Part shown: positions 1-29,897 of the stretch, in pieces | Numbering within the stretch: the stretch's first letter is position 1 | How the letters are laid out: each line of letters begins with the position of its first letter | DNA from: a virus | Lineage: Duplodnaviria > Caudoviricetes | Virus record (IMG/VR): IMGVR_UViG_3300032321_000919 | Span: 1 to 29,897 of that record | Length of the DNA: 29,897 nucleotides | Strand: one strand, 5' to 3' | The notes under the pieces: generated by a model | What the model saw: only the letters and a program-made list of their open reading frames with translations | Database searches by the model: none | Told to the model about the DNA's origin: nothing | Translations under genes and position numbers: made by a program

Positions 1-66
1 GCGTCTGGCAACATTGTTAGCACAGGCAATATACTTGCGGGCACCGGAAGGATGACCGTCTCGTGA
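1..66 (+). CDS. 3' end of upstream tail-region gene (partial)
   Basis: Frame 1 open from window start (ASGNIVSTGNILAGTGRMTVS) to TGA at 64-66, overlapping the next GTG start (GTGA). Confidence 0.6.
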   Translation, partial: ASGNIVSTGNILAGTGRMTVS

Positions 67-443
67 GCTACACTGAATGCGTCATCGACACGGAAAGTAT
101 GAAATGCGTTGCGTGTGGAATACCCGTTGCAGGCATGCCAACCTATAGACAGTGCCTGGCTGAATTGACGCCGCCAGCCCCACCCACCAATGGCCCCGGC
201 ACTGAGCTAAAGAAACTGCTCGCCCGCGTCGGCATCACCAGCACGCCCGACTGCGCTTGCAACGCCAGAGCCGCCGAGATGGACCGCCAGGGCGTCGAGT
301 GGTGCGAGGCCAACCTCGACACGATCGTCGGCTGGCTCCGCGAGCAGGCCGAGGCTCGCGGCCTGCCGTTCCTTGACGTGGCCGGGCGGCTGCTGGTGCG
401 GCGAGCGATTGCGAACGCCCGGAAAGCCGCTGCCGGCAATTAG
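63..443 (+). CDS. Cys-containing phage hypothetical protein (tail region)
   Basis: 126 aa ORF with GTGA coupling; CxxC and CxC motifs; GPGTELKKLL motif. Confidence 0.8.
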   Translation: MSYTECVIDTESMKCVACGIPVAGMPTYRQCLAELTPPAPPTNGPGTELKKLLARVGITSTPDCACNARAAEMDRQGVEWCEANLDTIVGWLREQAEARGLPFLDVAGRLLVRRAIANARKAAAGN

Positions 444-510
444 GCCAGACTTCAACGATCAACGTACACCGGCACAATCGGAGGCCTAGACCCACCGCAG
501 GAGTGCAGGC

Positions 511-897
511 GTGGCCACAGCGTTCTCTCAGATCCCGGCAGACATGTCGATTGAGTTCGTGGTGGGCGACGAGCTCAACGTCGGCCTAGCGTTCACCTCG
601 AGCTCGACGCCGATCAATCTGACTGGCTACACGCTGGAGGCCAAGGTCTTTCGGCCCGTGTTTGCCAACCCGGACGGCTCGTTCAGCCAGGGCGCGTACA
701 CGGTCGGTTCGACGGCCGCCACGTTCACCGTATCGGCCGTGTCTCTGTCCGGCGGCACCGTGAACATCGGGTTGACGGAAACGCAGACTTCGGCCCTGAG
801 CCCGGCCACCGGCTACCGCTGGTTCTTTCGGTGGATCGACACATCAGGCGTGACGCTGACCGTGCTGTCTGGGGATTTCACGGCGAGGGCACCGTGA
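511..897 (+). CDS. BppU-N-like baseplate/fibre adaptor protein (paralog of 5440..5757)
   Basis: AGGAG RBS; beta-rich GD...INLTGYT...G.VNI.LT..QT pattern shared with 5440..5757. Confidence 0.65.
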   Translation: MATAFSQIPADMSIEFVVGDELNVGLAFTSSSTPINLTGYTLEAKVFRPVFANPDGSFSQGAYTVGSTAATFTVSAVSLSGGTVNIGLTETQTSALSPATGYRWFFRWIDTSGVTLTVLSGDFTARAP

Positions 898-2606
898 GCG
901 TAACAGTCACCGTCAACGGCAAGAGCGGCCCGTCTGTTGTCGCTACCAACGGCGACACGATCTCGGCGGCCGTCACCAAGAACGCTGTCGTGAGCGTCTC
1001 CGCGTCTGCGGCCGCCGCACCAGGCGGAACAGGCCCGACCGGCCCGCAGGGGCCGCCGAGCACGACCATCACGGTCGGCAGCGTGTCCACGCTCGCGGCC
1101 GGCAGCTCAGCGACGGTGGTAGGCACCTCGAGCAACAACGGGGCGAACGTCTCGCTGGCGTTTGGCATCCCGGCCGGTGCGGCCGGTGCTACGGGTGCTA
1201 CGGGCGCGACGCCCACGGTCACGGCCACAGCATCCACACTCTCGGCTGGCAGCTCTGCCACAGTCACTGCCACGCCAAGCGACGGCGGCTCCAAGGTTGC
1301 CCTGGCGTTTGGCATCCCTCGCGGTGCTGACGGTTCCGCTGGCTCCGGCGGCGGTGCTTCGTTATCAGACGCCACGCCATCGGCCCTAGGCACGGCATCG
1401 GCTGGCACGAGCACGACGGCCAGCAGGAGCGACCACGTACATCTCCTGCCTTCGCTCGCCACGCTCGGTGCGGCGGCGGCCAATCACGCTCACCCATACG
1501 TTACGGGTCTCAACAGCCTCACCGGCACGTTGACGCTGGCGGCTGGGTCTGGCGTCACGCTGACCACCAGCGGATCTACGATCACGATTGCCGCGAGTGG
1601 CGGCAGCGTTGACGACATCGACGGCGGCGACTACGTCGGAGTCGTGGCGTCGATCTCGTTCACCAAGCACCCATCCGACGTCAGCCTATCAATCAATCAG
1701 GGCTCGACCGGCTCGGCCTCGTTCACGGTAGCGGCCTCGGCCTCGACGGGCGTTGCTGTGGCCTATCAGTGGCAGCGGAATCAAGGCAGCGCATGGACGG
1801 CAATTGACGGTGCGACCGCTGCAACGCTTTCGCTCACAGGTCTCACTGGTGCCGACAACGGAACAATTTATAGGTGCGTCGTCAATGCGTTTGGGCTGCC
1901 GTCGGTAATCAGCAACACAGCAGATTTGTCTGTCACTGTGATCACCCCGTCTACTCCTGTGATTACGATCGATGGGCAGCCGCAGAACAGCACGATAAAT
2001 AACACGGCTAGCTCTACCTCATTCAGCGTCAATGCCACCGTGACTGCTGGGACTCTCGCATACCAATGGCAGAAGCGCGAGAGCGGCGCAACGAGTTGGG
2101 TGACGATGACGAGCGTGCCGAATGGCAACGGAGAGACGAGCAGCACTCTAACCCTGGGGCAACTCACGTACGCTGCGGATAACGGCGATTCTTATCGGTG
2201 CATCGTGTCTGCTGCCGGCGCTGCGTCTGTCACCTCAGCCACGGCCAGCCTTAACGTCAGTTGGGTGACCGCTCCGCAAATCACGATCATCGACGGGCCG
2301 GCGACTGTCAATTGGCCGTCGAGCAGCAATTCCTGCACGGTCACGTTTGGCAAGATTATCTACGGCGCCGAAAACTCTGGCATCTCTTTCCTGTGGCAGG
2401 CTAATAGCACCGGCACAACTTATACGGCTGTGACATCAGTTGTATCTGCCAGCAATGTGTTCGGCGGCACGACTAGCAGTTCGCTGACGCTGACAGGAGT
2501 CAGCAGAGTAGTCAGGGTGCGGTGTATCGTCACTGCCACTAACACCTACGGAACGACGACGGCCACCACTGCCGCCATCACAATCAATCCGCCCGCCCTC
2601 GTGTAG
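894..2606 (+). CDS. Tail fibre/decoration protein: short collagen-like segments, internal duplication, DIDGGDY motif, three Ig-like domains
   Basis: GTG at 894 coupled to upstream stop (GTGA); GPTGPQGP; two STLxAGSSATV...LAFGIP repeats; three Y/F-x-WQ...(Y/V)RC Ig-like units. Confidence 0.8.
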   Translation: MSVTVTVNGKSGPSVVATNGDTISAAVTKNAVVSVSASAAAAPGGTGPTGPQGPPSTTITVGSVSTLAAGSSATVVGTSSNNGANVSLAFGIPAGAAGATGATGATPTVTATASTLSAGSSATVTATPSDGGSKVALAFGIPRGADGSAGSGGGASLSDATPSALGTASAGTSTTASRSDHVHLLPSLATLGAAAANHAHPYVTGLNSLTGTLTLAAGSGVTLTTSGSTITIAASGGSVDDIDGGDYVGVVASISFTKHPSDVSLSINQGSTGSASFTVAASASTGVAVAYQWQRNQGSAWTAIDGATAATLSLTGLTGADNGTIYRCVVNAFGLPSVISNTADLSVTVITPSTPVITIDGQPQNSTINNTASSTSFSVNATVTAGTLAYQWQKRESGATSWVTMTSVPNGNGETSSTLTLGQLTYAADNGDSYRCIVSAAGAASVTSATASLNVSWVTAPQITIIDGPATVNWPSSSNSCTVTFGKIIYGAENSGISFLWQANSTGTTYTAVTSVVSASNVFGGTTSSSLTLTGVSRVVRVRCIVTATNTYGTTTATTAAITINPPALV

Positions 2607-2614
2607 GAGTAGTA

Positions 2615-4360
2615 ATGCCTTCTAAGATCAAACCAAAGCGGTCATTTACTGCAGGTGCGGTTCCGACCACCAGCGACCTAGACGCCAACGAGCTGGCGAT
2701 TAATTGGGTGGACAGCAAGGCGTTTACCAAGACCGCTAGCGGTAACATCGTCAGCGTGACGCTCGGCGGCGGCAGCGGCTCAAGCGAGGATGCAGGGCTG
2801 CGTGCGTTGTTTGTCCCGCCTGCACCGACGGGCCTGACTGTCACTGCTGGCAACGCGCAGGCGACGCTCTCGTGGACGGCACCGACAGGCGTGATAGCCC
2901 AGGCACCGATCACAGGCTACAGGGTTGAATACACGCCGAGCGGCGGATCGCCGCAGACGGTCTCTACTGGCAGCACCAGCACCAGCTACACGCTGACGGG
3001 CCTCACAAATGGCACGGCCTACACAGCGAGAGTGGCAGCGGTAAATGCGGTTGATGCGGGGGCATATACGGCGGCGAGTGCCGCTGTAACGCCGGGCGTG
3101 GCGTCTGACGTGGACTTCGCAAACGTGCAATTGCTGTTGCACATGGAAGGCACGGGCACCACGTTTGTCGATTCGTCAGTATCGGCAAAGACCATCACGG
3201 CGGCGGGTAACGCCACGCAGTCAACATCGCAGAGCAAATTCGGGAGCAAGTCTGCGGCTTTTGACGGCACTGGCGATTATCTGAGCGTGCCGTCTGTGTC
3301 TCTATCGGGAGACTTTGCGTTTGAGGGCTGGATTCGCTGGGTTGGTGGCGTCGCCAAGGATTACTCGGCCATCGCACTTGGCGGCAGCAGCTCGCAGATG
3401 TTCCTGACAACGAAACAGGATCGCACTGGTCTTCGATTTGGCCTCACTGGCGTCGCTCAATACGCCACAGGCTCGTTCACGTGGGTGGCGGATACTTGGT
3501 ATCACTTTTCTCTATCTCGCAGTGGCTCTGCGATCAACATGTACGTCAACGGGAACAATGTCACTGACGGCAGTCCTACTAACGCAACGTCATTTTCTGG
3601 CGAGTTGCGACTTGGTGGAGATGGCACGTTTACATATGACAGCAATATCTTCTTGGATGATGTGCGACTGACTGTCGGGTCAGCGCGTGGTTACACCGGC
3701 GCGACGATCACCGTCCCGACAACAGCGTTCCCAGACAGTGGCCCGATCTCGGCACCAACGTCACTCTCCGCCACCGCAGGCAACGGTCAGGCATCTCTGA
3801 CTTGGACGGCACCGGCGTACAACGGCGGCAGTTTAATCACCGACTACAGCGTGCAGTACAGCAGCAACAGCGGCAGCACATGGACGACGTTCAGCCGCAC
3901 TGCATCTACAACGGCGAGCCAAGTTGTCACCGGCCTGACCAATGGCACGGCATATGTCTTCCGAGTGGCTGGAGTCAACAGCAACGGCACCGGCACCTAC
4001 ACGGCGGCGAGTAGCAGTGTGACGCCTGCGTCGGCAAGCGTTCCCGGTGCGCCGACTAGCCTGACCAGCAGCGGGTCAGGCGGTTGTGGAAACATACGCC
4101 TCAGTTGGACGGCACCTAGCGACGGTGGGTCCGCAATCACATCCTACCGAATCCGATACAACGAAAACTCATATGCGACATTTTACAGCTTCAGCCCATC
4201 TGGCGGTACAGCGAGCCGCGAGATTGCATTGTCTAACCTGATAGCAGATGGCTATAGGACAGTGACGATCCGGCTCAGTGCGGTAAATGCCATCGGTGAA
4301 GGGTCATATGTTACCGCAACCATTAATCCAGCAGGCGATATCTACCAAAACTGCGGCTAA
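2615..4360 (+). CDS. Receptor-binding/tail fibre protein: Mtd_N-like N-terminus, FN3, LamG/ConA-like lectin domain, two further FN3
   Basis: AGGAG RBS; KR...P...L..NELAIN..D N-terminus; three LSWTAP...Y...V.AVN..G.G units; LLLHMEG...FDGTGDYL...WYHF...LDDVRLT LamG signature. Confidence 0.85.
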   Translation: MPSKIKPKRSFTAGAVPTTSDLDANELAINWVDSKAFTKTASGNIVSVTLGGGSGSSEDAGLRALFVPPAPTGLTVTAGNAQATLSWTAPTGVIAQAPITGYRVEYTPSGGSPQTVSTGSTSTSYTLTGLTNGTAYTARVAAVNAVDAGAYTAASAAVTPGVASDVDFANVQLLLHMEGTGTTFVDSSVSAKTITAAGNATQSTSQSKFGSKSAAFDGTGDYLSVPSVSLSGDFAFEGWIRWVGGVAKDYSAIALGGSSSQMFLTTKQDRTGLRFGLTGVAQYATGSFTWVADTWYHFSLSRSGSAINMYVNGNNVTDGSPTNATSFSGELRLGGDGTFTYDSNIFLDDVRLTVGSARGYTGATITVPTTAFPDSGPISAPTSLSATAGNGQASLTWTAPAYNGGSLITDYSVQYSSNSGSTWTTFSRTASTTASQVVTGLTNGTAYVFRVAGVNSNGTGTYTAASSSVTPASASVPGAPTSLTSSGSGGCGNIRLSWTAPSDGGSAITSYRIRYNENSYATFYSFSPSGGTASREIALSNLIADGYRTVTIRLSAVNAIGEGSYVTATINPAGDIYQNCG

Positions 4361-4364
4361 GTCT

Positions 4365-4529
4365 ATGCGTAACCTCATCGAATTCCTGCTGTGCGGCACC
4401 ATCGGCGCGTACTGCGTCATGCGGTGTGCAGCCCTCATGCCTCGCGTCATCGCAGAGGCTCACGCGGTGGTGCGGCAGTCGGTGGAGCGACGGCGGGAGA
4501 TCGAGGCAATTGAGGAGGGAGTGCAGTGA
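4365..4529 (+). CDS. Small protein with N-terminal hydrophobic helix
   Basis: ATG at 4365 just after upstream stop; MRNLIEFLLCGTIGAYCVM...; GTGA coupling to next gene. Confidence 0.6.
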   Translation: MRNLIEFLLCGTIGAYCVMRCAALMPRVIAEAHAVVRQSVERRREIEAIEEGVQ

Positions 4530-4798
4530 GCGACATCTCCGCGACGATCACATCGCAGCCGATAACGGCCACCGCGTCAGGCGGCGTTGTTAACGCTGCC
4601 GTGTCCAGCTCGTCGGCAATGGTGACGATCGCCGGCGGCGTAGGACCGCAGGGACCGGCTGGCACCAGCGGCGGCCCGCTCGAGCAGCTCTCCAACGTGC
4701 AGATAACGTCGGTCCAGCCCGGCGACGTGTTGCGGTTCAGCAATTCAAAGTGGCGTAACTCACCAGAGACCGACATCGTAGACGGAGGGAATTGGTAA
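4526..4798 (+). CDS. Short fibre-associated protein with GPQGP and C-terminal DGGxW motif
   Basis: GGAGG RBS; ends IVDGGNW; N-terminus resembles that of 894..2606. Confidence 0.75.
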   Translation: MSDISATITSQPITATASGGVVNAAVSSSSAMVTIAGGVGPQGPAGTSGGPLEQLSNVQITSVQPGDVLRFSNSKWRNSPETDIVDGGNW

Positions 4799-5440
4799 AT
4801 GCCTACACCAATGAGAGTGAAGCGGCGGGCGGCCGGCGGGGCGTCAGGGGCTCCGGCTTCCCTGCTGCAGTCAGAGCTTGCCTACAGCGAGGTCGATCAG
4901 ATCCTCTACATCGGGCAAGGCTCCGGCGGCTCGGCGTCCGTCGTGGCGATTGCTGGCCCCGGCAGCTACGCCACCAAGGCCTACGTGACGACAGCGGTGG
5001 CGGCCGTCGACGTCTCGTCACAGCTCTCTAGCTACGTGACGAGCTCCACGGCCACGGCCACCTACGCCCCCAAGGCTTCGCCGTCGTTCACGGGAACGCC
5101 CGTGGCACCGACGGCCACCGCGGGCACGAACAACACGCAGATCGCCACCACGGCCTACGTGACCACGGCCATCAGCAATCTGGTCGGTGGTGCTGGGGCT
5201 GCCCTCGACACGCTACAGGAGCTGGCCGCTGCCCTCGGCAACGACGCCAGCTTCTCCACCACGATCACCACGTCGATCGGAACGAAGCTGGCCAAGTCGC
5301 TGAACCTATCTGACGTCGCTGACATTGCCACGGCCAGGACCAATCTAGGACTGGGGACGATGGCCACGCAGTCGGCCTCCAACGTCAACATTACTGGCGG
5401 TTCAATCGACGGCGTTAGCTTTGACGGGGGAACCTACTGA
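4799..5440 (+). CDS. Tail fibre protein (Mtd_N-like N-terminus, PTA...TQIATTAYV / LDTLQELAAAL fibre repeat, C-terminal DGGTY)
   Basis: Typical phage tail-fibre repeat SPSFTGTPVAPTA...ALDTLQELAAALGND; ARTNLGLG motif. Confidence 0.85.
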   Translation: MPTPMRVKRRAAGGASGAPASLLQSELAYSEVDQILYIGQGSGGSASVVAIAGPGSYATKAYVTTAVAAVDVSSQLSSYVTSSTATATYAPKASPSFTGTPVAPTATAGTNNTQIATTAYVTTAISNLVGGAGAALDTLQELAAALGNDASFSTTITTSIGTKLAKSLNLSDVADIATARTNLGLGTMATQSASNVNITGGSIDGVSFDGGTY

Positions 5441-5757
5441 TGCCTGTATACGATCAACTTCCGGCCACGCTCAACCTGCGATGGCGCGTCGGCGACGACT
5501 TCTCGGCGCTCATCGACTTCGACATCGGCCTGACTAACTACACGGCAGCGGCCACCGTCTACTCGACAATTACCGGCAACGCTGTGGCCACGTTCACGGT
5601 AACGATCCCGGACGCCGCGGCCGGCAAAATCAACGTTGCCTTGACTGACACGCAGACCACGGCAATCGGTTCCGGTACGTTTGCGTGGCAGCTCGTCTGG
5701 ACCGTTGGCACTGTGACACGCGCCGCGATGGCAGGGTTTATCGACGCTATCCCGTGA
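5440..5757 (+). CDS. BppU-N-like adaptor protein (paralog of 511..897)
   Basis: TGATG coupling; QLPATLNL...VGDDF...LTNYT...GKINVALTDTQT. Confidence 0.65.
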   Translation: MPVYDQLPATLNLRWRVGDDFSALIDFDIGLTNYTAAATVYSTITGNAVATFTVTIPDAAAGKINVALTDTQTTAIGSGTFAWQLVWTVGTVTRAAMAGFIDAIP

Positions 5758-5771
5758 GGCTGGAGGCGGCG

Positions 5772-5999
5772 ATGGCCAAGAAGGCAAACAGATTCTGGGT
5801 CGGCGACCCGGACGGATTCGGGATGCCTGACGAGGACCAGGTCGAGGGGTCGCTGACCCCGGACGATGACGGGTGCGTCTATCTCAACCGTCGGCGTCCT
5901 GCCGACCAGGAGGCCAAGGATGGCAAGAGTCAGAATGCCGAAGCAACGGCGAAACGCAAGCGACCCGTGGACGGTCGAGACGCTCGAGGGCGGCGTTAA
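5772..5999 (+). CDS. Hypothetical acidic/basic protein
   Basis: GGAGG RBS before ATG 5772; overlaps next gene by 80 nt. Confidence 0.5.
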   Translation: MAKKANRFWVGDPDGFGMPDEDQVEGSLTPDDDGCVYLNRRRPADQEAKDGKSQNAEATAKRKRPVDGRDARGRR

Positions 6000-6825
6000 C
6001 AGGCTGACGTTCAAGGCCCGGCTCTGGGTGCTGCTCACAAGCGACTGGCACTGGGACAGCGTCAAGTGCGACCGCGACAAGCTGGCCTCAGACCTCGCCG
6101 CAGCGAAGAAGGTCAACGCCGCAGTATTGTCTATTGGCGACCACTTTGACGTGATGGGCGGCAAGTGGGACCCGCGTTCAAACGGTAAGAACGACATCCG
6201 GCCGGAGTTCCAGCGTGGCAACTACTTTGACGACATCGTGACGCAGTGTGCCGAGTGGCTCGAGCCTTACCGCGACCAGATGGCCCTGATCACGCCAGGC
6301 AATCACGAGACGGCCGTCCGCAAGCGAATGGAAACGTGCCTGACGACCAGGCTGGTGGAGCGGCTGCGGATGAACGGCGGCCGTGTCCGCCAGGGCGGCT
6401 ATGCCGGCTGGGTCATGTTCCGGGCAATGCACGGCGGGAACTGCGTGGCCCTGTACCGATTGTGGTACCACCACGGCTACGGCGGCGGCGGGCCTGTGAC
6501 CCGCGGCGTGATTGACTTCTCGCGGTACCTCGTCGACACCGACGCCGACTGCGTCCACGCCGGCCACATTCACCAGCGGACGCTGATCGAGGCCACCCGG
6601 CAGCGGCTTTCTCCCAGCGGAATCCCGCAGATCAAACCGATCCATTTGGTTCGCAGCTCGACATATAAACAAGAATGCCTTACTGATGGGTGGGCCGTGG
6701 AAAAGGGCATGTCGGCCCGACCGCTCGGCGGCTGGTGGATGCTGTTGAAATGGAACAGCGACAAGACCGGCCTGGTGGCCTCGTTCCACGACCAACCAGG
6801 AGAAATCTGCGATGACGACGAGTGA
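5920..6825 (+). CDS. Calcineurin-like metallophosphoesterase
   Basis: Motifs DxH (SDWH), GDxxD (GDHFD), GNHE, HHG and GHxH (GHIH); AGGAGG RBS before ATG 5920. Confidence 0.88.
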   Translation: MARVRMPKQRRNASDPWTVETLEGGVNRLTFKARLWVLLTSDWHWDSVKCDRDKLASDLAAAKKVNAAVLSIGDHFDVMGGKWDPRSNGKNDIRPEFQRGNYFDDIVTQCAEWLEPYRDQMALITPGNHETAVRKRMETCLTTRLVERLRMNGGRVRQGGYAGWVMFRAMHGGNCVALYRLWYHHGYGGGGPVTRGVIDFSRYLVDTDADCVHAGHIHQRTLIEATRQRLSPSGIPQIKPIHLVRSSTYKQECLTDGWAVEKGMSARPLGGWWMLLKWNSDKTGLVASFHDQPGEICDDDE

Positions 6826-7144
6826 CACATACGCGATTGAGCCGTCTGCACCAGAGCGACCAGCCTCGCTGCCTTTCCTCGAGCTCGTCGAGGAGCTGCG
6901 GCAGCTCCACCTGACGAAGACTGCCCAGTACGGCGACGAGGCCGACCCGTTCGCCAACGTCTCCGCGTCCGCAAAATGCGGAGTGGAGCCTTGGCGCCGG
7001 GCGCTGTGCGACCTGTCGGACTGCGTGGTCAGGCTCCAGCGTTACGCCAGCGGCCAGCCAGTGGACATCGAGAATGCCGCACTGGATGCCGCCAACTGGG
7101 CGTTGATCTGCCTGCTCAAGATGCGTGAGGCTCGGCGTGGCTGA
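6812..7144 (+). CDS. DUF1599 / nucleotide-modification-associated domain 1-like helical protein
   Basis: K...YG...DPF.N...L.D...R...E....D.ANW pattern; adjacent to the phosphoesterase. Confidence 0.55.
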   Translation: MTTSDTYAIEPSAPERPASLPFLELVEELRQLHLTKTAQYGDEADPFANVSASAKCGVEPWRRALCDLSDCVVRLQRYASGQPVDIENAALDAANWALICLLKMREARRG

Positions 7145-7149
7145 TCACG

Positions 7150-8085
7150 CTACCCGGCCTCGCCCAGCCTTGGAATGCCCCCCCCCCCCCCCCTTTGCCT
7201 ATCTTCAAACGCTGCGACGACAAGCTCGCGCGGCGTGGTGACTGTGCGGCTGAACTGGGCCGGGTCGATGTAGGACCTTTCCGCGATGCGTGAGCCCGGC
7301 ACGTGGCCTAGGTGGGCCGTTGCCGAGCCCGGCCTCTGGATCTCCACATCGGTGGCCGACGCCCGCCTAAGCCACTTCCAGGTGCCCGGCCTGATGCCTG
7401 CCCGCGTGACCAATCTTTTGAACTGGTCGTCGAAGGTCTCGTGGCTGGACAGCCAAGGCGTGACGAGCTGCCGCGGGGCCACCTCGAGCGAGACCCGCAG
7501 GGCCTCGGCAGTCGACGTGGACAGTTGGCATAGAACGGGCCGGCCGGTCTTTGACTGCACCAGGCTCACGGCCCCGTCGGGCCGGATGTCGATCACCGGC
7601 AGCCGCCACTGATCGCCCTGGCGGAGGCCCGTGTCCCAAGCCAGCCGAATGGCAAGGTCGAACCACGCCGACCGGCGGAGGCCCGTCTTATGCCACCGCT
7701 GGAGGCCCTGACAGGCCGTCAGAAGGGCGGACACCTCCTCCCACGTCCAGCACGTCGGAGCCTTGTAGGGCACGCGTACGGACCGTATGCGGCGTGTAGG
7801 GGGCTCGCAGAGGCCCTCGTCGGCTGCGGCCCGCCAAAGGGCGAGGATGCCCACTTTTTTGCTGCGGACGGTCTCGGGCACGACCCCGGAGGCGGCATAG
7901 TCCCGAAGCCACGCCGAGACGCTGGCCTCGTCGAGTTCGACGAGCAGCACAGGGTGGCCGGCCCACTGCTCGAAAAGACGAGCCGTGATCTGGTACTGGC
8001 GGACGGTCTCCGGCCGCACGTCGCGGAGGAGGCTGTAGTTTGCCGCATACGCTGACAGCGTCTGCGGGCCTGTTTTGCAATACAT
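7150..8085 (-). CDS. int: Tyrosine integrase
   Basis: TGLR (R), SKTG (K), KWLRR (HxxR variant), HLGH, C-terminal Y (RSY); SAM-like core-binding N-terminus; adjacent attP. Confidence 0.92.
   Translation of the reverse strand: MYCKTGPQTLSAYAANYSLLRDVRPETVRQYQITARLFEQWAGHPVLLVELDEASVSAWLRDYAASGVVPETVRSKKVGILALWRAAADEGLCEPPTRRIRSVRVPYKAPTCWTWEEVSALLTACQGLQRWHKTGLRRSAWFDLAIRLAWDTGLRQGDQWRLPVIDIRPDGAVSLVQSKTGRPVLCQLSTSTAEALRVSLEVAPRQLVTPWLSSHETFDDQFKRLVTRAGIRPGTWKWLRRASATDVEIQRPGSATAHLGHVPGSRIAERSYIDPAQFSRTVTTPRELVVAAFEDRQRGGGGGIPRLGEAG
7178..7193 (-). repeat. G16 homopolymer (C16 on + strand) in the integrase C-terminal coding region
   Basis: 16 consecutive C at 7178-7193, encoding RGGGGG. Confidence 0.95.
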
Positions 8086-8197
8086 CTATGGCACGTCGGT
8101 GATGTGCCAGATGGGCGGCTCCTGCGGCCCCTCTGACGCCTGCCACGTCCCCTCATGGGACGGAAAGGTGGGGCCATCCTCCTGACGGCGGGCAAAC

Positions 8198-8203
8198 TGT
8201 CAA
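8198..8203 (-). promoter_or_regulatory. Possible -35 (TTGACA) of the integrase promoter
   Basis: Perfect TTGACA on the minus strand ~110 nt upstream of the int start; no convincing -10. Confidence 0.35.
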
Positions 8204-8272
8204 ACACCCCGAAAAACCAGCACAAAACCAACCCTCCAGATGGTGGGTCGGCTTCGGTTCCGTAAACACTTT

Positions 8273-8309
8273 CTACGGTTCCAGTAGGTGGTTCCTACGG
8301 TTCCAGTAG
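8273..8309. repeat. Two 15-bp direct repeats CTACGGTTCCAGTAG flanking the attP core
   Basis: Identical copies at 8273-8287 and 8295-8309 (22-bp period). Confidence 0.9.
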
Positions 8310-8310
8310 C

Positions 8311-8360
8311 GCATCGGTCTACGGAACCGAAGGTTGCTGGTTCGAGCCCAGCGGGGTGTA
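8311..8360 (+). other. attP core: 3' portion of a tRNA-Arg(ACG) gene
   Basis: Anticodon arm TCGGT-CTACGGA-ACCGA, variable loop AGGTT, T arm GCTGG-TTCGAGC-CCAGC, acceptor 3' strand GGGGTGT-A; no intact 5' half; adjacent to integrase. Confidence 0.88.
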
Positions 8361-8409
8361 GTTCGCCTGCCCAACCCTACGGAGGGGGGCACGCAAAAGG
8401 CAAATTGTG

Positions 8410-8437
8410 TTGATCAGTGAAACGGCTTCCCTACACT
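8410..8437 (+). promoter_or_regulatory. Sigma70-like promoter, probably giving a leaderless mRNA for the HTH gene
   Basis: TTGATC-N16-TACACT; ATG 8 nt downstream; no SD. Confidence 0.5.
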
Positions 8438-8445
8438 CTGGGGCC

Positions 8446-8697
8446 ATGAAGATGCCGGTAAAACTCCCACCGAATCGGAAGCTGTGCGGCACGGCCGAGG
8501 CCGCCGACATCTACGGGTGCTCGCAGAGGCACGTGCGGTTGATGGCTGACCGTGGCGAGATCTGGTCCCAAAAGGTTTCTACCCGGTCCATGCTTGTCGA
8601 TGCCGACGAGATTGAGCGACTTGCTGGCGAGCGTGACGGCCTTCGCCGTCAGGGCAAGCTTCGTGGCCGCCGCCCTGGCGACCGAAAATCAGCCTAA
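8446..8697 (+). CDS. Small HTH DNA-binding protein (Xis/MerR-like HTH_17); candidate excisionase or repressor
   Basis: GTAEAADIYGCSQRHVRLMADRGEI...V....IERL pattern; divergent from int across attP. Confidence 0.8.
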   Translation: MKMPVKLPPNRKLCGTAEAADIYGCSQRHVRLMADRGEIWSQKVSTRSMLVDADEIERLAGERDGLRRQGKLRGRRPGDRKSA

Positions 8698-8730
8698 AGT
8701 TCACGCAAACAACGGCCGAAAAAACACCTG

Positions 8731-8760
8731 TTGACAAATATCCCACAAGGGAATTATCTT
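8731..8760 (+). promoter_or_regulatory. Strong early promoter with operator-like inverted repeat in the spacer
   Basis: A-tract, then TTGACA-N18-TATCTT; TCCC-ACAA-GGGA in spacer. Confidence 0.75.
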
Positions 8761-8786
8761 CCCCGCCCAACGTCATGGAGGACGTC

Positions 8787-8924
8787 GTGGATCGAGTTGA
8801 TTGGAACCATTGGCTGATGGCTCTCGCCCTAGTCAAAGTTGGCCAGGATCTCGGGAGTGACTCGATGCTGGCGCGATCGGTGCATGACCTGCTTTCGATC
8901 GTGTTTGCTTTGTCTCTCAAATAG
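8787..8924 (+). CDS. Small 45-aa early protein (absent from ORF track)
   Basis: GGAGG RBS, GTG start: MDRVDWNHWLMALALVKVGQDLGSDSMLARSVHDLLSIVFALSLK. Confidence 0.7.
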   Translation: MDRVDWNHWLMALALVKVGQDLGSDSMLARSVHDLLSIVFALSLK

Positions 8925-8938
8925 CCCACAAAGGAACA

Positions 8939-9196
8939 ATGAGCATGGATGCCCATCACGCTGAGTACATCGCCGCAGCCTGCGGCCTTCACGAGCAGAC
9001 CCCTACCCGTCGGGCTCTCGACTGTTACGCCATCGGGGACCACCTCTCGTTCCGCCTGCACGGCTGGTCGGAGAGTTCTTACGACGACGGCCGGGTGACG
9101 GACCACCACAACGGCAAGCTCTTGATCGAGACGGCCACCGACATCGTCGAGGTCGATCCGCGGCCCTGGCCACTGGGCAACGTGTTGCCCTTCTGA
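8939..9196 (+). CDS. Hypothetical early protein
   Basis: AAGGA RBS; 85 aa; possibly SH3-like C-terminal half. Confidence 0.75.
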   Translation: MSMDAHHAEYIAAACGLHEQTPTRRALDCYAIGDHLSFRLHGWSESSYDDGRVTDHHNGKLLIETATDIVEVDPRPWPLGNVLPF

Positions 9197-9309
9197 ACGC
9201 ACAGGACTGGCCGCGGCAGGACGCCACGGCCGGAAGGATGGCCGTCGGAGACGGCAGCAGCAAGGACGCATTCATCCGCCCGCCAGCACGACGCGAAACG
9301 GGCTTTTCT
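9197..9309 (+). ncRNA. Candidate CsrB/RsmZ-like GGA-hairpin RNA with terminal intrinsic terminator
   Basis: Six GGA in 9204-9266, several in hairpin loops; GCCCG/CGGGC stem followed by TTTTCT. Confidence 0.55.
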
Positions 9310-9340
9310 CACCAGTAGCACAGTAGCAAAGGACGCAGAC

Positions 9341-10297
9341 ATGGGATTCAAGAAAGCGACAAAGGCACAGGCAAACCTCCACGCGGCGATTCATGGGCCG
9401 AGCGGAGCCGGCAAGACGTTCACCAGTCTCCGAGTTGGCACGGGCCTTGCCGGCGGCAAACCGATCGCAGTGATCGACACCGAGCGAGGCTCGGCCAGCA
9501 AGTACGCCGACCGCTTCTCGTTCGACGTGCTGGAGCTCGAGGACCAGACCATCGACGGCTACGTGGCCGCAATCGGCGAGGCCGCCAAGGCTGGGTATGC
9601 GGTGCTCATCATCGACAGTCTCTCTCACGGCTGGCAGACGCTGCTTGAGGAGGTCGAGAAGCTGGCTAAGGCCAAGTACAGGGGCAACACGTGGAGCGCG
9701 TGGAGCGAGGGCACGCCGCACCAGCGGCGGCTCGTCCAGGCGATCCTCAACTACCCCGGCCACGTGATTGCCACGATGCGGTCGAAGACCGAGTGGACGA
9801 CCGTGGACAACAACGGCAAGAAGACGCCGCAGCGTGTCGGCCTTGCCCCCGAGCAGGGCAAGGGAATCGAGTACGAGTTCGACCTGTTGCTGGAGATCTC
9901 GACCGAGCACATCGGCCACGTGATCAAGGACCGCACCGGCAAGTTCCAAGACAAGCTGATCGACAAGCCCGGTGAAGACTTCGGCCAGCAGCTCGCGGCG
10001 TGGCTCTCGGACGGGCTCCCGTCCCCTGTGGCGTCGGCGCCGACGCCTGCAAGAACTGCTGACGCTACCGGCGGTACAGGGGACGGCTCGCCTGTCGAGG
10101 AGCCGCTGGCCATCAGGATCGCCACGCACATCAGCCAGGCGAGCAGCGTTCGGACGCTCGGAAAGATCGCCGACCGGATCGACGCTCTCGTCTCCGAGGG
10201 CCAACTGTCGGCCGATGAGGCCAGCGAGCTGCACGACGCGGTGTCGCGTCGGCACGACGTGATTGAGCCGAGGGGGGCGGTGAATGGCGTGGCATGA
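9341..10297 (+). CDS. Sak4-like AAA ATPase / single-strand annealing recombinase
   Basis: Walker A GPSGAGKT, IDTE, Walker B IIDS, EYEFD, KDRT motifs; followed by an SSB-like gene. Confidence 0.85.
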   Translation: MGFKKATKAQANLHAAIHGPSGAGKTFTSLRVGTGLAGGKPIAVIDTERGSASKYADRFSFDVLELEDQTIDGYVAAIGEAAKAGYAVLIIDSLSHGWQTLLEEVEKLAKAKYRGNTWSAWSEGTPHQRRLVQAILNYPGHVIATMRSKTEWTTVDNNGKKTPQRVGLAPEQGKGIEYEFDLLLEISTEHIGHVIKDRTGKFQDKLIDKPGEDFGQQLAAWLSDGLPSPVASAPTPARTADATGGTGDGSPVEEPLAIRIATHISQASSVRTLGKIADRIDALVSEGQLSADEASELHDAVSRRHDVIEPRGAVNGVA

Positions 10298-10826
10298 CTC
10301 GTGGACTTCGATGAGGGCCGGGAAGAAACAACAACAGGAAAGGAACCCGATGGACTGGAACATTTCGGTAGAGGAGCCTGAGCAGGCAGCACCGGTCGGC
10401 ACTGAGCGGATGGACTTGCCCGAGGGCGTCCACGAGCTGCAGATCAAAACGGTGTCTGAGGACACCACGCAGCTCGTGCTCGAGCTCGCCCACGAGGATC
10501 GACGCTACTGGTGGGTCAAGGTCTCGCTCAAGAAGGGCCAGACGTGGGCGAGGGTGCTGGTGGCCCAGCTGGCCGGGGCTCTGGCTTTGTCGGAGCAGGA
10601 GTGGGCCGACACGGCGTCGGACGACCTGACGGGTCGCCGCGTTCAGGCCGAGATCCGACATAGGGCCGGTAACAACGGCCGCGTGTTCGTGAACGTGTGG
10701 AAGTTCATGGCGATCGAGCAGCTCCAGCAGGAGGCTGCTGAGAAGGCGAAGCGACCGGCACGGACGCCGGCGGCCAAGGTCAAGCAGGCGTCGCCTGCGA
10801 TCGGCAGCGACGACATCCCGTTCTAG
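10284..10826 (+). CDS. SSB-like protein (DUF669-like); alternative start at 10350
   Basis: LPEGVHE start of a beta domain; acidic C-terminal DDIPF tail; position after Sak4. Confidence 0.75.
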   Translation: MAWHDSWTSMRAGKKQQQERNPMDWNISVEEPEQAAPVGTERMDLPEGVHELQIKTVSEDTTQLVLELAHEDRRYWWVKVSLKKGQTWARVLVAQLAGALALSEQEWADTASDDLTGRRVQAEIRHRAGNNGRVFVNVWKFMAIEQLQQEAAEKAKRPARTPAAKVKQASPAIGSDDIPF

Positions 10827-10835
10827 GAGCAACAC

Positions 10836-11063
10836 ATGAGCAGTGAACTAAGCCACCCAGGCCACGTCCGCTATGTGCGGCAATGGCTGACCGCCAACCG
10901 CGAACGCATCGCCGCAGCGGTTGAGCCGCCTAGCCAGATGGACATGCACTTGGGCGGTGCTGACTTCGTGGAATGGCTGGAAAAAATCGTTGACGCGCAC
11001 CAGCGCTGTTGCGATCGGGAGTATGCCAGGCGGCCGCCATTCACGAGGTACACGGGCGATTGA
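10836..11063 (+). CDS. Hypothetical protein
   Basis: AGGAG RBS; 75 aa. Confidence 0.7.
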   Translation: MSSELSHPGHVRYVRQWLTANRERIAAAVEPPSQMDMHLGGADFVEWLEKIVDAHQRCCDREYARRPPFTRYTGD

Positions 11064-11111
11064 CGGTAGGGCACGGTGCCCATGTTCGATGGTTTCCAAG
11101 GAGGGAATGTT

Positions 11112-11432
11112 ATGTCCGCGAGATTCATGGTGATGATGACGCTTGCCCTGCTGATGGGCGCTGCCACGGCCCAGGCCGAGCAGGTGTTCACGGTGACGAC
11201 GACGATCACTGCACAGGAGCAGGCCGAGACGAACGCGCGTACTGGCCGGATGGCTCACTGCCGCGTGTTGCACGGCCGGCGTGAGGGCGTTGGGTTCAGC
11301 TCGAGCTCGGCCCAGCAGGCGATCGAGTCGTGTTGTTTCTTTCGCGACGCCCAGCGTGGCCGCTACCGGATCGTGGAGCAAGGCGTGGCCCGCGGGCCTC
11401 GCGGTTGGTTCGCAGTGATCCGGTACGAGTGA
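11112..11432 (+). CDS. Secreted small CAP/SCP-like protein
   Basis: Signal peptide ending ATAQA; A..A...M.H, EGVG, GVARG..GWFA pattern resembling a minimal CAP domain. Confidence 0.6.
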   Translation: MSARFMVMMTLALLMGAATAQAEQVFTVTTTITAQEQAETNARTGRMAHCRVLHGRREGVGFSSSSAQQAIESCCFFRDAQRGRYRIVEQGVARGPRGWFAVIRYE

Positions 11433-11438
11433 TCGACA

Positions 11439-11592
11439 GCGGCCCGCCCTGGCCAAAGTGGCGTCTGCATCCGCCACATGGGTCGCCGAGCGGGAGTGGC
11501 GAGTAACCACCGCAGTCGAGGCTGGTTTTCATCTCTTTCCCGGTGACTCGACCGAACGCCCCACGTCACGGGGCCAATACACAAGGAGGTGT
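11439..11592 (+). ncRNA. Candidate structured intergenic RNA (multi-stem, possible pseudoknots)
   Basis: Five stems fill a ~160-nt intergenic gap; see finding. Confidence 0.5.
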
Positions 11593-11595
11593 TCA

Positions 11596-11745
11596 ATGCC
11601 AGGACGACCGAAGGTAGACCCCGAGAAGATCAGGAAGCTGGCCGCGCAGGGCGTCTCGGCCTACTGCATCGCCGAGCGAATTGGCTGCTCGCGGGCTGTG
11701 GTTTACAGCACGCTGAAAATCAGGACTGTGGGGGCCGTCAAGTGA
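11596..11745 (+). CDS. Small Hin/resolvase-type HTH protein
   Basis: GRPK...IRKLAAQGVSAYCIAERIGCSRAVVY; AAGGAGG RBS. Confidence 0.75.
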   Translation: MPGRPKVDPEKIRKLAAQGVSAYCIAERIGCSRAVVYSTLKIRTVGAVK

Positions 11746-12062
11746 GCCGACCGCACTACATCACGCCGCCGATCGAAGAGGGGCTGCCGCTGTTCGGCGC
11801 AGTACGGACTTCAGACCCGGCGACATCGCACGCGGCGGCCGCACAGGCCGGCGGGCTGGCTACGCGGCACCAGCGGCAGATCCTCGCGGCACTGCTGGAA
11901 GGCCCGGCTGGGGCCAGTGGGATCGCGGCACGGTGCGGGCTGCTGCCGCACCAAATCGGCAAGAGGATCGCCGAGCTGGCCAAGGCTGGCCGGATTGTTG
12001 AGACGGGGCGGACGGTCACGAGCTCGAGCGGGCGGGGCGAGCGGGAATGGCAAATCAACTAG
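11742..12062 (+). CDS. Winged-helix DNA-binding protein
   Basis: GTGA coupling; RTSDPATSHAAA...ILAAL...IAARCGL...KRIAEL...GR...W. Confidence 0.7.
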   Translation: MSRPHYITPPIEEGLPLFGAVRTSDPATSHAAAAQAGGLATRHQRQILAALLEGPAGASGIAARCGLLPHQIGKRIAELAKAGRIVETGRTVTSSSGRGEREWQIN

Positions 12063-12079
12063 CCGTCACGTTGGCGGCT
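12061..12079 (+). terminator. GC-rich hairpin (terminator-like, weak U tract)
   Basis: AGCCGTCA-CGT-TGGCGGCT directly at the upstream stop codon. Confidence 0.35.
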
Positions 12080-12120
12080 GGATGTTTGGTGGAAAGAATC
12101 GAAAGCAAAGGAGTTTTGGG

Positions 12121-13053
12121 ATGCGATGGACAAAAAGGCGATCAGCAAGCCTTGAGCAGGCAATTGACGACCTATTCGTCTTCTGTGGCCTGAGCGAAGA
12201 GGATCGCAGGGGCTCGCCGGAATGGATGACAAAAGACAGAGTGAGGCCGCAGGACTTTCCAGAGGCTGAGGCGTTTCTAGACGCAAGCGACGGCGATCTT
12301 GTTGCGATCTCTAAGGATGAAGATTGCGTGCGATACTTCAACGACGTAAAGCCTTCTGACGTTCCTGGGTTCGACGTGTCTTCTGTTTTGACAACTGTTG
12401 GCGACAACGGGCAGAAGCAGATTGAGCTTTATCGCTTCCGTCAAGAGCCTGTTCGTAAGGCTAGAGGACACAGGATTTATTCTCCCCACGTCGGCTCTTT
12501 GTATTCTTGCTGGGTCGACATCGAACAAGGCGCGTACACGTCAAAAAGAATTCTGGTCAACAAGGCCGGTAGCGAATGGCTTCCAGTTGGTGTGGAAAGT
12601 AGTCACCACCACTTTGTGAAAACAAAGACGTGCGATGGAAACATTATCACATATGGCGTTGATGACAACGAAGGCATAACAAGCACTTGCCACATGCTTT
12701 TAAGCATGTGTTTTACCAGAGATGTTGTTTGGCGAGTTGTGTTTAAGGGGCCTTCTGGGATATCAGTTTCATTGTCAACAGACACAGCTGGGGCGATGGC
12801 AGCGTTTCGCAATCGCCAGCCGAATGATGTGTCAGGTCGCCGCGACGCCATGCGGCACTGGGTTCGCCAGCACTACCGCAGCCGACACGTTGATGAGGGC
12901 GGCGAGCCGCAGAATGTAATTGTGCGTCAGCACCTTCGCGGGAGGACACCGTTTCGTTGGTGCGGCATCGACTGCGAGCTGGTTGTGTCTCCATTTGATA
13001 TGCGGAGAAACGAACGGTTCCGCGTCGATCGCGAGCAGATGGCCACTGCGTGA
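12121..13053 (+). CDS. Hypothetical protein, lower-GC accessory gene (HWVRQHYR / RQHLRG motifs)
   Basis: AAGGAG RBS before ATG 12121; visibly more AT-rich codons than flanks. Confidence 0.75.
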   Translation: MRWTKRRSASLEQAIDDLFVFCGLSEEDRRGSPEWMTKDRVRPQDFPEAEAFLDASDGDLVAISKDEDCVRYFNDVKPSDVPGFDVSSVLTTVGDNGQKQIELYRFRQEPVRKARGHRIYSPHVGSLYSCWVDIEQGAYTSKRILVNKAGSEWLPVGVESSHHHFVKTKTCDGNIITYGVDDNEGITSTCHMLLSMCFTRDVVWRVVFKGPSGISVSLSTDTAGAMAAFRNRQPNDVSGRRDAMRHWVRQHYRSRHVDEGGEPQNVIVRQHLRGRTPFRWCGIDCELVVSPFDMRRNERFRVDREQMATA

Positions 13054-13105
13054 TAGGCACGGTGCCGCTTCGACGCGGCTGGGCGGAATACAAGGAGGGC
13101 CACAC

Positions 13106-13309
13106 ATGGCCAGCATCAACAGGCTGAAGAAATTTTTGGACGCCGCACACTGCTCGGACACTGGCGAGAAAATGGTGAGTATTGAGGAGGCTGTCCTCTT
13201 TCTGGTCAAGCATGGCCGTTCGCAGAACATGAACGACGAGCAGTTGAGTGATTTTTTGGCGATGGCTTTTACGGAGTTCCTGTCGAAGGAGGCCCGGGAT
13301 GGCCAGTGA
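13106..13309 (+). CDS. Hypothetical protein
   Basis: AAGGAGG RBS; 67 aa ending EARDGQ. Confidence 0.7.
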   Translation: MASINRLKKFLDAAHCSDTGEKMVSIEEAVLFLVKHGRSQNMNDEQLSDFLAMAFTEFLSKEARDGQ

Positions 13310-13694
13310 CTTGATCAGCAAGCCACTCTCTGGGCCGTGGATGAGTTGGGATGGCCCGTGGAAAGGCAGTAAGCCTGTCTGGCGTCAACGCGGCCGTGCT
13401 GTCCCCGCTATTCCAGAAAGGCTGAAAGGGTGCGACATGAGAAAACCAGTTGACCCAAGCAGCTCCCAGAGGCTTTTCGATGAATTTGCGTCGGTCATCG
13501 CGGGCGGCGGCCCAGGCGACGAGAACGACACGCACTGCCGAATTATGGACGCGATGGACGCGGGCCGTATTTCTCCGCCGCAGGCAGAGAAGTTGCTTAA
13601 GAAGCTGTTTCGCTCAATCGACGGCGGCCTTGGCATGTGCAGGATCGACAGAGATGGCAACGTAATTCCAATGGAGGCCACGGATGGCCAGTAG
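13299..13694 (+). CDS. Hypothetical protein bounded by a duplicated translation-initiation sequence
   Basis: GGAGG RBS; ends EATDGQ overlapping the replication initiator start. Confidence 0.7.
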   Translation: MASDLISKPLSGPWMSWDGPWKGSKPVWRQRGRAVPAIPERLKGCDMRKPVDPSSSQRLFDEFASVIAGGGPGDENDTHCRIMDAMDAGRISPPQAEKLLKKLFRSIDGGLGMCRIDRDGNVIPMEATDGQ

Positions 13695-14523
13695 TTGGTT
13701 CCCCATGTTCGGCCGCGACTTCCTCGCTTCCACTCTCGGGTGGTCTGCGGAGGAGCGCGGCCACTACGTGACGCTGCTGATCGCCCAGTGGGAGCAGGAC
13801 GGGCTGCCGGCCGATCCCAAGCGGCTCGAGCTCATCTCGCCTGGCGTGGGCAAGGCGTGGAAGCTGGTGGGCGAAAAATTCCCGGTAGGGGGGGGCGGCA
13901 AGCGTCGGAATGTCAGGCTGGAGCACGAGCGTCACCTGTCCCATGAACGGAGCGAGCGGGCTCGTCAGTCTGCCTCCGCCAGATGGTCCGGGAGGGGTTC
14001 CGAAGCGGCTCCGGCGGGGGCTTCCGGCGGGCCGGTCGCCGGGGAGGCCGATGTCGATAAGTCGGCCGAAAACGACGATTCGGGATGCGATCGCATATGC
14101 GGTGGCATATGCGGCGGCATATGCGACGGCACATGCTCCAGCGATGCTTCCATGTCCATGTCTTATACACCTCCTTCTCCTCCCCCGCCTCCGTCTGGTT
14201 TGGATGAGGAAGCAGGCAGGGCATGGGCACAGCTCCGAGGGGCGTGGAACGCCGCCTGGGGCGAGAAACGGCAGTGGCGGTCCATCGAGCCGCCTCCGCA
14301 GTTCGTGGCAAGGCTCTCGGAGCCAGGATGGCTAGAGGAGGCCCTGACGGCGATCCCGGAGATTAAGCGAGGGGCGTGCTCTGGGTTTAAGACGCCCCCT
14401 ACCCTTTCGCAGTTCTGCGACAGGACCGAGAAGGGCTCGTTTGTTTCCCGGATGCTCGGCGGCGAGTTCACCGACACGGCCCGCGCTGGTGGCAGGCAAC
14501 TACGACAGGAGGTCACTCAGTGA
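13684..14523 (+). CDS. Replication initiator, DUF1376/YdaU-like N-terminus
   Basis: WFPMFGRDFLAST..W..EERG.Y..LL..QW...GLP.D...N.RL..ER motif; internal iterons. Confidence 0.82.
   Translation: MASSWFPMFGRDFLASTLGWSAEERGHYVTLLIAQWEQDGLPADPKRLELISPGVGKAWKLVGEKFPVGGGGKRRNVRLEHERHLSHERSERARQSASARWSGRGSEAAPAGASGGPVAGEADVDKSAENDDSGCDRICGGICGGICDGTCSSDASMSMSYTPPSPPPPPSGLDEEAGRAWAQLRGAWNAAWGEKRQWRSIEPPPQFVARLSEPGWLEEALTAIPEIKRGACSGFKTPPTLSQFCDRTEKGSFVSRMLGGEFTDTARAGGRQLRQEVTQ
14081..14147. repeat. Iteron-like 12-bp-period repeats (GCATATGC core): putative replication origin
   Basis: GCATATGC at 14093, 14105, 14117; GCACATGC at 14129; degenerate copies at 14081 and 14141. Confidence 0.8.
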
Positions 14524-14762
14524 CAGGACCACAGGCCAAGATTCTGGGATTCATCATCGACTGGATCGCCGCCCGTGGCTTCCCGCCAACGGTACGCGAG
14601 ATCAGCAAGGCCTTCGGCTGGAAGACCACGGCAAACGTCCAACAGCACATTGAGCGTATGCAGCGTGACGGTCTTGTCGCGCGTGAGGCGGGGATGGCCC
14701 GGACGTTGCGTGTCACGCCAGCGGGCCTTGAGCAGCTCGAGGAGCTGCGGCAGACGGCGTGA
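14520..14762 (+). CDS. LexA N-terminal DNA-binding-domain-only protein
   Basis: T..Q.KIL.FI......GFPPTVREI..AFG..T..V..H...M.R.G.....G.AR.LRV; no peptidase domain. Confidence 0.85.
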   Translation: MTGPQAKILGFIIDWIAARGFPPTVREISKAFGWKTTANVQQHIERMQRDGLVAREAGMARTLRVTPAGLEQLEELRQTA

Positions 14763-15124
14763 CAAAACGTCGGCTGGCAAACGGATGGGGCCGACTGTTT
14801 GTCACAGTCTTTCACAGAAAAACAGGATGGTGGGGTATGTCGCTCATGGACGAAAAAGACAACGCGTTGCTCGAACGTGGCGCAGCCAACGACATTGTGC
14901 GTCTACGGTGGCGGCTGAAGATCCGCGAGAACATCGTGGCAAGGCTAGTGGCAGAGAACGAGCGGCTGAGGAACGATGCGGCAACGAGCTGCGAAACGGT
15001 GCTGACACACGAGGAGCGGTGTGCAATTGCGACCGCAATCGTCTACTTGCAAGAGGACGACGACTACCCAGGAATTGCTAAAGACAAAGCCACGCTCCGC
15101 TCGCTACTGGAGCGTCTTCGATGA
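14759..15124 (+). CDS. Hypothetical protein ending in the LTxEERxAI...ATLRSLLERL motif (start may be 14837)
   Basis: GTGA coupling; coiled-coil segment. Confidence 0.6.
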   Translation: MTKRRLANGWGRLFVTVFHRKTGWWGMSLMDEKDNALLERGAANDIVRLRWRLKIRENIVARLVAENERLRNDAATSCETVLTHEERCAIATAIVYLQEDDDYPGIAKDKATLRSLLERLR

Positions 15125-15219
15125 ATCGTGGTGTGTGCCAGAGGTGTGCAGGCCGGTGGACGCGGTGCTGGTGGTGCCAAGCTGCCACGCTCCGCTCGCT
15201 GCTAGCGAGGCTGTCATGA
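15121..15219 (+). CDS. 32-aa Cys/Trp mini-protein sharing the ATLRSLL C-terminus (absent from ORF track)
   Basis: ATGA coupling at both ends: MNRGVCQRCAGRWTRCWWCQAATLRSLLARLS. Confidence 0.5.
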   Translation: MNRGVCQRCAGRWTRCWWCQAATLRSLLARLS

Positions 15220-15359
15220 GCTCTACCCTCATCCTGTGCGTCGGGTTCGTCTACCTCATGGTCGGCATCGACCAGTTCCGTAAGGGCGACCCGGGCATGG
15301 CGCTGGCGTGGCTGGGCTACGCCCTGGCGAACGTCGGTCTAGCCATGAATGCGCGCTAG
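15216..15359 (+). CDS. Small two-helix membrane protein
   Basis: MSSTLILCVGFVYLMVGIDQFRKGDPGMALAWLGYALANVGL. Confidence 0.75.
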   Translation: MSSTLILCVGFVYLMVGIDQFRKGDPGMALAWLGYALANVGLAMNAR

Positions 15360-15408
15360 ACTCGTGTAAAAGAATCTGCACGATTGTCCACGTCTCAAGG
15401 AGGAGACG

Positions 15409-15831
15409 ATGGAGATCGTGCTCGAGGTGCCAGGCCAGCCCGTGCCCCAGCCGCGTGCCCGCGTGACAACACGCGGCGGCCACGGCCACGCATACACGCC
15501 GAAGTCGCACCGCATACACACGTATCGGCAAGCCGTCGAGCTTGTGGCCAGGGCATCTGGGAAGACGATGCCGCGTGTCCCGACAGTGCTCTCGATCGTT
15601 GCTGTGTTTGAGCGGCCTAAGTCGCACTGGCGAAAAAACGACCTCAGCCCCAAGGCGCCGCTGTGGCCAAACGCTGACGGCGACAACATCCAGAAGGGCG
15701 TGGCCGACGCCCTCAAAGACTGCGGCTTCTTGTTCAACGACGATCAGGTCGTCGACTGGCATTGCCGCAAGCGATTCGCAGCTCGCAACGAGCAGCCCCG
15801 CACGATCATCACGATCCGAGAGGACGCGTAA
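15409..15831 (+). CDS. rusA: RusA-family Holliday junction resolvase
   Basis: PGQPVPQPRAR, F.RPKSH, DGDNIQKGVADAL, DDQVV motifs. Confidence 0.88.
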   Translation: MEIVLEVPGQPVPQPRARVTTRGGHGHAYTPKSHRIHTYRQAVELVARASGKTMPRVPTVLSIVAVFERPKSHWRKNDLSPKAPLWPNADGDNIQKGVADALKDCGFLFNDDQVVDWHCRKRFAARNEQPRTIITIREDA

Positions 15832-16127
15832 TGGTCTGCCGCAAGAAGTTCCTCACGCCCGAGCAGGAGGCCGCTGTACGCAAGACTTACGCGAGGGGCG
15901 GCACCAGTGCCGAGATGGCGTTCGTCGCTGGCGTCTGTACATCGCTCATCTACGCCCGGCTCAAGGACCAGATAGCAGACCTGCGTCGCGGTCAGGGCCG
16001 CGGCGGTCGACGTGGCGGACAAGTCGATCCCACGCCAGAAGAGATCGCCATCAGGAGGGCCGAGTGCCATCAGCGTCGGCTGCTGCTCATGCGGCCGAAG
16101 TTCAACGACCCACAGAATCTCGATTGA
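15831..16127 (+). CDS. HTH-like protein (possible late regulator)
   Basis: TAATG coupling; HTH-like N-terminal half; DPTPEEI motif. Confidence 0.6.
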   Translation: MVCRKKFLTPEQEAAVRKTYARGGTSAEMAFVAGVCTSLIYARLKDQIADLRRGQGRGGRRGGQVDPTPEEIAIRRAECHQRRLLLMRPKFNDPQNLD

Positions 16128-16135
16128 ATACAGCA

Positions 16136-16432
16136 ATGCCAGACGCAATTCCACGATGGAAACCACCGCACCAGCGCGGCATGAAGCCGCAGAAGGAACG
16201 AGCCCACTACACGTCTGCGGACTGGGTGGCCAAGCGTCAACGCATTCTTGTACGCGACGCGTTCACGTGCAGGACGTGCCACGAGGTCTGCTACGGCAAG
16301 GATGCTCACGTCGACCACATCCTGCCCATCGAGGACGGCGGCACCGACGCAGACATGAATCTTCAAGTGCTGTGCAGCTCGTGCCACGGACGCAAGACGC
16401 GTGAGGAACAACGACGCAAGGGCTTCGCGTAA
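16136..16432 (+). CDS. HNH endonuclease, HK97 gp74-like terminase cofactor
   Basis: W...R..IL.RD...CxxC...VDHI.P...GG....NLQ.LCxxCH..KT; upstream of the packaging genes. Confidence 0.88.
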   Translation: MPDAIPRWKPPHQRGMKPQKERAHYTSADWVAKRQRILVRDAFTCRTCHEVCYGKDAHVDHILPIEDGGTDADMNLQVLCSSCHGRKTREEQRRKGFA

Positions 16433-16444
16433 GCGAGTGCTGGC

Positions 16445-17548
16445 ATGGTGGCCGTGCAACCATCGCTGTTCCGTCAAACGCAATGCAAGCGTTGCTTGTG
16501 TTCGTTCGAGCTTGCTGGACGCCGTGGCCCTACGCCAGCATTCTGTGGCAAATGCCGATCAGAAATTGGTTCGCGTCGAGTACATAAAGTTAACTGCAAG
16601 CAGTGCGGCAGAACAGCCTGGAAGGGAGTTCCGCAGGAGTTTTGTTCGCAGGCCTGCCATCACGCGTGGCAAGCGGATAACGCTCATACGCAACCATGCA
16701 AGCAATGCGGAAAGCAATTTAGGTGCAAGGAATCAGACGCGCAGAACGGAAGGGCATACTGTTCCGCTGAGTGCAGGAGAAAAGCGTGGGGCCAAGAAGA
16801 CACGTGTGTGTGCGTGGTGTGCAATTCTCGCTTCAGGCGGCGTAAGAATCCAAAAGACAAAAACATATGCTGCTCAAAACAGTGTTCCGGAAAACGAAGA
16901 ACCATAAATGCTGCGGCCGCGTCTGCGGTCAAGAGAGTGGCTTGCATTGTTGGCAGGCTTCAGCGGAGGTTTCGGCGTAACGTTCGTCTACTGGTTCTCG
17001 CTAAGGATCGAGCCAAGCGTGAATTGCAGCCGAGAGAATGCGTTCGATGCGGGAAGCTGTTCAGAAACGGGAAAGACAGGCTTTGCTCTCCGAAGTGCCG
17101 CGCTGAGTCCAGCAGGATCAACAGGAGGCGCAAGCGATCTTGTCGCAGAGGCCGCGATCACGTTTCAAGATGTAAAGAAAAAGGCCTGCCATATGAGCAA
17201 TGGATCACAAGGCAGTGGGTTGAACAAAGAGACAATGGATGTTGTTTGCTGTGCGGCAAGCGGACAGTGCCAAGCGACACAAGACTAGCGCCAACGATTG
17301 GTCACATCGTGCCACTCAACAATCCATTGAATCGAAAGCACGGGCACGTGCAGAACAATGTGTACTTGAATTGCGCAATGTGCAACGGAAAGCAAGGCAA
17401 TGCCGTTGTCATTGACGGCCACCAGAACTACGACGACCCGCGCGCTGCGTTCATTGATAAGATGCGTGTTTTGGGGTACCCCTTTGAGACAAATAGAACA
17501 GTTGCCGAAAGCCCCATGCCCCCTTCGCACGAATTTCCGACCAACTAA
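16445..17548 (+). CDS. Multi-zinc-ribbon HNH endonuclease (homing-type), lower GC
   Basis: Five CxxC...C(S)xxC units plus C-terminal RD..CxxC...GHIVP...H...N...CxxCN. Confidence 0.75.
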   Translation: MVAVQPSLFRQTQCKRCLCSFELAGRRGPTPAFCGKCRSEIGSRRVHKVNCKQCGRTAWKGVPQEFCSQACHHAWQADNAHTQPCKQCGKQFRCKESDAQNGRAYCSAECRRKAWGQEDTCVCVVCNSRFRRRKNPKDKNICCSKQCSGKRRTINAAAASAVKRVACIVGRLQRRFRRNVRLLVLAKDRAKRELQPRECVRCGKLFRNGKDRLCSPKCRAESSRINRRRKRSCRRGRDHVSRCKEKGLPYEQWITRQWVEQRDNGCCLLCGKRTVPSDTRLAPTIGHIVPLNNPLNRKHGHVQNNVYLNCAMCNGKQGNAVVIDGHQNYDDPRAAFIDKMRVLGYPFETNRTVAESPMPPSHEFPTN

Positions 17549-17567
17549 GCCAAAACCCGAGGTGAGT

Positions 17568-18059
17568 ATGGGCCGCAGAGGCCGACATCCTGACCCCAAC
17601 AGCAAGCGATCACAGGCCGCTGTGGCCCGCGTCGCAGCCATCGGCAAGTCTCTCGCCGTGTCGCCAGACAAGCCGTCAGGCAGCACGCCAAAGGCCCCCG
17701 AGGACGTCGCGGCGCGCCCGGTGGCTGCGGCCTACTGGAAGGCACACGCCGACAGCTTGGCGGGCTCCGGCCGGCTGCGTGCGGACAACGTCGAGGGCCT
17801 CGCGCTGCTCTCGCACCTCTACGCCGACTGCCGCGAGCTCGCCAAGCAGCTTGCCGCCGAAGGCTGGATGACAAGCACCGACAAAGGCCAGCAGGCCAAC
17901 CCGGTGGCGAGGCTGCTGCGAGACGCTCGCCGCGACTTCGTCAGCCTGGCCCGCGAGTACGGCCTAACGCCGGCGGCCGAGACCCGATTCCCGCCGGAGG
18001 CCACAGAGCATGGCGAAGAAGACGCCGAAGAGGCCGCCCTCAGAGCCTTCTGCGGTTGA
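17568..18059 (+). CDS. terS: Terminase small subunit (P27 family)
   Basis: MGRRG..P N-terminus; NP...GLTPAA motif; GAGG RBS. Confidence 0.85.
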   Translation: MGRRGRHPDPNSKRSQAAVARVAAIGKSLAVSPDKPSGSTPKAPEDVAARPVAAAYWKAHADSLAGSGRLRADNVEGLALLSHLYADCRELAKQLAAEGWMTSTDKGQQANPVARLLRDARRDFVSLAREYGLTPAAETRFPPEATEHGEEDAEEAALRAFCG

Positions 18060-19623
18060 GCCCGGCTCCGACCGCCCAGAGTACGTGCCTGGCTACACGT
18101 GGGATGCCGAGTCTGCGGCCAAGCCCGCGGAGTTCATCGAAAGCCTCTGCCGCATTCCAAGCCAGGACGGTGGCGATCCGCAGCCGGTGACCATCATCCC
18201 GTGGCACCGCGACCGCGTCATCGCGCCGTTGTTCGGCTGGAAGCGTCCAGACGGCCGGCTTCGCTACCGTCGAGGTGCCGTTTTCGTGCCAAAGAAGAAC
18301 GCGAAGACGTTCCTGATGTCGCAGCTCGCGCAGTACCTGCTGACGTCGCACCTGCCACATGCGGACGTCTACCCGGCGGCCGTCGATCGTGAACAGGCTC
18401 GCATTCTCTACCGGATGCTGAAACGGTCGGTCGAATCCTCGCCACTATCCAAGGTGCTCGAGGTCGTCGACTCAAAGAGCATCATCCGCAACCGGAAGCA
18501 CGGCAACATTCTGCGCTGCCTTAGTGCCGACAGTTGGAGAAACGAAGGATTGAATGGAAGTGTGATAATCGACGAGATCCACGCCCACCGTACCGACGAG
18601 CTCGTCTCGGCGTTGACCTACGCCACGCGCGCAACGCCCAACGGCCTGGTGCTCGCGATCAGCACGGCCGGCGACGACCGCAAAGGCCCCGGCTACCAGT
18701 GGTGGCAGGATGCCGAGTTGTCCATGAACAACCCGGCCGCCAACCCGACGTTCTTTGGCCTGATCTACGCTGCCAAGCCAGACGACGACTTCGACGACCC
18801 GGAAGTCTGGCAGAAGGCGAACCCGTCGATGGGAATTACGTTTCCAGAGGAAGAGTTCCGGGCCGACTGGCAGGACTCCTTGACCAATCCTGTCAAGAGA
18901 GCCAGATGGCTGCGGTACTCGCTGAACGTCTGGACCACGCCAGACAATAGGTGGTTCACGCCGGAGGCCTACGCCCCTTGCGTAGCGCCGCCACCGCAAC
19001 CGCTGGAGGCCCGATCGTGTTTCATCGGCCTTGACCTGGCCGACCACCTCGACCTGACGGCAGCCGTGGCGCTCTTCCCCGACGGCCAGGGCGGCTACGA
19101 CGCCGAGGCCATGTTCTGGATGCCAGAGGAGAACGTCACCGAGCGTGAGAAGGAAGCCCGCGTGCCCCTTCGCCAGTGGATCGCGGACGGCTGGATCAAG
19201 ACGACGCCCGGCGTGCGTCTCGACCACGACCAGGTCGCCGCGGATCTCATCGCTTACTCGCAGAAGCACCAGTGCCGAGGCGTCGGCGCAGACCCGTGGA
19301 ACCTCGGCAGCGTGGCAACGCAACTTCAACGAGCGGGCCTTGAAGTGCACGCTATCGGACAGTCGGTTGGCCGCATGACGGCGCCTAGCAAACTGCTCGA
19401 GGTGATGATCCACGAGAAGAAGTTTAGGTGCCCGTCTCCGGTCCTGCAGTGGATGGCGTCGAACGTCTGTTTGTACGTGGATCACCAGGGCAACATGAAG
19501 CCCGACAAAGGGCGGAGCCAAGAGAAAACAGACGGGATCGTCGCGACCGTCTGCGGTCTGGCGGTCTCAATGACGGCGGAGCCGGAGGCGAGCGCGGACT
19601 CATGGCAAATAATCGAGCTGTGA
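18010..19623 (+). CDS. terL: Terminase large subunit
   Basis: PKKNAKT Walker A, IIDEIH Walker B, ISTAG, KANP, GLDLA...DLTA, DPWN, KTDG. Confidence 0.95.
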   Translation: MAKKTPKRPPSEPSAVEPGSDRPEYVPGYTWDAESAAKPAEFIESLCRIPSQDGGDPQPVTIIPWHRDRVIAPLFGWKRPDGRLRYRRGAVFVPKKNAKTFLMSQLAQYLLTSHLPHADVYPAAVDREQARILYRMLKRSVESSPLSKVLEVVDSKSIIRNRKHGNILRCLSADSWRNEGLNGSVIIDEIHAHRTDELVSALTYATRATPNGLVLAISTAGDDRKGPGYQWWQDAELSMNNPAANPTFFGLIYAAKPDDDFDDPEVWQKANPSMGITFPEEEFRADWQDSLTNPVKRARWLRYSLNVWTTPDNRWFTPEAYAPCVAPPPQPLEARSCFIGLDLADHLDLTAAVALFPDGQGGYDAEAMFWMPEENVTEREKEARVPLRQWIADGWIKTTPGVRLDHDQVAADLIAYSQKHQCRGVGADPWNLGSVATQLQRAGLEVHAIGQSVGRMTAPSKLLEVMIHEKKFRCPSPVLQWMASNVCLYVDHQGNMKPDKGRSQEKTDGIVATVCGLAVSMTAEPEASADSWQIIEL

Positions 19624-20948
19624 AGAAGACGACTGCGAAGCCGCGGGCGCCGCGGGCTGAGAAGAAGCTCGAGCAGTACGCACTTCGTGCCCTGGCCGAC
19701 CACCTACCGATCGGTGCGATTCTTCAGACCGACACGATGTCGGCAGAGGTGGCCGTCCGGGTCACATGTATTCTTGCGTGCGTGCGGTTCATCGCCAGCT
19801 CGCTGGCGTGTATGCCGACCGAGATCATCCGCAGGCGGCCGGGCTTCCCCAAGACGCACTGCCACGACCTGCCCTGTTACGACGTCCTCACTTGGCGGCC
19901 CAACTCGTGGCAATCGGATTTTGAGTACAAGGAAACGACGTCGTACCACCTGGCCCTCTACGGCCGGGCCTACTCGCGGATCGTCGCCGGCGACAACGGA
20001 TTCTGTTCGTCTCTCGAGCCCCTGCACCCAAGCCGCATGACCTGCATGAAGGGGGCTGAGGGGCTCATCTACCGCTACCTCCTGCCCCGCGGCACGTACC
20101 GTGATTTTCAGCAAAGCGAGATCGTTCACTACCGCTGGATGTCGGACAACAGCTACGAGGGCCAGCTCCCCGCCGAGCTCTGTGCCACGAGCGTGGCGCT
20201 GGCCCGGAAGCTCGACATCGCGGCCGCTGCGTTCTGGGACAATAGCGCTCGACCGGACGGCGTGATCGAAACGCAAGAAGAGATCCCGGCCGAGGCTCAG
20301 GCACGGTTCCGCGACCAGTGGCGGGAGATCTACGGCGGGCCAAAGAAGCGCGGGTCGACAGCGATCCTTCCCAAGAAAACGCAATTCAAGGCGATCGACA
20401 GCAACAGCAACGAAGCCAACCAGTTCATGGAACTTCGTAAGAGCATGTTGCCCGACATCGCCCGAGTCTATGGCATCCCGACCACGCTGCTCGGCGACGA
20501 CGCGATGGCGAAGTACAGCAACGTCGAGCAGGAGTTTGTGACCGCCCACGTTTTTGGCCTGCTGCCTTGGCAGAAGCGTTTCGAGGGCGCGATCGACCGC
20601 TCGATCCTGCGGACCTACGACAACCCGATGGACGGTCGGCATTACTGCCGCCTCGACAGCCGGGCTCTGCTCCGCGGTGACACGCAGGCCCGCGTGGCCC
20701 TCTACCAGTTTCTATTCAACTGCGGCGCGATCTCGCCCAACGAGCTGCGAGACTTGGAAGACCTTGACCTGCTGGAGAACCCAGCGGCCAACGCGACCTA
20801 CATGCAGCTCGGCTTCGCGCCGCTGGGCACGTCGGCCACCGGCACGTCGCCTGACGTTCGGCCTGACCAAACGCAAACGCAGTTTCCGGCCGACACGATC
20901 GAGCCCGAGGACGTACCAGAAGCAGAAACGGAGCCGAGCGATGCCTGA
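19602..20948 (+). CDS. Portal protein, HK97 family
   Basis: ACVRFIASSLA, PN.WQS..E, GRAY, F.NSARP.G, QF.E.R, IARVYGIP, SPNE.R. Confidence 0.95.
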   Translation: MANNRAVKKTTAKPRAPRAEKKLEQYALRALADHLPIGAILQTDTMSAEVAVRVTCILACVRFIASSLACMPTEIIRRRPGFPKTHCHDLPCYDVLTWRPNSWQSDFEYKETTSYHLALYGRAYSRIVAGDNGFCSSLEPLHPSRMTCMKGAEGLIYRYLLPRGTYRDFQQSEIVHYRWMSDNSYEGQLPAELCATSVALARKLDIAAAAFWDNSARPDGVIETQEEIPAEAQARFRDQWREIYGGPKKRGSTAILPKKTQFKAIDSNSNEANQFMELRKSMLPDIARVYGIPTTLLGDDAMAKYSNVEQEFVTAHVFGLLPWQKRFEGAIDRSILRTYDNPMDGRHYCRLDSRALLRGDTQARVALYQFLFNCGAISPNELRDLEDLDLLENPAANATYMQLGFAPLGTSATGTSPDVRPDQTQTQFPADTIEPEDVPEAETEPSDA

Positions 20949-21648
20949 TCAAGAAATCGAACGGCGTTACGTTCCGGCCGGCGTCGAGCCCATTGAGCTC
21001 GAGGAGCGATCTGCGGCCTCGCCGACGATCAAGGGAATCAGTCCGCCCTTTAACTCCAAAAGTGAAGACCTTGGAAATTTCCGCGAGGTCTTTGCCCCCA
21101 CGGCATTCGACAAGGTCGTCGGCCGCCACCGGAACGACCCTCGCGGCGGAGTGGACGTCGTGGCCCTGTTTGACCACGAAGGCCAGCCGATCGGCCGTAC
21201 CACAAACGACACGCTTAAGCTGGCGATCAGCGAGCGTGGGTTGGCCTACTCGATCAGCCCGCCCGACACCACGCTCGGCCGCGACATCGTTACGCTCGTC
21301 CGTCGGGGCGATCTCTACGGGGCCAGCTTCGCGTTCTCGGTGGCCCCAGGCGGCGAGCAGTGGACGCAGGAGGCCGACGGCTCGGCCGTGCGGACCATCA
21401 GCGAGGTGGGCAACCTGTACGACGTTTCGGTCGTGACCCGGCCAGCCTACCCGCAGTCGTCAGCCGCCCTCCGGTCGCTGGAAGCGTGGCGGGCCGAGAA
21501 CCTGACGAGCCACGAGCTCGAGCAGCTCGTCGAGCAGCAGGCCGACGCCGAGGCCGACAAGCGCCGCCGCTGGTCCTACGCACTGACTGCAGCGGCCGCG
21601 AAGCTCGTCTCTGCGAGGCTCAAGAGTAATGCACCACGAATCAAGTAG
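20941..21648 (+). CDS. Prohead protease (HK97 family, S78)
   Basis: SEDLG.FRE, LFDH, GRT, RGD..G.SFAF, DVSVVT.PAY. Confidence 0.93.
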   Translation: MPDQEIERRYVPAGVEPIELEERSAASPTIKGISPPFNSKSEDLGNFREVFAPTAFDKVVGRHRNDPRGGVDVVALFDHEGQPIGRTTNDTLKLAISERGLAYSISPPDTTLGRDIVTLVRRGDLYGASFAFSVAPGGEQWTQEADGSAVRTISEVGNLYDVSVVTRPAYPQSSAALRSLEAWRAENLTSHELEQLVEQQADAEADKRRRWSYALTAAAAKLVSARLKSNAPRIK

Positions 21649-21796
21649 GTCGTGCCGCAAGTGCGGAAGCCGCTGCCGCGTGATCACGTCGCGCCGTGCC
21701 GGCGACGACCAGGTCCAGCGTCTGGAATGCACCTGCTGCCACGCCCGCCGGAAACGATTGGTCCCCGCCACCGAGATCTGGAGCCGCAAGCGATGA
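21629..21796 (+). CDS. 55-aa Ogr/Delta-like zinc-ribbon protein (absent from ORF track)
   Basis: CRKCGSRCRVITSRR...QRLECTCCHARRK; ATGA coupling to next gene. Confidence 0.7.
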   Translation: MHHESSRSCRKCGSRCRVITSRRAGDDQVQRLECTCCHARRKRLVPATEIWSRKR

Positions 21797-22149
21797 TCGC
21801 AGAAGAATCAATCGCCAACGTGTCGGCCAGGTTGAACGTCTTCTTCGCGTCTGCCCGCGAGCAGGCCAAGGACGGGCTCACGTGGCAGGAGTTCGGCAGC
21901 TTGCTTGTCCAGTTGCTTTGGATGGCCGTTGACGGCCTGGACGCTGTGGCGTCGCTCACAGGGCCACAGAAACGCGAGGTCGCCGTGACGGCCGCCGCTG
22001 TGTTGTTTGACTCGCTGGCCGACAAGGCCGTCCCCGTGGCCGCGTGGCCGGCGTGGATGCTGCTGCGGCCGGCCACTCGCCTGCTTGTGCTCTCGCTCGC
22101 CGCTGGTGCCGTCGAGGCCCTGCTCAGAATCTCAAGGAGTTCCACATGA
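21793..22149 (+). CDS. Hydrophobic helical hypothetical protein
   Basis: ATGA coupling; DGLTWQEFG...G.QKRE motif. Confidence 0.75.
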   Translation: MIAEESIANVSARLNVFFASAREQAKDGLTWQEFGSLLVQLLWMAVDGLDAVASLTGPQKREVAVTAAAVLFDSLADKAVPVAAWPAWMLLRPATRLLVLSLAAGAVEALLRISRSST

Positions 22150-22424
22150 TCACCGGCCTACTCGTTCTCGCGGCGCTGGCGTTTCTCTTCTGGCCCAAGG
22201 GCGGCGCAAAGTCTCTGCCCGCGATGCCGTCGGCCGAGGATCTGTTCCGCGTGCCACCGATGTCGCCGCCGGCCGCACCGGTGGCCCCGGACGCCCGAGA
22301 GGCGATCGACTCGCTGCTCGAGGTCCGCGACCAACTGGCGGCCGTCAAGAAGCTGGACGAGGAGGCCTCTAAGGCGGTCGACACGCTCTGGCTCGACCTT
22401 CTCCACGGGAGCGAGAAGAAATGA
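22146..22424 (+). CDS. N-terminally membrane-anchored protein with Pro linker and helical C-terminus
   Basis: MITGLLVLAALAFLFWP; ATGA coupling. Confidence 0.75.
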   Translation: MITGLLVLAALAFLFWPKGGAKSLPAMPSAEDLFRVPPMSPPAAPVAPDAREAIDSLLEVRDQLAAVKKLDEEASKAVDTLWLDLLHGSEKK

Positions 22425-22879
22425 CCGACCGCCAGAAATACATCGCTGTCGCGGTATTGGCCGGCGGCGCGGTGCTCGCGGCCTGCGTGGAGTATTGGCC
22501 GCGGCCTACCCCCAGCCCGACACCCGCCGCCGGCCTCGACCTTCGCGGCAAGTTCATCGGCCCATCGGCACCGGACGACGCCGCGGCGTTTGCTGGCCTG
22601 TGCCGTGGCGTGGCCGAGGCGCTCGACAAGGACGGCGCCGCAGCCGCCCCGCGGATCACCACAGCGGCCCAGCTCGAGGACGTCCGCATCGCCACGAGCG
22701 AGGGCATGTTTCTACCTGAGAGTTTCACTCGCAATCAGCCGCACGTCTCGGCGGCGGCCGGAAAGTTCCTCGACCAGGCTGTCGGCACGAGCGGTGGACC
22801 GATCGACCAGGCGGCCCGCGGCAAATGGTGCGAGGCCCTCCGCGAGCTGGCCCAAGCGGCCGAGGAGGCCGTCCGATGA
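22421..22879 (+). CDS. Membrane-anchored/exported helical protein
   Basis: N-terminal hydrophobic helix, then PRPTPSPTP linker. Confidence 0.75.
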   Translation: MTDRQKYIAVAVLAGGAVLAACVEYWPRPTPSPTPAAGLDLRGKFIGPSAPDDAAAFAGLCRGVAEALDKDGAAAAPRITTAAQLEDVRIATSEGMFLPESFTRNQPHVSAAAGKFLDQAVGTSGGPIDQAARGKWCEALRELAQAAEEAVR

Positions 22880-23121
22880 AGGTCTCCGACTTCGTCTGGG
22901 AAGTGATGGACAACGCGCTCTACATCATGCACCTGTTCGCGGTTGTGTGCGTCGGTGCTTCGGCAGTTGCGTGCCCGGTGCTGCTGTACGCGTTACTTTT
23001 CGAGATTCGCGAATTGCGAAAATCGATTCCGCCGGCCTGCCACTGTAGGCATGACGGCCCCGGCCCGGTGCTGCCGCGAGTGCTGCCGCGTCTTCGCCGT
23101 ATTGGCGAGGAGGCGGATTGA
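22876..23121 (+). CDS. Small membrane protein
   Basis: GGAGG RBS, ATGA coupling; long hydrophobic segment. Confidence 0.65.
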   Translation: MKVSDFVWEVMDNALYIMHLFAVVCVGASAVACPVLLYALLFEIRELRKSIPPACHCRHDGPGPVLPRVLPRLRRIGEEAD

Positions 23122-24215
23122 TGAGCCACCGCAAAGCGGCCTGGACATTCTCGGCGCTCGCCTTCGTGGCGCTGGCGGCCATCGTCGGCGCCGTGTTCGA
23201 TCACTACACCCACCGCGTGCTGCGGCGGGTCGACAACTCGTTCGGCTACCGCCCCGACCCCGTAGGCGTGCGGGCGTTTCTACAGGAGCTCGACCGGCCG
23301 ACGTTCCGCGAGGCCGGGGCCGACGTCATTAGCGCCGCCAAGGGGCGCGACGCGTACCTCTACCGCTACGCAGATAGGGCACATCGGGCACGCTACGCCA
23401 CGCCATACGGGCCGTGGAATCAAGGCAACATCGGCACGTGCGTCGGGTTTGGCTGGGCGATGGGCTCTTATGTCGGCCAATGCGTCGACTGGTCGCAGGG
23501 AGGATTGCAGGAGCCTCCGCTCGAGGTCGCCGTCGAACCGCTGTATGCGGGGTCGAGAACCGCGGCACGATCGCCGCCGGTCGTGAACGCTGGGTACATG
23601 GACGGATCGTTCGGCGCCGCAGCAGCTCGGTGGGTCAGCGGCCGCTGCAAAGATCCGACTCTTGGCGGAATCCTGTTCCGTCAGAAATACGACGACTGTG
23701 ATCTTACAAGATACGACATCCCGCGTGCTAAGTCGTGGGGAGCCACGGGCTGCCCGCCGAAGCTGGCCAAGATTGCCAACGAACACACCGCGCGAGACGT
23801 GGCCCTCTGCGAAACGTGGCAGGGTCTGACGGCCGCCCTGGAGAGCGGCATGTGCGTGCCCATCTGTTCAAACGTGGGCTTCGCCGGCCAGGACAGAGAC
23901 GCAGATGGGTTCCTCAGGCGACAGTCGCAATGGGGGCATTGCATGGTTTGTATCTCTGTGAAGTACGCCAAGAACAACGGCCCCGGCTCCACGCACCCGA
24001 TGCAGAACCCGCGCGACGGCGTGCTCGTGATGAACTCGTGGGGAAATTGGGTGAAGGGCGGCAAGCATCCGCCGGATCAGCCCGATGGCTCGTTCTGGAT
24101 CACTCGATCAGATGCAGAGTCAATCCTCGCCCAGGGCGATTCGTTCGTAATCGGTTCTGTCGATGGGTTCAAGGCTAGGACGCTCGAAAACGGAAACTGG
24201 GGCATTGAACAATGA
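23118..24215 (+). CDS. Papain-like (C1) cysteine peptidase with N-terminal signal anchor
   Basis: NQGNIGTCVGF (oxyanion Q, catalytic C), WGHCM (H), MNSWG (N), GSFWI. Confidence 0.85.
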   Translation: MMSHRKAAWTFSALAFVALAAIVGAVFDHYTHRVLRRVDNSFGYRPDPVGVRAFLQELDRPTFREAGADVISAAKGRDAYLYRYADRAHRARYATPYGPWNQGNIGTCVGFGWAMGSYVGQCVDWSQGGLQEPPLEVAVEPLYAGSRTAARSPPVVNAGYMDGSFGAAAARWVSGRCKDPTLGGILFRQKYDDCDLTRYDIPRAKSWGATGCPPKLAKIANEHTARDVALCETWQGLTAALESGMCVPICSNVGFAGQDRDADGFLRRQSQWGHCMVCISVKYAKNNGPGSTHPMQNPRDGVLVMNSWGNWVKGGKHPPDQPDGSFWITRSDAESILAQGDSFVIGSVDGFKARTLENGNWGIEQ

Positions 24216-24442
24216 ACCTGATCATGTGGGCAATCTTTGGGGCGATCGTGGGCACCGTGGCTCAGGCCCTGCTGCCGTCAAAGCTGCCAAACGGCTGGTT
24301 GCCGACGATCGCCGTGGGCGTGGTTGGCAGTGTCGCTGGCGGTCTTCCCTTTGGGACAGGCCCGGCCGGGCTTTTCGGGTCGATCATCGGGGCTGTCGTG
24401 GTTTTGTATCTGCACCGACTCTGGAGCGAATCGAATGTCTGA
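24212..24442 (+). CDS. GlsB/YeaQ/YmgE (transglycosylase-associated) family membrane protein; holin candidate
   Basis: W.IFG.IVG..A..LLP...GW..TI..G..GS..GG...SIIGA. Confidence 0.8.
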   Translation: MNLIMWAIFGAIVGTVAQALLPSKLPNGWLPTIAVGVVGSVAGGLPFGTGPAGLFGSIIGAVVVLYLHRLWSESNV

Positions 24443-24713
24443 CGCACAGAAGAAACTTGCCGTTGCCGCTGTCGTGATGATCGCGGCCACCTGGTGGCTG
24501 GCGACCGCCCCCGACTCACCGCTGCGGCCCCAGCCGCCGCGGCCCGACCGGCCCGTGCTGCGATTCATTGCCCGCGTGGCGAGCGTGGCCGCACGGTTTG
24601 GCCTGACCGCTCTGCTGTTTGCCGAGCCCGCCCCCGACGCCGATGAGGTGCAGCTCGCTCACGCGGTCGTCGGCACCGACGGCCATCTCGTTCTCTCCAA
24701 TGCGAGGTGGTAA
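24435..24713 (+). CDS. Membrane protein
   Basis: N-terminal TM; RPVLRFIAR..ARFGL amphipathic helix. Confidence 0.7.
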   Translation: MSDAQKKLAVAAVVMIAATWWLATAPDSPLRPQPPRPDRPVLRFIARVASVAARFGLTALLFAEPAPDADEVQLAHAVVGTDGHLVLSNARW

Positions 24714-24986
24714 ATGCACGCTCTGTGGCACTGGATTCTGTACGTGCTGGCGTGGGCGTCTCACGACCCGTCGAGCATCGCCGCCGAGCGTGTTCGAGCT
24801 GCTGGCTGCGTGACCGTGGCGTATGCGTCTCTGGCACAGGAACCCGTCCGCGAGCCCGAGAAGCCAGCCGCGCCGGCCGCCTGCCCCTGCGACGGCAAGG
24901 GCTACACGACGCGGCCTGACGGCTCACGGTGGGCTTGCAAGTGCGGCGCGTGCCACGAAGGCAAGTGCAAAAAAAATCTACCGTAG
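24714..24986 (+). CDS. Small exported Cys-rich protein
   Basis: Hydrophobic N-terminus; CPCDGKG...DG...CKC..C. Confidence 0.7.
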   Translation: MHALWHWILYVLAWASHDPSSIAAERVRAAGCVTVAYASLAQEPVREPEKPAAPAACPCDGKGYTTRPDGSRWACKCGACHEGKCKKNLP

Positions 24987-25069
24987 AACGGGCCAACTTC
25001 GACGGCCAGCCGAGACCGGGGAAAGTGTGCGAGTCGTTCACGACACCGCCCCACATTCCCGAGGACACA

Positions 25070-26290
25070 ATGAACAAGCTCCGCCTTGCCCAGGACGAGA
25101 TCGCCACCCTGATCCCGCAGATCGAGAACCTGCGGAACGTTGACCCCAACGACGACAAGGACGGCGCTGCGGCGGCCGCCCTGGAAAGGGCCATGCAGCG
25201 AGCCGACGAGCTCAACCTGGTCGTCGAGCGTGAGCTCGCGATCGAGGCGCGTCTCTCGGCGGCCCGCTCCAAGCTGACCAACGTTTCCGACAGCGAGCCC
25301 AGGGCAGCGGTCGAGAAGGGTGAAGCGACCGGCGACCGTGCCGACATCCGATCGGGCGTCAAGGCGTTCAGCTCGTCCAAGGCGGCCGCCCTGGTTGGCG
25401 GCTACCTCCGGCAGCTCTACACCGGCGAGATCCGGGCAATGGGCGAGACCAGCTCGACCTACGACGCCAAGGGTGCCGAGTACGTGATCGGCGAGCTCTA
25501 CAACGCCATTGTCAATCGGCTGCAGTACGCGTCGGTCGGCCTTCAGCTCGCGACCGTCGTTCGGCCCGCCGGTGCCAAGATCAGCTTCCCCAAGGTCGGC
25601 GACGCCACGGCTTCGTTCGTCGGTGAAGGCTCCGCGACGACCGATCAGGATCTCTCGACCAGCGTGTCGGACTTGACCCTCTACGAGATGCGTGCCAGCG
25701 TGGCCGTGTCTCGCGGCCTGCTCGAGGACTCGCCGATCGATGTGGCCGGCCTCGTGGCCGAGCGGTTCGCTCTGTCCTACGCCCAGAAGTTCGACGGCGT
25801 CTGGCTTGGCGGCAACTCGTCCAGCCCGACCATCACCGGCCTCGCCGGTGCGGTGGCGGCCGGAAACACCATCACCGTGGCAGCCAACGCGGCAACGTCG
25901 CTCAACAACCTGGCCGACGTCGTCGGCAAGGTCGACGAGACGATCATGGGAACGGCTTCGTGGGTGGTCAGCCGTGCCGGCTTCGTCGACCTGATGAAGA
26001 TCTGGTCGGCCCAGCAGACGACCATGACGGTCGGCGGCGGCCGCGTGGTGCCCACCGTGTTCGGTGCTCCGGTCTACATCGTCAAGGGTCTGCCCTCGAC
26101 GACGCTGGCCCTCTACGGCGACTTCGCCATGTCAACGGTGGTCGGCATCAAGGACACCGGCCTCGAAATCGAAGCCGGACGCGAGATCCTCATGCGGAAC
26201 CGCCAGGTGCTCTACGTGGCGAACACCCGGTTCGGCGTTGCCAATCACGCCCCCGAGTTCGTCGGCCGGCTCGCCAAGGCTGCCAGCTAA
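25070..26290 (+). CDS. Major capsid protein, HK97 fold with N-terminal delta domain
   Basis: Coiled-coil N-terminus; FVGEG, VSRGLLEDS, GAPV, YGDF, R.G motifs; GAGG RBS. Confidence 0.93.
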   Translation: MNKLRLAQDEIATLIPQIENLRNVDPNDDKDGAAAAALERAMQRADELNLVVERELAIEARLSAARSKLTNVSDSEPRAAVEKGEATGDRADIRSGVKAFSSSKAAALVGGYLRQLYTGEIRAMGETSSTYDAKGAEYVIGELYNAIVNRLQYASVGLQLATVVRPAGAKISFPKVGDATASFVGEGSATTDQDLSTSVSDLTLYEMRASVAVSRGLLEDSPIDVAGLVAERFALSYAQKFDGVWLGGNSSSPTITGLAGAVAAGNTITVAANAATSLNNLADVVGKVDETIMGTASWVVSRAGFVDLMKIWSAQQTTMTVGGGRVVPTVFGAPVYIVKGLPSTTLALYGDFAMSTVVGIKDTGLEIEAGREILMRNRQVLYVANTRFGVANHAPEFVGRLAKAAS

Positions 26291-26319
26291 CTCCCGGCAG
26301 CGTGACGTGAACAACTGAC

Positions 26320-26351
26320 GCGGCCGGTGGTGGTCACCCGCCACCGGCCGC
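26320..26351 (+). terminator. Strong hairpin after the capsid gene
   Basis: GCGGCCGGTGGTGG / CCGCCACCGGCCGC stem; weak U tract. Confidence 0.65.
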
Positions 26352-26376
26352 ATCTCTACACCTAAGGAATCGCACC

Positions 26377-26562
26377 GTGCCACTCATGAAATTTGTCCGC
26401 GACGGCTGGGGCCACAAGGCTGGCGACGTCGTCGAGAAGCTGCCCGACTTCGCCCTCTGCCTTGAGCAGGAGGGCTACGCGGTGGAAACCACCGAGGCCC
26501 CGATTGTCGAGCGTGCAGTCGCCCCTGAGCCGGAGAAGCGAACCGCGAAGCTGGAGAGGTAA
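26377..26562 (+). CDS. Small head-associated protein
   Basis: AAGGA RBS; GDVVE...L...GYA pattern typical of genes after HK97-type capsids. Confidence 0.7.
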   Translation: MPLMKFVRDGWGHKAGDVVEKLPDFALCLEQEGYAVETTEAPIVERAVAPEPEKRTAKLER

Positions 26563-26565
26563 TCC

Positions 26566-27159
26566 ATGCGTCTCCGCTCTCTGGCAGTCGCCACGCAGCC
26601 GATCGTGGAGCCGGTCTCACTGGCAATGGCCAAGGCCCATCTGTCGCTCCTGCCCGAGCAGGAGGACGACGATACGCTGATTGTGTCGATGATCGCCACG
26701 GCCCGCCGGCTGATCGAGCGGCGGCTGGGAGTGGCCCTCGCCCCGCAGCAGCTCCGGGCCAAGTTCGACGCCACCGATGGCATGGGCTGGACCCGCGGGC
26801 CTGACAACGTCGGCCCCGTGGTGCTTCGGCTGCCGGTGGTGCCAGCTCTGGCCGGCGGCAGCTACCCGGTGGCAATGGATGTCGACGGTGCGGCCGTCAG
26901 CTTGTCCACGTACACCGTCGACGCCGACGCCGGCCAGATCCGATTTTCGTCGGCTCCGCAGATGTCGGACCTGACGACGCTGACGGTCACGTATTGGGCC
27001 GGGCAGGCCACGGTCTCGCCGCAGCTCAGGACGGCCATGCTGCTGTATGTCGGGCACCTGTACGCCAACCGCGAGGCCTCATCGGCAGACAGCCCGTCTG
27101 AGGTACCGATGGCCTTCGAGACGCTCCTGGCGAGTGAGTCTGTCAGCGGGAGGTGGTAA
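26566..27159 (+). CDS. Head-tail connector (gp6-like)
   Basis: EPVSLA.AKAHL...DD.LI...I..AR; LL.VGHLYANRE. Confidence 0.9.
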   Translation: MRLRSLAVATQPIVEPVSLAMAKAHLSLLPEQEDDDTLIVSMIATARRLIERRLGVALAPQQLRAKFDATDGMGWTRGPDNVGPVVLRLPVVPALAGGSYPVAMDVDGAAVSLSTYTVDADAGQIRFSSAPQMSDLTTLTVTYWAGQATVSPQLRTAMLLYVGHLYANREASSADSPSEVPMAFETLLASESVSGRW

Positions 27160-27492
27160 TTGCCAATTCCAGCCGGCAGCCTCCGCGAGACCGTAGTAAT
27201 CGAGAAGCAGACCGAAACGCGAAACGCGTTCGGCGAGGCCACCTCAAGCTGGTCGACGCACGCGACCAGGCGGGCGGCCGTCGAGGCGATCAGCTATTCG
27301 GAGACGCAGAAGCAGAACCGCGTCGGCGGCTCGGCCACGTTTGTGGTCCGCTGCCACTACGTTGAAGGCGTCACCGGAAAGATGCGTGTGCGGTGGAAGA
27401 GCCGCGGCGATCGTTACCTCTACATCTCGTCGGTCGTTGAGATCGGCTCACGGCAAGAGCACGAGCTCACGTGTGAGGAGAAGGCGACCTGA
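27160..27492 (+). CDS. Head closure protein (SPP1 gp16-like)
   Basis: AG.LRE.V.IE......FGE...W; MRV.W; L.C.E. Confidence 0.85.
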   Translation: MPIPAGSLRETVVIEKQTETRNAFGEATSSWSTHATRRAAVEAISYSETQKQNRVGGSATFVVRCHYVEGVTGKMRVRWKSRGDRYLYISSVVEIGSRQEHELTCEEKAT

Positions 27493-27995
27493 TGCTGCTC
27501 CGATGGGAAAACAACGTAGAGCAAGAGCTCCAGGCCCTCATGGGACGGTTTGCGGCACTTCCCCGGCACATCGCCAAAAAGCACCTACAGGCAGCGATGA
27601 AGCGAACCGTGAAGGACGGCGTTCCACTCCTTCGGTCTATCACTCCGCCGCTGGGCGTCCGCCGCGGCCGCCGGCGGGCCGGGGCGTTTGTTCCGCAGAA
27701 CAAATCCACAGGCGAGCTGCGGCGGGCAGTCACGACCAAATCAAAGTACATCGGCCGCAACGCTGACGGCGTGGTCTATGGCGTGGTGGGCTACAAGGCA
27801 GGTTTTAACAGCCGGAAGGCCATATGGCTGGAGTACGGCACACGCCGCGGCATCAGGCCGCAGGAAATGATCAATCGATTCATGCAGCAATATGGCGGGC
27901 CTTCGCTGACCAAGCTGAAGAGCGAAATGCTGAACGCTCTCGACAAGGCGGCCAAAGAAGTGGCAGGCGGCAAGAACCCCGGAAAGACATTCTGA
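27492..27995 (+). CDS. HK97 gp10-like tail completion protein
   Basis: TGELRRAV, LEYGT motifs; synteny. Confidence 0.75.
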   Translation: MLLRWENNVEQELQALMGRFAALPRHIAKKHLQAAMKRTVKDGVPLLRSITPPLGVRRGRRRAGAFVPQNKSTGELRRAVTTKSKYIGRNADGVVYGVVGYKAGFNSRKAIWLEYGTRRGIRPQEMINRFMQQYGGPSLTKLKSEMLNALDKAAKEVAGGKNPGKTF

Positions 27996-28393
27996 TGGCA
28001 TATCCAGAACAGTGGCTTAAAGGTGCGATTGAGGCCGCCGGCGGCTGCCTGGCGTGGCCTATGGAGGCCCCCGAGGGCGCCGCCCTGCCCTACGTGATCT
28101 ACGGCCGCACAGCGACGCAGCGTGAGCTAACCATGCCAGCTCCGTCGCCCGTGAACGTCAACCCCTCAGCGACGTTTAGCGTGCTCATGTACGCGTCGAC
28201 TTACTCAGGCGTGAAGGCCTTGGCAGACTCCGTGCGCGTTGGGTTGCACAACTTCAACGGCACCGCCAACGGCGTGACAATTCGTCAGTGCTTCATCACC
28301 GAGGAGGCTGACGGCTCGCCGGACTACCTCGACGGTCAGGACAAGCCAACGTACACAGTCGATCACACGTACCAAATCCGCTGGGAGGAGTAA
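27995..28393 (+). CDS. Tail terminator (DUF3168-like)
   Basis: P..APEGA.LPYVIY; YA.TY...KALAD.VR; synteny. Confidence 0.8.
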   Translation: MAYPEQWLKGAIEAAGGCLAWPMEAPEGAALPYVIYGRTATQRELTMPAPSPVNVNPSATFSVLMYASTYSGVKALADSVRVGLHNFNGTANGVTIRQCFITEEADGSPDYLDGQDKPTYTVDHTYQIRWEE

Positions 28394-28396
28394 GCC

Positions 28397-28741
28397 ATGC
28401 CGGCCATTGCTGATTCGCAGGGAACGACGTTCACTTTCAACGGCGTGACGTTTGTTGCCAAGAACGTGAAGGTGAAGAGAACGCAGGCCTACGTGGACGT
28501 CACGCCACTATCGGCCGCCGCAGGCTCCACCCGCCAACTGCAGGCTGCCCCGCTCGTCGACGGTGACCAGATCACGCTCGAATACATGGGCACGACTGCA
28601 CCATCTCGCGGCACGGCTTCCGCGATCGCGTGCTCGACGCTCGGCATCAGCGGCAGCGCAGTCTGTGAGGACTTCGAGCTGACAGCGGCGGTGGGCGAGT
28701 TGATCATGGGCAATGCCACGTTCAAGCTGACCGGCACCTGA
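28397..28741 (+). CDS. Short tail tube-like protein 1
   Basis: Position after terminator; SQG..F.F.G, DVT.L, GELI...ATFK. Confidence 0.65.
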   Translation: MPAIADSQGTTFTFNGVTFVAKNVKVKRTQAYVDVTPLSAAAGSTRQLQAAPLVDGDQITLEYMGTTAPSRGTASAIACSTLGISGSAVCEDFELTAAVGELIMGNATFKLTGT

Positions 28742-28759
28742 TCGGCCGGGAGGTGACCC

Positions 28760-29152
28760 GTGCCAAACATTCCCAGCAGTCAGGGTGCCGTCCTGTCGTT
28801 CCGCGGCCAGGTGCTCGGCGTGCTGCAGAATGCCAGCCCGTCGTTTGCTGTCGGCAACAAACACGAAGTCACGAGCATCCGGTCTCCCGTGACTGGCTTT
28901 GGCCAGAACGCTCGCGTGCTCAAGCAATACAACGTGACGAGCATTGAGCCAGGCACGATCACGGCTCGTTTTCTGGGCTCGCCAGACTTGGCAAGGAACG
29001 ACCTTGGAGGACCTGGATTCCTGTCGTTCTCGTGGGGCTCCGGCGCGACTCTTAGCGGACAGGCGTTTCTCGAAACGCTCGACGCCGAGTTTGCTAAGGG
29101 CGAGTTGATCCAGTGGGCGGCTGTGTTTCAGTTCTCTGGGTTTGACGCGTAA
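28760..29152 (+). CDS. Short tail tube-like protein 2 (paralog)
   Basis: SQG..L.F.G, EVTS, EPG.IT..F.G, GELI...A.F. Confidence 0.65.
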   Translation: MPNIPSSQGAVLSFRGQVLGVLQNASPSFAVGNKHEVTSIRSPVTGFGQNARVLKQYNVTSIEPGTITARFLGSPDLARNDLGGPGFLSFSWGSGATLSGQAFLETLDAEFAKGELIQWAAVFQFSGFDA

Positions 29153-29161
29153 GGAAACAAT

Positions 29162-29506
29162 ATGGGACTGGCAGAAGACATTCTCGGCATCGACGACATC
29201 CGCGAGCCGCAGAAGCTGCACGTGAAGGCATGGGGCCGCGAGGTCTACCTCCTCGACCCGACCGCCGACATCCGCGACGAGTGGGAAATCTACTGTGCGT
29301 CCAACCAGGGCAAGCGTGCGAGCTGGCGGGCCAAGCTGGCCAGCCTGCTCCTGTGCGACGAGCAGGGCGTGCGTTTGTTCACGTCAGACGCCGACGTCGC
29401 CAAGCTCGGCAAGAAGAACGCCCGAGCCATGCACGAGATTTGGCAGGCCGGTCAGAAGCTGTTGTCGATCACCGACGCGGAGATTGAGGAACTCGAAAAA
29501 AACTGA
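29162..29506 (+). CDS. Tail assembly chaperone (lambda G-like)
   Basis: V..WG..V, LCDE.G.RLF motifs; ends EKN at the slippery site. Confidence 0.85.
   Translation: MGLAEDILGIDDIREPQKLHVKAWGREVYLLDPTADIRDEWEIYCASNQGKRASWRAKLASLLLCDEQGVRLFTSDADVAKLGKKNARAMHEIWQAGQKLLSITDAEIEELEKN
29496..29503 (+). other. -1 programmed frameshift site A AAA AAC
   Basis: GAA AAA AAC TGA; the -1 frame is open through 29829. Confidence 0.85.
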
Positions 29507-29829
29507 GGAGCCGGCCGGACGACGTGTTCGTCTACAGGCTGGCCCTCGAGCTCGGCATACCAGACCCGGAGGAATGGAAGAAGCGGCTGACGCTGCGGCA
29601 GTTGAGGAAGTGGATGGCTTATTGGCGAGTCGAGCCGTTTGGTGACCAGTGGCGGATGGCTGCCAGGACGTCGCTAACAACGGCAGCCGGAATGGGCGCG
29701 AAGCCAGACCCGGAGGCCGAGGAGCGATTCTTGCCGAGCTACCGTGACAAGCCGCAGACCGAGGAAGAACTGAAACGTGAGCTGATGAAGATCCCAGCGT
29801 TCCGAGAGCAAATGCAGAAGGGCGAATAG
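29503..29829 (+). CDS. Tail assembly chaperone frameshift extension (lambda T-like)
   Basis: LALELG...W.AY..VEPFG..W motif in the -1 frame of the chaperone. Confidence 0.8.
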   Translation: MRSRPDDVFVYRLALELGIPDPEEWKKRLTLRQLRKWMAYWRVEPFGDQWRMAARTSLTTAAGMGAKPDPEAEERFLPSYRDKPQTEEELKRELMKIPAFREQMQKGE

Positions 29830-29897
29830 TGGCAACGATTGGCAAAGTATCCGCTGTGTTCTCGGCCAACACGTCCGGCCTTAGGGCTGGCGTCAAC
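29829..29897 (+). CDS. Tape measure protein, 5' end (partial)
   Basis: GTG start: MATIGKVSAVFSANTSGLRAGVN; follows the chaperone genes. Confidence 0.75.
   Translation, partial: MATIGKVSAVFSANTSGLRAGVN

Follow-up and report, generated by a model that had tools for sequence, protein, structure and literature searches.

RNAs that sequester CsrA have been validated in Gammaproteobacteria only, according to two papers, from 2014 (PMC4333381) and 2020 (PMC7652899). RsmW of P. aeruginosa is described as an RNA of 120 nt with seven GGA motifs, three of them in loops, that lies in the 3' UTR of a 224-bp ORF (PMC4950607). FliW, a protein antagonist of CsrA, is reported from settings in which no sRNA antagonist is known (PMC7366521), and CsrA has been described as prevalent in Planctomycetota (PMC13443453). 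Some phages encode CsrA proteins of their own, as reported for 30 of 2517 phages (PMC7366521) and for gp28 of PTXU04 (PMC11879866); the latter paper, from 2025, called the contribution of Csr to phage life cycles untested. In the published literature covered, with most subscription papers outside its scope, we found neither a CsrA decoy RNA encoded by a phage nor any planctomycete Csr RNA. The text of a catalogue of 10,000 viral candidate RNAs contains neither CsrA nor Rsm, and its supplementary files 1, 2 and 4 may list the motif described below uninterpreted (PMC10690425).

The window, that is, the whole stretch of DNA analysed here, is a linear virus record of 29.9 kb, 92% complete, with HK97-type head, tail and tyrosine integrase genes. 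The phage family carrying the element is likely temperate, with planctomycete bacteria as its likely hosts; the terminase has no close cultured relative (best match at most 34% identity). The integrase, recognised by profile matches, is encoded on the minus strand (7150..8085), and all features that follow lie on the plus strand unless stated otherwise. An HTH_17 protein, either an excisionase or a regulator, is encoded at 8446..8697 and occupies the same place in relatives. The promoter scan returned a single sigma70-like site between 7000 and 12000, namely TTGACA-18-TATCTT at 8731..8760, which recurs in relatives and has an inverted repeat in its spacer. This repeat, TCCC-N4-GGGA at 8741-8752 between the -35 and -10 boxes, is also kept in relatives and, judged from its sequence, is perhaps an operator-like site for the HTH_17 protein. 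A LexA-type HTH gene was seen at 14520-14762, in the replication region.

The first operon gene, ORF45 (8787..8924), encodes a small protein without family, conserved among the relatives compared, with the motif (R/K)(L/V/I)GQ(E/D)LG. It is followed by ORF85 (8939..9196), a small beta-barrel as predicted by a structure model, whose 3' UTR is the GGA-loop element. Comparisons with Pfam, PHROG and PDB sequences and by Foldseek gave no match to ORF85 at threshold, and the weak Foldseek neighbours of the model, which include SH3, Tudor and Sm folds, all lie above E = 0.001. Its family (relatives L538, L541 and L550) combines a conserved N-terminal segment with variable beta-barrel C-terminal halves. 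The genes 3' of the element have recombination and replication functions, starting with a Sak4-like AAA_24 ssDNA-annealing protein (9341..10297), in whose place relatives carry RecT/Bet-like or other genes. As a separate observation, the hairpin GGCACGGTGCC occurs twice (11070-11080 and 13056-13066; 0.09 copies expected), right after a stop codon and ahead of an AAGGAG ribosome-binding site (RBS), and is also found in relative L001.

The element begins at the ORF85 stop codon and spans 9197..9312 (113-119 nt in homologues). Its parts follow in the order AGGA, hairpin H1, AAGGA linker, H2, H3 (GC-ARGGAC-GC), A/C-rich linker, H4, U-run, variable spacer and Shine-Dalgarno (SD) sequence. Site 1 is the AGGA at 9203..9206, 5' of the first stem, and site 2 is the AGGAC loop (9218-9222) of H1 (9208..9232); the GGA is present at each in 74 of 75 copies, GGA counts being partly pattern-selected. 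Homologue comparison places site 3 in the AAGGA linker (ANGGA; 9234..9238), and H2 (9241..9255), drawn from covariation, exposes site 4 as a GGA loop (9247-9249). The mini-hairpin H3 (9260..9269) holds site 5 in the hexaloop GC-AAGGAC-GC. This is the site closest to the SELEX-derived CsrA consensus, given as RUACARGGAUGU in PMC7652899, which its loop resembles. The H3 pattern GCA.GGA.GC occurs in 75 of 75 copies, partly because the search patterns selected for it. Folding and homologues define H4 (9278..9307) as a terminator-like hairpin with an internal loop, an apical GC-ACGAC-GC and a short U-run at 9304-9307. The array repeat recurs in the SD of the Sak4-like gene, AAAGGACGC at 9328..9336, as was seen when downstream starts were compared. 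Each element holds five to six usable GGA sites; the first G of the GGA at 9232 is a conserved stem base (CG in 73 and UG in 2 of 75 copies).

RNAfold gave the element -47.1 kcal/mol, with a z of -2.06. Its raw GGA density is not unusual, as six GGA also arose in 2.9% of 1000 shuffles and comparable densities occur elsewhere in the genome, with six in at most 65 nt at 10303-10375 and seven at 14137-14192 on the minus strand. The display of at least three GGA in hairpin loops was found in 0.3% of shuffles and in 2 of 2980 segments of the genome, which overlap each other and are both the element itself.

Loci for comparison were collected with flanking proteins (80 + 47), a mid-element pattern (83), a 3'-half pattern (110) and the attP sequence (120). 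A covariance model with 35 training copies was run on 83 sources, consisting of the 127 protein-anchored loci minus near-duplicates, plus the window. At E < 1e-4 it recovered the window and 23 of 28 ORF85 loci and, among the AAA loci, 22 of the 26 closest and 4 of 28 that are more distant; 34 of those loci and the window were the training sequences. Two tests were independent of the training patterns: 78 of 79 distinct 3'-half matches are preceded, within 70 nt, by 4-8 GGA, and the element was found at E < 1e-4 in 10 of 27 phage-side att loci versus 0 of 18 host-side loci. RNAalifold on an unfitted MAFFT alignment returned 16 pairs, 8 of them with two-sided changes. In the model-fitted alignment of 75 distinct copies, which favours the modelled structure and contains related sequences, 90% of cells are paired, compared with 74% after shuffling and 24-41% when slid. 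Within it, H1 has 86% of cells paired and two-sided changes at 7 of 9 pairs. In H2, whose pairing was unselected, 100% of cells are paired, with two-sided changes at 5 of 5 pairs and 20 distinct arm pairs. Helix 4 was out of register in about half of the rows, and H4 was therefore folded per copy instead.

The conserved four-hairpin element is real; it was found at 75 distinct loci of phages, and its stems show strong compensatory covariation. Lengths of 113-119 nt with 1-nt indels show that it is non-coding, and two minus-strand shadow ORFs (8579-9271 and 9079-9351) were ruled out by 1-nt indels among homologues. The window has a single copy, as do 9 of 10 genomes fetched for comparison; the remaining one has a divergent short form. 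The element always lies on the sense strand, 25-69 nt ahead of the next start codon, usually preceded in relatives by an ORF85-like gene. It persists as the downstream gene varies (Sak4-like, RecT/Bet-like, phrog_19042 and others). Extended versions with extra GGA repeats at the 5' side were seen in L010, L098, L099, L108, L121, L125, L581, L592 and L650, and shortened ones lacking H1 in L042, L049, L057, L096, L107 and L115. A second, unrelated AAA_24 group (L055-L064) has 10-13 GGA upstream; L055, the sole member searched, gave no model match. Loci from a pattern scan of GTDB were discarded as chance matches to a pattern that was too loose (best covariance score 18 bits in 100 of 120, at most 14 in the other 20).

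The initial annotation had described the locus as a CsrB/RsmZ-like sponge RNA with six GGA (9204, 9219, 9232, 9236, 9247 and 9264), all of which are where it placed them. Its three hairpins, GCCCG/CGGGC stem and T4 run are likewise in position, and RNAfold reproduces the structure it had drawn. An enclosing GGATG/CATCC helix does form in the minimum free energy structure of the window, but its 5 bp can be reached in only 12 of 75 homologues, so it is incidental. The GGA loops are conserved in related phages, as the 75 distinct copies with their covarying stems demonstrate. The likeness to Rsm sRNAs held for these conserved, covarying GGA loops and for the size; by sequence the element is neither CsrB nor RsmZ, since Rfam searches in gathering and E-value modes, including the CsrB/C and RsmX/Y/Z/W covariance models, returned nothing relevant.

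Hairpins of the CsrA type were also found over RBSs in the window. ACGTC-ATGGAG-GACGT, with covarying stems, covers the RBS of ORF45 (8770..8785) and coincides with the start of the predicted transcript. TTCC-AAGGAG-GGAA (11094..11107) and CGTCTC-AAGGAG-GAGACG (15391..15408) cover those of ORF106 (11112-11432) and rusA, respectively; all three genes are predicted targets. A further hexaloop hairpin, ACAC-AAGGAG-GTGT at 11579..11592, covers the RBS of an HTH gene of 49 aa and is not conserved in most relatives seen. Across 11 genomes, a GGA in a loop closed by at least 4 bp occurs at 15 of 220 RBSs against 3.5 expected, a count that homologues inflate. RBSs were also compared by family, counting stems of at least 3 bp around an ANGGAN hexaloop. 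Such a stem stands at 31 of 43 distinct RBSs in the ORF45 family (null 2.9, maximum 9), at 15 of 15 in the ORF106 family (null 1.3) and at 4 of 4 for rusA, and is rare or absent at ORF85-type (1/55), RecT-type (0/51) and Sak4 (0/34) RBSs, the recombinases together giving 0/85. The hairpins of the ORF45 family have stems that are unrelated in sequence and covary, and the N of their loop is A, C or T. Given covarying stems, a fixed loop A and a free N, the RBS hairpins match CsrA recognition and not SD pairing alone. The involvement of CsrA is thus well supported by sequence, and its binding is very probable. ORF45, with the best-conserved hairpin of this type at its RBS, may be the key controlled gene.

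At the 3' end of the element, the folding energy of H4 lies between -10 and -15 kcal/mol in each of the 75 copies. Its apex reads AGGAN in 51 copies and A[C/U]GAN in 24, the window (ACGAC) included, and divergent copies such as L019, L042, L049 and L057 have a full ANGGAN hexaloop there. The longest T-run after H4 is 4-6 nt in 45 copies and 1-3 nt in 30. T occupies tail positions 3-5 in 62, 64 and 56 of the 75, the linker being only 17% T. With a run of no more than 3 nt in 30 of the copies, termination at H4 is probably partial. No sigma70-like site was found within 260 nt upstream in the 75 loci, the scan being confined to that promoter type; the nearest promoter-like site lies 267-916 nt upstream in 55 and none was found in 20. 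The SD of the next gene contains GGAC[GA]C in 59 of 74 cases and A.GGA in 66 of 74. Among AGGA-type SDs of 11 genomes GGAC[GA]C occurs in 18 of 238, a count that includes genes next to the element. Sites 1-5 are separated from the downstream SD by 65-130 nt, with H4 in between.

These data also bear on the transcript that the initial annotation had outlined. A promoter at 8731 agrees with the sigma70-like site and its recurrence in relatives, and, as to the GGA-hairpin genes postulated downstream, CsrA-type hairpins were seen over the RBSs of ORF106 and rusA. Of the proposed intrinsic terminator, the stable hairpin was found in 75 of 75 copies; a T-run of at least four is present in only 45 of 75, and a simple terminator scan made no call at 9278-9307. 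The suggested switch for lysis went too far, as no endolysin or holin was recognised among the 54 ORFs scanned; because the genes that follow serve recombination and replication, it should read lytic development.

The host lineage is identified by the attP core (8312..8360), which agrees without mismatch with the last 49 nt, at the 3' end, of a host tRNA-Arg(ACG). The 5' half of this tRNA is present in 74 of 120 metagenome matches to attP; an intact 5' half is absent in the other 46, and the site would seem, from these sequences, to be used by many different elements. In the host, tRNA-Arg(ACG) precedes ruvCAB-fabD-fabG. RuvB beside the tRNA is 65% identical to that of Bremerella cremea and 46-52% identical to those of nine other genomes, and the best Atlas clusters for a protein neighbouring the tRNA are mostly from Planctomycetota. 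Among 401 genomes of the order of B. cremea, which we take to be Pirellulales, the 49-nt core stands unaltered within a complete tRNA at the best 20 loci. All 31 genomes with the best att matches, the host being assigned through attP, have csrA in 3-8 copies; ten host CsrA sequences were inspected and all read as intact, and FliW is present in 5 of 5 host genomes. A phage-encoded CsrA was found neither in the window's own record nor in any of 50 phage records (0 of 21 at >=90% complete). In 151 genomes of the host family, the covariance model had matches in 30. In four of these the element stands on a phage-type contig, ahead of a Sak4-like gene; the other matches, at most 25 bits and mostly coding-like sequence, were rejected, and the 151 genomes yielded no homologue of the element on a chromosome. 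In the leader of one host csrA copy (L492 and L501, in the latter beside fliW), AGGAAGGA follows a GGA, as in the phage linker, which suggests autoregulation.

We lean towards the element being an RsmW-like 3'-UTR decoy for host CsrA. Transcription from 8731 would give an RNA of ~540 nt, part of which would end at H4 or be trimmed to it, as RsmW is cut from a 3' UTR. CsrA dimers would load on the five to six GGA sites of the array. As early transcription rose, free CsrA would fall and the predicted targets with hairpin RBSs would be translated; this titration would set a threshold for entry into lytic development, and read-through of the weak terminator would supply the recombination and replication genes. 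A decoy is favoured by the strong single sites on other genes, an array closed by a 3' hairpin and the close architectural precedent of RsmW, with which the 113-119 nt and 5-6 usable sites are comparable. Covarying stems carry invariant GGA loops, the 5' half accompanies the 3' half in 78 of 79 distinct matches, the closing hairpin is stable with a conserved short U-run, and the element is kept while the downstream gene swaps. The predicted targets ORF45, ORF106 and rusA are separate from the array, as expected of a sponge, such hairpins being absent from the adjacent recombinase RBSs (0/85) and nearly so from those of ORF85 (1/55), and csrA is present in the host lineage (31/31) and in none of the phages (0/50). 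However, no promoter-like site lies within 260 nt, and a U-run of 1-3 nt in 30 of 75 copies makes a discrete 3' end uncertain. The hosts are of the FliW type, with no chromosomal homologue in 151 host-family genomes, and a single short RNA may be too scarce against abundant CsrA with several paralogues. In Pseudomonas, moreover, the Gac/Rsm pathway is reported to turn on anti-phage defence, so that sponging CsrA could cost a phage (PMC11888443).

The decoy must also be reconciled with a position resembling that of a cis-acting leader, namely once per genome, in sense, and 25-69 nt ahead of a start codon that has the array motif again in its SD. It is possible, though we hold this more tentatively, that the element is a CsrA-responsive leader or attenuator of the recombination and replication genes. 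CsrA on the array and the H4 apex would then stabilise the interrupted terminator and/or bridge to the AAAGGAC SD, and these genes would stay off until free CsrA drops. CsrA is described as able to promote Rho termination (PMC4052769), and CsrA sites near a terminator as able to guard against RNase E (PMC5027483). Besides the fixed spot, control in cis would account for the GGAC[GA]C in the SD (59/74 versus 18/238 AGGA-type SDs genome-wide), the GGA loop at the H4 apex (51/75, with the full hexaloop in divergent copies), a weak U-tail that needs read-through, and the lack of an own promoter. It fits less well with the loss of the H4 GGA in 24 of 75 copies, window included, with recombinase RBSs that lack a hexaloop stem of at least 3 bp (0/85), and with sites 1-5 standing 65-130 nt from the SD beyond H4, whereas other genes use a single hairpin site. 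Decoy and cis attenuator can coexist and would reinforce each other. The hairpins might instead bind another protein, such as ORF85, which would then serve for antitermination or as an RNA chaperone where a nut/put-like site precedes the terminator; we consider this unlikely. An ORF85-like gene does usually lie upstream, and its modelled beta-barrel has weak SH3, Tudor and Sm neighbours (none at E <= 0.001). The order promoter, small genes, terminator and annealing gene also recalls the lambda pL operon. Sites of the nut/put type confer read-through of downstream terminators; the resemblance here is one of layout only. Yet the loops obey the CsrA rule (ANGGAN with N free), equivalent loops cover RBSs elsewhere in the genome, and the loops stay unchanged where the upstream protein differs widely in its C-terminal half. 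The GGAs could also be incidental to an ordinary terminator or stability element between genes, which would explain the matched GGA density elsewhere in the window and the modest folding z of -2.06; this is highly improbable given stems that change freely around constant GGA loops and a loop display unique in the genome.

A bolder extension of the decoy reading is that the lysis-lysogeny decision of these phages runs on host CsrA instead of a CI-type repressor, as a purely RNA-based bistable switch. We regard this as rather doubtful. CsrA would silence the first early gene and downstream genes through the hexaloop RBS hairpins and would tighten the GGA-capped terminator. Titration of CsrA by the array would then let the switch sense host physiology and infection multiplicity. 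No HTH_3 domain over cut-off and no S24 peptidase, as marks of a CI-type repressor, were found in five complete or near-complete relatives (G014, G023, G027, G002 and G008); the HTH_17 and LexA-type HTH genes could serve as repressors in these phages.

The phage family displays both halves of a Csr circuit in its sequence, with covarying target hairpins at RBSs and a covarying multi-site array, and is a candidate for a post-transcriptional phage decision switch. The element is also a convenient substrate with which the binding of the 3-8 CsrA paralogues of planctomycetes could be examined.

Compared with described systems, the element is apparently an undescribed phage RNA, which would act in the manner of an Rsm-type CsrA-binding array and falls outside the named families. 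It resembles RsmW, as described, in size, in its GGA loops, in its place as the co-transcribed 3' UTR, predicted as such for the element, of a small ORF of hypothetical product and in that no independent promoter has been shown. RsmW belongs to a gammaproteobacterial chromosome and its binding to RsmA has been demonstrated (PMC4950607), whereas the element is carried by phages, stands within an operon ahead of a further gene and matches nothing in Rfam. With CsrB/CsrC and RsmX/RsmY/RsmZ, reported as 100-400 nt long, it shares short hairpins exposing (A)NGGA and a 3' terminator-like hairpin (PMC7366521). Those RNAs have their own GacA/UvrY-type promoters, whereas the element has no nearby promoter, a weak U-tail and a GGA-type loop capping its last hairpin. 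TwoAYGGAY and Bacillaceae-1 are, like it, predicted and unvalidated CsrA-binding RNAs outside Gammaproteobacteria, according to PMC4333381, but have two sites each and another structure, and the element has no Rfam match to them. The 5' UTR of Salmonella fimAICDHF is likewise described as a non-translated mRNA segment whose several CsrA sites titrate the protein and so control other genes (PMC13501541); it is the 5' leader of a chromosomal fimbrial operon, whereas the element is intercistronic and in a phage. Phages that encode CsrA proteins similarly engage the Csr system, but they add a repressor protein, whereas the phages described here have, in place of a CsrA gene, binding sites and a putative antagonist RNA.
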